Below are positions 1-64,000 of a DNA stretch of 64,000 nt, one piece after another. Below the pieces are notes generated by a model. It did not search any database. It had not been told where the DNA came from and was given only the letters and a program-made list of their open reading frames with translations. How positions within the stretch are numbered: position 1 is the first letter of the stretch; each line of letters starts with the position of its first letter. A program made the translations under genes and the position numbers. The stretch spans positions 1-64,000 of the forward strand of contig MU271186.1 in NCBI GenBank assembly GCA_021432655.1, given 5' to 3'. This stretch comes from Atractiella rhizophila (lineage: Eukaryota).

Positions 1-195
1 GGACTCGGACTCGGACTCGTGAAACAGGTCCCCATGACTAGTATCAGTTTGACGAGCTATTGGTGGGCAAAGAGGGTATTGGGCATCGATCAGGATGGTC
101 GTTGACCCTCATATAGCACATTTTCTGGTAGTGACATGTATATTTATTCCCCCATCCAGGTGCATCAGCCGTCAGGAAAACGCTTTCTTAACATA

Positions 196-2254
196 TCACA
201 TGGAGAGGCGAGTCCAGCTCCCACTCCTCCCTCCGCTTTTCTCGACAACCATAATGCCTCCAATCTCCATCTCTCTCCCTCCGACGCTTTTCAACATATC
301 CCAAACGGTCAATAATGCGGTGCTAACTCCAACCAGAGCTTCCATCTCCACTCCGGTCTTCCCTTCACACTCTGCCAGGCACTTTGCATGTAGCACCCCT
401 GCTTCCTCATCAAGGTCAAAATCCACAACTACATCCGTCAATCCAACCGAATGACAGAGAGGAATGAGGGCATCAGTTCGTTTCGCAGCTTGAATACCCG
501 CGACACGGGAGACTGTGATTACGTCTCCTTTCTTCGATACAGCGGGATGAAGAAGTGACTGCACGGCAGGAGGAGGGAGACGGATGAAACCCACTGCGAC
601 AGCTCGGCGTATAGAAGACGTTTTGGAAGTGATGGGGGACATTTTGAGGCGACCTGATGGCGAAATATGGGTGAGGCCGTGTGTATCTAATGGTTGTTCT
701 TCTTCCCTCTCGGAGTTTTGTTGCTTCGTAGTAGTAGCAGTAGAATGAGTGGAATAAGTTCTGGCGTGGCGGAACAGATTTGAGCTAGAGGGTGGATGCA
801 ACCATGGAAGAAATGATCGTCTACCCGCTATTTAGCATCAGCTTCTGTCACTCGAATGGACAGAAGACACACCCAATCCCAACCATCGGCCCACTACGAC
901 CGTTGCGTGCAATGTCTTCAGGCATCGCATGACCATCGTGCTTCCATTTCTTTCCTTGTAGCGCTCCTTGCACTCTGATGTAGATCTCTTCATCGGTCGA
1001 ACCGTTCCTGAGCAACTCGCGAAGCTGAAGAACTGGTGCACCGAACAGACATACCTGTTTAAAGTTCATCACCATTTGCTGTATGTTGCATTGAAAAGGA
1101 AAGAGATAACGTACCTTCAGTCCTCCATCTGCTCCAACCCGAATTCTGTCACAGCCAGCACAGAAGTGTTCCGTCATACTGCTAATAAATCCTATTCTCC
1201 CCAGACTCCCATCGATACTCCACACCCTAGTGGTAGCATGCCTCTCCATTGGGAGTTGGGCGAACGAAGGATGGACTGCCTTGATGCGTTCCTGTAAGAC
1301 AGACGAAGGAACCAGTTTCTTTGTAGACCAGCGATTATCCTCGAATGGCATATATTCGATAAACCGCACTTGTATTGGCCTATCCCGCACGAAAGAGACG
1401 AATTGGAGCACCTCGGCATCATTCAGACCAGCAATGACGACGCAGTTCAGCTTCACTTTGAATCCTACGGCAACAGCTTCGTCTAGACAGGAAAGAACGG
1501 CTTCAAAGCCTGCTCAAGACCATGAATATAGCATTGAAGATATGAGGTGAAGACTCGGACACACCTCGACGTCGTGTGATGAGCTCGAATTTGAAGGGAT
1601 CTAAAGTGTCCAGCGAAAGATTGATATTGTCCAATCCTGCATCCTTCAGACTCTTCAGCTTCCGTCGTAAGGCAATGCCATTGCTTGTCATGCCTATCGA
1701 CTCTAATCCATTGTTCTTCAAGCTGGCGATCCGATCTAGGTTCCAATTCGGTTACTTCCACAGTGTTGCAGCGAAGAATATGAAAACCCCTACCCACAAT
1801 CTCCACAATGTCCCGACGAATAGTTGGTTCACCACCAGTTAAGCGGACCTTTTTCACTCCTTGCTTAACAAAGAGATCGGCTAGTTTGTACAACTCGTCC
1901 GCAGTCAGAATGTTCTCCTTAGGAAGGAGCTCAACGCCAGTGTCAGGCATGCAATACGTGCCTGGGCCCCGTAAATGTCTTCAGGTCTCTTGCCACAAGT
2001 TCCAGTACTAAACCCTACATCTGAGGTTACATTTCTCAGTCAAGGAAAGCCGCAGGTATGTGTGCTGACGATTGAAGCTGTCTATCAAGTACGGAGACGT
2101 CTTATCCAGAGATTGAATGCGTGCCTGTTAGGTCAACAGGAATGAGAATTACTCGATGGCTCGACAAAAACATTAAAAGACGAACTCGTGCTATCTCAGC
2201 CACCGTGGATGCGGATCTACCGAGAGTCGAAGTCACGCTCCTTATGCTTCGCAT
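196..2254 (-). CDS. MOCS1: Molybdenum cofactor biosynthesis protein 1: MoaA (GTP 3',8-cyclase, radical SAM) followed by MoaC (cPMP synthase); multi-exon
   Basis: Spliced reading gives [17 protein letters not shown] (presequence-like), [29 protein letters not shown] (CxxxCxxC), [23 protein letters not shown] and C-terminal MVGIGG*. ORF 196-801 has MoaC motifs LIPLCH, GVEMEAL, WDMLKS, EKSGG. Confidence 0.95.
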
Positions 2255-2736
2255 CTTTCCAAACCTTCGTCCACTAGTACTTCAGTCGACACGAATGTTG
2301 CAGAGGCGACCAAAGTTTGAAGCCAGGCTTGAAGCTGTGATATCCCACTTATAAAGCAAGTCGGGGTGATTCGAAGGAGATCGGCGGGCAACCTAAACGG
2401 TGTCAGCGCAAGAGGAACGCACTGGAGAACGTTTAACACCGCGATTTTCGAATTTTCAGGTAGGAATGTCGATGTTTATGTTTTAGCAGGTTTTGGTGGT
2501 CGAGCAGGATGCATACGAAAGTAGGCACGTGTTCTCATCCTCCCAAGATGATTTTTGGAGGAAGAAGGGAGAATCATACATCGGCATGGGATGAAACAGC
2601 AAAGCACAAAATGATACTGTATTGCAACAGAGTTTGGAAGTGAGTGCTCTCGATGAGAGCTGCGATTCGACCATTCACCTTCCTGCATGAGTCCCTCAGG
2701 AAAGCCGACGATGGACTGTTGTAGGATTGAACCCCG

Positions 2737-4187
2737 TCAAAAGATAGCCATAGCATTCGGAGGCGAAGCCTGTTTACAATAAGCATACATGAGAATGAGG
2801 TGGTAAGCAAGCGGAAGAATAGGACGAACCACATTCCCTTTCACTCTCAAAGGAGCACTGGTGAAAAAGAAGCTCCACCTTTCGTTCCTCTCACATGCGG
2901 CCGAGAGAGCGTCCAGATCCCAAAGCTCTCCTATCGGGCATCCAAAGCCTCCCAGCAAGGATTGTCGCATGGATAGGCCTTTTGTGCCTTCGCCAGCTGG
3001 ATTAGGCGCTGCGTCACGGGTCAGCATTCTGAAAGGAAAGAGAAGAATCTATTGGGGACTTGGTTAGACACGGGATAACGTACGCACGGCTTCTATGCTC
3101 GGAGAATCTGTTGCTATCGCTGCGATTCGCTGTTCCCACAGAAGCTTTAAGAGTGCCTCTTCTTGCAAGAGTCCGACATAGCGATCAATCACATCAGCTT
3201 CGTGAAAGATGAGATCCTTTTGATTCTGCATTGGCAAATTCTCGTATTCTCCAGCATGTCCTGCCAACCTCTCATCAGCTATGCTCCTTGAAGGGAATGC
3301 ATACCTGTCCTGATAAGCAATATGTCGCCAGGCTCAACTTTCAATTGCTCTTCATCTAGAATGTGCGCTAGGATCTCAGCGTTGATTGAACAAGATGAGA
3401 AGGCGGAGTACCCGTCGACACCAATTTTCTTTATATATCTCGCAAAATCGACAAGTATTCCGCGGCCAACTATCCCGTGTGGTGCTATCTCTGAAACAAT
3501 TAATCCATCAGAAATTTGCCAAGGGCGGATCAAAACGAGGAAGGGAACCTCTCGCTTCTGGCGCCGCTTTGACGGTGGGAGCTGGGGGGGAGAAGGCGAC
3601 CGTTTGTCTTCCAGCGCTTGGGAGAGTGGGCTGGAAGGAGGGGATGCAGGGACCGTAGCGAATGAGACACCGCCCCAGTCTTTAAATGTGTCAAATCTTC
3701 TGCCAGCAATGATCTAGCAGGGAATCATACCCCAATGGCTGGAAGCCTTTGTATCTGTTTTGCGATTGAGCTGTAGAAGAAGATATGAGCTAAAGACGCA
3801 CCGATGCGCAAGGCTTCCTCTACTTCTTCACCTCGGTTTTTAATTTCTTGTCTCATTCTCTTCCTGTTACAATAAGGACTGCAATAGATCAGTTCTTCCA
3901 CGGTTTCGTGGCGAGTACAAGAAAGCATACTATTTTGGCATATCCAGCTTCCAATCCAAAGACACAGTTTCGCCAGTCTTGATCGTAGCTGCCGCTTGTG
4001 CGACAACAGCAGGCGATAAGTGGTTCTGTACAATCGATTAGTTGATGCCTCTTTCTACAGAAGAGAAATGGGAATGTCTGACGAGCGTGCCAAATGCCTC
4101 GCATTCAGCGAATACCCCTCCCGCATAATGGGGAGTCGGAGTTGAAGGTAGCTCTTCAAATGATGGGAAAGGGTCAGGGATGGCCAT
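2737..4187 (-). CDS. Putative cyclase / kynurenine formamidase-like family protein, multi-exon
   Basis: GTLNHL...IKTGETVSLDW, GIVGRGILVD, GDILLIRTG, AAIATDSPSIE, GCPIGELWDL...FFFTSAPL...ASPPNAMAIF are typical of fungal cyclase-family proteins. Start ATG inferred. Confidence 0.85.
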
Positions 4188-4405
4188 GCTGCGACGTGTC
4201 CTCGATATCGATGAGGAGGCTGGGAAGGCTGCAATGTGGCTTTTGTATCTAACGAAGACGCATCCTGGGCTTCGAGCCCAGATTGACGTGCTGCCCGAAG
4301 ATAAAGTTTGGTAAACAGATGAAGCAAGATCGAGTTAAAGGGATAGTCCAAACACGTGCTCAGGGCCAAACAGATGTAAAAGAAGGAATAACGAAGCCTA
4401 CTGGA

Positions 4406-5547
4406 CTAACGAGTCCATATGGTTCTCATTTCTTCTGAAGAAAAGACATTTTCTTCCAAATAATCAATCACAGCAGCAAAAGATGGAAGATCATTGAAGT
4501 AAGTCCTTTCTGCTTTAGTCTTCAGCCATCTCTTCTCCATCATGAAAGAAAGGTGTCGATGAAAGAGAGGAAACAACAACGAGGTCTCTGTCGAGATTTG
4601 CACAAAATCAGCTATGACCCTAGCAGGCGTTCCCTGCCGACCCTCTTCGGAGAACAGTGCCGGATTCTCCAAGAGCCCCCTCGCGCTCATCACACCTTTC
4701 ACGCCACAAACATCCCGCAACCTTTGCGCAGTCTCAAGGTCCCAACACTCTCCATTTGCCACCACCGGAACGTTCCATGGATCTGCCAACTCTCTACAGA
4801 AGCGAATAGCATCTAAGTCTGCGGGCTCATTCGAGGACTGTTGGCGCGTCCGACCGTGCACCGTGATGTGGCTGATGGGAGGGAGGTGCAAGAGAGTGTC
4901 CATAAGCCGAGAGGTGTACGACAGGTCCTTATCGACTCGTATTTTGACTGAGATCGGAAAGTCGTTTCCCACACGAGCCTGGGTACTCTTGACAATATCC
5001 GCTATTCGTTCAGGATGTCGAAGAAGGAAAGATCCTATGTGTTCCTTATATGCCCACGATTGGGGACAACCACAATTCAGATCGACGCCTAGATGTATTC
5101 CCTTCAGCCCTTCAGCAGAAAGGCCAGCAAAAAGAAGCGACGGACCATCGCAGTATGGTTTCACTAATTCAGCCGCTGCCGCAAAATCCCCATTGTCTTC
5201 TGCACTTGTAGCGAACTGTACAATCATACATCCCCTCGTTTTTCGCCCATTGATATCGAATATTGCCCGTTCCGAATCTGAAGTGGTAAAATCAGAATCC
5301 CTTGCCTCTTTCGATCGTACGAATTGCTGCGCAAGAATCATCTGGAATGTGCCCTGTCAGTAGTGATATAGGTTAGAGGGCTAGATGCACGAACAGGGGT
5401 ATGCGTGATATGTACACCGTAACGAGAAATCGTCTTTCGGAAGCTGTGTTTGGAATATCGGACCATCGGCGCAGCGATGTTGACATCGCACCCAGATTGC
5501 AAAATTTCGCGAGGCGACATACGAACTTCATCATAGTTTTCATCCAT
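4406..5547 (-). CDS. DUS4: tRNA-dihydrouridine synthase (Dus4-like)
   Basis: AAPMVRYSK, IVQF, DLNCGCPQSWA, SVKIR, ITVHGRT, VVANG, GVMSARGLLENP; one short intron near 5342-5393. Confidence 0.92.
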
Positions 5548-5991
5548 TGTGCAAAGATCCACGCAAAACCTAAGTCACAAAGTCAGGTCACTGTTTAAAT
5601 CACGTGACTTTAAAGATTGTGCGGAACTCCTGCATGTCCCTGCTAAAGACTGAAGCGCGCTAAAGGCCAGACCAATTTTTATCGTACACGGGTCGCTTTA
5701 TATAAGAAATCTGAATCCAAGGCATCATCTCGATATGAGGACATGACGCTCTTTGGTTTGCTCAACTAAAACAGTAGAATAAATATCTCACTTCAACAAG
5801 TGTACCTTTTCTACCACTCCCTCTATTGTAAAGGTTATTTCCCCCAAAGTACCTGGACTGTATTTCTATTTCTTCGAGATCGTCGTTCAACAACTCAAGG
5901 TAAGAGTCATGGTGTGTTGTTCCACGTTACGACCATTTCTTTGCGGTGTTTTGGTGTTTGCTAGGCTTAGGAGGGTAAGAAAGAGATAAGA

Positions 5992-8900
5992 ATGGATCCT
6001 GCGGCAGCTACAAAGGAGCGAGCGGAAAAGGCAGCGCGGGCGAAAGAGCGGGTTCGTACTCCAATTGATTGTCGCAACCTGCGTGCTCACTGCCGTGCAT
6101 TGGCTGGTGTTTTGATTGCAGCTGAAGAAATTTCAAAGCACCAAAGCGGGAAGAGGTGCTTCTCCTGCTCCCGCTTCTGCAAGCAGCAGCAGAGTCGCTA
6201 GTCCGAAGACTGAGGAGGTTGCTAGCCCACCTCTGGATTCTGTTGTTGGTGATCTGCTAGAAGACTCGAAGGTGGCACCTGAGACGTGAGTTTCTGCTTC
6301 GCTTTAAGGGATTGGTAATGGTGATGGGTTGACTGGGTGGCATGCACCTGCTGTCGCCTCAAGTGTAAACTCGCATGTTGCCGGCTGCGAGATGATTCCT
6401 GAGCAACTTGCCATCATTGACTGTGGGATGAACTCTTAAGCTTGATGCTGATAAACTTGTAAACAGGAAACGGCGGTCGTCAGAAGGTAAACGCCCCTCT
6501 CATCCAACTTCCCCAACTGCTTCCATCGCGTCAAAGCGAGAGTCTCCCGTACCTAAACCCTCCTCTCCTCCGTCCTCTCCTATTCAACGGTCAACCTCCG
6601 TCCGTTCCAAACGAGGTTCACTTAACGGCTCCTCCTCCCCGCGCGGTCGTGGTGCGCGTTCTCCTGCTGGCTCAATCTCGGGCTCCATCACGTCACCGCC
6701 ACTCAATTCAGCAAATATCTCCTCCCCTCCCATTGCGACTGCAAGCTCAGACGCTCAAACTATCTCTCTCCTCATTTCATCCAAGAGCGCTTTGCAGTCA
6801 CAGCTTACTGCCTTGCAGACGTCGTATGCACAAGTCTCGGAACAGCTAGAGGGCTTGAAGGAGGAATTGGGTGATGCTAAGGCGCGGAATGAAGAACTAG
6901 AGCCTCTGGCGAAGGCGCTCGAGGAAGTTCGAGAGTCGTTAGCGAAGGCAGAAGAGCGCGCAAATACATTGGAGGTTGAAGGTCAGAAAGAGAGAGAGAA
7001 GGAGAGGAGGGAGAGGAGGGAACTGGAGGGGAGATTGGAGGAAGAGAGAAGGAGGGCGGGTGAGGAGAGGGAAAGAGAGGAGAAGGAGAAGGAGCGGAGG
7101 CATGAGGCGAGACTGGGAGAATTGGAGAGAGAGGTTGGCAGGTTACGCATTGCTGAGAAGGTAAGGCTACCGCTTGCTTATCTGAATAATAATATTTAAA
7201 AGGAGACAGAATGCAGAGGCGCTAAAGACAGAACTCGAAGCAGTGAGAGCAACATTGGAATCTTCGAATTCGGACAATCTGTCTCTGAAGGAGCAACTCG
7301 ACAAACTCGCGCTTCTCCCATCTCAGCTTTCGGAATCCGAACGTAAATATGCTTCGCTTCTCGAGTCTAATGTCTCGCTTGAGACAACTCTAAAGGATTT
7401 CCGAAACGAAAAGGCTGCCATGTCGCGGCAACTGGAGGAGCTGGAGAAGGAACTACTCGATTCTAAGGAGGCTGCAGAGCAGGCAACCAAAGAGAGGGAA
7501 AAGGAGGAGAAGAGCCGCTTGGCTGAAGTAAAGAGGAGGGAAGAGCTGCAGAGCGAAAATGGCAAGCTTTTGGAGGGGCTACAAGAGTAAGTTCTTCTTT
7601 GGAGGGTGAGATACAATAATAACGGTGCTGTTGGTGTAGGCTAAGGACAAAGGTGGTTGACACAACGAATGAGAAGATGAAGCTTGCGGAACAAGTTCAA
7701 AGCGTGCAAAGTGAGGTCAAGCACTTGCAAGCGGAACAACAGGAGCTGAAGACGTCCCTTCAGACCAAGGAGAAGGAGGTCGCGGACATCGAAGCGCGGT
7801 CTAGCCAAGTACGTTCCCTCCAGTATCTTTATGGCGCATTCTAAGCAATTTGGTCAGACTGTGCAATCGATATCCTCGGAACTCAGCGAGGCAAATTCTA
7901 AAGCTGCAGCTTTACAGGATGACCTTGCACGCTCTGCTGCTGAAGTTGAGGTGTTACAAAAGTCCCTTACCGCCTCTTCCACCACAATCGAATCGTTACG
8001 TGTTTCAGAGGCCCAAAATTCCGTTGAGGTGGTTAGACTGAAAGAAGAGATCGAGGAGCTACGTTCGCAAGTTGATTCACTAGGGACAGACGTCATCGCT
8101 AAGATGGAGGAGGTGGATGTGATTCAAAAGCATGCTTCAGACAAGGAAAGTTCTTACAATTCGCTACGGGCTGAGATGGAGAAGCTACGCGGCGAGTTAG
8201 CGAATAGGGAGGAGGAGGTTCTGTCGTACCAGAACTCTAACAAGGAGAAGAGGGATATGGTTGACCGGGAACACCTCGATTCGATCATTGCTCAACATAA
8301 GGAATATATCGACTCCCTCAACCAGTCCCATGAGATCGATCTCTCAAAAGCTCGGGTGCAGATTAAGAACCTCGAATCTCAGGTCTATCAGCATCAAGAT
8401 GAGAATCTCGTCCTGCGCAAACAGATTGGTGGACTAGAGGACGATGTACACTCACTGACAATGTCGGTTACGAACCTCAAGAAGGAACGAAAGGGACTTG
8501 ATGTCCCTCATCATCGTTCTCCATCCCTGGCCTCATCACACAGTCCATGCGGCCAATCTCACCTTCCCCTGCTCCAACTCGCACTCCATCGCCCTCTTCC
8601 ACTGGCCTCCCACGCCGTACAGTTTCCGAACGATTGCCTCACCGTCGATCTGCCTCCCATCTCCCGACCCTCAACGAATCTGTTTCTCTTCACCGCTCAC
8701 AGTCAGACCCATACTCCCCGGTCCCTCCTTCTCCTCTGGATGAAGCGCCACTCACGCCTGCTGTACGTCACGCTCGTCGCGCTTCATTGGTAGCATTGAA
8801 GTCACGGATGGAAGAAGAACTTGGAATTAAGGACTTGACGCCAGCTCCTGCAACTGGTAGAGGTTTGACTTTCAATATTGAAGAAGCCACTCCTCCACCA

Positions 8901-9044
8901 CCGGATAGCGCGATCATGAACGTGTTCCCACCGACACCTACAACGGCTCAAGGATGGGATGGACAGCCAGTGGTCAGGAGAACGAAGATTGGCGATGATG
9001 TGATTTGGTGCAGCAGTTGCAGAGGTGATCTGTTTGTTGTTTAG
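5992..9044 (+). CDS. Long coiled-coil protein, possibly a GM130/Bug1-type golgin
   Basis: Spliced N-terminus KAARAKERLKKFQ, several E/K/L-rich heptad exons, S/P-rich region and C-terminal WCSSCRGDLFVV*. Confidence 0.75.
6286..6466 (+). other. 181-nt intron with extensive self-pairing
   Basis: GTGAGT...CTGAT...CAG; removal restores frame (ETKRRSSEG). Pairings: GCTTTAAGGG/CTCTTAAGC, AATGGTG/CATCATT, CTCGCA/TGCGAG, GGGTGGCA/TGTCGCCT. Confidence 0.8.
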
Positions 9045-9521
9045 TTGTTCTTTTCGGCTCCCAAGTCCTGCAAAGCATGGACCCTGCTCCATTTCTGGAT
9101 TCGCGAACTCTGCAATGTCGCAATGTCGCTGTTGTCTTTACACAGGAGATATTGGCATGAGAATGGCAAGGGCACAGATCATTGCACTGCAACTCGAGAC
9201 TATGTTGGGGAACCCAGTTCCGCTCATTACCTACATTCTCACCACAGGTATCAATCAACTAAGCCGCATCAGAGGGTAACCGGAGCAACCTATTGTTGAT
9301 TGCAGTGGCATGTAGCTACATCCAGGGCTGGTTAGACTAGATACCTTTGTGTTTCACAAGGACCGCCTGGGTATGGATACCTTGTTGACATTTAAAAGCT
9401 CATCTCGAGCCAATGATCCGAACAGTTAATTCCCAATTCTCTCCCACTCTAGAATGCTTGAATCTTCCAACCGCATATCAAAACTACCTCCCGGAAATGC
9501 CGTATTAACCCCTATGCTAGT

Positions 9522-9872
9522 TCAGGTAAAATTGGTTTGGAGATAAACGGGACTGACCAACAGTGTCAGCTCTGAAGTGATCCAGCAAACAGCAAACGCA
9601 ATCGCTCCGTCGACGCCTTGGGTGAAAACTGCAGAATAAAGACCAGCCGAAATCTCAGTTAGTCGACAAGCCAGTTCAGTCCTTGTAAACAGCCTCACAT
9701 TCGCTATCATTGGCTTTGCCAGCACTTCCCCTTCGGTCTTTGAAGCTGAAGGGTCTAGGCCTTCCTTCATCAAAACCTGCAGAAAAGGAGAAGAAACTCC
9801 TCCTCGGCTCAAAATAATACCCGTGCGCCGACCAAATGACTTTACTGAATCGACAGAAACATTAGCGCGCAC
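9522..9872 (-). CDS. Hypothetical protein fragment; boundaries uncertain
   Basis: ORF with plausible short introns and a protein-like end (YSAVFTQGVDGAIAFAVCW); no family recognised with confidence. Confidence 0.3.
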   Translation of the reverse strand: MRANVSVDSVKSFGRRTGIILSRGGVSSPFLQVLMKEGLDPSASKTEGEVLAKPMIANVRLFTRTELACRLTEISAGLYSAVFTQGVDGAIAFAVCWITSELTLLVSPVYLQTNFT

Positions 9873-10304
9873 CTTTGGTCGACTTTTGTCTCCCCCAGGC
9901 CCCAGGTCTCTCCCATTAACACGTCACCTTCGGTCTTGCCAATATCAATCCAGCGCTAGCCATTCTTGCTTGCAAGCGTCAGCTTGCAGTTTAATCGAAA
10001 ATGGTGCCTGTAAGCCTGTCTTGTCAAGGAGGATTAGCTGACTCAAGATTTATCCCATTCTGAAGCAGATCGCCAATATTTACAACAACTTTCCACCTTT
10101 GACAGTCTGACATAGAGTGTTACAATTAATGGCTAGTCATAGAAAACCTGCTAACTTACACTGATTAAAACAGGAATCTCGAAAAACCTGAGCTTACCTG
10201 GATATCCTGACTACTTCCATCCCTAAGTTCCTTGTCCTGCCCCAACCCAAGCTGTTAGAGCCTGTATTACCAGTTCTTTCCATGTCCAACATCTTGACAC
10301 GAAT

Positions 10305-10375
10305 TGTTCAGTCAATCGTCGTCATAACATTTTTACGTTATGTTCAGTCAATCGTCGTCATAACATTTTTACGTT
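10305..10375. repeat. Tandem duplication, 2 x 35 bp separated by one A
   Basis: TGTTCAGTCAATCGTCGTCATAACATTTTTACGTT at 10305-10339 and 10341-10375. Confidence 0.95.
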
Positions 10376-10609
10376 TTCGTCTCACAAACAAGCCCAGGGA
10401 CAATGGACAATGTATTAGGATTAGGAGCATTCACAAGCAGGAAGCCCCCCGGAAACATGGTGATTTGGCATTAACCAAGGTCACTTTTAGCCACTGTGCA
10501 ACATAGGATGGCACTGCGTCGTATCGAAACAGTCTTGGATCCAACAGGAGCAAAGGTCAACGACGAAACGAAGTAGCCGGTATTCACAACAGATTGAACC
10601 TTTAAAGCA

Positions 10610-12977
10610 TCAGAGTCTGACTGTCTTAACGCTTTTATCAACGCCTCTCGCTTCTTTCTCCTTCTGCAGCTCCTTTATAACCTTTCCCCTTTCCTTTCCA
10701 AATTGTTCCTTATTGTGCTTCTTTTCCTCCCTCCTTCCTTTCCTCTCTTCTTTAACAGCTTGCTTCCGCGCTTTCTTCTCCTCTGCCGTCTCGTCCCGTG
10801 CACGCGTGATGGTTGTGTGCGAAGGGAAAGATGAATCCTCATCATCTGAATGGGGGGACTCCGCATCTTCGACGATAGGCGGGGGGCGTGAGACGAGAGG
10901 CATACCACGCTTGTCGAGCGTGATACGGACTTCTCCATTTGCGTTGACTGCATTGCGCGCTTTCACCTGCTTCTTCAGACGGAGGATCTTGGGATGGTTT
11001 TCAAGATTCGTTTTTGTAGCTGTTATGATCTCATTAGTGGCCGGGGAACGAAGAATAGATTAAGCGCACTGAGGATACTCTCGACATCCCATTTCTCTTC
11101 CTGCGGTCCAATACCGATAATCGTCATTTCCTGCAGCTTCTCCTGCCATCCATTTCCCGCCATGATCTGTGCAGCACGCTCAAGCACGTCCTTCTTCCCA
11201 TCTTGGTCGAGTAATAATTCTCTTCGTAATGTACCGAGTTTGTCTAATCCTGTCTCTCCATCCATCATTGTCCGCACATGGGATCCCAACAGCTCGTATT
11301 GATTGAGAAACTCGTCCAACACCTCGTTACGCGGTCCTTCTGGAAAGGAATCATCCTCCTCCTCTAGTTCTGAATCTTCATCCTCGTATTGCTTTTGGAT
11401 CTACCCATGAGTTAATACAGAAGAAATGAAAGGAGAAGAGTATCCAGCGCACCTGCTCAAATCTTTCATCCAAGTCTCTCAAGCCCTCGCTTCGAAATTT
11501 GCTCGCCGCCGACATACCACTCATGGCGGATTCAGCTTTCATCCATTCTTTCTTGCTTCCTCCGTGTGCTCCATAATCAGGCAAGCTACCAAGTTCATCC
11601 ATCTCCTCATACTCCTCTATATCGTACTCACTTCCGAATTCCACCTTCTTACTTCCGGTCTTGAATGCTCCGATCTCCTTCTCCCATGCAGTCTCCTCTG
11701 GCCTCCCAAACACTTCTCTCCTCGAAGCATCTTTTTCTTCCCCTCCTTCTAGCAGTTCCCCAAAGAAATCGTCATCGTCGCCTTCATCTTCCTCTCTGAC
11801 CCCTGCCTCTTTCTTCTCCTTGGGCAGAGCAACCGTTTCCGTCTTCTCCACATACGCCTCGTCATCTAAAGCCTCTAAGACCTCTCGAAGGTCAAAATCC
11901 ATATCTGGATCAAGCCTCTTCTCCCCCTTTTCCGCTTGTTTCTCAAGCCAAGCTCGATATTCCTTCATCCCTCCCAAGTTTTGGGGAGCGATAACATCCT
12001 GGGGTAGAGAATCGATCACTTCTATATCACCCTTAGGTTTCGATGACGCAGCAGAGTCGTTCGGTGCGGCGAGAAAAACACCTCCGTTGGATTCGCCTAT
12101 CGTACGAAGGTGCTTCGTGTAGTCGTAGTAGCGATCATCGAAGTTTATGCCGTAGAGGGGTGCCTGACCTGCCTGATGTTGCGCCTTCGAAGCTGACGTC
12201 GATGCAACCTGTGAAAGTGACCGTGTTAGAGCAAGATATGAGAGATGTACATCTGTCTTCAGGAGTAAGGGAATTTCTTTTCAACGATATGTCAACATAT
12301 CCCCCTAGAAGTTCTTCTGCCTTCAAAGAGCACGCATCAAACGCTCCGGGAGTTTGGTGCGTATTTTCTCCTCCACATTTCTATTTCTACAGTTCTCGAT
12401 GAAGTATAGGCAGTTGGATGGGTTGGTCTTCAAAGCGTACACTGCCTGTCATATTCGATAATAACCTTGCAGCAAATCTAGCATGGGTTGCTGACGGCGT
12501 GCAGGTTGCAATAAAATAGCAGCTGAATCAACATGCAACGCAATGTCCATGTTGGATGCCACCTGAACGTTTGCAATAAAGCAAAACCTCGTTGATACAT
12601 TTTGGATCCGCGCCACATTAGCACACTACACCAGTGCAGAAATAGTGACAACAGTAAAATGAACCCCGCACGCTCTCGTTTAAGAATAAGCGTACCTTTT
12701 CCTCCTCCTCATCCTCAATTTCAAACTCGAAGTCATCGAGCTCTCCCTCCTCGCCTTTCTCTAGCTCCTTTCCCCTCTTTTTTCTCTCAATCTCTTCGAA
12801 AACTCTTTCCCCATAGTCTGGATCATTAAGTAATGGATCCCTCTGTGATCGATGGATGAGTTTGTAGTGCCGTGAATTGTCCTTTCGAAACGCAGATTTC
12901 GCTTTTGGTTTGGGATTGATCGTCTTTCCTACTGGCTCGATAAACTCAGTGGTGGTTGGGGCTGGATCCGTCGACAT
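10610..12977 (-). CDS. LTV1: 40S ribosome biogenesis factor Ltv1
   Basis: HYKLIHRSQRDPL, GINFDDRYYDYTKHL, DLREVLEALDDEAY, LDERFEQ, WDVESILS, ETAEEKKARKQAVKEERK. Confidence 0.93.
12209..12695 (-). other. 487-nt structured first intron of LTV1; may host an H/ACA-like RNA
   Basis: GTACGC...CTAAC...CAG with in-frame flanking exons (EEEK|VASTS); many helices; AGAAGA-hairpin-ACA arrangement near the 3' end. Confidence 0.75.
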
Positions 12978-13539
12978 TTGAACACTTCTGCGAAGTAACA
13001 CCCTCTTCAAACAGCGCTGCAAAATCGTCCAGTCTGTCAGGACGATCGAAAGAAAAGATAAAAAAACAAAGTTCGGAACGAAATAGCAAATGGATCGAAA
13101 GGAGCAAAAAGGTGACGCTTCAGTGGCTTGAACACTGGGCCTTCAGATTGCTAACTGTAACTTCAGTCTGACGCTCTCCCAACTGAGCTAAAGCGTCTGG
13201 ATATTGCATTATCCCCAAATAATATTTATATACTACCGGTACACTGCTTGCATTGAAAGGTTAAGGCTTGCGTCATGGTCATCCGTCTCACTTTCATGTC
13301 CAGAGCAGTGAGATTCTAGATCAAAAGTTTCCTGACTGCTTTGAACGCAGCACAGCAGCAAAGATATTTAACTTTCTTCTGGGTCACGGAAGAGGAAACT
13401 TGCGTGACTTGCTGTGTACACTTCCTCACTCCAAAAGAGTTGGGCATCCAAATACGACATCAAAGTATGTCCAAGTGGCAAGAAAGACATTACTTCATTC
13501 CACAGAATGTGACCAGCTAAACTCACAGATCATCGGGAA

Positions 13540-14455
13540 CTACGAATCCTCTTCCTCCTCGCTGTCCAATATCGGCTCCTCCTCCTCGATTCGTACCTTT
13601 CCACCTCCCCTCCTCGCGCTCCTATCTCCACCCATCGCCCTCCTCTCGTTCGCCAATGCCTCCTCGTCCTCCAGGTCAAGGTCCAGTGAGAACCTGTAGT
13701 CGCGCGCCGCATTCAAGTCAATAGCAGCGGGACGCTTGAAAATGGATTTGCCCGAACTGTGCAACTACCAGTCAGTAAGGGAAAGTTAGGCGGAGGGACG
13801 ACGTACCGTCGCATGACAGAAGCGAGGCGGAAGAATTGGATCCCGTTCCTTCCGATGAGGAGGAAGGTGTCGAACATTTCTTCTCCTTTGGCTGAACAGC
13901 CAGAGAAGAAGATGAACATGAGCGTGAGGATGCAGAAGAGGGTTATAAGCAGGTCGAAGATGTTGTATGGTGACTTCCAAAATTGCTGTCAACCAACAGT
14001 CCGTTTAGCGAAGCTGTTCGGAAAGAAGAGTCATGGAGAGTTTAAGGAGACACACCTTTCCGAATGCCACCCAACGAATTGCTACCTCGAGGATGAGAGA
14101 TAAGTTGACTACTGTTTCGAGCACGTAGAAAGAGGCGGTGGGACATTCGTTCATTAGGGAGAGGACAAGAGTGGTAAGGCTGAGTGCAGCCATGGTAAGG
14201 TATCTTATCCCAATGTTAAGTTGCAACCAGAGTACAAGAGGGAGAAACGCACAGGTAAATATATGCTAATGAAAAGACAAAGCGATTTGCAACTCCTTTG
14301 AAGACCTCACTTCGCGAAATGTAATACTGGCTCCTCGTGCCCCTTCAATACAACGTTTATCTGTCCATCACCCCTTTGAAATGCAGCGAGAGGAAGGCAT
14401 ACCTCACTTCCCCACTACTTCCCATCGCTGGATTAACCGTAGGCAGCCCATCCAT
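13540..14455 (-). CDS. Small four-helix membrane protein resembling an isolated ion-transport/voltage-sensor domain
   Basis: Hydrophobic segments MAALSLTTLVLSL, FYVLETVVNLSLILEVAIRW and FDTFLLIGRNGIQFFRLASVMRR, then an acidic tail. Start inferred. Confidence 0.6.
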
Positions 14456-14663
14456 CAATCTTCACTCCTTTGGAACTATGGATTCCTCCTCAAGAATGGT
14501 CGCTTCGCTTCGTTTGGTGAGGCTGTCGCAGTGGCAAGGTTGACATCAAGCATTCCTACCAAACAAATCCATCACGAAAGTCGCGTCCAAAACATCTCAG
14601 CCAGTTTCCAGACGTGTTTGGTGCAAACGGACTAGCATCTGATATCCACAGATTGCCTCACAT

Positions 14664-15971
14664 ATGGCTCCTAGAAGACGCACCAGAGCAATTGCCACCT
14701 CACCTCTGGACTCACCCGCTGGTTCAGAGGACGAAGCTCCAGCACCAGAAGCAGTGAGGAAAGGGCGCATGGTTGCAAAGAAGGAAAAGAAACCTCAAAT
14801 TTCTTCTAGAGACTTCGAGGAAGAGGAGAACAAGGCGGATATGGAGTTGGACTTTGATTTCGATACGGATGATGTATTTATTGGGAAGGACATTGGGGGG
14901 AGGAAGTTGAATAACTTAATCACAGAGTGGAACGTAAAGGAAATGGCTTTGAATGAGGGTTTGGACTTTATTAAGCAAGCGGCGATCGACGTGGAGGAGT
15001 GTAAGGTGTTTCAGGATGGTGTTGGTGTGAGTATCCAACTATGCTGTCCCTTTATTCTTTATTGGGACGGTGTGTCGAACGTATGAAACAGGATGATGTC
15101 GTCGTAATGCTCGATAAAGAATGGAGGGCGTTAAGTGACAAAATCTCTGAGCTGGAAGCTTGGAGGACCGCCTTGTCCAGCGTCCGGTCACGTTTATCAC
15201 GAGATGATGAAGTGGTTCGTTACTCCTCATACCTACATCAATATACTGAAGATTAATTCTTGGAAAAAATCAATAGACTCAACCAGCAGAGACGGTACGG
15301 GAGGCAGTAGCGGCTGCAGCGTCTGAGTTGGCAAGCAAAACAGAGGTGCAGAAATACGGAAAGAATAAGGCGTACGCTCAATTCAGACAGGAGATTCACG
15401 TTCGCCTTCTACCCTCGTTCTCTCTCCGAAATGCTTTATGTCTTATCTACGAGAGCAGGAAGTCAACAATTCCGGCACAGCGATGAAGCCAGCTAAATCC
15501 TTCCTTCCTAGTAGGTTGTTTCTCTTTACCCCTCACCTCTGACAGTGTGAACCTGTTCATCATCTGATTATTTGGGAGCAGAAGGCGACGGTGAATCCGA
15601 CTCGGATTCCGACATCGAAGTTGGGGGATCCACTCAAACTTTCAAATGTCCAATCACTATGGGTTGGCTCGAGGACGCTGTGAAGAGCACAATTTGCGGG
15701 CACCAGTACTCTCGTGAGGGTGTTTACAGTTACATTAGGGAAAATGGTGGTGCGGTTGAATGCCCTGTGACTGGCTGCGATAAAAAGTATGTCTCAATCC
15801 CTGCCTATTACAACCCTGGGGAGATCTAACATGGCATTCAGGATCACGATGAATAGCTTGAGAGATGACCCGAATCTGTCTAGGAGAGTCAAGGAACATC
15901 GGCGGAGGGATGAAGGAAGGAGACAGATGGGTGCGACACAGTTTCAGAACATTGAAGATGATAGCGATTGA
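14664..15971 (+). CDS. NSE2: SMC5/6 complex SUMO E3 ligase Nse2/Mms21
   Basis: DIEVGGSTQTFKCPIT...CGHQYS...CPVTGC SP-RING motif near the C-terminus. Confidence 0.9.
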
Positions 15972-16260
15972 TGATACCTGTGAGCATCTGCGTTAAATTC
16001 GAGTAGTAGTCTTTGTGCAATAATTACTTCGTTTTTCTGTGAGGCTAGTCTGAAGGATTTACCGTTGCTGACAGCAACATCTCATAGCTGCCATTGTCGT
16101 TTCATTCAGGAATTCTCAAGACAGCAACAACTGCCTAAATTACCGAGGGCATGATGGCTACATTGAGCAAATTTAGTATCCCATTACTAAAATCACATAC
16201 GAAATCTAAACATATAACGTCCCAGACGTGTATCTACGATCAAGAGCGAAACAACCATTG

Positions 16261-17165
16261 CTAAAGCCACAGTGCCGCATCAGGGTATCTCTGCACTGGA
16301 ACATCCCATCTCCTCCGACCATCCCACGACCAAAAATCCCTCCACCCTCTCGAAGACCATCCTCTTTCCCTCCTCTGTCTCCCCTGTCTCCTCTCATCGA
16401 GGTCCCGCTCTGACGCTTCCCACGGCTTTCTCTTTATTTGCATCCCTAACCTCGCAAGCTCTTCAACCCCCACTCGCGTGTCGAAACCGTACTCGTTCCC
16501 TGGAGGAAACTCGTGGCCGTTCAAATGTGCGAGAAGCAGGTCGTGATCTCGCAGTCGCTCCAGACGCTTTAATTGCTCGTCCATCTCTGATCCCTCCCGA
16601 CGAGGTACGGTGTTCAGGTTGTAAGGATAGACCGCGAAGTCGTATCGAGTGTAGTACGGCCCTGGATGGCCAGGTCGTCTTTCTCGTACCCTGCATCGTG
16701 TCGATTATCAGCAATTGCTTTTCGAGCTGAAGACAAGAGATGGCACACCATTTCTTCGCTCCGACAATGCGAGAGCTGCTTCCTGGTAGAGGTTGAACAA
16801 AAGGCATTATTTGGTTAGGTTGAAGATGCGATTGGAAAGAGAACGTGTTTGGATGAGCATAAGGTGAACATATTCGTGCCTTTTATGGACATATTTGCGC
16901 AGGCTGGAAACAATGAGGATCAAAGTCTTGCATGCCTTGTGTTGGCTGATTACCGCTCTCCCTTCTTCTCTCTCTTGACAATCACGAGTGACCAGGAACA
17001 ATTGATATCGAGACAAGGACCAGAGAAAATCTGGCCTTGTCTTGGTGACAAAGGAGCGACAACTGCTTCAGCAGCGTTGTCCCTTGTGCGAATGCGCCTG
17101 GTTTCTTCGTCTTTCTGTACCAACGCATGCCGTTCGAAATGTGCTGCATTCCTGTCACCGTCCAA
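16261..17165 (-). CDS. Hypothetical protein; 5' structure uncertain
   Basis: Open last exon from about 16690 to 16261 preceded by a CTGAT...CAG acceptor; upstream ORF fragments; no recognised family. Confidence 0.4.
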
Positions 17166-17579
17166 ATCTGGTTGAAGTCTGTTAATTCGTGATCATTCAC
17201 TTCGGCTCTGCCGCTCCTACTGATAAGCTGTGATAACTATTAAATACCGACGCAAAGAAGGGCGAATTGGGCAATCGGTGTTACCGCACTCCCTTGTTTC
17301 GGATCTATCTGCAAGTTGCTGATCGCCTTAAGATCGCCTCGAACACGCGAAACTAAGAAGGTTCCCACTGTCTGGGATAAATTGAAGCTCCGCTCTAGAG
17401 GGCTCCAGAAGTCTTCAAGAGCTTGTCAAAAGCGTAAAGACGACCAGGACGGCATCTCCAGGCGTCCAATATTCTCTGTTCGACTTCAATCTTTTCAGAC
17501 GCTTTCTCTTCTTCGGTCTTTTCTTTCCACCATCGAACCTCCAGTTTCGACGATTCCCAACCAAAAACGACCAGCGACG

Positions 17580-19619
17580 ATGAGGCTCGCGAAGATATCA
17601 CCCTTTGGCGTGGTGGCATTGATGGCAACAACATCTGTGATGGCACAGGATGGTGGTGTGAATACGACGCTCCCAGGATGTATGAGCTTGGCTGGCAGCG
17701 TTATGTGTCCCAGGTCGGTTTCTCCTCTTTGCTTATTTTGGGTTCGAGCGCCACATCTCGTCTCAAGATGCTCTCTCGGGCATGCTTGCTACGACGTTGG
17801 GTGTCTGCTTACGTTGATCAGGCTTTCGAGCTTGCAGCAAGGGCGCTTAAGAACATTTCTCAACCATTTGATTTCGGGGAAGGAAGATCGTGTGAGCAAG
17901 TGTTGATTAGTGCATTGCAGGTTCCAAGACCAGTTCCTCAAGCCTTCTGCATTGGCGGCTCAGTGGCCATTCTTTTCTTCCATCGATACCACCTCTGGAC
18001 TCTCCGTCGTCTCCTTCGATTCCCTCTTTCGCAACTATCTCACCTCCCAATTCGCCATCCAAAAAATCAGGGACGAGCTGGGCTGTTCTAACTTCAATTA
18101 TGGAAATCAAATCCAGTGGGGTTCGTTTTCTTTCCCATTCCTGCAGCGGATCGAAATGACATCGTTTTGGTTTGAAGCTCAAACGATGATCTGTGGCGTC
18201 TTCGTTGCTGGTTCTCAAGACTGCTTCAATGGGACGAGTGTCGATCATCGAATGACTTGTCAATCGACTTGCTACGAAATGAGCTTCTCGGAATTGGCCC
18301 TCGTCAACAATACCAATGTATGCCCACCACCTGCACTGCCAGGTTCATCTCGAGAGAAGACTTTGTGAGTTTATGTTGGTAACAAACGTGTGGAAACTGA
18401 GGCGAGTGGTCACAGAACTGCCGATTTCGTCGCTTGTACAAATTGGACGAGCCTTCAGACCAACAATACAGCTACATGTATTGAAGGTTCAACCAACGAA
18501 CCCAATTGTGGTTTTGGTTCAGCAATGAACCAGTTGTGCTCGTCAGTCCTCTCTTCGCTCAGATGAACACGTCTGACTGGGATATGGATGTGGATGGACA
18601 GATACTGCAATCCCCAAAACCACACTGTTCTCGTTTCAGAATGTTGTACGCGTTCGAACGTCGACCTTTCGCAGTGTAACTACACGATTGAACCGAGCGA
18701 CGTTCGCATCACGCCGAGTGTTGGTACGTGTTGTCCAAGTTTGCTTCGTTATGTCTCATATTGCTTCGTTTGCTTCAGGACCTACTTCTCCCCCGAGCCA
18801 ACCGTTATACACCAGCTCACCTGCCAGCACGACTGCTCTCACCTCTACCGCACTCAATGGAACTGCCCCGGGTGGTGAAAGCAGCGACTCGAGTGGAGGT
18901 CTCTCGAATGCAGAGAAAATAGGTGGGTTGTTCTTCCACGCCATTCCCACTAATGCCGACTCTCGAGAAACGTCAGGTATTGCCCTTGGAGTCACTGGGT
19001 TCACTTTCATAGTTTTGGTCGCCCTGCTTGCAGTGTTTCTCCGCCGAAATAAGAAACCATATGAGCCGGAGGAAGAGTCTGAAAAACAACAATTTGCCCA
19101 AGTTGAGCCCACTGGAACACGGAGAAGGTACGTTTCACGGTCAGTTTTGTCTAAAGTAGCTAACGGAATGCAAATAGCGATTCGACATACGCAACCCCTC
19201 GATCCAATTACAAGCCAGCTTTTGCCCCGCCGCCGTCTCAAATCCCAGCGGGGATTCTCTCCATCAAGCGTCCAACAACGGCTGCATCTGAGGATCGGAC
19301 GATCGTGAAAGCATATGCGGACAAGTACTCGCACGGGCTGATAACAAAAAATACTCTCGTCAGAGTCGTATATCCGTACGAAAAGTCACTGGACGACGAA
19401 CTCACTCTCAAAGTCGGAGACAAGATCAAGGTGAAGACGGTCTATGATGACGGATGGTGCCTGGGAATGATGTTGAAGGAGGGAACTATGGAAGTGGATG
19501 AGGAGCTGGAAGGCGCGTTCCCACTCGTTTGTGTCACGATTGGGGCAAAGGAGGAAGAGGAGGGGAGGAGTAGGCAGACGAGTTTCAACAGCGCAATCGA
19601 AGATCGTCCCACAGTATGA
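17580..19619 (+). CDS. Type I membrane protein: signal peptide, Cys-rich ectodomain, S/T stalk, one TM helix, C-terminal SH3 domain
   Basis: MRLAKISPFGVVALMATTSVMAQ; many Cys; GIALGVTGFTFIVLVALLAVFLRR; VVYPYEKSLDDELTLKVGD...DDGWC...GAFPLVCV. Confidence 0.85.
17714..17920 (+). other. 207-nt intron with extensive self-pairing
   Basis: GTCGGT...GCAG; closing helix TTGCTTAT (17729-36)/GTGAGCAA (17892-99); GAGCGCC/GGCGCTT, CTTGCT/AGCAAG and an AGGCT-TTCG-AGCTT hairpin. Confidence 0.75.
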
Positions 19620-20116
19620 AGTTTGAAGTCAGTCTACAATTGTTCTGTCCTTTTCCCTTTTCTTTTCTTTCGTTGTTGGCAGTAATGCAGTATCGAAGAG
19701 TACAAGTCATGATACTTTCGCTGTTGGTTGACATTTTTCGTTCATTCTGGATGTGTTCGATTCGAACCAGTATTAGTTTGAGTCTCATCACTTTTTCCAT
19801 TTTTCATTTGTTTCTCATGCCGATTACATCCAACTTTTCACCGAAATGTTCGCAGTTGTCGGCGTGCATCCATGTATCCCCCCAAGTAATGTATCCCAGT
19901 CCGTAATATCCTCAATGTAACTTTATAAATTACCCTTCACCTCTTTTGTCGCATGCCTGAAGGCCTTTCCAACACCGAAGCCGTACATAGTGCCGAAAGC
20001 AAGTGGGTGTGGCCCAGCTGGCAGAGCGCAGAGCGGGAAGGAAGATAAGGACGTGTTGAGAAACACAATAAAAGTTCACAATAAGGGAATATATACACAA
20101 ACAAATCCCCTGAACC

Positions 20117-21789
20117 TCAAACCCTTCCACTCCCAGCAGATCGTGGAGTAGGAGTTCCCCATCCTCGTTCCTCCACCTTCCTTCTCCCAATTTCGGCTCC
20201 CAAGCCTCTCACACTCCTTCCCAACAGCTTCTTCCCCGCAGGTGTAAGACCTTTTGCTCTCTCTCGCGGTGTTTTCCCTCCAGCCGCCGCCGGGGTACCA
20301 ATCGACCTTCTCGCGCTTTCCCCGCCCGTCGCTCTCTTCGCCGCCATCCTGTGAGCGAGGACCTCCCTTCTGGGGGTTGGAGGTATGCGAAACGGACCAT
20401 CGAATTGAGGGTCAGGGTCTGAGCTGTCGGTTACGGCTCGAGGAGTGGCAGAGATGGTTCCCCAGGTCATGAGTTCGTCGGCGGGGAGAGCGTGAGGGAC
20501 TGGAGTGGGCAGTTCGGAGACGAACCCGTAGCCGTTCACTCGTGGGGTCATGAGCGAAGGTCGCGAGGGATGGGGCGTGCCCGCGATCGCGGCGGCGATG
20601 TGACTTCGACTGGGGGAGGGAGGAATTGAGGTGGAGGTTGAGGTGTGACGGGTGTCGTTTGGTAGACGGGTGTTTTCGTACATTATCTTGGGAGGTTCTT
20701 GGGGGAGTGAGAGCTCAGTTTTGTTCTGTTCTTTCTTGAGAGTTGTTTTGAGGCCTTGTACGGGAACGTCGACGTCTGGAGGAAACATGAGCGAGTTCCG
20801 TGCCTACTCTTCCATCAGAATTGGTTCATGCACAGTGTTGTGGATGGGACGGACTTTGTAAGGCCAAGGCTCAACCAAGGTCTGTTCAGTTTCCAATACT
20901 ACCCTAGGCAGGCTCTCGTCCTCCTCCTCCTCTTGAAGATCGATCTTCTCCACCTCCTCATCTTTCCTCCCTCCCTCCTTCACCGACGCTCCTTCAATCA
21001 TCAACCTCTCCTTCCTCCCTCCATCCTCAATGGGCAACCACCTCCCACTCTCCGTCTGTCTACCCATAACAAGCTTCCTATCGCCCGGCCGTCCAGGTGC
21101 ACCTTCAATGAGACGGACCTCTCCACCATCACTTATCATCCTACTGATCTCGACCACTCGTTCCCTCTCCAACCTCTTCTCTCTCTCCCTCGCATTCGCC
21201 TCTTCCTCCGCCTCGTAAGCCCACGCGTACTTGCGCTTCCGCTCCGCATTCGAACTCTCGAGGATGTTGGAGAACGAACTGTTGTCTTCGGACGTGAAAC
21301 GGGCCTGGTAGTCGGAGAGGGAAAGCGTGGATGGGATGTGCGGGAAGATGCTGTTGAAGGAACGGAGTTGGGGGTCGGGAACGGCAGTGCGAAGAGGGGT
21401 GTCGCCGAATGCAGTGAATGGTGTCCTACCTGGTGTCACGTCTGCGATAAGAACACAATCAGCATCTTCTCCCTGCTCGTTCCAATATTGAAGTGATTTA
21501 GGATTCGCGATGCCCAACCCAATGTGAAGAGTGAAGGAGACAACTCACCTTCCCGTCTGCTCTTCTGCTTGCTCTTTTCCGTCTCAAGTTCCTTCCTAAC
21601 CCTCTCATTGAACCCAATCTCCGCCGCTCTCCTCGTCTCGATCTCGGTATCAATGTCCAAGAGCTGAGGGAAGAAGTCGCGCTTGATGATGTATGACAGC
21701 CCATCGATGTAGTCTTCCTCAGCGAGCACCTGCTGCGAGTAGATAGACCGTGCTCCTGCGTTCTTCGTAACAAGGGCGGAGGATGCCAT
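20117..21789 (-). CDS. ESS2: Splicing factor ESS2/DGCR14 (Es2) homolog
   Basis: VLAEEDYIDGLSYIIKRDFFP, LSLSDYQARFTSEDNSSF, NSLMFPPD, VNGYGFV, LMTWG, FRIPPTPRRE, LTPAGKKLL. Confidence 0.92.
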
Positions 21790-22003
21790 CTGTTGCCTAA
21801 ACCTTTCCAATCCAACAAGGCGTTCTACCTTACCTGAATATTCTTTGGACAAAGTTGGGTTTTGCCACTGAGATTAGATTTGCTGCGGTCAAACATTTTC
21901 TGTTTACCAACTTTACTGCTATTTTTTCAAAGACTGAAAGCTCATCTGAGCAACTAATCAACTGGGAACCTGAAAGCTTCGAATATTTGCCATAAATCCC
22001 AAA

Positions 22004-23060
22004 ATGCTTCGCTCCAGCCGGCAAACTGTCTTTCCTATCTCACGAACCATTTCATTTCAACCAGCTCGACCACAAACACCCTTGCTTCTCACTCTTCCTT
22101 TCCGACACTTCTCAAGCACCATCCCGCGCACGCAAGACTCAAGCTCAGCCTCAAACTCAGACGCAGACGCAAACACCGATTCAACTGAACGCCCAATCAG
22201 AAGAAAATTCGACAGGTCGCGGCTGCAGCAGCCAGACCCCTCTCGAGCCTGGCTCAAATGGGGTTTCTTCACTCACATTCCTCCTCCTCCCGAGAGCGCT
22301 TTCAGGGACGAGAAAGAGTATCTTCGATGGTTTGGGAAGGAGATTTGGGCTCCGTGGGGCGGTCACCGACCTCGCCTGGACACCATGGCACAGCGGTATT
22401 TCGTCTTGTCCGTCCTCCTTCCTAACCTCTCCTTTTTTTTCTTTCTCGTTTCATTTTTGACCGAAGGAACGCAACTGGTGTAGAAAGGGACACGAAAACT
22501 CACCTCTACCGCGTATCCTGGCCCGATTCGAAACCTTCGAAGCGATGGCAAAAGCCTGGCACGCATTCCCAGGTCAAATGGTGATCCAACCCACCCTCTT
22601 CCCCCTCGTCCATCCCTTCACGACCACTCTCCGGATCAACCACGTTCCACGAGGAATCACAAAGGACGAGATGGCCCGAAACTTTCCCTACCTCTCCTTC
22701 CCCCGCTTGCTCTACCACCGAACCCAACGGTACTCGAACGATTTGAACCAGGTGGCGGTCGTTTGGGAGTGCAAGAATAATGAGGAGGTTACTTTGGCTA
22801 TGAAACATGGAGCGGTGGGGAGTGGAAAGGGCATTTGGAGGGTGAGCTGTATGGGGACCGCTAAGCAGATTCTTCGTGGTCTCGATGAAGCTAAACCCAA
22901 AGAGGGGGAGGAGGGGGAGAGCAAGACGGACAGTTTGGAGGCTTTCGTGAAAGGAGAAGTGAAAGGAGAAGGGAAAGAGAACGACAAGGGGGAGGGCGAT
23001 TCTTCTAACCCTCTTCTAGAGTATCTGAGCGGCAGAGCGGCTAGAGATTCGAACCATTAG
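22004..23060 (+). CDS. Hypothetical protein, probably mitochondrial
   Basis: Presequence-like N-terminus (MLRSSR...FRHFSSTIPR); two ORF blocks separated by a short intron with a pyrimidine tract. Confidence 0.6.
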
Positions 23061-23168
23061 CTTGAATTAATATTTTGACCGAGTGATTCCAACACAAAAT
23101 AGTAGTAGCACCATGCACGGATATGACAGAATCAGAACAACAAAACAACAAAACATAAAAGGAGATCG

Positions 23169-24295
23169 TTACTGAACACCTTCATTCTCCAACACCGTCC
23201 TCAACCTCTCGACTTCATCCCTCAAAGCTCGATTTCCCTCTTCAGTCCATTTAACCAAATCCACAGCCTTCTCCAAAATCAAACTCTTACTAGCACCACC
23301 TCCCACCTCCGCCTTCCTCCCTCGCCCCCTCTTCATCCCCTTCCCCTCGTCCCCCCCGCCTTCCAAGACCTTGATCGAGATCCCGCTCTGCTCTTCCATC
23401 AAGTTCAAAATGTCGACCAGCTCCTGAAACCCAATCTTGATCGCGTTCCGCCGCTTTTGTTCGGACAGGATGTGGTTCGAACGTCGCTGGGATTCGCTCA
23501 ACAGACCTATTTTCGACGCCGCCATCGCCGCCGATGACGATGCCGCCGCCGCTGAGGTCAGCGTCGATGTGGACGCTGCTGAGGCGGAGGTTGGAGGGGA
23601 GAGGTGGACGGGGTCAAAGGATGGTGACGTTTTCCGCCTCTTCGTGGCTGGCGGATCAGATGTCAGACCAGGTCGAGTGGTGGAGGAGGTCGGAATGGAG
23701 ACAGCGGGTGCGGAGATGGAATGATGGATTCCAGTGCGGTGGGGAGGAGCGGTGGGATCGAAGAGTTGTGTGTGGGTTGTGTGGGGGGTATGGGGTGGCG
23801 GGGTGAAGAGGAGTTGGGAGTGGGAGGGGTCGTGATGAGGAGGCGGGGAGGAGTAGATGGTCCCGTTTGTTGACAGGTTCCTGATCGCAGTTTGGTCCAA
23901 CGTCCTCCCCACTCCATGTTCGTGAACGGAATAGTCTGGCATGGAGATATTCATCATCCCTCCATTCATTCCTTCCACCAATGGCGCAGTCGTCCATGTG
24001 GTCTCCATCGCCATCCCTGGATAAGGAGGAGCGGAGGTGGGAAATGGAAAGTCAAAGGTGAAATCGAAGTTATTCGACTCGTCCAAGTTATCCAGGAATC
24101 CGAATATGTTGGCTGATTCCGATGCGTCCAGCAACGGAGCTGGACCGGTTAAGCCGAACCGGTGTGGCGGAGGATGGGGGAAGGCAGGGGTGAAGGAGGA
24201 GGTGGAGGCAAAGTGGAAGTCTGATCGCTCACATCAGTGAATCAGTGATACGACGAATGGGCAAGCTCACCTTCGTAAGGTACCGGCATGGGCAT
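23169..24295 (-). CDS. bHLH transcription factor, Ino4-like
   Basis: LLSESQRRSNHILSEQKRRNAIKIGFQEL...SKSLILEKAVD; short first exon inferred. Confidence 0.88.
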
Positions 24296-25090
24296 TAGAT
24301 CACTGGAAGGCGGGGGTACAAATTGTGGATCAAAGATGTAAGGAGACGAATGCTCCCCTGAGCTCGAAGGAAGCATAGGAGACTGGTCCATCATATCCAA
24401 GCGGTTTTCCAGTAATTTTGAGCCCTAATAATCTGCCAAATGGTCCTGCAGAAGACGTGCTGGACTGCGTGAAGTTTATCAACCTTTGCCTTCTCCACAG
24501 CTGGAGGTGTGTCTCCAACTCGAAAGCGTTTCCAATGCGAAGGTCTCCAGGCTGATGCGAGATGGAGACTCGGACGGGAGAGGGACAGCGACTGGACAGG
24601 GGCAGGAATTCGAATGAAACTGGTCGCCTTGACAAGTTCGAGTGTTGATATAGAAGTTCACATTTTGATATCACGATCGGGAATCTGCGGAAGTTAATAC
24701 AACCCGAGGGGCTTCCATTTTGGCGTTGCTGTCTGTACCTTGCAGGTTCCAGGGATGGATATAAGGTAGATGTGCTAGTGAGCCTAATGGGATGATGGCG
24801 ACTGCAATACCACGAATATGCGGCTGACATTGCGTGTCATCCCGCACCTACCGTTCCGTTCCATGTTTCACGAGTTGACGACAATTATACATTTAATTTC
24901 GTTAGGTTAATCCCACGACATTGCAATTGCATGAGCAAGGATTAACCTGTTATCTCCCAGCTTCAAAGACGAAGGTAGAAGCGGCGCAACGGGCGGCTAT
25001 CTTCAGATCATATTGTGAGGCCGATTGTTGACTGCATCGGGGCTACTTGCTTCCAAATCCACATCTCATGTAGGATCTATCGACAGAACA

Positions 25091-26031
25091 ATGAACATCG
25101 ACGACTTCCATCACAGCCTGACCGACCTTCAAGTCGAGCTAGACAGCGACGCTCAGACCCGAGATGCCTTGCGAGATGTCATCCGTCCTCTCGATCGACA
25201 GGTCAGGGCAACCCAGACGATCTTGTCCAAGGTGCACGGAGCAGGAGTCGGGCAAAAAGATTCCATTTTGAGCGAGAGCGAAGAGAGCATCAACTCCGTT
25301 AGAGAAGGACTCGGGAGGTTGCAGGGTCTTGTCAAAGACGGTGAATTTTGGTAACCCTTCCTCTCAGGCTTGCTCTTAATATCGCAATATCGAAGATTTG
25401 TCATGCGAGATTGATGTGGCTGAGTAGGAAATGGTACGACATGTGGAAGAACGTGGTGCAATCGGCTTCCTTCTGCGTTCTCATGAGGAGATGGTTATCC
25501 GATGGTGGGTGTAGCGAAAAAGAGGAAGTGGCATCTGAACTCGGTCGTTGGTCTCTTTCAATTCTTCACTCCGGCTTTTAACTTTAATAAACAATATTGT
25601 CTCCAGTTGCTTCGCCCACTTTCTGTCTCACCACAGAAGACTATCTGCATTCTCTGCTCACCCTCGTCTCTGAGCTCTCCCGTCTATCCGTCAATTGTAT
25701 CCCGCTCCGAGATTACAGAACGCCTCTCAAGATCTCCTCGTTTGCAAAGGACATCTCGAACGGATTCGGATTGCTCGAACTACGCAACGATAGTCTGCGA
25801 AGACATTTTGATGGTTTGGTCAGCTTTTCTCCTCATCATTCATGCTCTGTGTTGATTTTGATAGACGTCGTAGAAATACGATAATAAGAGGTGTGAGGAT
25901 GGTGAGTTCCGAGCTGTGAGCGAATCGAGGACCAAGTTGAACGCGAAACAGTGGTCTATGATCTTTCCCTTCGAGGATTGATCCCCCCAGAGGCGGAAGG
26001 GAATGAAAGCGACAAGAAACCGAATTTGTAA
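25091..26031 (+). CDS. TSN1: Translin
   Basis: LTTEDYLHSLLTLVSELSRLSVN, DYRTPLKISSF, LLELRNDSLRRHFD, KYD, VVYDLSLRGL. Confidence 0.92.
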
Positions 26032-26094
26032 AGGCGGAGAACACGGAGTGAGATTTTAAGTGTACACAATGTATCGAAAACGCAACCCTTGCGA

Positions 26095-27929
26095 CTATCT
26101 CCTACTCTTACTCCTCTTGCCTGCAGCCGAATTCGAATCGATCGTCTGAACTTCCTCCTCCTCAGCGTCCATGTCAACTCCAACACCAGGTAAATTGAGC
26201 ATATCCCACTGAACCTCCTCCGCACCTCCGTCAGCCGCAGCTTCGACAAAGGCTTGCTCTTCATGATCGACTTCATCTACATGATCCAATGTTGGGAGGA
26301 AGTCTTCGTCCTCATCTTCCGAACTCTGACGCGAGTCTCGAACGTGCGAGCGTGAAGAGGAGATTGGCAGGATGGAGATGTGCTCTTGAAGCGTCTCCCG
26401 TTTCACGGCTGACGTGTCCTCCTGTTCAGCCCCTCCTCAGTAAATGGGGTAGGGCTGATAAGTGAGAAAAAACACGATGTCGAATTCATCCTCTCTCTCT
26501 TCGTATTCTACGTTCTCTTCTAATTCCTCGAATCCCGGCGCATATGCAGCCCATGTTTCAGCTACGCTCGTACTCCATATGTGGATGAGACCAATATTCG
26601 AGACCGATGCGACCACCGGCCGTGTGGGATGCCACTGTCGCAACAATTTAGTAGAGTGCGAGAAATGACTGAGGATAAGCACATCAAAGTCTTCGAAAGG
26701 ATCCGGGGGACCTTCTAGCATCTTTACAAGCACTCCAGCTGCACGGTCCCAGATATGGATATTATGAGCTGCCTTATCGCCAGCCCCTATCATCCGATGT
26801 TGGTAACATCACCATCGAATAGTCCTACTTACCACCTACGACGTAGTCGCCACTTGTTGAAAAGCCACAGCCAGTCCATGGCATCTTGTTAACGAGATCT
26901 TGAAATCTATGGAATCCGTGAGCATTCCTTAGACGAAGGAGAGGAACCACGAACCGATGATCCAGTCGCACGCTAAAATCCTTCTCGAGTCCAAACACAC
27001 GAATGCTCCGATCCGACGAATTTGTGACAATGGAGCTTCCGCGTTTGTCAAAGCGAAGGGTCTTGATCAAGGCTGGCGCCGTAAGAGGTACAGTGTTGAC
27101 AAGCTGCCAAACGTTGAGATTTCGCAGGGAGAAGTGAGGCGCTGACACACTTGTTTTGTGTTCGCGTCAAATATCCGCAGGTTTCCCTGACTGGTGCCCA
27201 CGTAGATGAAATCTCCCGTAGGAGTAAATCGGGCGACCGTTGAATATTCTCTGTTTGAGCATTAGTCTTTGTTGAGAATAGAGAAAGACGCACTTTCGCT
27301 TTTTGCTGCCTTCCTCGAGATTGGGGTGGGTTGCAACATCAAGCTCCCACCGCATTCCGCTTGTCAAGTCCACCAAGACAGCTTCCGACTGTAACGCCAG
27401 AGTTACCAGGATGAGTTTCCTACAATACGTCACACGCTTTCTCAAGCTATGGTAAGCAAAAAAAACCTGTTTTGAGGATGGAATTCAGCACTGCTAACAG
27501 GAGCATCGAAACGAATCGTATCGCTCCTCTCGCCATGCTTGAGATCCCAAATTATCACATTCCAGTCCCTACTCGCGCTGAGAACATGGCGCCCGTTTCT
27601 ACTCCAACTAGGTATCTTCGTCAGCAGTGTCGTCGAGTAAAACGGGCGAACTCACGAAATGGCCGAAATGGCCTTTACGTGTCCCTCCAAAAAGCGCACG
27701 ATACCTTTGGTTTCCAAATCAATGATAGAGACACAGCCGTCCGACCTTCCAACGGCCAGAAAGTGTCCTGCAAACTTGCCTCGAGGATTGAAGCGTGCAA
27801 TGAGGGCCGACGCGTCCAAAGAAGACTCCACGAACTCGGGCAGCTCCTGTGCAAATGTGTCTACTCAAGAATTCCAGTTGAATATAGCAAAAGAGCAGTG
27901 AGAAGCGCACTTAGTAGCTCTAAATTCAT
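26095..27929 (-). CDS. SWD1: COMPASS/Set1 complex WD40 subunit Swd1 (RBBP5)
   Basis: MNLELL start, FQDLVNKMPW, AHNIHIWDR, WHPTRP, WAAYAPGFEELEENVEYEEREDEFDI. Confidence 0.95.
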
Positions 27930-28732
27930 CCAGCCTCGATCTAAGCAGTCAAACTTTAGGACAAGTAGCCACACTCCCGACGTGAGCGCTGTAACCTTTT
28001 GTAGATGTTCAAAATTCACCAAAATAAGTCGCAGATTAGCTAGAGTGTGTTGAAGGCTGAACGAGGAGGATTTGTTAGAGAGAAGTGATGCTGAGATTGG
28101 TTGTTGGATCTGCGCAGTAATATTAACTTTCCATTGGGCCGGTTCAATCTAAAGTCTCCTCTAATCTGGTTTACAACTTTGCCCCAGACTACTGGTAGTT
28201 AATCCCCAGCTCCCTTGTCCAGACTATGTGCTGTAACTGCTGTGATTCGGTTCGAGCCGATCAGAGTAAACGTTGTACTCAAAGTGAAGCTGTGGCCTGA
28301 AGCACTAGTATTCTCGGTCTCACAGTAACGTAGTTCAAGCAACCTGAGCGAGCGAGAGGGTTATGTTGGGTCCTACCGTACTAGTCGAGTGAGAGGGTTT
28401 TGCTAGATCCTTACCGTACTCAAAATGAAGCGTTTCAAACTTATAACGGGGCCGTCGTCAGAGAGTTTCCGAGTTAGAAGGTATGAAATGCTAGGCGGCA
28501 CCTGAAAGAATATCGGTGACGTTGTTCAGGGGGCTAGCATCCGCAATCACGGCGGACAGGTTTCGTTAACCCTAGATTTCGACGACTGTGTTGGAGTATC
28601 AAAGAGACTACTGTGAAGGCCACAAGCGTGATCGCAAAGAAAGGATGTCTTGGAAAGCTTGTGCGGCCTGACAGGCAGCATGCTCACGGAGAGTGAACGT
28701 TGAAATATTAGTAGGATTACCGATTATGTCTA

Positions 28733-30686
28733 CTAGTAGATGCCAGGGAAGATTCGAGACGGAACTTTCTTGCAATAGATGTCCCAGTCCTTTCCATACC
28801 TGCACCCTGATAAGCCTCCAACCGACGACTCTAGCAAAGACGCACTTCTTCTTACAGTTTTCATCGTCCCGACGCTGCCTATGTACTAAAAGCACAAGGA
28901 AGTATACAAAGTAGAAGTAGGTCAAAGGGTTTTCAAAGCCAGTAGGCAGAGACCAACTATTCGTGTGAAGTTCACTTGTCAGTGCGGTCCAAAAGGTCGG
29001 GCGCGATAAACAACGTACGCAAGTCCCATAATCAAGTCACCCATATAATTCGGGTGTCTTGACCTCCCCCACCACCCACTAGTTATGAGTTTGCTTCCCT
29101 TCTCAGTGGTCATGTACTGCAGATTCCCAATCTTTCCGTTTCGGAAGTCATTTTTCTGTCCGTTTGCCTTCCGGAAGATGTAGTAGCCGAGGAAGTTGAC
29201 GGCAAGGATGCACAAAGAGAGAGTGAAGCCGAGATCGATGGGATGGAGAGCCAAGAATCTCGTTTGTAGGCCGTACGTGAACGGTACCCAAAGTAAGTCC
29301 CCAACAGAGAGCATGAAGCTAATACCCATCAGAAAAACTCTTGCACTATGCAAAGACGCACCCAAAGCCATCAGTGGTGATATCCATAGTCGTAAAGATG
29401 GCTTTCTGATGCATACGGTCAGATGGGAACGAATTAGGAGCAGTTCAACCCCAGACTAACCTCATTCCACATCGCATCAGCAACGTAAAGCCCTTGGTTA
29501 ACGACCACGATCCAGAGGCTATCTGTCACACGTCCATTATCATGATATTGCTTCGCAACCATTCCCAAATCGAGAATGAACCACAAGATGAGTCCAGGTC
29601 GAAGCTCGTTGAAACTCTTGATGTCAAAGCTTCCGATTCTCGGATTGAGAGAGCGACCAATGAAAAAATCGTAGATGACGGAGCCGGTGTTTCCACCCAG
29701 GGCAAGCATCTCATCCTTCGACGTAAACGACATGAGATAGACGTAGGATGCCTGGACATTCATCAACAACAAATTTGTGAAATATTGGTGCATACCTGAA
29801 GAATAGAATTCAGCAAAGCGGCAGTCGCTAAGCCAAACCAATGTTCGTAAATAAAAAGGAATGGCTGGTGCCCTTGCCAAAGGTAGATTCCACTCGCAAG
29901 CAGAAGGGTGGCAATGAAAGTCGAAAATGCTGTTCCAAAAAAATCATTAGCCTGTCTGTTGAGCTCTATTGTGTCCTCAGAACTCGTTCCTCGCGCTCAG
30001 AATTTTTTCAGGGAAACTGATACGCGCTCAGGTTCAACTGTTTGAGTCCTCGACGCGTGTACCTGAAATGAGAAGGTGCACGCTTCAAGGACAAAGAACG
30101 CTTTGGGTCTGTTCAAAAGCATGCATAGTGATAACGAACCCGAGGTGGAGCAGCAAGCAGTTCACAGCACACCGACATTTCGTCTTAAGTCAATAAAGAC
30201 GCACCATTGATCTTGTACTGTAGCTTCGTTTTCCCATCTCTCAGGAGCACGCCTTCATACCACTCTCCGGGCAGGATAGCCCAACAGAGGACCGTCCACG
30301 CGTACCAGGCTGCGTACACTCCCCATGCCTTTAAATCGACATAATTTGCTTCCGTGGCAATCCGCCAGAAGTCGTTTGCGAGAAATTTGTCTAAGGGACG
30401 TGCCGGGCAGCCACCCTCGTTGCAGAAGATGGCGAAGAGGTATGTGAAGATGGGTACTGTGAGGGTGATGAAGAATGCGCCAGGAGGACCAAGAAATTCG
30501 TAGTGGTGAGAGCGCGGCTGAGCTTCGTACTTCGTTGACGTGCCCATATCGTTTCTGGGTGAAGTTGGGCTAAGAGATGGGTTTGAGAACTGCTTTAATA
30601 AGGAGAGGCGACTGGGAAGGAGGGGGTGGGGAGCACAGTTCCGACAGTTCCAGGCTGGTGGTTCGATTGGTTTTTCTTCCTGCCAT
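28733..30686 (-). CDS. ERG24: Sterol C-14 reductase, paralog A
   Basis: [70 protein letters not shown]...[10 protein letters not shown]. Start is 30686 (with a short intron) or 30547. Confidence 0.93.
29930..30204 (-). other. 275-nt structured intron of ERG24 paralog A
   Basis: GTGCGT...CTAAT...CAG (YKIN|AFSTF). Pairings CTCGGGTTC/GAACCTGAG, CTTGC/GCGAG, GAACT/AGTTC, CGTCTT/AAGACG. Confidence 0.78.
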
Positions 30687-30828
30687 TGGTGGGAACAAAG
30701 CCGTCGGCAGACACCAGATTAAAGAATGGAAGGATGTGTAATACGTGAATCACGGTAGCTGAATTTCTCTGTAATTACTGTAATGTGTGTATATATTATA
30801 GCTATAGGTCTACCATCTAGCTGTATCG

Positions 30829-32607
30829 TCAGTAGATCAGGGGGAAAATCCTTGCTGGCACTTTCGCACAATAAACATCCCAATCTTTTCCATACCTAAT
30901 TCAACTTGCTCAGTTTCCTTCATTCGTGAGTCGAGGAGCTTACTTTTTGCGACATGCAAAATCATCCCTCCTCTGCCGATGGACGAGGAGTATAAAAAAG
31001 TAGATGAAATAAAAATAAGTGAGGGGAGTCGAGAAACCAGTTGGCAGTGACCAGCTACAGGGTCTCAGTATCTGAATACGACTTGAGGAAAAAACTCACG
31101 AAAGGGCCATGAAGAGATCTCCCATGTAATTCGGGTGTCTGGACCTCCCCCACCATCCGCTCGTGATGAGTTTGGTCCCTCGCTCCGTCTCCATATACTT
31201 CAGATTCCCAATTCGTCCATTCCTAAAGTTGTCCTTCTCGCCATTGCTTGCTCGAAAGATGTAGTATCCCAACGCATTGAACCCCAAGATAAGGGTGCTA
31301 ACCAGAGATCCGAGCGTGGCGCCATGTGCCGATAAGTAGCGGGCTTGGAGGGAGAAGGTGAAGGGAATCCAGCACATTGTTCCGAACGAAAGCATGAACC
31401 TAAGACCGCTGCGATCAGGCAACCGAAAACTAAGGAAGGCCAAGTGGACCCACCCAAAGCCATCAGATGTGATGTCCATTGTCGTTAACACGGCAGACTG
31501 TTCCTTTATCAACTCTTGACTCCGCAAGAAAGAGTCCATACCTCATTCCATAAAGAATCGGCGGTATAGAAACCTTGAGCTAGCACAACGATCCACATGC
31601 TATCCGTTATGTACCCGTAATCCTCTTTCATTTGAGCCATGTACCCCAAATTAAGCATGAACCAAAGCATCATCCCCGGTCGCAACTCGTTGAAGCTTTT
31701 CACGTCGAACATTCCAAGGCGTGGGTTCAGGGGCCGTCCGATGAAGAAATCATAAGGAACGGAACCAGTATTTCCCTCCAAGGCAAGCATCTCCCCGTTG
31801 AAGTGCGACCGTGTATATACGAAGAGTGCCTGTCGGTGTAAGGTCAGTTGAGGATCTCCTGAAAGAACTTAGGACCCACTTGGACGGTTGACATGAGGAA
31901 GGCTGAGAACATAAGGCCGTAGCAATGCTTCGAAAGGAATAGGAAAGGTTCGTGTCCGTACACAAAGTAAACGACGAGAGAGGCGATCACAGTTGCAGTG
32001 AAAGTCGGCAGAGCTAAGAGAAAGCTGCAAGTGAGCACGTTTTCAAGGGAGCGCGACACACTCCACGCCGTAATTTTAAGATAGGACACTTCCTCAATCA
32101 GCATGCATTGAAAGCTACAACTGGATACTAGTTCAGGATGGGAGTCTGTGATATGCCGTAGCTCATTCGGACGTTGTTGATGTTTGGCTGGAGCGCTAAT
32201 ATACGCTGCATAAAGTGCCCAGCTCAAGGAGGACAATTGCATCCAAAGAAAGGCACTCATAAAGCCGAGCGAGCACAAGGAAAACCATTCAGAGCCCAGT
32301 GATCCAGCCAAGCATATTTGGAGGAAAGCTCACCGTTCATTTTATACTTCAACTTCGTCCCATCTCTCAGCTGAGTGCCCTCCTTCCAATTTCCTGGCAG
32401 GACAAACCAACATAATACGAGGTATCCATACCATCCAAGGTACACCATAGCAGCCCTTGCATCCATAAACCTTGCCCCTCTCCATTCCTGCAGTAAATCG
32501 TGCTGCTCCCAAATTCCACAGCTACGCGCGTTGCATGCAAGCGAGAGATAAAAGGCTAGCAGAGGCGTTGTCACGGTTATGACAGCTGCACCAAGGGAAA
32601 GCAACAT
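30829..32607 (-). CDS. ERG24: Sterol C-14 reductase-family protein, paralog B copy 1
   Basis: [63 protein letters not shown]-terminus shorter than paralog A. Confidence 0.88.
32014..32333 (-). other. 320-nt structured intron of ERG24 paralog B (duplicated at 34818-35137)
   Basis: GTGAGC...TAG (YKMN|ALPTF). Pairings TTGGCTGGA/TCCAGCCAA, TTTCCTC/GAGGAAG, GAGCTAC/GTAGCTT, GAGTGCC/GGCACTT. Confidence 0.78.
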
Positions 32608-32726
32608 GGTCGACTTAAGCTTGGACTTGCATTTGAGGTTGTCTGTTCAACATCTACTCCATCTCGCTTCCACGAATCAAACCCCGCCGCCCAGGAACAC
32701 AAGATTGCTACAAAGTCAGCCGCAAA

Positions 32727-32993
32727 ATGAGCAGGGCTAGGATTTGGGAGAAGATACTGCTCATTCGTCTAGACGGGAAAGGAGGAGAGGATCTGAAGGA
32801 TGAGGAACTCGAAAAGCTCTGGGATCATGCAGCGGACACTGCCTTGCTGAAAACGTGGCTTGAAGGAGTGCGGGTGAGCGAAATGGTGGAGGGTGGAAAG
32901 GTCAAGGTATGTTATTTTCTCTTCTGTTCTTATTATTTCGGATGGAGTTGTATGCCGCAGTGCAATTCTGTATCCATTGCGCTAATTGGCACC
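32727..32993 (+). pseudogene. Duplicated first exon and partial intron of ARMH3
   Basis: Matches 35531-35797 and is truncated at the duplication junction. Confidence 0.85.
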
Positions 32994-32994
32994 A

Positions 32995-33490
32995 CAATAA
33001 AGACGCACCATTGATCTTGTACTGTAGCTTCGTTTTCCCATCTCTCAGGAGCACGCCTTCATACCACTCTCCGGGCAGGATAGCCCAACAGAGGACCGTC
33101 CACGCGTACCAGGCTGCGTACACTCCCCATGCCTTTAAATCGACATAATTTGCTTCCGTGGCAATCCGCCAGAAGTCGTTTGCGAGAAATTTGTCTAAGG
33201 GACGTGCCGGGCAGCCACCCTCGTTGCAGAAGATGGCGAAGAGGTATGTGAAGATGGGTACTGTAAGCGTGATGAAGAATGCTCCTGGAGGACCAAGAAA
33301 TTCGTAGTGGTGAGAGCGCGGCTGAGCTTCGTACTTCGTTGACGTGCCCATATCGTTTCTGGGTGAAGTTGGGCTAAGAGATGGGTTTGAGAACTGCTTT
33401 AATAAGGAGAGGCGACTGGGAAGGAGGGGGTGGGGAGCACAGTTCCGACAGTTCCAGGCTGGTGGTTCGATTGGTTTGTCTTCCTGCCAT
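32995..33490 (-). pseudogene. Duplicated 5' fragment of ERG24 paralog A
   Basis: Same peptide as ORF 30185-30547 up to YKING, then truncated inside the long intron. Confidence 0.85.
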
Positions 33491-33632
33491 TGGTGGGAAC
33501 AAAGCCGTCGGCAGACACCAGATTAAAGGATGTAAGGATGTGCAATACGTGAATCATGGTAGCTGAATTTCTCTGTAATTACTGTAATGTGTGTATATAT
33601 CATAGCTATAGGTCTACCATCCAGCTGTATCG

Positions 33633-35411
33633 TCAGTAGATCAGGGGGAAAATCCTTGCTGGCACTTTCGCACAATAAACATCCCAATCTTTTCCATACC
33701 TAATTCAACTTGCTCAGTTTCCTTCATTCGTGAGTCGAGGAGCTTACTTTTTGCGACATGCAAAATCATCCCTCCTCTGCCGATGGACGAGGAGTATAAA
33801 AAAGTAGATGAAATAAAAATAAGTGAGGGGAGTCGAGAAACCAGTTGGCAGTGACCAGCTACAGGGTCTCAGTATCTGAATACGACTTGAGGAAAAAACT
33901 CACGAAAGGGCCATGAAGAGATCTCCCATGTAATTCGGGTGTCTGGACCTCCCCCACCATCCGCTCGTGATGAGTTTGGTCCCTCGCTCCGTCTCCATAT
34001 ACTTCAGATTCCCAATTCGTCCATTCCTAAAGTTGTCCTTCTCGCCATTGCTTGCTCGAAAGATGTAGTATCCCAACGCATTGAACCCCAAGATAAGGGT
34101 GCTAACCAGAGATCCGAGCGTGGCGCCATGTGCCGATAAGTAGCGGGCTTGGAGGGAGAAGGTGAAGGGAATCCAGCACATTGTTCCGAACGAAAGCATG
34201 AACCTAAGACCGCTGCGATCAGGCAACCGAAAACTAAGGAAGGCCAAGTGGACCCACCCAAAGCCATCAGATGTGATGTCCATTGTCGTTAACACGGCAG
34301 ACTGTTCCTTTATCAACTCTTGACTCCGCAAGAAAGAGTCCATACCTCATTCCATAAAGAATCGGCGGTATAGAAACCTTGAGCTAGCACAACGATCCAC
34401 ATGCTATCCGTTATGTACCCGTAATCCTCTTTCATTTGAGCCATGTACCCCAAATTAAGCATGAACCAAAGCATCATCCCCGGTCGCAACTCGTTGAAGC
34501 TTTTCACGTCGAACATTCCAAGGCGTGGGTTCAGGGGCCGTCCGATGAAGAAATCATAAGGAACGGAACCAGTATTTCCCTCCAAGGCAAGCATCTCCCC
34601 GTTGAAGTGCGACCGTGTATATACGAAGAGTGCCTGTCGGTGTAAGGTCAGTTGAGGATCTCCTGAAAGAACTTAGGACCCACTTGGACGGTTGACATGA
34701 GGAAGGCTGAGAACATAAGGCCGTAGCAATGCTTCGAAAGGAATAGGAAAGGTTCGTGTCCGTACACATAGTAAACGACGAGAGAGGCGATCACAGTTGC
34801 AGTGAAAGTCGGCAGAGCTAAGAGAAAGCTGCAAGTGAGCACGTTTTCAAGGGAGCGCGACACACTCCACGCCGTAATTTTAAGATAGGACACTTCCTCA
34901 ATCAGCATGCATTGAAAGCTACAACTGGATACTAGTTCAGGATGGGAGTCTGTGATATGCCGTAGCTCATTCGGACGTTGTTGATGTTTGGCTGGAGCGC
35001 TAATATACGCTGCATAAAGTGCCCAGCTCAAGGAGGACAATTGCATCCAAAGAAAGGCACTCATAAAGCCGAGCGAGCACAAGGAAAACCATTCAGAGCC
35101 CAGTGATCCAGCCAAGCATATTTGGAGGAAAGCTCACCGTTCATTTTATACTTCAACTTCGTCCCATCTCTCAGCTGAGTGCCCTCCTTCCAATTTCCTG
35201 GCAGGACAAACCAACATAATACGAGGTATCCATACCATCCAAGGTACACCATAGCAGCCCTTGCATCCATAAACTTTGCCCCTCTCCATTCCTGCAGTAA
35301 ATCGTGCTGCTCCCAAATTCCACAGCTACGCGCGTTGCATGCAAGCGAGAGATAAAAGGCTAGCAGAGGCGTTGTCACGGTTATGACAGCTGCACCAAGG
35401 GAAAGCAACAT
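33633..35411 (-). CDS. ERG24: Sterol C-14 reductase-family protein, paralog B copy 2
   Basis: Complete copy of 30829-32607 with two visible amino-acid differences (GARF/GAKF, VYFV/VYYV). Confidence 0.88.
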
Positions 35412-35530
35412 GGTCGACTTAAGCTTGGACTTGCATTTGAGGTTGTCTGTTCAACATCTACTCCATCTCGCTTCCACGAATCAAACCCCGCCGCCCAGGA
35501 ACACAAGATTGCTACAAAGTCAGCCGCAAA

Positions 35531-38500
35531 ATGAGCAGGGCTAGGATTTGGGAGAAGATACTGCTCATTCGTCTAGACGGGAAAGGAGGAGAGGATCTGA
35601 AGGATGAGGAACTCGAAAAGCTCTGGGATCATGCAGCGGACACTGCCTTGCTGAAAACGTGGCTTGAAGGAGTGCGGGTGAGCGAAATGGTGGAGGGTGG
35701 AAAGGTCAAGGTATGTTATTTTCTCTTCTGTTCTTATTATTTCGGATGGAGTTGTATGCCGCAGTGCAATTCTGTATCCATTGCGCTAATTGGCACCCTG
35801 CCTGTCTGCTCCTGTCGTCTGTGCTGGATACGAAAGGCTTATAAGACTTTTGCGTGCTTGAGCTAGTTCTGAAGATGAATTTTGTTGTACCTTCTTCAGA
35901 GGAGGTGTCATTCTGGCGTATCCCAGTCATTTATCCTCTTGCCTGGCAAGGAAGAAGATTTAAGGAAGTTGACCCCTCTGCATAGACAAATATATCCCGT
36001 ACCTTTCACTCAGCCCTGCACAACTTCCGCACCTACCAACCTTCTGGGTCTGATCGCTCACGTTCTCCGGCTCCTCCGGACGTCAAAGGGAAAGGAAAGG
36101 CGGAGGAGTATACCGATGAAGAAGTGGAAACGTACACGCGGCGGAAATGGAATGCCTTAGAGGTATTCTTCTTCTCCCCTGGTATAACTCACTGAGACTT
36201 GTGGCCACAGACTATGATTGCTATGTTTAGGTGGCTGCTCTATAGGAAGAACTTTCCCAACTTCTCGTACGATGTCATGATTCTCTTTGCTGGAAGTTTG
36301 GATCGTAGTGACGCTGTCTTTTCGGTATGATATTTGCTTCTTATTATCGAGACAGGACTGAAAGCAAAAATGTAGGAGCTTGTAGCTTCTGTAAGCACCT
36401 CGCTCCACTATTCCACAAAACATTCTTAACAGAGGCCAGATTGAGGCAACTATGACCAACACCACGAACGATATTGAGATACGGCATCGTACGTTACAGT
36501 TGGCCCTCACGATAGTCGCTTCTATCAATCAAGGAAGCGTTAACGCTTACTTCCTCCGAAGGTACTGTTATCACCTCTTACTCTGCTTTCACTCACCTAG
36601 CACTCTTAAAGGGACCTGTTTAGTTGCATTGTTCAGGTCGGGCCACTTCTTACATCTCTTAAATGCAGCTCAACGTGATTACAGTTCATTTCCGAACCGA
36701 CAACGTCCATCTACGCATACGAGACCTTCCTCTTCCTCGGCATCCTCGTAAACTTCAGAAAATACGAAGCGCGCAACCCATACCTCGTCCGTATCGAAGA
36801 CCTAGTTGAAGAAGACATCTTCAAGAAGCTCGCCATTGTCACGAGCAACGCGTGCTTACGGACGACGCAGGAGTATTTCGCAATCGCAGACGATTCGCCA
36901 AGAACCTATGTGCCAAAGTTTGGAGAGGTGTTGGGCATGTTGAGTGGCGGCTTTGGCCTCAGGTCGACAAGTCCTGTGCCAGGCTATCGGGGTACTTCGA
37001 GCAAAGTCGATATTGATAAAAAGGGGAAGGATGATATCCGGGTGAAGGAAGATAGCCCTTTTCGGTTTATGTAAGCACTCACCTCTCCTCTTGTTTTGGA
37101 ATTGAAGGTTATGACAGGCCATCAGAAGCGTCTATCATCCTGTTTCCTTTCTATGACCTTCTTAATTCAAACAAGGCACTGGCCAGCCTCATGATTGCTG
37201 AAGTACAACTCGAATTGGATGAGGATGAAGAAGGGGTCTTAAACAAATCGTGGAGTATGTCATGTCTCGCGCTTCTTGTGTGTCTACGGGATAGTCTTGC
37301 TAACTAGAATAATGTGCCAGCTCGTCATTCTCCAATCGCGACCCTTATCTCATTCTCGTCTTATGTCCTCTGCCACGGTTCGGTGTCACCAAGAAGTCGA
37401 GCCTACTCCAGGTTGTGCCTCATCGTCCTTACGCTATTTTGTGAGGAAGGTGGGAAGGTTCTGGCGTCTCAGGATTACGCGCGGACTATCCGGCTTTGCC
37501 GACAGGTCCTTTTCATGCTAGCTCTCAACTCTCAAATGGCACTAATTAAATAATTAGAGATTGCCTACGCTCCCTTACTCGAATGATCGAAAGCGACCGC
37601 CAATTTGCGCCATCCTTGGTGCGTTACTTTTCATTGTGTTAAGTAGCTACTAAAGTTCACTAACAGACTGCTGCACACTATATCTGAGGCACAACCTTCA
37701 AAAGAAGCTGGACGTTCACTCTTAGTAAGTTACCCTTCTACAGCTTCTGCTTGAGCCTCATCAGGTACTCAGCATCGTCGCTTTGCGGTTAATACATCGG
37801 ATAATGCATCTTTTGAAGACAGACAGGATCCGATTAGGTACGCAATACCTCTGCAAAATAATTTTGTCTCACCAATGTTTGAGATCATGACTGGAACGAC
37901 TTATGGCGAGCCATCCTAACCCTTGGCGGCTTCGTTGTGGGTCAAATCGATAACCTGCGACTAATGTACAATACCACAGATGATCTGATATCTTTGGTAT
38001 TTCTCTCTTTTTATCGAAAGTTCTTGTTCCCCATTTGAATGTAGATATTTGTAGTTCTGGGATGTGCCTTGTGCTGGGGAGAAGCTTTCCTGGTGGACGC
38101 AAGCAGCCTCGCAGCGCTCTACTTCGAGATTTTACGCTCGGAACAGTCCCTTAATTCATTGAGCGACTTTTTGGGAATCGCATCGACGGCTCCGAGGCCG
38201 ACTTCAGCAGGAGCCACAGGCTCGAGTTCCAACTTTTCATCGATAGAGAGCGTGCGCAACGTGAAAGCGGTGTGCGCTCATTTCAACGAGAAACTTGAGC
38301 AGGCAAGGAAGGGGAAGGGGAAACTGAAGGGGAGAGATGCAAACGAAGTCTTGGAGATTATCAAATTGAATTTGGAAGGGCTTGACCTCATCGATCACGT
38401 CGCCATGGAGGACGTCCGGTGAGTGATTTTCTTGACTACATGCCTAGACACTTAATAAGAGCAGGATGTATGCTGAAAGTGCACACGAAGGCTTCTTCCG

Positions 38501-38549
38501 AGACTTTACACGCATAATGGCGCAGGACGCTTTGCAGTTGGTCTCATAG
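35531..38549 (+). CDS. ARMH3: Armadillo-like helical domain protein 3 (C10orf76/DUF1741 family), many exons
   Basis: Spliced reading: LGILVNFRKYEARNPYLVRIEDL, LFPFYDLLNSNK, FSSYVLCHG, LYLRHNLQKKLD, ALYFEILR. Confidence 0.78.
35711..35985 (+). other. 275-nt structured first intron of ARMH3
   Basis: GTATGT...TTGAC...TAG (GKVK|TNIS). Pairings TCTTCT/AGAAGA, GGAGTTG/CAATTCT, TGGCACC/GGTGTCA, TCTGAAGA/TCTTCAGA. Confidence 0.78.
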
Positions 38550-39505
38550 GGTCAAACATTTGTTCAAAAACCCATTCTGCTATCTGATCCAAAAGGACAT
38601 TTTGTTTGTTGAGATGATTGGGTCATATTTCGCTTATAGAGAATCCCTCGTTATGGCAAGGAAGCTGCATGAGTAGAATGATAACCAGTGTCTCCCACCA
38701 TTGTCACATGCAGAGACATGACTGTCGATCAATACTGTCCCATGAACCTTGTCAAGTTGCTGGTTGCCCAACGGACGAGTCATTGAGCAATAGATATCGA
38801 ATATCGGTGCCGACAAGGGATTTTCTATTATTGCCCAGCCAGGAACAGATGGAAAGAGGTTGGTCAGTTCACCCAACATTCATGCTGCCTGGACCACAAT
38901 CCCTCTGTTTATCAATAAAATGTAGGACTTGCCCAGGAGTTCGTGATATTCTCCGCAACCTTTCAGAGTTGCTGGTGTCGCTTTCGACCTTGGATTCCCC
39001 CGACATTGATATCTGAGTTGTGACCGTCGATGCCATCAACATCGTTAAAAGGATCTGAGCTTAATCCGTCAACAGCTCTTTTGGGATCTTTTACTCCAAA
39101 ACAACTTTGGACTGTTGCTCCCGTTGGAAGTGCAACGAACTATGCCAAGACCTAGTCAACAATAAAGAATACGACATGCACCTTCAGGGTTATGAAGTCA
39201 AGTATGGCCCTTATTGCAAAATGGCGTCAAAGGTAGAAGGGCAGAGCTGAACGAGTTGCATTCCAACAGTACTTTTATGGATAAGAAACAAGGGACTACT
39301 AGTATTCTTTGATAGTCCCTTCTCGTAAAGAAGGCATGTCATATGTCGTGACGACAATCGAAATGCTACGGCATAATATTTGTTCCCGCTTGCCGTTGTT
39401 GTTGTTGGACAACGGCATCAGTTCTTTGTTATTTTTCCTTCGGCTCCTGATAAATAGCTTCTTTCGCCATCTTTGTGATAGCAAGAGTAGATTTTTCGAA
39501 GCTCG

Positions 39506-40554
39506 ATGGTACCTCCAGCACCCCCGCCGACGCCAGCATCTCCTTTGTTCAGGGACGTCCCTCAGCGCAACACCAACCGACAGCCCCTTCCAACGCAGTT
39601 CTCGATTCGACAAGCTCGCAAAATCTCATTGTCGAAGGCTCCTCTTCGTGTATTCAGTTACTGCGCGGCAACATGCTTCAACAGCGACCCGGTCGAAGAT
39701 GACTGGACCATGGTTAGCCGATCTGATCAACAGGAACAAAATGCCCAGACAGCCGTTCCTCAAACGAAGCTGCCCTCCTCCGAGTCTCAAGCGGACACTC
39801 AACAAGCTACGTCCAATTCTCACTCAGACCTGCCTGAAACGATTGTTGCCTTGCCTTCCCCGTCAACGTCTCCTCACACCAACTCAACGTCCACTCAAAC
39901 AAAGAAGTCTCCCGATCCAACGGCGGCACCTCCCGCCAAAACAGAAGCATTAGCTCCCCCGACAGATGCGAGCTTCTCTGAGAGAACATTGATCCATGCT
40001 CACGACGATGAAACATATCCTCGAGCGACCAGAAACAGCCGCAAGTCATCAGGACGGCGTCAGAAACGCGTTTCTGCACACACAGCGAATGGGCTCGCTC
40101 GGAGGTTATCAGGACGTCAAAAGTCTGAACCAGAAATCGGCCCACCTCAGAGCTATGAGACTTTCGACGAATTCGATAAGAAGGTCAGCATTGTTTTGGA
40201 CAACAGAGAGGGAGGGGGAATGAAGGACAGTGATAATCCACAGCGGCCGTTTTTGATCAATCGCACAGCATCGGGAAAGGTGATTTCCCTCTCTTCTCCA
40301 GCACAGAAGTCTCTCACATCCGCAAACAGCTTCAAGAGTTAGTCCTGGCTGGAGACAAAGGAACTCCTCAGACGGTTCATGATTTGCAGTATAACGAACC
40401 TTCAACTCTCATCCCAGCGAACGATATTTTGCATTTCAGGTCGAATTCAGTCCCGCAACGTCAGCAGAGCACAAAATCGACCCGTAGCTTGAAGACGGAC
40501 TGGCAACGAAGGTTGGGAAGCAATTTAAGACGAAACAATAGCGCTAGAGTTTAG
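39506..40554 (+). CDS. Hypothetical S/T/P-rich disordered protein
   Basis: 278-aa ORF 39506-40342 plus a probable short last exon; end approximate. Confidence 0.55.
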
Positions 40555-41436
40555 TCAACGATGGATTCACGGATTGAAGAAATAGTCATGGCGGTAATAT
40601 GGATAATAGATATTCGTTGTTTCTTCTTTTATCTTTTTCGTTCTTTTTAGTATCAATGACATCTTCGTTTCTAGTTACTGAATATAACCACGCATAAGTT
40701 ATGTTGTAATCTTATAGCCTAATATTGATAATGATGCCATATCTTGGACAGAATGTGGTTGAAGCGCATTCAGCGCTCATCGATGTCATTGAGGTCAAAT
40801 TGAAAGGTTACGAAGGCTTGGAAGCACTGCCGATAAATAAGGCATTCCTAAGTTGCTTCTTCAAAGCTCCTTCACCATTCATGCAAAAACTCGGTCACAG
40901 GTCGCAGGGACGTATGAGCTACAGAGTGGCCGGATCATGATAAGGTGACATTCAGCTTTAATGAGCAGCATACAGCTGGCAGGAAGTGGTGGGTAAGAAC
41001 ATCCAATGGCACTGCACTAAATCCGAGCACATTGAAACTGGTATGGAAATTGATGGAGAGATGTTTCCAAAGACAGCATTATATCTGGGTTGAATTGTAG
41101 AGCGCTGATAAAATGCTTCGTCAATTGTACAAAACGCACCTCTACGTCACTGACAACGGCACTTGGCGCCAGGTACCCTCTGCAACAGTGGCACGCCCGC
41201 TAGGACTCCATTCCGACACATCCTTTTGCCTTGCCTCTTCTTTTATGCTTCTCCCCTTGCTGGTCTTTCTTGAACCTCCTGGAGGACGCAATACTGGAAG
41301 AGTTGAGGGGCTTCAAGCCAGGGAACAAGGGGCCAGCCAGTACAAGGACTTTCATTTCGATTCCATTGACCCTGACAGAGAGACCTAGAAAGGAGATCTT
41401 CAAAGTAGCAGAACCGAAAATTTTCAAGCTAGAGAT

Positions 41437-42243
41437 ATGGGGAATAAACGAAAGCGATCCCACTCAATCTCATCCAACGAAGGAGCTCCAACACGAGCTA
41501 CTTTGCAAGGGAAGGGGAGCTCTATGTTCCTGCCGTCTCTGATGGCAGGATATACAAGTGGAGATGGTAGAGATGGGGATTATGAGTTTTCAGGAGAAGA
41601 GGACTTTGAGGATGATGATAAGCCAGAACGGAAGAATAGGCGTGGCCAGCGAGCTAGACGTGCGTGAGTACTTGTGTTTATGCTTAAAGTAAAGGTTGTT
41701 GAGATATTGGTTGCAAGCATATGGGAAAAGAAGTATGGACGGGGTGCAAAACACCTGAAAACCTCGCAGGAAGCAGAAGTAGAAGCGCAGGATGATGCTA
41801 GACCTGCGAAGAAGAAGAAAGGGGATGAGCGAAGAGAAAAAGAGAAGAAGATCAAGCCCAGTGACGCTCGTCGTAAGGAGAAACGCGCTGCGAAGCTAGG
41901 TCGTCCTTTACCGTCACTAGCAGGGAAAGTTGAGCAACGCCAAGTTCCTGATCGTGGGGAGCCCAAAAATTCGTCCTCTTCCCGCCTTTCTCATTTCTCT
42001 CATCCTGACCGGCAATCGAGGTCAACAACTGAAGATAGGAAACCACAGCAAACTAGGAAGGAGGAAGTACCATTGCCTCAGAAGGGGAAGATCTCCCAAG
42101 AGGAACATTCGAAAGAAAAACCGAAACCAGTAACAGCCCCAGCACTCCACCCTTCTTGGGACGCGAAGAGGAAACAATCGGATGTAGTGGCAAATGCTTT
42201 GGCTGGAAAATCTGGAGGAGCAAAAAAGATTGTGTTTGATTGA
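41437..42243 (+). CDS. BUD22: Ribosome biogenesis protein Bud22 (C-terminal domain)
   Basis: SMFLPSLMAGY, RKNRRGQRARRA-IWEKKYGRGAKH, LHPSWDAKRKQ, KKIVFD*. True start uncertain. Confidence 0.85.
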
Positions 42244-42507
42244 TGAACTTTCGGAGTGCGTGCATTGATTTGTGGAGGCGTCGTTGCCTTTCGGTGGAAA
42301 GTCCGTCCTAACGCTGAATGCAATCTACGAGCATTATTCATCAACTTTATTGCGTCCTTCCCAGGCCTCTGCTGGGCCCACATTCTAATTCCAAACTTAC
42401 TGGGAGACATTTCAAAGAAAAGCACTTTTGTATCACGTGTTTTCCTTGACGCGTCCAACAGACGCGAATTAACGCCTTGACTTTCTCCCACTCAGCCACT
42501 CAGTAAA

Positions 42508-44487
42508 ATGGGGAAAAAGCGTGTTATACTCCAGCGTTCTGACGAGGAAGACACCCCCGTGAAGTCGGGTAGACCAGCGCTTGTCAGCGTTACGGAGGTG
42601 GAATGGGGACCAGAATGCGGCCGTCTCGTCATTCGTCCACCAAACTCAGACAAGGCGCTGGGTTCGTCTTTTCTATCTCACCGCGCTTGATAACATGTTG
42701 GTATAGCTCTCGTGATACCCCTCACACCGAAATATTTACCTGTTATCGTTGGTCGCCATCGAACAGCGAGCTATATCATCCCGAAAGAAAGCGTGTCGAA
42801 CCATCATTTCAAGATTTACGCGTTTACTTCGGATGCCGGAGATTCCTTTGCGTGTCTAGAAGATGTCAGCTCGCATGGGACAAAGGTGAATGGACGCTGG
42901 TTAAGAAAACGCGCCGTGATCCTGGAGGATGGGGATAAGGTCCAAGTTGAGGACCACGGTAAGCAGTGATAGCATCACAGTGTAGAGTCGGGCTCAGTCT
43001 TACTGTTGAGAGCAGAGATGACATATCGTCACGGGAACAAACGAGGTTCTTCTCTAGTGGTCATGAAGGATGTTGGAGATTATACCTTCAGCGATCGAGT
43101 CCTCGGAACGTAAGTGTCCTATTTTATAAGAATCTCGTTCCTAAAGCTTACAGGGTCTGTACAGGGGAGGCCAATCGTCCTCCGTGATGCTGTCAAAGTC
43201 GAAGAGCACAGGTCAACAATATGCCTGCAAGATCCTCTCTCGTTCTCGTCTGTACCTCAAGAAGGAGTCGGATTCGAGCGTCCTTGCCAAATTCAAGCGA
43301 GAAATCGACATTCTCAAAGATGTCACACATCCGAATGTCAATAAAATTGCTGACCTTCAGTGGGACCAAAATCGAGTCTACCTATTCCTCGATCTCGTTA
43401 TGGGAGGAGACCTTTTCGGGTACATCGATAGCAAAGGAGTGTTGGACGTCGCGGAGTCGAAATGGATCGGGTTTCAAATCCTCAAGGTACTCTCCCAAAG
43501 CTGACTGACAGAGTGCTGACTGAAGAAAGGCATTGACCTATCTTCACGACGTGAAAAACATATCTCATCGGGATCTCAAGGCGTGTCTTCCCTTTTTACT
43601 GTTTCTCAACTTAATCTTTGGATAGTTGGAAAATGTCTTGCTCCTTACACCTTCAGAATTCCCTCGAGTGCAAATCGCGGATTTTGGGAGTGCTCGTCTT
43701 GCGACTGCGAAACTTCATAGCGTGCAAGGGACGCTCACTTATCTGCCACCAGAGATCCTGACCATGCAGGACACTCGGGAGCTGTATGACGGAAAACTGG
43801 TTCGTGTTCCACCCCCCGAGACTGAAGTAAGCTGAAAAGAATAAGTAGGTGGACTGTTGGACTGTTGGAATAATTATCTACATCCTGCTTATGTACCCGG
43901 GTCCTTCTGATTGTGTCACCTCTGAGTGGGAAGCAGGGGACAACATCCATTTCGATTCCCGAATCTCCCGTCCTATTCAACACAACGGCAGCACCTCTCG
44001 CAAACCTCCGACGACTGTTCGCAGTCAAATGATCCGTACGACGTTACAATTCAGCACAATGTTGTTGCCAATGAGTTTCAGTTTGGCAAGGATTTTGGCG
44101 AGGACGATAGCGAGCGTCTGTCCTTTTTTCTTGGGGATTACATGCTTGCTAACCGGAATTCAACAGTCAAAGCTATCATCAGCGGTTTCCTGAAAAAAAA
44201 TCCATCCCAACGCCTTTCGTCAGTTCTGTTCTAGTCTCCAGCTTATGCTTGAGCACACTGGCTGATCTCAAGGCATTCATAGGGCCGCAGACGGTCTCAA
44301 CCATCCGTGGTTTAGGAAGAACCTGAAGCAACTTGAGGACCTCTATCTCACGAAAGTCATAAAGCCTCATGAAGAACATGAGAAGGCGAAAATGAACGGT
44401 TTGAGAGAGGAGAGCAACTTGAAAGCGGTTGTGAACCATGGCTACGCCGTTGAAGATCGAGTTTCAGACAGAAGGATGACTCTATAA
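42508..44487 (+). CDS. FHA-domain Ser/Thr kinase (Chk2/Mek1/Dun1 family)
   Basis: FHA: VIVGR, VSNHHF, LEDVSSHGTKVNG. Kinase: YACKI, HPNV, GGDLF, HRDLK-LEN, IADFG, GTLTYLPPE, DCWTVG, HPWF. Confidence 0.9.
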
Positions 44488-44708
44488 CGAATATTTCATT
44501 AAGAGAACAGTTTACACCGTCAGACAAAGTAATATTTATCAGCAGCAATTCAGAAACAAAAAACAATCAATCCGCGGCCCCCACCCAACGGGGTCCGGTC
44601 CGGAAAAAAACTGCAACAAAACCAAACAAGTTTGCCTCCCCAAAACCAAACAACCGAAAAAGACCCTTTCTTCACACTCTTTCATCCCTTTCGTATATAC
44701 ACAGCATA

Positions 44709-47700
44709 ATGGCCTCCCACCCTTCGTCCTCTTCCTCCGCCGACTTTCCGGCGACCTCCTTAGTATCGAACCCCCAACGACTTCAGGGTGCACCTTCTCG
44801 TCAGGCAGGACCACATTCCGTCTCCCGTAGATCAGGCTCTTCGCCTACAGCAGTGACAACTATGTTTCCTCCAAATATACAGCAGCAGCGGCCTACAAAG
44901 GGCCCAGAGAAGCGAAAGAAGGATAATCTCAAACGAGCAAGTAGTCCTTTAGCGATACCAGCTCTAGGGATAGCGCCAGGCTCCACGCAAACCAGTCCTT
45001 ACAGAGCACAGTACTCTCCCATGACAAGAGAGAGGGAAACGGAGAGAACAGTCTCGAAGAAGGATAGATCTAAATATCTTATTACGGTCATCCCACCTCT
45101 GCATCTTCCTCACGACCCACCGCACCCTCGGACCAGTCCTTTCAGTTCTGGTTATGGCTCCACAACTGGTTTCAGGTACGCTCTCCCTTGTTTGAAAAAT
45201 GGGAAGAGATTTGAACGAACATCAGGAGGGGAACCCTTGTCCCACTGTATCCAACTTTGAGCTTGCAGTTGGCCGCGATCGGTGCGCATTGTCCGCTTTG
45301 TGATTAAAAGTATGTTGACCGTGGCGCGCAGCACGAGAATATTCCCTTCCCTCAACTGGGGGACTCTTGCTATTCCTTCTATCCACGACACCAGCGCTCG
45401 CATCTCCCTTCTCTTCCGCTCTTTCTTCAGACGGCGGCCCTCGAATTGGCGAAGAAGCTTGGGAAATCTTATGGGCCTCTCTCTTTGAAGAAGAGGAGGA
45501 GGAGGAAGAGCTTGAGTGGGAAATTGACAGTTGGGAAGGCGAGCCTGAAGCTGAATGGTATGCTGGCGAGAGCGACTATACACGCCCTGAGGAGCCGGAG
45601 GAGGACGAAGAGTCTTTTGGTTCTCCCATTTCTGCACCGATATCAGATCCTCCAATTGGCAATAAGGAGAAAGAAGAGAAGAAAAAGCGCAAGAGTGCGA
45701 AATCGGCGCCAGGTGGTATTCCCAACTCGATCCTAGGCGAGAGCCGACATCCTTCCTCTTCTGCACCTGGTTCCAGGGCGGGTTCGAGGTATGGCTATGT
45801 CCCTCCTCCGAATCCCGCTATGGCTCCGTACCCGTACCCCTACCGTCCATCGATGCCCAAGGCCAAAAACCGTGCTTTTCTCCCTTTCACCCATCACCCC
45901 TCCTCCCAACCGGACCTACGGGCAGTCGCATTGGCGCAGCAGAGACGGATGGCGCAGAGCGTTCGCAGCAGTGCAACAATGAGAACTCGCGGGAGTGCTG
46001 GTTTTGGAGAGACGGTTGTTGTGGGGAAGGTGGAGTTTGATATTGATCGGAGGAGTGGGAGGGCGAGATGGTATGATGAATGGCTGAGACAGGCAGAAGG
46101 CGTTCCCGGAGCGGAGGATCTGTTGCGATCCTCGACTGGCGCGAGCTCAAACGCGAGCTCCGGACGTGAAAGAAGAGGAAGAGATCTCATGCTTCCAACT
46201 CTCGTCAACGTCCAAGTGCGCACGCCAACACCGACGAGTGCGGAGCCACCGTCACGGGCTCTGAAAGAGCATGATACCCCTCGACAAGTCTCCCAGCCAA
46301 CTGTGTTCTCCATTCCTTTCGCAGCCACTCGACAACAGTCGCCTCCACTCTCCCTCTCCTCCGCATCCACTCATTCACCCTCTTCTCGTCGTGCCGCTCT
46401 TCCACCCCCGGAAGAAACCGATACCCCAAGCGCTCGAGGGATGGCGCCCCTTGTAACTGCTCAGCATCAGCACGAAACACAAGAAGCTGATTTCTTGGAC
46501 GCCCCTTTGCCGACCCCGTTCAGTCTCGCCTCTTCACATTCGCAAAGCAGTCGCGGACATCCATTCGGCGACGAAGACGTGTTGAGGGAGATGGAGATGT
46601 ACGAGAGACAAGAGGAGGGGATGCAAAGAGAATTGGAGCTGAAGGAGCCACAGCGAGAGGTGCATGAGAGGCAGACGACTGGTGATGATGAGGGGTTGCA
46701 GGAAAGGGGTATGCGATCCAATCCTCCTCCTACGTCTTCAAGCGTACCTTCTGAAGATGAACATCACGTTCAACGGCATTCGAGGACATCCTCGGTCAGT
46801 ATGACGGCAGCGCAGTCGGGGATGGTAGAGAGTGAAGGAGGATATGCACCACTGTTAGAACAAGAGGACGGTTCAGAGTACGGCGCCGAAGCAGAAATCA
46901 GTTCGCTAGTTCAAGAAGACGACGGGGAGCGTATGTCGTTCAGGGATTCTCAATCATCCTTCAAATCGCATTCGAGAAGGAGCAGCGTCGGTAGCCTCCC
47001 AGACGGCGCAAAAATTCTCTCGTCAGGTACCGACCCTCTCGCCGACATCTTCCCGTCCGACGGTACTACGTGGATGGAGATGAAATCTGAGACTGGTGTT
47101 GCACCGGAACGCGAGCAGGAGTTGATCAACGAGGCACTTGCTGGAAGACTTCCAGTGGATGCATATACGAAAGGCCTAGGGATTGTTGGTACAACAGGAG
47201 AAGGCATTGTGATGCCACCAAGTGTCACAGACGACGATGAGGATATCTTGAAGGAAGATGGGGTCAATGAAGTGGTGCGACTGCTGGTTGAGAAAAGGAA
47301 AGAGGAAGAACGGTCCGTTTTGCAAGGTTTAGAGAGCCCTATCCAACTTGCGCCAGCCGTGTTCAAGAAAGGTGTGCTTTGTCCTCCATTACATTACATC
47401 ACACGAAGATGTGCTGATGTTCCTTGCAGAGGAATCACCCGAAACACACGGAAGAGAACTGGAAGAATCTGTGCCATTGACTCCCCATACAAACCAGTCA
47501 CGCCAACAAACCCCGCCAAGCTTCATCCCCCCCATTGTCGAGCCTACACCTGAGAATGTCGAAGATGCTACGCCTACTCTAGCACCAGACACGTCATTGT
47601 CGAAACCGTCAAGTCCATCTAAGTGGGCGTCAGCTCTTGCATTCCCGTTTGGAGCGTTACGACGGAGAGCGGGTAGCGAAGCGTCGCAAACAAGCGCCTC

Positions 47701-49500
47701 CGTACCCTCAGCACCACCTTCACCACAGCCCGCAGCACCTCAAACTCTTGCAGATAATCCAGACAACTTGTCTCCGGAGAAAGCACAGATGGTTGGGAGT
47801 CGCCAGTCCAGCTTGGACATGATGGATAATCTTGACGACCTTGAAAGAGCGCTGCAGGAACTTTCACCTAAAGCCCTGCGGCCCTTTCCAAGTTCACCCC
47901 AACCAGGCGTCAGCTCCAGGATAACGAATAGCCAGAGCCCTTCGACGTTAGCCGCTCCAGGATTGTCTCCTTCGGTCGTACCTTTGAGAAAGCCCGTTAC
48001 CCAGGAAAGTGTAGTAGATTTGTCAAAGACAGAAAGCATTCCAGGTTATGGGAAGGATACGAATCTAGAGGACGACGCCCCCAGTACACCAGCCATCCTT
48101 GAGCATCCACCCGGTGCCTCAACCTCATCTATCCCTCCAGTTAGCGTTGCATCTGCCGTACCTCTACATGTGAAGACATTATCGCGCCAGGATTCTCAAA
48201 GCTCAACGGATAACGGTTTTGGTGGACTAGTCGAATTCTCACATAACGGCGACATAGACGCCGCCCCTGTGTCAGCAAATTCCGCCTATTCCAATGATTC
48301 ATCCGAAGATTCTTCTTATCTGCCTTATCGAGCATCTCTGGAAGAAGAAACACCTGCAACTGCAGATGCACCGCCACCGCTTCCACCAAAAGGCGCAGAA
48401 GCACCCCCTGTTGTAGCATTGTCACCAACAACTCTGCCCGTTGCCCTTCCAAGTCCGGGTTATTCTCCTAGCCTTCCTTCCGTACCATCAACGCCTGGGA
48501 CGTCAGATCTTCAGATACCCTCATCAGGTGGTGGAAGTTGGGGTAGGAAAAGAAGTGGATCTGTCGCCGCCCCCACCCCTGATAACGTTCCAAAGATCCA
48601 GCCTCCACCAAGATCCCCTATGAGCCTCAATGCTCTGAAGGCGAAACCATGGCCACCTACACGTGGAGCTAGTAGTGGAGCGGGCTCTCTGCCCTTGGAA
48701 GAAGCTCCAAATACCTCCACACCTCCCAAGTCGCCTTTAGCCAAGTTCAAATTTTGGAACAGACAGGATGGAGGTAAACATTCCCCATGCGATAGCTGTT
48801 CGGCATACTCACTGAAATCACAGGCCCTAGCCCACCCCCGGGACAGACGGATACGAATGACGGCGGCTCTACCTTTCCTGGGGAACAGAGTGATCGTCGC
48901 GTCTCTGAGAAATCTTTGCATCTGGCACGACCTGATTCTCTTTCAACTTACGGTGGCCTGGAGGACCCGGAGTCACCATCTATTCCAACATTTTCTATCG
49001 AATCTCCTCGAGCAAGTTTGGAGTTTCGCTCCAGCCCTCTCTTCGATCCTCCAGCCCCGTTGCCACCTATGCCAACGTCTCTCGAATCCCCCTTCTCCAT
49101 CGCGCCACCCCAACGTTCTCACGTCAACAATTTAGAAGGGCAACCCGACTCACCTATATCCCAGTCGGACACCATCTCCCTGCGGAGCGAACAGCAATCT
49201 CAGTCTCCAGCGCAGGCTCCTCCTCGACTACCTGCTTCGCTGCCCTCCACACCATTCAGCTCGGTTCAGGGAACAATCAACACTGGCAGGTTCGAGCCTC
49301 AGAAATCCAACAGTAAGTTCAGACTCTCAGGTCTTTTGACCGAGATGGAGAACTTCGACTTTTCCTCGGACGATGAGGAACTACCAAGTGATTTCGAGGC
49401 TCCTGGTCCGAAACTTGCAGTGCCAAGAGAGCAGAGTTTCGACAATCCTGCTCCGCTTCGTATCCAAAAACCATCTAGTCCAATAGTTGACCTAACTTAG
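44709..49500 (+). CDS. Large hypothetical protein with an ordered N-terminal region and a long S/P/E-rich tail
   Basis: Consecutive long ORFs (183, 728, 595, 194 aa) joinable by short introns; ordered motifs ITVIPP, RGTLVPLYPTL, GPRIGEEAWEILW, VVGKVEFDID. Confidence 0.8.
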
Positions 49501-49992
49501 AACAGCCATTTGAGATGGGATCTCATGTTAAATCGTATATAATCCTTATTCTTTGGTTCTGAGCATCTATGGCTTCAATGTCTAATAAAGCGGTTTCTTG
49601 CCTAAGTAAGCTGGCTGTACGACTATGTATTTCAAGCTTTCTTTTTCGCTCAAAACTTGATATATCGAGGTACAGCTTCCATCTTAACGTTACCGCATTG
49701 TACTCCTAGCAATCTATTCATGTGTTGCCCTGCATATCACTTGCCCGTATCGTCCTTTGCCAACCTGCTGTCTCCAATCAATCTTCACCAACATTTGGAA
49801 TCACTCAGAAACCTCAGAGCCACATGCCATCATCACTGGGCCTCCACGACAGCCAATTTACAAACCAAGAATTGGGAATGGCATTACAATGATACATTAC
49901 TGATGACAACTTCAGCTGGTACTACATGGTATCACGACAAAACTTGAAACTGAACCGAACTAAACATTACAATTGTGTTCCACTTTGTTGCC

Positions 49993-51152
49993 TCACTTCT
50001 TTTGTTGCTTTCCATTCCTACCCCTGATTATCTTCTTTATTAGCTCGAAGCCAACACTCAGGATAAGGATAACTCACGCGGCACTGACACAGTATGGTGC
50101 CATCTGCTTGAGGATAGATAGATCCTTCCGACTACAATTCTTCGCCAGGTGTTCGTCAATCTCGCAAGGCTTCTTCATGGGCGCTTGGTGGCAGTCTACA
50201 TCTTGTTGATCCCCTTTCACAATCCACGCAGGGCGAAAGAACTCAAAATTATGACCATGAGCAGCAATCGAACAATTTGGGCGGTACAGAAACTAAACAC
50301 GTCAATGAGTGCTGGTTCGCTTGAGAACAAAAAGTAAGAAGAAACAAACTTGTGCTTTCCACCAAACGACGGGATTCGTACCCGGAGTCACCACGTTCTC
50401 AACCTCCTTCTTTCGCCTTCCGATTGATTTAACGTAATGGACTTCAGGAAAATGTTCCTTTGGAAGGTGAATGACATGATCCAAGTTACCACCCGAGCTG
50501 CGGTACTCGATTTCGGTGATTGGGTGAAAACCCTCTGCGGTAGTTTTGTAGAAAAGGTCTCTCGATGCCTGACGAAAGTAAACAAACTCCTTCTTGTTCT
50601 TGAACAACTTGAAACGTTCCAAATTGTCGCCATCTTTGGTTATTTTCATAGTTGTCGATTCCACCCATGGCGCCGAATCCCAGGAAACGCACGGGACAGA
50701 AGGCGACAGCAATGGAGGCGATGACAGAGGAGAACCGAGGATGCCATCAGCATCTAGGCTCAAAGTTCAGCAACCACCAAACTGGAATGACGAAACACAC
50801 TCTTTTCCTCTAAACAGCTCAGGTTAAGAAACTGGTCAACGACATCGCTATCCATGGGACTCTCTTGCAGCATATAGTCACGATTTTCGAGCTGACACCC
50901 CTCACGCAAAGACTCTCCAAAAGCTGTCCCGAGAATGCCCTGGAATCTGTAGTTTCCCACTGTGCATCGTGTAAAGCTCGTTCAAATTCGGCAATAAAAC
51001 GTACCAATGCTCTTGACAGATAACAATAATTCCTTCAGAGAACCATCAAGGTTTTCTTGGGACACTAGAGAGTGCTGCTCGTCCTGAACGGCTGTGAGCA
51101 CATTTTGGAACGCCATTTCCATGGTCGACGTATGACTAAGTAGGTGCAACAT
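49993..51152 (-). CDS. Hypothetical protein, multi-exon
   Basis: ORFs 50819-51007 and 50302-50763 plus flanking exons joinable by short GT-AG introns; no family recognised. Confidence 0.5.
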
Positions 51153-52075
51153 GGCGATGGAAGCTTTTGGTTGTGAAGCTACTATTAGCTGCCTTTCCCT
51201 TGGTCATCTTTCTTTCGCTCACGAGTAAAAGATGCTACGGGATACGCACAGAGGTGTCAGAGGCAAACCGACGAGAAGCAAGTTAGCGGAATATGATGTC
51301 TAGGTGCATTTCTTTCCTTTTGACGGTTCACTGTAACATTTACACAATGAACGGGTCCCGAGCCTTTTGCAGGCATCTTATTTCTACCTTCCCAGCCGTA
51401 CGATAATACAGCAGCAGGAACGTTTGCGTCTCTCTATAGATGAGATCATGCATTCCTTCAAACGTTCGATCCAACATCACAGCTCAAAAGCAAACCCTTG
51501 CGTTCACGAAACATTCAAACACACCTCTTCGATAAGACGCGAAGGTCAGATCGAATAGGCGCATTTAATGCGCCGTGAAAACAAGCAGATTGCTCGAGAA
51601 CTGTGAATGTTTTTACACATGTTCCCATATCCTGCACAAGCAGAGTTACTTACTGTGTGGGTTTTCAAATATATAGATTGGATTCCTACGAAGATATGTC
51701 AATTACCAATGGAGTCTATCTAGAAAGAAACGTGCCAGATAAAGCAGCGTAAATTAATCTCTTCAGTCCAACCTTTTCAGGATAAGAGAGACAAGATTGA
51801 TTTGCGCTGAGAATGTTTCCGATTTCGCTGCAGACATGAAATCAATGACATAACTGGGGAGGTCGAAGCAAAGAGATGGGCGGAACTAGACGCTCACCTA
51901 CTGCAGCAACAGATGGATGATAACTCCTCAATATTTGTTAGGCGTGACTTGTTGCTTCTGAAGGGGTTCCCTACCAGGTTCACGTCCGTTTTTATGCGTT
52001 TGCCTTTGACAGGCTGCACAGCCTTTGACATCGACGTGAACGACGTATTTGAGAACCTTCCTCTCGACACGTGAT

Positions 52076-53763
52076 CTTGACCTTGTTTTCGTATTTTGAT
52101 TGTTTTGGGCACAGATGCAGTAGATCCACCTGGTAAGCATGGGTGAACTGAAATTATCTATCGTAACATGTAGGTCCCCTTCACAAACAGGGCCGAAAGT
52201 ATCCACACTATCAAGTTCCCCATCGTCCAGATGCCAAAGGTAAAGCGTCCCGCGTAAGCGAATGTCCAACATCCCATTAATACCAAGGCCCAAAGCACGA
52301 ATTTTGCGGGAACTCTATATTTGAGTCATGAGTATAAATTATTGTACTGCGGAAATTGGATACTCACCCCTGTAGTCGCGGAGGCAACTTCAGCCTGGAC
52401 ACCTCAAGAAGTACCAGGAAGCCCAGTACTTGCAGAACATTGTGATCTGAGGAGAACGGCGCATACCACCCTGCTAGCAGGTTTCGAGTCCATACCAGGA
52501 GTATAGTGCTAGTGAGTGGAAGTAGGAGGAACATCATGGTAAGCAGCGAAAAGTTGAAGCGTGCTTCCTGCTCGAGCTTCATCTGGACAAGAAGGATTGG
52601 TCAGTACTATCCTTCAAAGGCATGGCGACCTACCGAATAGAGGTGGCTCGTTTGTAAAAGTTGAAGCAAGAACAGTAATAAGAAGGCAAATTGATAAGGA
52701 GCAAAAAATACGACAAAGGCGAGGAGGAAACCAAAGGAAACCATTCGTTGTGCGAAAGTACTGGTATCTCTTTCTGATCCACTGACCCGACATCAATGTC
52801 ACGGCATACCAAAATACAAATACGAACCATAAAATCCGCATCATCCATCGCAGACCCCAAAGCCGAGAGCATACCGTGTAGATTCCCATCCATAGAAGAG
52901 TGAAGAAAAAAAAAAAAAAAAAAAAAAAAACTTGACCTTGTTTTCGCATTTTGATTGTTTTGGGCACAGATGGAGTAGATCCACATGGTAAGCCTGGGTG
53001 AACTGAAATTATCTATCATAACATGTAGGTCCCCTTCACAAACAAGGCTGAAAGTATCCACACTATCAAGTTCCCCATCGTCCAGATGCCAAAGGTAAAG
53101 CGTCCCGCGTAAGCGAATGTCCAACATCCCATTAATGCCAAGGTGCAAAGCACAAATTTTGCGGGAACTCTATATTTGAGTCATAAGTATAAATGATTGT
53201 GATTTGGAAATTGGTTACTCACCCGTGTAATCGCGGAGGCAACTTCAGCCTCGACACCTCAAGAAGTACCAGGAACCCCAGTACTTGCAGAACATTGTGA
53301 TCTGAGGAGAACGGCGCGTACCACCCTGCTAGCAGGTTTCGAGTCCATACCAGGAGTATAGTGCTGGTGAGTGGGAGTAGGAGGAACATCATGGTAAGCA
53401 GCGCAAAGTTGAAGCGTGCTTCCTGCTCGAGCTTCATCTGGACAAGAAGGATTAGTCAGTACTATCCTTTTAAAAGCATGGCGACCTACCGAATAGAGGT
53501 GGCTCGTTTGTAAAAGTTGAAGCAAGAACAGTAATAAGAAGGCAAATTGATAAGGAGCAAAAAATACGACAAAGGCGAGGAGGAAACCGAAGGAAACCAT
53601 TCGTTGTGCGAAAGTACTGGTATCTCTTTCCGATCCACTGACCCGACATCAATGTCACGGCATACCAAAAATACAAATACGAACCATAAAATCCGCATCA
53701 TCCATCGCAGACCCCAAAGCCGAGAGCATACCGTGTAGATTCCCATCCATAGAAGAGTGAAGA
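52076..53763. repeat. Tandem duplication of about 830 bp (52076-52906, 52931-53763) with an A-tract at the junction; left copy is an orphan BST1 3' fragment
   Basis: Copies align with scattered substitutions; A run at 52906-52930. Confidence 0.95.
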
Positions 53764-56673
53764 TATGGATGCAGACCACGTACGCTGCGAAGATTCCCAC
53801 GCTAGCGAAGACAAGTAAAGGGTGTAACCAGACAAGTTGGACATCCAGAGTTCCTGTAAGCAAGTCATGAACGACCCAACTTCTGGAAGACGTAGCAGCT
53901 GGGAAGAAGAGAGCTTGAAGGAGCGAAAGAGAGGTGGAGGCGGCCAGGACTATTGGCAGACGTTGATTGACGAAAAAGGAGAATGCACTAGTGATTGTTG
54001 GAAATTGTCCTTTTTTGCGTAATCAGTATGTGATGGCTCTCCGTAGGAGGACTTACCTCCGTGAAAGAACTTCTCTAATTGAATGGCAAAACAAAAAATC
54101 CAGACGCCAAAAGGGTATGCAACTATCACGGTGCGATAACGAATTGCGATTCTGGCAAGTGTTGACCAATAATCCAATGTAATTTGCACCGGAACCGTTT
54201 GGTCTTCTTGATGCTGAGTATGATATAATCGAGCCTGCAATGTCTTCTCAGCTAGAGGTTCAAGGAAGGGCCCATTTGAATGTGTATGTATTGTACTTTG
54301 GAGCTGGAATGGCGATGGAAAGAAGGAAGATTGAGCAGTGGACGGAGTTGAGATTTGCAAAAGAGGAGAAAAAGGATACGATGAAGGTGGATTGGATGTA
54401 AGCTGGAGGCGGAATACGAGAAGAGATGACGAAAGAGGTAGTTGGATGTCCGTCCAAACTGATCCTTTTCGGAGGAGGATATCGGAATGCACACCGAAGA
54501 GGCCATACCCTTCCCCAATCAAATCAGCCTTAATACATGGAAATAAATAATATAATGAGTATGATATAATCGAGCCTGCAATGTCTTCTCAGCTAGAGGT
54601 TCAAGGAAGGGCCCATTTGAATGTGTATGTATTGTACTTTGGAGCTGGAATGGCGATGGAAAGAAGGAAGATTGAGCAGTGGACGGAGTTGAGATTTGCA
54701 AAAGAGGAGAAAAAGGATACGATGAAGGTGGATTGGATGTAAGCTGGAGGCGGAATACGAGAAGAGATGACGAAAGAGGTAGTTGGATGTCCGTCCAAAC
54801 TGATCCTTTTCGGAGGAGGATATCGGAATGCACACCGAAGAGGCCATACCCTTCCCCAATCAAATCAGCCTTAATACATGGAAATAAATAATATAACGCA
54901 CCAATTTTCGAGCTAATTTGGGTTTCCCATCCAGCAAAGATCCATTCTGCCGAGATGCTCTTTGGGACAGTAACTACCCAACTCTGGTAGTCCTCCAATT
55001 CGTACATGGGCAGCTCCAAAGCCCACATTCCTTCGATTTCGCTCCTTCCGGGAAGATACTGCGCGTCTCCGTCGACCCCAATGCTCCGAGGCAGCGTCTG
55101 AACACGATCTGTCGACACAGGATGACAATGCTCGAGGGAATGCGAAGTCAGAACCCTGCACCTAGACACTGTGACCACATTCTGGAAAGCATCGATAGGG
55201 ACAGATGTGAGCACTTTGAAGGTGGAAGCAGAAGATGGGGAACGAAAAACGTGATGCGTTGTCTTTTCCAAAGAGGGGAGGTCGAGACTCAACCGCTCTT
55301 CAGGGGACAGAAATCGTATGTCGTCTTCCGCGCCGATGTGGACGTGTTGATGGGAGAAGGCTGCCTGGTTGTCCGGAAGCGCCTTTAAATATCGTTTGAA
55401 GACTGCCTCTGTCGGTCCAGGAGTGAGGCTGCCCTCTTCCTGTTCGAAGGCATCCGAGATTTCAAGCAGAGCTTGGACTATCCTCGTTCGGAGCTGATCA
55501 CACCAGAGGACAGCTAAATGGTCAATCGACGAATAAACCGTCGGGATTTCCGTAGTGAAAACTGTGAACCCAGTTATCCTTGGTTGACTTTCGCCCCTCG
55601 AAAACATGGCAGAAGAGAGAAACGCGGCATCCGAGTTGATCATTGAATCCCATACACCGCCAGCAATGGAAACGACCGTGAGATTCTCAGTAGATGGAAT
55701 TAGAGAAACATCATGGATCTCCTCATAGACCTCTTCGATCCGGGGGTCAAATGTGACGGGTAGAAGCGAGTGCGGCGTGGCCACTGTAAGGATTGTATGG
55801 ATGCTCCCTGGAATATAATTTGGCAGAGTCAATGCCAGCCTCGATGAAATACCTCCCATCGAGTGAGCCACGACAATAACGGAGGAAGGCACCCGGTGGG
55901 AAGTCTGACTATCGCGATAGAGAGAAAGAATGAAAGAGATGGCATCATTGATATAGTGGGCTTGTTCGTGCATCGTCTGACCGTGAAATGCTGAGAAATC
56001 TTCATTGAAGTCGACTTAACTCTTCAATAGTCAGTTGGAGGGTTTCACCGAGAGAGAAGTACAAACTTGTGAACCAATCCAGTCCCCCAGAATGTTTCCA
56101 CTTTTCGTTTACCTCGCCATTTCGATTCCGTAACAGGCGGCTACTACCGCTAGCGAAACTGCGAACTTGCTTAAAGCTCCCAGCATTTCCTGGGACAAAT
56201 AATACAGGAGTTCCCCCAATCTGGCTCATAGCTCTTGAAGGCGGAGGCGAAGGATCCCAGCCGTTTTCGCGGTAAAGGTACACCGCATATTTGTGATAGA
56301 ATGCGGTGTGCGTCTCATTGAACAAGTGTTCCGGGAAGGATAAATAGGAAGGAGACGACCACGACATCCTGCAGGTGCCTGAAGTGCCTCCTCGAGCTGC
56401 AAGCTGCCATTGTTGAAGGCCGTTTCGAGTGTTCGGAAGGTGTTCGGAAGCAGGAGGTATGAAGGAATCCAGAAAATTTTGCGACAGCGCTGGGCGCTTC
56501 AAAGAGTCTACAAAAGAAGAAAAGAAAAGGTAGACGACTGCCAGGGAGAGCAGCGAAACGACAAAGGAAGCTTTTGACACGCCAGCAGCTTCTTTTGCGA
56601 CGCTACGTTTCACTACCGCCGGATCGTGACCATCCTCAATTTCTCGAACAGGGAGGGGCTTATCATAGCCCAT
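53016..56673 (-). CDS. BST1: GPI inositol-deacylase (PGAP1 family), interrupted by an internal 341-bp duplication
   Basis: CRMSW, YAVYLYRE, PVLFVPGNAGSFKQVRS, VAHSMGG (GxSxG-type), DHLAVLWCDQL, APYQFAF, VWTRNL, FSSDHN; stop at 53016. Confidence 0.92.
54215..54896. repeat. Tandem duplication, 2 x 341 bp, apparently identical
   Basis: 54215-54555 equals 54556-54896; the ORF track shows identical peptides at offset 341. Confidence 0.97.
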
Positions 56674-57013
56674 ATAGGTTGCGAGATCCTTTTCCTTCCT
56701 GTGAGTTGACGTAGCTTCGCAATGACCGTAGTCTTAGTTCTTGTCTTGCTTGTGAAATGCATTTTCTAAATGGTCTTTTCTGTGACTCACGAATCTTTTT
56801 CACACAAGGGGGAAAGAAATATCTGCGTTGCATCAGTGTTGCATAGTACAGTTACTAACCAAGAAAAAATGGCATGTATGAAGCAATACAACCGAACGCA
56901 GTTAAATAACACATAGTTCACATAGAACGATGAATAGAATTGATGACTTGCTCTAGAGTAAAAGCTGTAAGAGTGACTCAGAGAAACGGGCTCGTTGTTC
57001 TCACTAATGCCCA

Positions 57014-60000
57014 TCACAGAATCAGGGCTTCATTCCTCCAAGCAGCAGCGAGATCGATGTCCAACGTATCCAAACTTCCGAAAAGCAACGGTGATGGGCT
57101 TAAGTGTGAAGTATCTTTAGTGATCCCAGTCAGCGAAGAGGATGTATCGGAATGTTGCAGGTTAGAAAATTCCTGCCAAACAGCACCTAGAGACAACGTG
57201 ACGCCCTGTTGCTCGGGCGAAGCGAACCGGCTAGACATTTCTGTATTGGTACTCATATCAGCAAAGCTGGGTAGCGTGGAGAGCATAGATATATCAGTCG
57301 GAGTCGGTGCGATAGAAGGAATCGTATTGAAGCTCTGAACTGTTAGCCGAGGATCGATCGTTGCAGGAATGAGCTCTGGATTATGTTGTATCTGCGTATT
57401 TTTGGACAAATCGGCGAGAAATTGTTCCAGGTCCGAGGTCGGTTGGGCAAAGTCAAAAGCAGCGGAAGCTTGCAATTGAGCAATGACATTTTGATTGGGG
57501 TGCGACGGGGTTGCTCGTGTTGCGGCGAAAAGAGGCTGGTCCTTGTCAACATCACCGAGGAGCTTTGAGGAAAGGAAAGGTGAAAGCGATATGTCCATTG
57601 CCTGGTTCGACTCGCCATTGATGGAATCTTGGATTTTGTCTGAAGGCGAAGTCAAGATAGGAGAAATCGACGAGGAGGAGAAATGATGAAACTGGTTCGC
57701 AGGGAGGGAAGAAACCGCTGACACAGCTGAGACTGGGAAAGTGCTTGAAACAAGGGGCAGGGAGGATTGCTGCATCAAAGCGTGACCGAAGTGTGGCGCA
57801 GTTGACGGTAGAACGTGGGCGGTCACATTACCAGCCCCAAACGATGACTGCTCTTGCAAATTGTGAGCCATGGGGGAAGGGGTCCAAATCATGGAATCGG
57901 TGTCTGACGAATGCCATGATTGAGCCGTATACCCCGAGACTGCCGGTTGATGAAGCTGAGTCTGTACCGGTTGGAGGATATGGGACGGTGTTGATTGAAA
58001 CACCGCTGCTTCCTGAGCGAGTGATACGGAATCAGACTGAATGGAACGGTGATTGACTGCAGGCGGCTGTTGGACAGTCTTGAGTTTCCCGAACTCCGCC
58101 TCAAAGGATGGCGGAAGAGGTTCTTCGAGCGGTTTCGCGGCATATTCGGGTGGAGGATCTAGAGGTAACCCGTTTACATCAAAAAATGCGAGCAGCTCGT
58201 CGTTCTTGCCATATCCCAGAATGGGGATAGCATCGGTACTGCTTTTGTTTTCTAGCCAACCTGTCATCACCAAAAAGGAGAACGTGGATATTGCCCATAC
58301 CGTCTCCATTCCTTCTCCTTTTGTGTTCTTTCTCAGGGGCTGGATTCTCAACAATGCCCATTCTGAAGCGAACCAACATGTTTGTATCAGGATCGTGGAT
58401 GCATGCTGGAGATAGAATGGGTTAAAAACTTGTAGAAGAGAAGAGGACAGACCGAGAGAGTTAGGAGGATACTTGTGATAATTCTTGTCACGGTTACGTG
58501 GCTTTGAGCTGGCCATTTCTTTGTCCCCATTCTTAGGTGCAGAACCTACAGGAGGTTTCTGAGCTCTCTGGCGCTTATTCGGGTCGGGAGGAGCGAGAGA
58601 GAGGACCATGTATCCCATTTTATTGGGATTCCAGCAATTTTTTGGGAAATCACGACCCTGAGAATGTTTGGTTATGCTGAAGGGCTATTTAGTGAAGCGG
58701 GCTCACGAATATAGGCACAAGCTTATCCCGTATATTCCAAGCAACCCTCTCCGCAAGTTCTTTCGCGACCTCGAACTCAATCCAATGACCCTACGATTGT
58801 GTGAAAAAGGGTTAAGGAGCAAAGCGGGAACACGGACTTGGATGAGCACATCCCCTCCCCGCAGACGAAAATGTTTCTTCTCCACTAGAAAATCATAGAT
58901 TTAACAAGGCACAAAGGTAAACTACGACTCACAGTCCGGTCTTCCCTTAAAAAGAGTGTTCAATGAGACCTTTTTCCCTCCCGTCACTGTGGAATCGAAT
59001 GAGCTTGGTTTGGAAGCCCAAAACAGCATAAAATGCTACCCAATCGCCATATTGGACACAGTTTAACGCTAAAAGGGAATTTAGCATAGTCGAAATCTGC
59101 AGAATTTCACCTTACTGTCCGGTTTGGCACTGCGTTTGTAAGATTAGCTACGCCATGTTGGAGAAAGGAAGACATACGTCGAACATCATCGTTTCTGGAA
59201 CAGATTGGATTTTGTCTGAAGGCGAAGTCAAGATAGGAGAAATCGACGAGGAGGAGAAATGATGAAACTGGTTCGCAGGGAGGGAAGAAACCGCTGACAC
59301 AGCTGAGACTGGGAAAGTGCTTGAAACAAGGGGCAGGGAGGATTGCTGCATCAAAGCGTGACCGAAGTGTGGCGCAGTTGACGGTAGAACGTGGGCGGTC
59401 ACATTACCAGCCCCAAACGATGACTGCTCTTGCAAATTGTGAGCCATGGGGGAAGGGGTCCAAATCATGGAATCGGTGTCTGACGAATGCCATGGTTGAG
59501 CCGTATACCCCGTGACTGCGGGTTGATGAAGCTGAGTCTGTACCGGTTGGAGGATATGGGACGGTGTTGATTGAAACACCGCTGCTTCCTGAGCGAGTGA
59601 TAGGGAATCAGACTGAATAGAACGGTGATTGACTGCAGGCGGCTGTTGGACAGTCTTGAGTTTCCCGAACTCCGCCTCAAAGGATGGCGGAAGAGGTTCT
59701 TCGAGCGGTTTCGCGGCATATTCGGGTGGAGGATCTAGAGGTAACCCGTTTACATCAAAAAATGCGAGCAGCTCGTCGTTCTTGCCGTATCCCAGAATGG
59801 GGATGGCATCGGTACTGCTTTTATTTTCTAACCAAGCTGTCATTACAAAAAAAAAAAGAGAAAGTGGATAGTGCCCATACCGTCTCCATTCCTTCTCCTT
59901 TTGTGTTCTTTCTCAGGGGCTGGATTCTCAACAATGCCCATTCTGAAGCGAACCAACTTGTTTGTATCAGGATCGTGGATGCATGCTGGAGATAGAATGG

Positions 60001-61666
60001 GTTAAAAACTTATAGAAGAGAAGAGGACAGACCGAGAGAGTTAGGAGGATACTTGTGATAATTCTTGTCACGGTTACGTGGCTTTGAGCTGGCAGTTTCT
60101 TTGTCCCCATTCTTAGGTGCAGGACCAACTGGAGGTTTCTGAGCTCTCTGGCGCTTATTTGGGTCGGGAGGAGCGAGGGAGAGGACCATGTATCCCATTT
60201 TATTGGGATTCCAGCAATTTTTTGGGAAATCACGACCCTGAAAATGTTTGGTTATGCTGAAGGTCTCTTAGTGAAGCGGGCTCACGAATATAGGCACAAG
60301 CTTATCCCGTATATTCCAAGCAACCCTCTCCGCAAGTTCTTTCGCGACCTCGAACTCAATCCAATGACCCTACGATTGTATGAAAAGGGTTAAGGAAAAA
60401 AGCGGGAACACGGACTTGGATGAGCACATCCCCTCCCCGCAGACGAAAATGTTTCTTCTCCACTAGAAAATCATAGATTTAGCAAGGCACAAAGGTAAAC
60501 TACGACTCACAGTCCGGTCTTCCCTTAAAAAGAGTGGTCAATGAGACTTTTTTCCCTCCCGTCACTGTGGAATCGAATGAGCTTGGTTTGGAAGCCCAAA
60601 ACAGCATAAAACGCTACCCAATCGCCATATTGGGCACAGTTTAACGCTAAAAGGGAATTTAGCATCGTCGCAATTTGCAGAATTTCACCTTACTGTCCGG
60701 TTTGACACTGCGTTTGTAAGATTAGCTACGCCATGTTGGAGAAAGGAAGACATACGTCGAACATCATCGTTTCTGGAACAGGAGTCAGATAATCTTCTTG
60801 GAGCGTATTTTACTCACCCGTTCGTCCATTCCATGATGCAGAGTATTGCCAAACTAAGGTGACAACGTCAGTAACTCCACAGGTTAGAAACAAGTTTCTC
60901 GTTCACCTGTGATAAAACCCCTGGAGAACGAAGGATAAATACAAAGTTCGAAGGTCCTGACAGTGGCAGAGACAACGTACCGTGCATTAGAAGACGTTTC
61001 ATAGCCCGTTACTGCAGCTGGAATCCTCAGACTTGGATCATGATCGCGACAAGGTCTATATTTCACCAGTGGCTTGGTGTGAAGGAGTTTGGATGGGTCC
61101 AAAGGATCATCATCATGTTTTAAAATAACTTTTGAGAAATCGTCCAACGAAGCTGCTCTCATGCTGGCCACCAACTCATCTCTGGCCAGCATTGCTTGAT
61201 GCATGCGCACATCGTGGACTTCGACCATGGCCATTTCGCGTAGAATGAAGGTGGGCACGAAATTGTGCCCTCTTGACAGTGAAAGAGGGACAGAGGGGAT
61301 GTTGGCTGTTTCATCAGACCAAAAGCCATCTTCAGCTGTTCAAATGGGCCAGGGCAATAATGTTCGAGGTTGCTCCGAACTCTAACGAACGTGCGGACTT
61401 GCCAAAACCGTCGATCCAAAATCGTCGAAATCACACAAACCCAAAAACCTAATGTAATGCTGTGATTAAAGTCAAGTTTAGAACCTTGCAAACGGCCACA
61501 AACAGATCATTGGAACCGGCAACTGGACGGCGATCACCAGATATGTCGACGAGTCACTGCGCACGGTGAAAACGGTAATCACAACAACCTTCTGTTGCGT
61601 GTTGTTGTTGTACTGTACTTCTTTGGAGACGGCTTCCTGGCTCTCTTGATGCCCGATTTGGTCCAT
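57014..61666 (-). pseudogene. Fungal transcription-factor-like gene (middle-homology-type region plus S/Q/P-rich tail), disrupted by an internal 1.58-kb duplication
   Basis: FWVCVISTILDRR resembles the Fungal_trans motif; activation-domain-like tail in ORF 57014-58618; right copy breaks frame at the A run near 59850 and stops at 59148. Confidence 0.5.
57629..60781. repeat. Tandem duplication of about 1575 bp (57629-59203, 59205-60781)
   Basis: Copies align at offset about 1576 with substitutions and small indels; unmatched A at 59204. Confidence 0.96.
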
Positions 61667-62942
61667 ATCTAGCCGGTCCAGCTCCTAGGCAACTACTCCA
61701 CGCTCGACTTAAGAACAGCTTGATTTGCAAGTGGTGGGTTGCCGAAACTTGAAACTTCAAGGTGCATTATGGGTATGCTGACGGTCAGGAGATTTAGGAG
61801 CTTGAATCGCGGAACAACCTGAAGAAGTCAGACACACGAAGAACTCGACATGCAAACCTCAGGTAGCCCTCAATGGAAGGATGAAACCGCTGTACCCGAC
61901 TACCCAACGTTGGGAAAACACATTGATGCGCTCCAAGCGGCAAAGAAGCTTGTTCTGGAGGAGATCGACTCGAAGGAAGGATGGGAATGATCGCGACAAG
62001 GTCTATATTTCACCAGTGGCTTGGTGTGAAGGAGTTTGGATGGGTCCAAAGGATCATCATCATGTTTTAAAATAACTTTTGAGAAATCGTCCAACGAAGC
62101 TGCTCTCATGCTGGCCACCAACTCATCTCTGGCCAGCATTGCTTGATGCATGCGCACATCGTGGACTTCGACCATGGCCATTTCGCGTAGAATGAAGGTG
62201 GGCACGAAATTGTGCCCTCTTGACAGTGAAAGAGGCACAGAGGGGATGTTGGCTGTTTCATCAGACCAAAAGCCATCTTCAGCCGTTCAAATGGGCCAGG
62301 GCAATAATGTTCGAGGTTGCTCCGAACTCTAACGAACGTGCGGACTTGCCAAAACCGTCGATCCAAAATCGTCGAAATCACACAAACCCCAAAAGCGCAA
62401 TGTGATGCCGTTATTAAAATGGAGTTTAGCTTGGTTACTTCCTTGCAAACCGTTACAAACAGATCATTGGAACCGGCAACTGGCGGCGATTACCAAAGTC
62501 AAAGTCACATTACTGCGCACGGTGAAAACGGCAATCACAACATCCTCTGTTGCGTGCTGTTGTTGACTGTACTTCTTTGGAGCCGGCTTCCTGATTGCCC
62601 GTTTGGGTCCATGTCTAGACGGTCCAGTTCGAGTCCAGACAACCTCGACTTGAGAACAGTTTGATTTGCAAGCGGTGGGTGTTCACTGCACGTCGAAACT
62701 TGAAACTTCAGGGTGCATTAGGGGTATGTTTGTGCTGACGGTCAGGAGATGCAGGAGCTTGAATCGCGGAGAATAACCTGAAGTCAGAGACGAAGAAACT
62801 CAACATGCAAACCTCAGGTAGCCCTCAATGGAAGGATGAAACCGCTGTGCCCGACTATCCAATGTTGGGAAAGCACATTGATGCGCTCCAAGCGGCAAAG
62901 AAGCTTGTTCTGGAGGAGATCGACTCGAAGGAAGGATGGGAA
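61040..62942. repeat. Tandem duplication of about 950 bp (61040-61987, 61987-62942) covering a divergent promoter and both gene 5' ends
   Basis: Offset 947 at the start; one shared A at 61987; several indels in the middle. Creates fragments of the START gene (61850-61987, +) and the TF-like gene (61988-62612, -). Confidence 0.95.
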
Positions 62943-64000
62943 GGTATCATTCTGGTTCCTCCTACTCTTTGCTCAAAATCTGACTTATTCCACCACACAG
63001 ATCAGGGTGAGCGCGATGGTGTTCACTATTACAGAAAGGACGATCCTACGGACGCATACGCTGTTCCGTTCGTCAAAGGAGTCTGTGAAGTGCGTCTGTT
63101 CCCATTCAAACCGCTAAGCGCTCAAGTTTGTGTGCCAAAGGTGCCGGATTGCACTACAGACGACTATTTGGCCGTTCTACAGTTGGAGGGGATGAGGAAG
63201 ACGTGGGATGATCGTCTTGAAGAGGGCAAGATGGTCGAGCGGTTTGTCCTTCGCTTCTGAAGCACAATTCTATAATGTCGATCATCGATTCATTAGCTAT
63301 CGACTTCGCTCCTTTGCCTTTTATTCCGTCATGAAAGGCTTTGGATGGCTGGTTTGGCCACGAGATATCTTTGGTGCCCAAATCGTCGAACGGGAGGGGC
63401 CGAATGGACGTATTCATGTCATCCAAACCTCTGTCATCGACAAAGAGACACTACCAGAGCAAAGTGGGAAACAGCGAGCCGATCTTAAAGGAGCACTTTG
63501 GCGATTAACGTACGTTCCACCATCACGAAATCACGACACGTTTGACATCATTTGTATTAGTCCCAATGGATCCGGTATAACCGTTGAATACCTCGTTAGG
63601 ATTAGTTTGGGTGGGAGCTTGCCGACAGCGATAGTTTCTCAGCTCGCGAATGAGTTGCCAGGATGTACTGGTCGAGCCGTGCGTCTTCTACCCTTCTGCT
63701 AGCACGAATTGTAAACCTCTTTCATCTTCAGAAAAACACCTTGGCTAAGTGTTAGTTATTCTCGATTCTCCGTGTTGGATCAGAAACACAGCTGAATCTG
63801 CGTTGCAGTTGGACATGCACCTTATGCTCGTGCCGTTGGAGGTGAAGAGAAAGAGTTGGACGTAATCTTCAATGCTGGTACGTTTCTGTAAACACTGAAT
63901 CCAAAGGCTTTTCTCACTGTTGGGGTCATCAAAGAGAGAATTACGACTCCCGATCCAACGAAAGGTTCCGATAGTCGTCACTGGGTCTCTATCTGCAAAG
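62805..64000 (+). CDS. START/Bet v1-like lipid-binding domain protein; runs off the window end
   Basis: EGWE-DQGERDGV, PFVKG, RKTWDDRLE, WPRDIFGAQ, TSVID, RADLKGALW, VEYLVRISLGGSLP, then GHAPY. Confidence 0.85.

Follow-up and report, generated by a model that had tools for sequence, protein, structure and literature searches.

A candidate stop-codon splice acceptor at the MoaA–MoaC junction of Atractiella rhizophila

Introduction

How can a single gene supply a MoaA enzyme that ends in a free double glycine and, from the sequence beyond the MoaA stop codon, a MoaC enzyme as well? In bacterial MoaA, the free C-terminal carboxylate and both glycines are reported to be essential (PMC12625886), and a fusion protein therefore cannot replace the short form. 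Because MoaA needs a free C-terminal Gly-Gly, lineages with a fused MoaA–MoaC must make two products. The principle of obtaining A and AB products by splicing is already published for nit-7 and human MOCS1, and the advance offered by a further locus is modest. An earlier note on the DNA studied here had rightly named animal MOCS1 as the precedent but passed over the fungal one, Neurospora crassa nit-7, which yields NIT-7A and NIT-7AB by splicing (Wajmann et al. 2020; PMC7232280).

We analyzed a locus of Atractiella rhizophila (assembly GCA_021432655.1) within a window of 64,000 nucleotides, positions 1–64,000 of contig MU271186.1, in which the gene lies on the minus strand and runs from 2254 to 196. 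The earlier note had proposed that the stop codon of MoaA doubles as an alternative splice acceptor and switches the gene between MoaA with a terminal Gly-Gly and a MoaA–MoaC fusion.

Results

Gene identity, exons, and copies

The locus is the fungal orthologue of MOCS1/nit-7, one gene for both enzymes of the first step of molybdenum-cofactor synthesis. The Radical_SAM, Mob_synth_C, and MoaC profiles all match pieces of it. In the assembled model, MoaA scores 352.4 bits against TIGR02666 (cut-off 284.05), and MoaC scores 149 bits against PF01967 and 145.4 bits against TIGR00581 (cut-off 141.5). MoaA carries two cysteine cluster motifs, CNLRCTYC and C-x2-C-x13-C, and the assembled model aligns with both S. 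aureus MoaA and E. coli MoaC, the latter from residue 413. On the features tested, the gene is a member of the MOCS1/nit-7 kind, its AB mRNA being predicted by annotation.

The RNA evidence consisted of assembled contigs, not raw reads, from 4 of 17 listed runs (X1, X2, X4, and X17); such contigs drop rare forms and show the presence of a form, not its absence. Although X17 has no library record, we took it to be RNA because its 15 listed joints have GT-AG ends.

MoaA is encoded by six exons on the minus strand. Exon 1 (2186..2254) begins with the ATG at 2254, and its model is that of the public protein P0001 (see below), with a joint in X17. The encoded N-terminus is basic (net charge +3 in residues 1–30) and, to judge by its composition, may be presequence-like. 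Exon 2 (2019..2124) leads into the CxxxCxxC motif. Exon 3 (1794..1961) matches Radical_SAM and has joints in X17, the downstream one also in X2 and X4; exon 4 (1565..1735) has a profile match and X17 joints and appears in the P0001 model; and exon 5 (1115..1509), with joints and a match to Mob_synth_C, is where the C-terminal cluster motif begins. Exon 6 (873..1054) ends in ATT GG. A minor X17 contig (depth 13.2 versus 34.6) has a 49-nt GT-AG segment spliced out of exon 2 (2021–2069, minus strand), which leaves a 2-nt exon, deletes the codons that lead up to the cysteine motif of radical-SAM enzymes, and shortens the product to 60 aa; this cryptic intron is possibly an off-switch by unproductive splicing.

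The best database match is NCBI protein P0001, a 571-aa entry from Atractiella rhizophila that is a gene model, not RNA evidence. Most of the top matches after it come from Rhodotorula, Sporobolomyces, and related yeasts, at ~45–50% identity. A 1,223-aa Pseudohyphozyma model (P0019) contains PF01794 and PF08030, which we take to be ferric-reductase domains, besides MoaA and MoaC and is probably two merged genes.

In a genome search that may miss intron-split genes, MoaA and MoaC were found in tandem only at the present locus (C7) and at a 99%-identical copy on contig C329, which is probably the other allele; no further place in the genome matched MoaC.

Sequence layout of the junction

The splice sites stand on the minus strand as the earlier note had claimed. 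A donor GT at 872 (TGG|GTGTGT) is followed by AGs ending at 828 and 821. Removing the 45-nt GT-AG intron 828..872 produces ATT GGC GGG TAG, i.e., IGG*. The AG at 821 is part of the stop TAG itself; a 52-nt form of the intron (821..872), annotated in P0001 and not seen in RNA, would give a MoaA–MoaC fusion reading IGRSF..., with the MoaC frame kept to its stop at 196. The two forms differ by the 7-nt segment CGGGTAG (821..827), identical in both copies, which completes Gly-Gly and the stop and whose TAG is the candidate distal acceptor.

If the intron is left in place, the reading ends in IGCVFCPFE* after 371 aa and lacks the double glycine, so the GG end depends on the 872^828 splice. We listed the GT-AG introns of 35–130 nt with donors from 960 to 821 that yield either GG* or a fusion. 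There are 11, and 872^828 is the sole one giving GG*, the other 10 producing a fusion. An in-frame fusion is thus not rare by itself, while the GG* coincidence is specific, and since only 872^828 among these introns gives GG*, 40 routes lacking the double glycine are not needed.

Two branch-point-like motifs, CTGAT (837..841) and CTAAA (831..835), lie 6 nt apart upstream of the acceptors. The copy on C329 keeps the donor, CTGAT, and TAG-CGGG-TAG, while its CTAAA reads CTAAG. In this second copy (L002), the place matching window position 831 has an additional AAG 3 nt ahead of the proximal TAG; read by hand as an acceptor, only 7 nt from the branch point, it would give IGSG* and no double glycine.

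RNA evidence for the GG form

One X17 contig contains the joint 827^873 at a depth of 71.8, with 69 letters on the short side. Its product is a 365-aa MoaA with a free C-terminal Gly-Gly (IGG*), and the mRNA of the GG form is thus present. The fusion joint 820^873 was absent among the joints listed (15 of 16) from the contigs of the four runs, only two of which have a contig at that place; X2 and X4 have no cover at the junction. The earlier note had set the junction reads as its test, and at the level of contigs the test returned the first joint but not the second; the proposed switch is borne out in its GG half, whereas the fusion was not seen in RNA and could be reached by other routes. The expectation that an automated model would give one form only was right, as the public P0001 is the fusion form.

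The X17 contig is unbroken across 827^873, while the minor 49-nt splice of exon 2 survived in that run at ~28% of local depth (13.2 of 47.8). We infer that the fusion junction either is no major form in X17 or was a 7-nt bubble cleaned from the contigs. The missing joint counts equally against every splice route to a fusion.

In X1, a 151-nt contig is unspliced across 828–872. Another X1 contig is unspliced across intron 2185–2125, so that DNA or pre-mRNA explains both, and we rejected intron retention as a special feature of 828–872.

One donor, one branch point, and two acceptors

Single introns seen in RNA are 44–75 nt long, a range within which the 52-nt form falls, and a G stands at +5 in 13 of the 15 donors listed from RNA. 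Of eight candidate donors, RNA shows only 872, whose crude consensus score of 5.5 is the highest of the set (range 3.5–5.5) and is equaled only by 824. An annotation-free ranking of donor hexamers over 264 kb was too noisy to use, as it placed two RNA-proven donors at ranks 191 and 243 of 256; the intron-length profile over the same 264 kb was weak as well.

The branch-point consensus is CTRAY, from which CTAAA departs. By motif match, CTGAT is the likely branch point, with its A838 at distances of 10 and 17 nt from acceptors 828 and 821. CTAAA is the weaker motif, at 4 and 11 nt, respectively; it would serve 821 only and is neither consensus nor invariant. In annotation-free counts over 264 kb of genome, summed by hand and amounting to a weak estimate, a YAG 10–18 nt after a CTRAY with a strong upstream donor was found 85 times over 188 sites, or 0.45 per site in comparison with 0.25 over 1,470 controls, and a YAG at 5–9 nt was depleted (0.07 versus 0.14). 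Judged by these distances, the single branch point A838 can serve both acceptors, with 828 at the short edge of the range. The two motifs named in the earlier note therefore exist at the claimed spacing, but a pair is not needed.

The likeliest route to both enzymes, to which we give somewhat better than even odds, is that two mRNAs arise from donor 872 and that the stop TAG at 821 is the acceptor for the fusion. Splicing to the proximal acceptor 828 is the form observed, with CGGGTAG completing Ile-Gly-Gly-stop and the 365-aa MoaA. In a minority of transcripts, the spliceosome would skip the TAG 10 nt from the branch point and take the stop TAG at 821, removing the second glycine and the stop and giving a 571-aa MoaA–linker–MoaC precursor. 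The A part of the fusion, without a terminal GG, should be inactive. On the pattern of Neurospora and human, the precursor would be imported into mitochondria and cut near R-T-Y-S-T, freeing MoaC, and the choice between AGs 7 nt apart would set the MoaA:MoaC ratio.

The 872^821 route keeps the linker motif, reuses an RNA-proven donor, and agrees letter for letter with P0001, although the last point adds little, as a homology-driven predictor would take the nearest in-frame acceptor anyway. Counting against it, nine other single introns also give an in-frame fusion, and so does 1114^1033. Among short proteins spanning the fusion junction, we found three candidates, none significant, and this comparison was uninformative.

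Related loci and alternative splices

A single metagenome scan gave 10 loci of distant relatives, 5 of them distinct at the junction (L003, L004, L007, L011, and L012). All five have a contiguous Ile-Gly-Gly-TGA. The spacing TAG-CGGG-TAG, whose conservation the earlier note had offered as a test, is not kept: TAG-N4-TAG occurs in none of the five distinct, though distant, sequences. Each has a phase-1 donor sequence before the double glycine and in the phase needed for a fusion, GAG|GTGCGT lying 50 nt upstream in four and G|GTGGGT at the first glycine in L004. A donor-like CAG|GT is found 44–96 nt past the Ile codon in all five (CAACAG|GT in four), followed in each, at a further 65–113 nt, by what resembles an acceptor in the MoaC frame. 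Standing after the MoaA stop, this CAG|GT also reads as an acceptor directly abutting a donor and may act either in the 3' UTR of the A form, as a donor, or in a two-step splice with a zero-length exon for the fusion. Three Sporobolomyces models end in IGG. The pattern, as read from sequence, suggests that related yeasts use alternative donors and that different means of getting past the stop have replaced one another even inside a single fungal subphylum; as far as tested against these distant relatives, the layout of the window appears lineage-specific.

The relatives bear on the possibility, which we rate at perhaps one chance in four, that the Atractiella fusion is made by another splice and that it is then incidental that the stop is a TAG. 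Phase-1 donors upstream can be joined to acceptor 828, the best being 894 (67 nt), besides 933, 900, 897, and 870; donor 872 can be joined in frame to the distal acceptors 785 or 761; a frame-shifting acceptor lies at 1033; and, followed by hand, a 3-nt micro-exon and then donor 824, overlapping the stop, also gives an in-frame fusion. The five distinct relatives look like alternative-donor designs, which 894^828 would match. In 19 of the 20 annotated fusion models with a readable junction, the codon of the next residue begins with G, which a phase-1 donor demands; P0001 is the exception. Two donors 9 nt apart are described in Neurospora (PMC7232280). In Atractiella, however, the alternative donors are unseen in RNA, with none of their joints among those listed, and only 894 has G at +5, scoring 4.0 against 5.5 for 872. 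Some of the introns, at 82, 88, and 112 nt, would be longer than the 44–75 nt seen in RNA, and acceptor 761 cuts the Arg from the linker motif.

The start of MoaC and reasons to expect a fusion

The earlier note had described the MoaC reading frame as lacking an ATG at its 5' end. This is correct for the genomic frame, which is open between 831 and the stop at 196 and has no ATG ahead of 642, but the 45-nt splice places the in-frame ATGs 993, 936, and 930 upstream. The MoaC domain proper (196..675, minus strand; PF01967) extends from the residues LTH to the stop and contains the ATG at 642 as the first genomic one in frame; the linker in the MoaC frame (676..820) has an R-x-Y-S-T motif at 748–762.

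Translation from ATG 642 would give MoaC as a stand-alone protein of 148 aa, and the Pfam MoaC profile begins exactly at this Met, as does the alignment of one bacterial MoaC/MoaB model. The Met nevertheless stands 11 residues after the conserved LTH strand, both this strand and the linker motif upstream are conserved, and the protein would have no targeting sequence. Readthrough at the MoaA stop cannot reach MoaC because MoaC is out of frame with that stop, and we rejected a conserved +1 frameshift since the offset varies among the relatives. We regard both translation from ATG 642 and a frameshift or readthrough event at the stop as very unlikely.

The pattern R-x-[FYL]-S-[ST], chosen after viewing the window locus and the five relatives, is found in 15 of 27 homologous linkers, P0001 among them, against 1.4 expected from shuffles, and in the linkers of all five relative loci. 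Its form in the window, R-x-Y-S-T, resembles what we take to be a mitochondrial processing site. The basic N-terminus and linker, together with the motif, are sequence signs that would fit mitochondrial import and linker cleavage. Neurospora NIT-7AB and human MOCS1AB are cleaved with release of the B domain (PMC7232280; bioRxiv 10.1101/429183), and because LTH and the linker motif are conserved and these proteins are cut to free B, translation should begin upstream of the linker.

An upstream start need not require a second splice. After the 45-nt splice, the +1 frame of exon 6 is open and runs on into MoaC, and MoaC could be translated in this overlapping frame, either from the mRNA of the GG form or from a short transcript begun inside exon 6, with AUG 993 or 930 as its start. 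In the spliced mRNA this frame runs for 271 codons without a stop, both AUGs are present in the two copies, and a start at 930 would give 229 aa with a basic 44-residue leader ending at R-T-Y-S-T (seven K/R and no D/E). This would account for the single junction seen, and in X17 the contig depth of the MoaC part, 121.8 with two haplotype contigs summed, exceeds the 71.8 of MoaA. For Aspergillus cnxABC, bicistronic expression has been considered as well (cited in PMC7232280). The openness of the frame is nevertheless at chance level, retained in 35% of synonymous recodings over the whole exon and in 55% from 930, and we rejected selection on the overlapping frame accordingly. The second copy lacks AUG 936, as do runs X17 and X1, and the MoaC frame relative to MoaA differs among the relatives (1, 2, 1, 0, and 1). 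On general knowledge, scanning past ~900 nt and several AUGs is unlikely; contig depth cannot rank gene parts, as 3' bias gives the same slope; and import of the Neurospora B domain needs the AB fusion (PMC7232280). We consider this production of MoaC improbable, and equally improbable its full form, in which one constitutive 45-nt splice both builds the GG and joins the +1 frame to MoaC, with a mitochondrial leader from AUG 993 or 930 and no AB fusion.

Discussion

With the stop TAG as the preferred distal acceptor, the locus resembles nit-7, likewise a single fungal gene in which a linker separates the A and B domains (PMC7232280). In nit-7, splicing at the GG determines whether A-GG or AB is made, and AB is cut once it has been imported into mitochondria; the intron itself contains GG and stop, so that its retention gives A and its splicing AB (PMC7232280). 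GG and stop within a retained intron are not found here. Unlike nit-7, retention gives a product without GG, splicing creates the GG, and the switch would lie in the choice of two acceptors.

In human MOCS1, the last A exon is short and carries GG and stop (Mayr et al., bioRxiv 10.1101/429183; PMC9607355). The nearest design is its type II transcript, in which only 15 nt of exon 9 are missing and A is fused to B (bioRxiv 10.1101/429183), in comparison with 7 nt here; in the available parts of Mayr et al. and PMC9607355, the human stop codon is not described as an acceptor. The main human fusion is type III (55%), with a whole exon skipped, and the human linker likewise has a predicted mitochondrial peptidase site (bioRxiv 10.1101/429183; PMC9607355).

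Tandem, or subtle, alternative acceptors are two acceptors 2–12 nt apart that compete behind one branch point (TassDB2, PMC2878309). The pair in Atractiella differs in its frame-shifting spacing of 7 nt and in that both products would be needed for the pathway. The distance also sets it apart from NAGNAG acceptors, which are 3 nt apart, and only 828 has been seen in use, in RNA contigs that drop rare forms. Gray and Nicholls reportedly found in 2000 that different animals bypass the MOCS1A stop by alternative donors, alternative acceptors, and exon skipping. A literature search confined largely to openly accessible papers listed nothing on the splicing of MOCS1 in basidiomycetes or on its stop codon as an acceptor.

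The stop TAG doubling as an acceptor, with the GG built by splicing, is probably a new layout. The locus thereby adds one more way to obtain both products, its stop codon probably doubling as the acceptor that bypasses it, and offers a compact setting in which to test how acceptors are chosen behind a single branch point. The annotation also needs correcting: the public 571-aa model lacks the terminal GG, whereas RNA shows the 365-aa enzyme, which is unannotated.

Elsewhere in the genome, MoeA_N and PF00174 matches belong to the molybdenum-enzyme inventory. The three matches to the PF00174 molybdopterin-oxidoreductase profile are at L033 (G000:C150), C580, and C642; PF02738 and PF01077 gave no match in the genome by a search that misses intron-split genes, and these blanks show nothing. 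Past the 3' end of the gene, the first bases of the window are covered by contigs of X1 and X4 and by an X17 contig (depth 197) that extends from 660 to beyond the window start; the cover at 1–195 is either a long 3' UTR or an overlap with a neighboring transcript. Upstream, an intron-rich gene (2737–3930, minus strand) is expressed, with at least eight joints listed in X17, and its C-terminal frame resembles a cyclase/kynurenine-formamidase-type protein.
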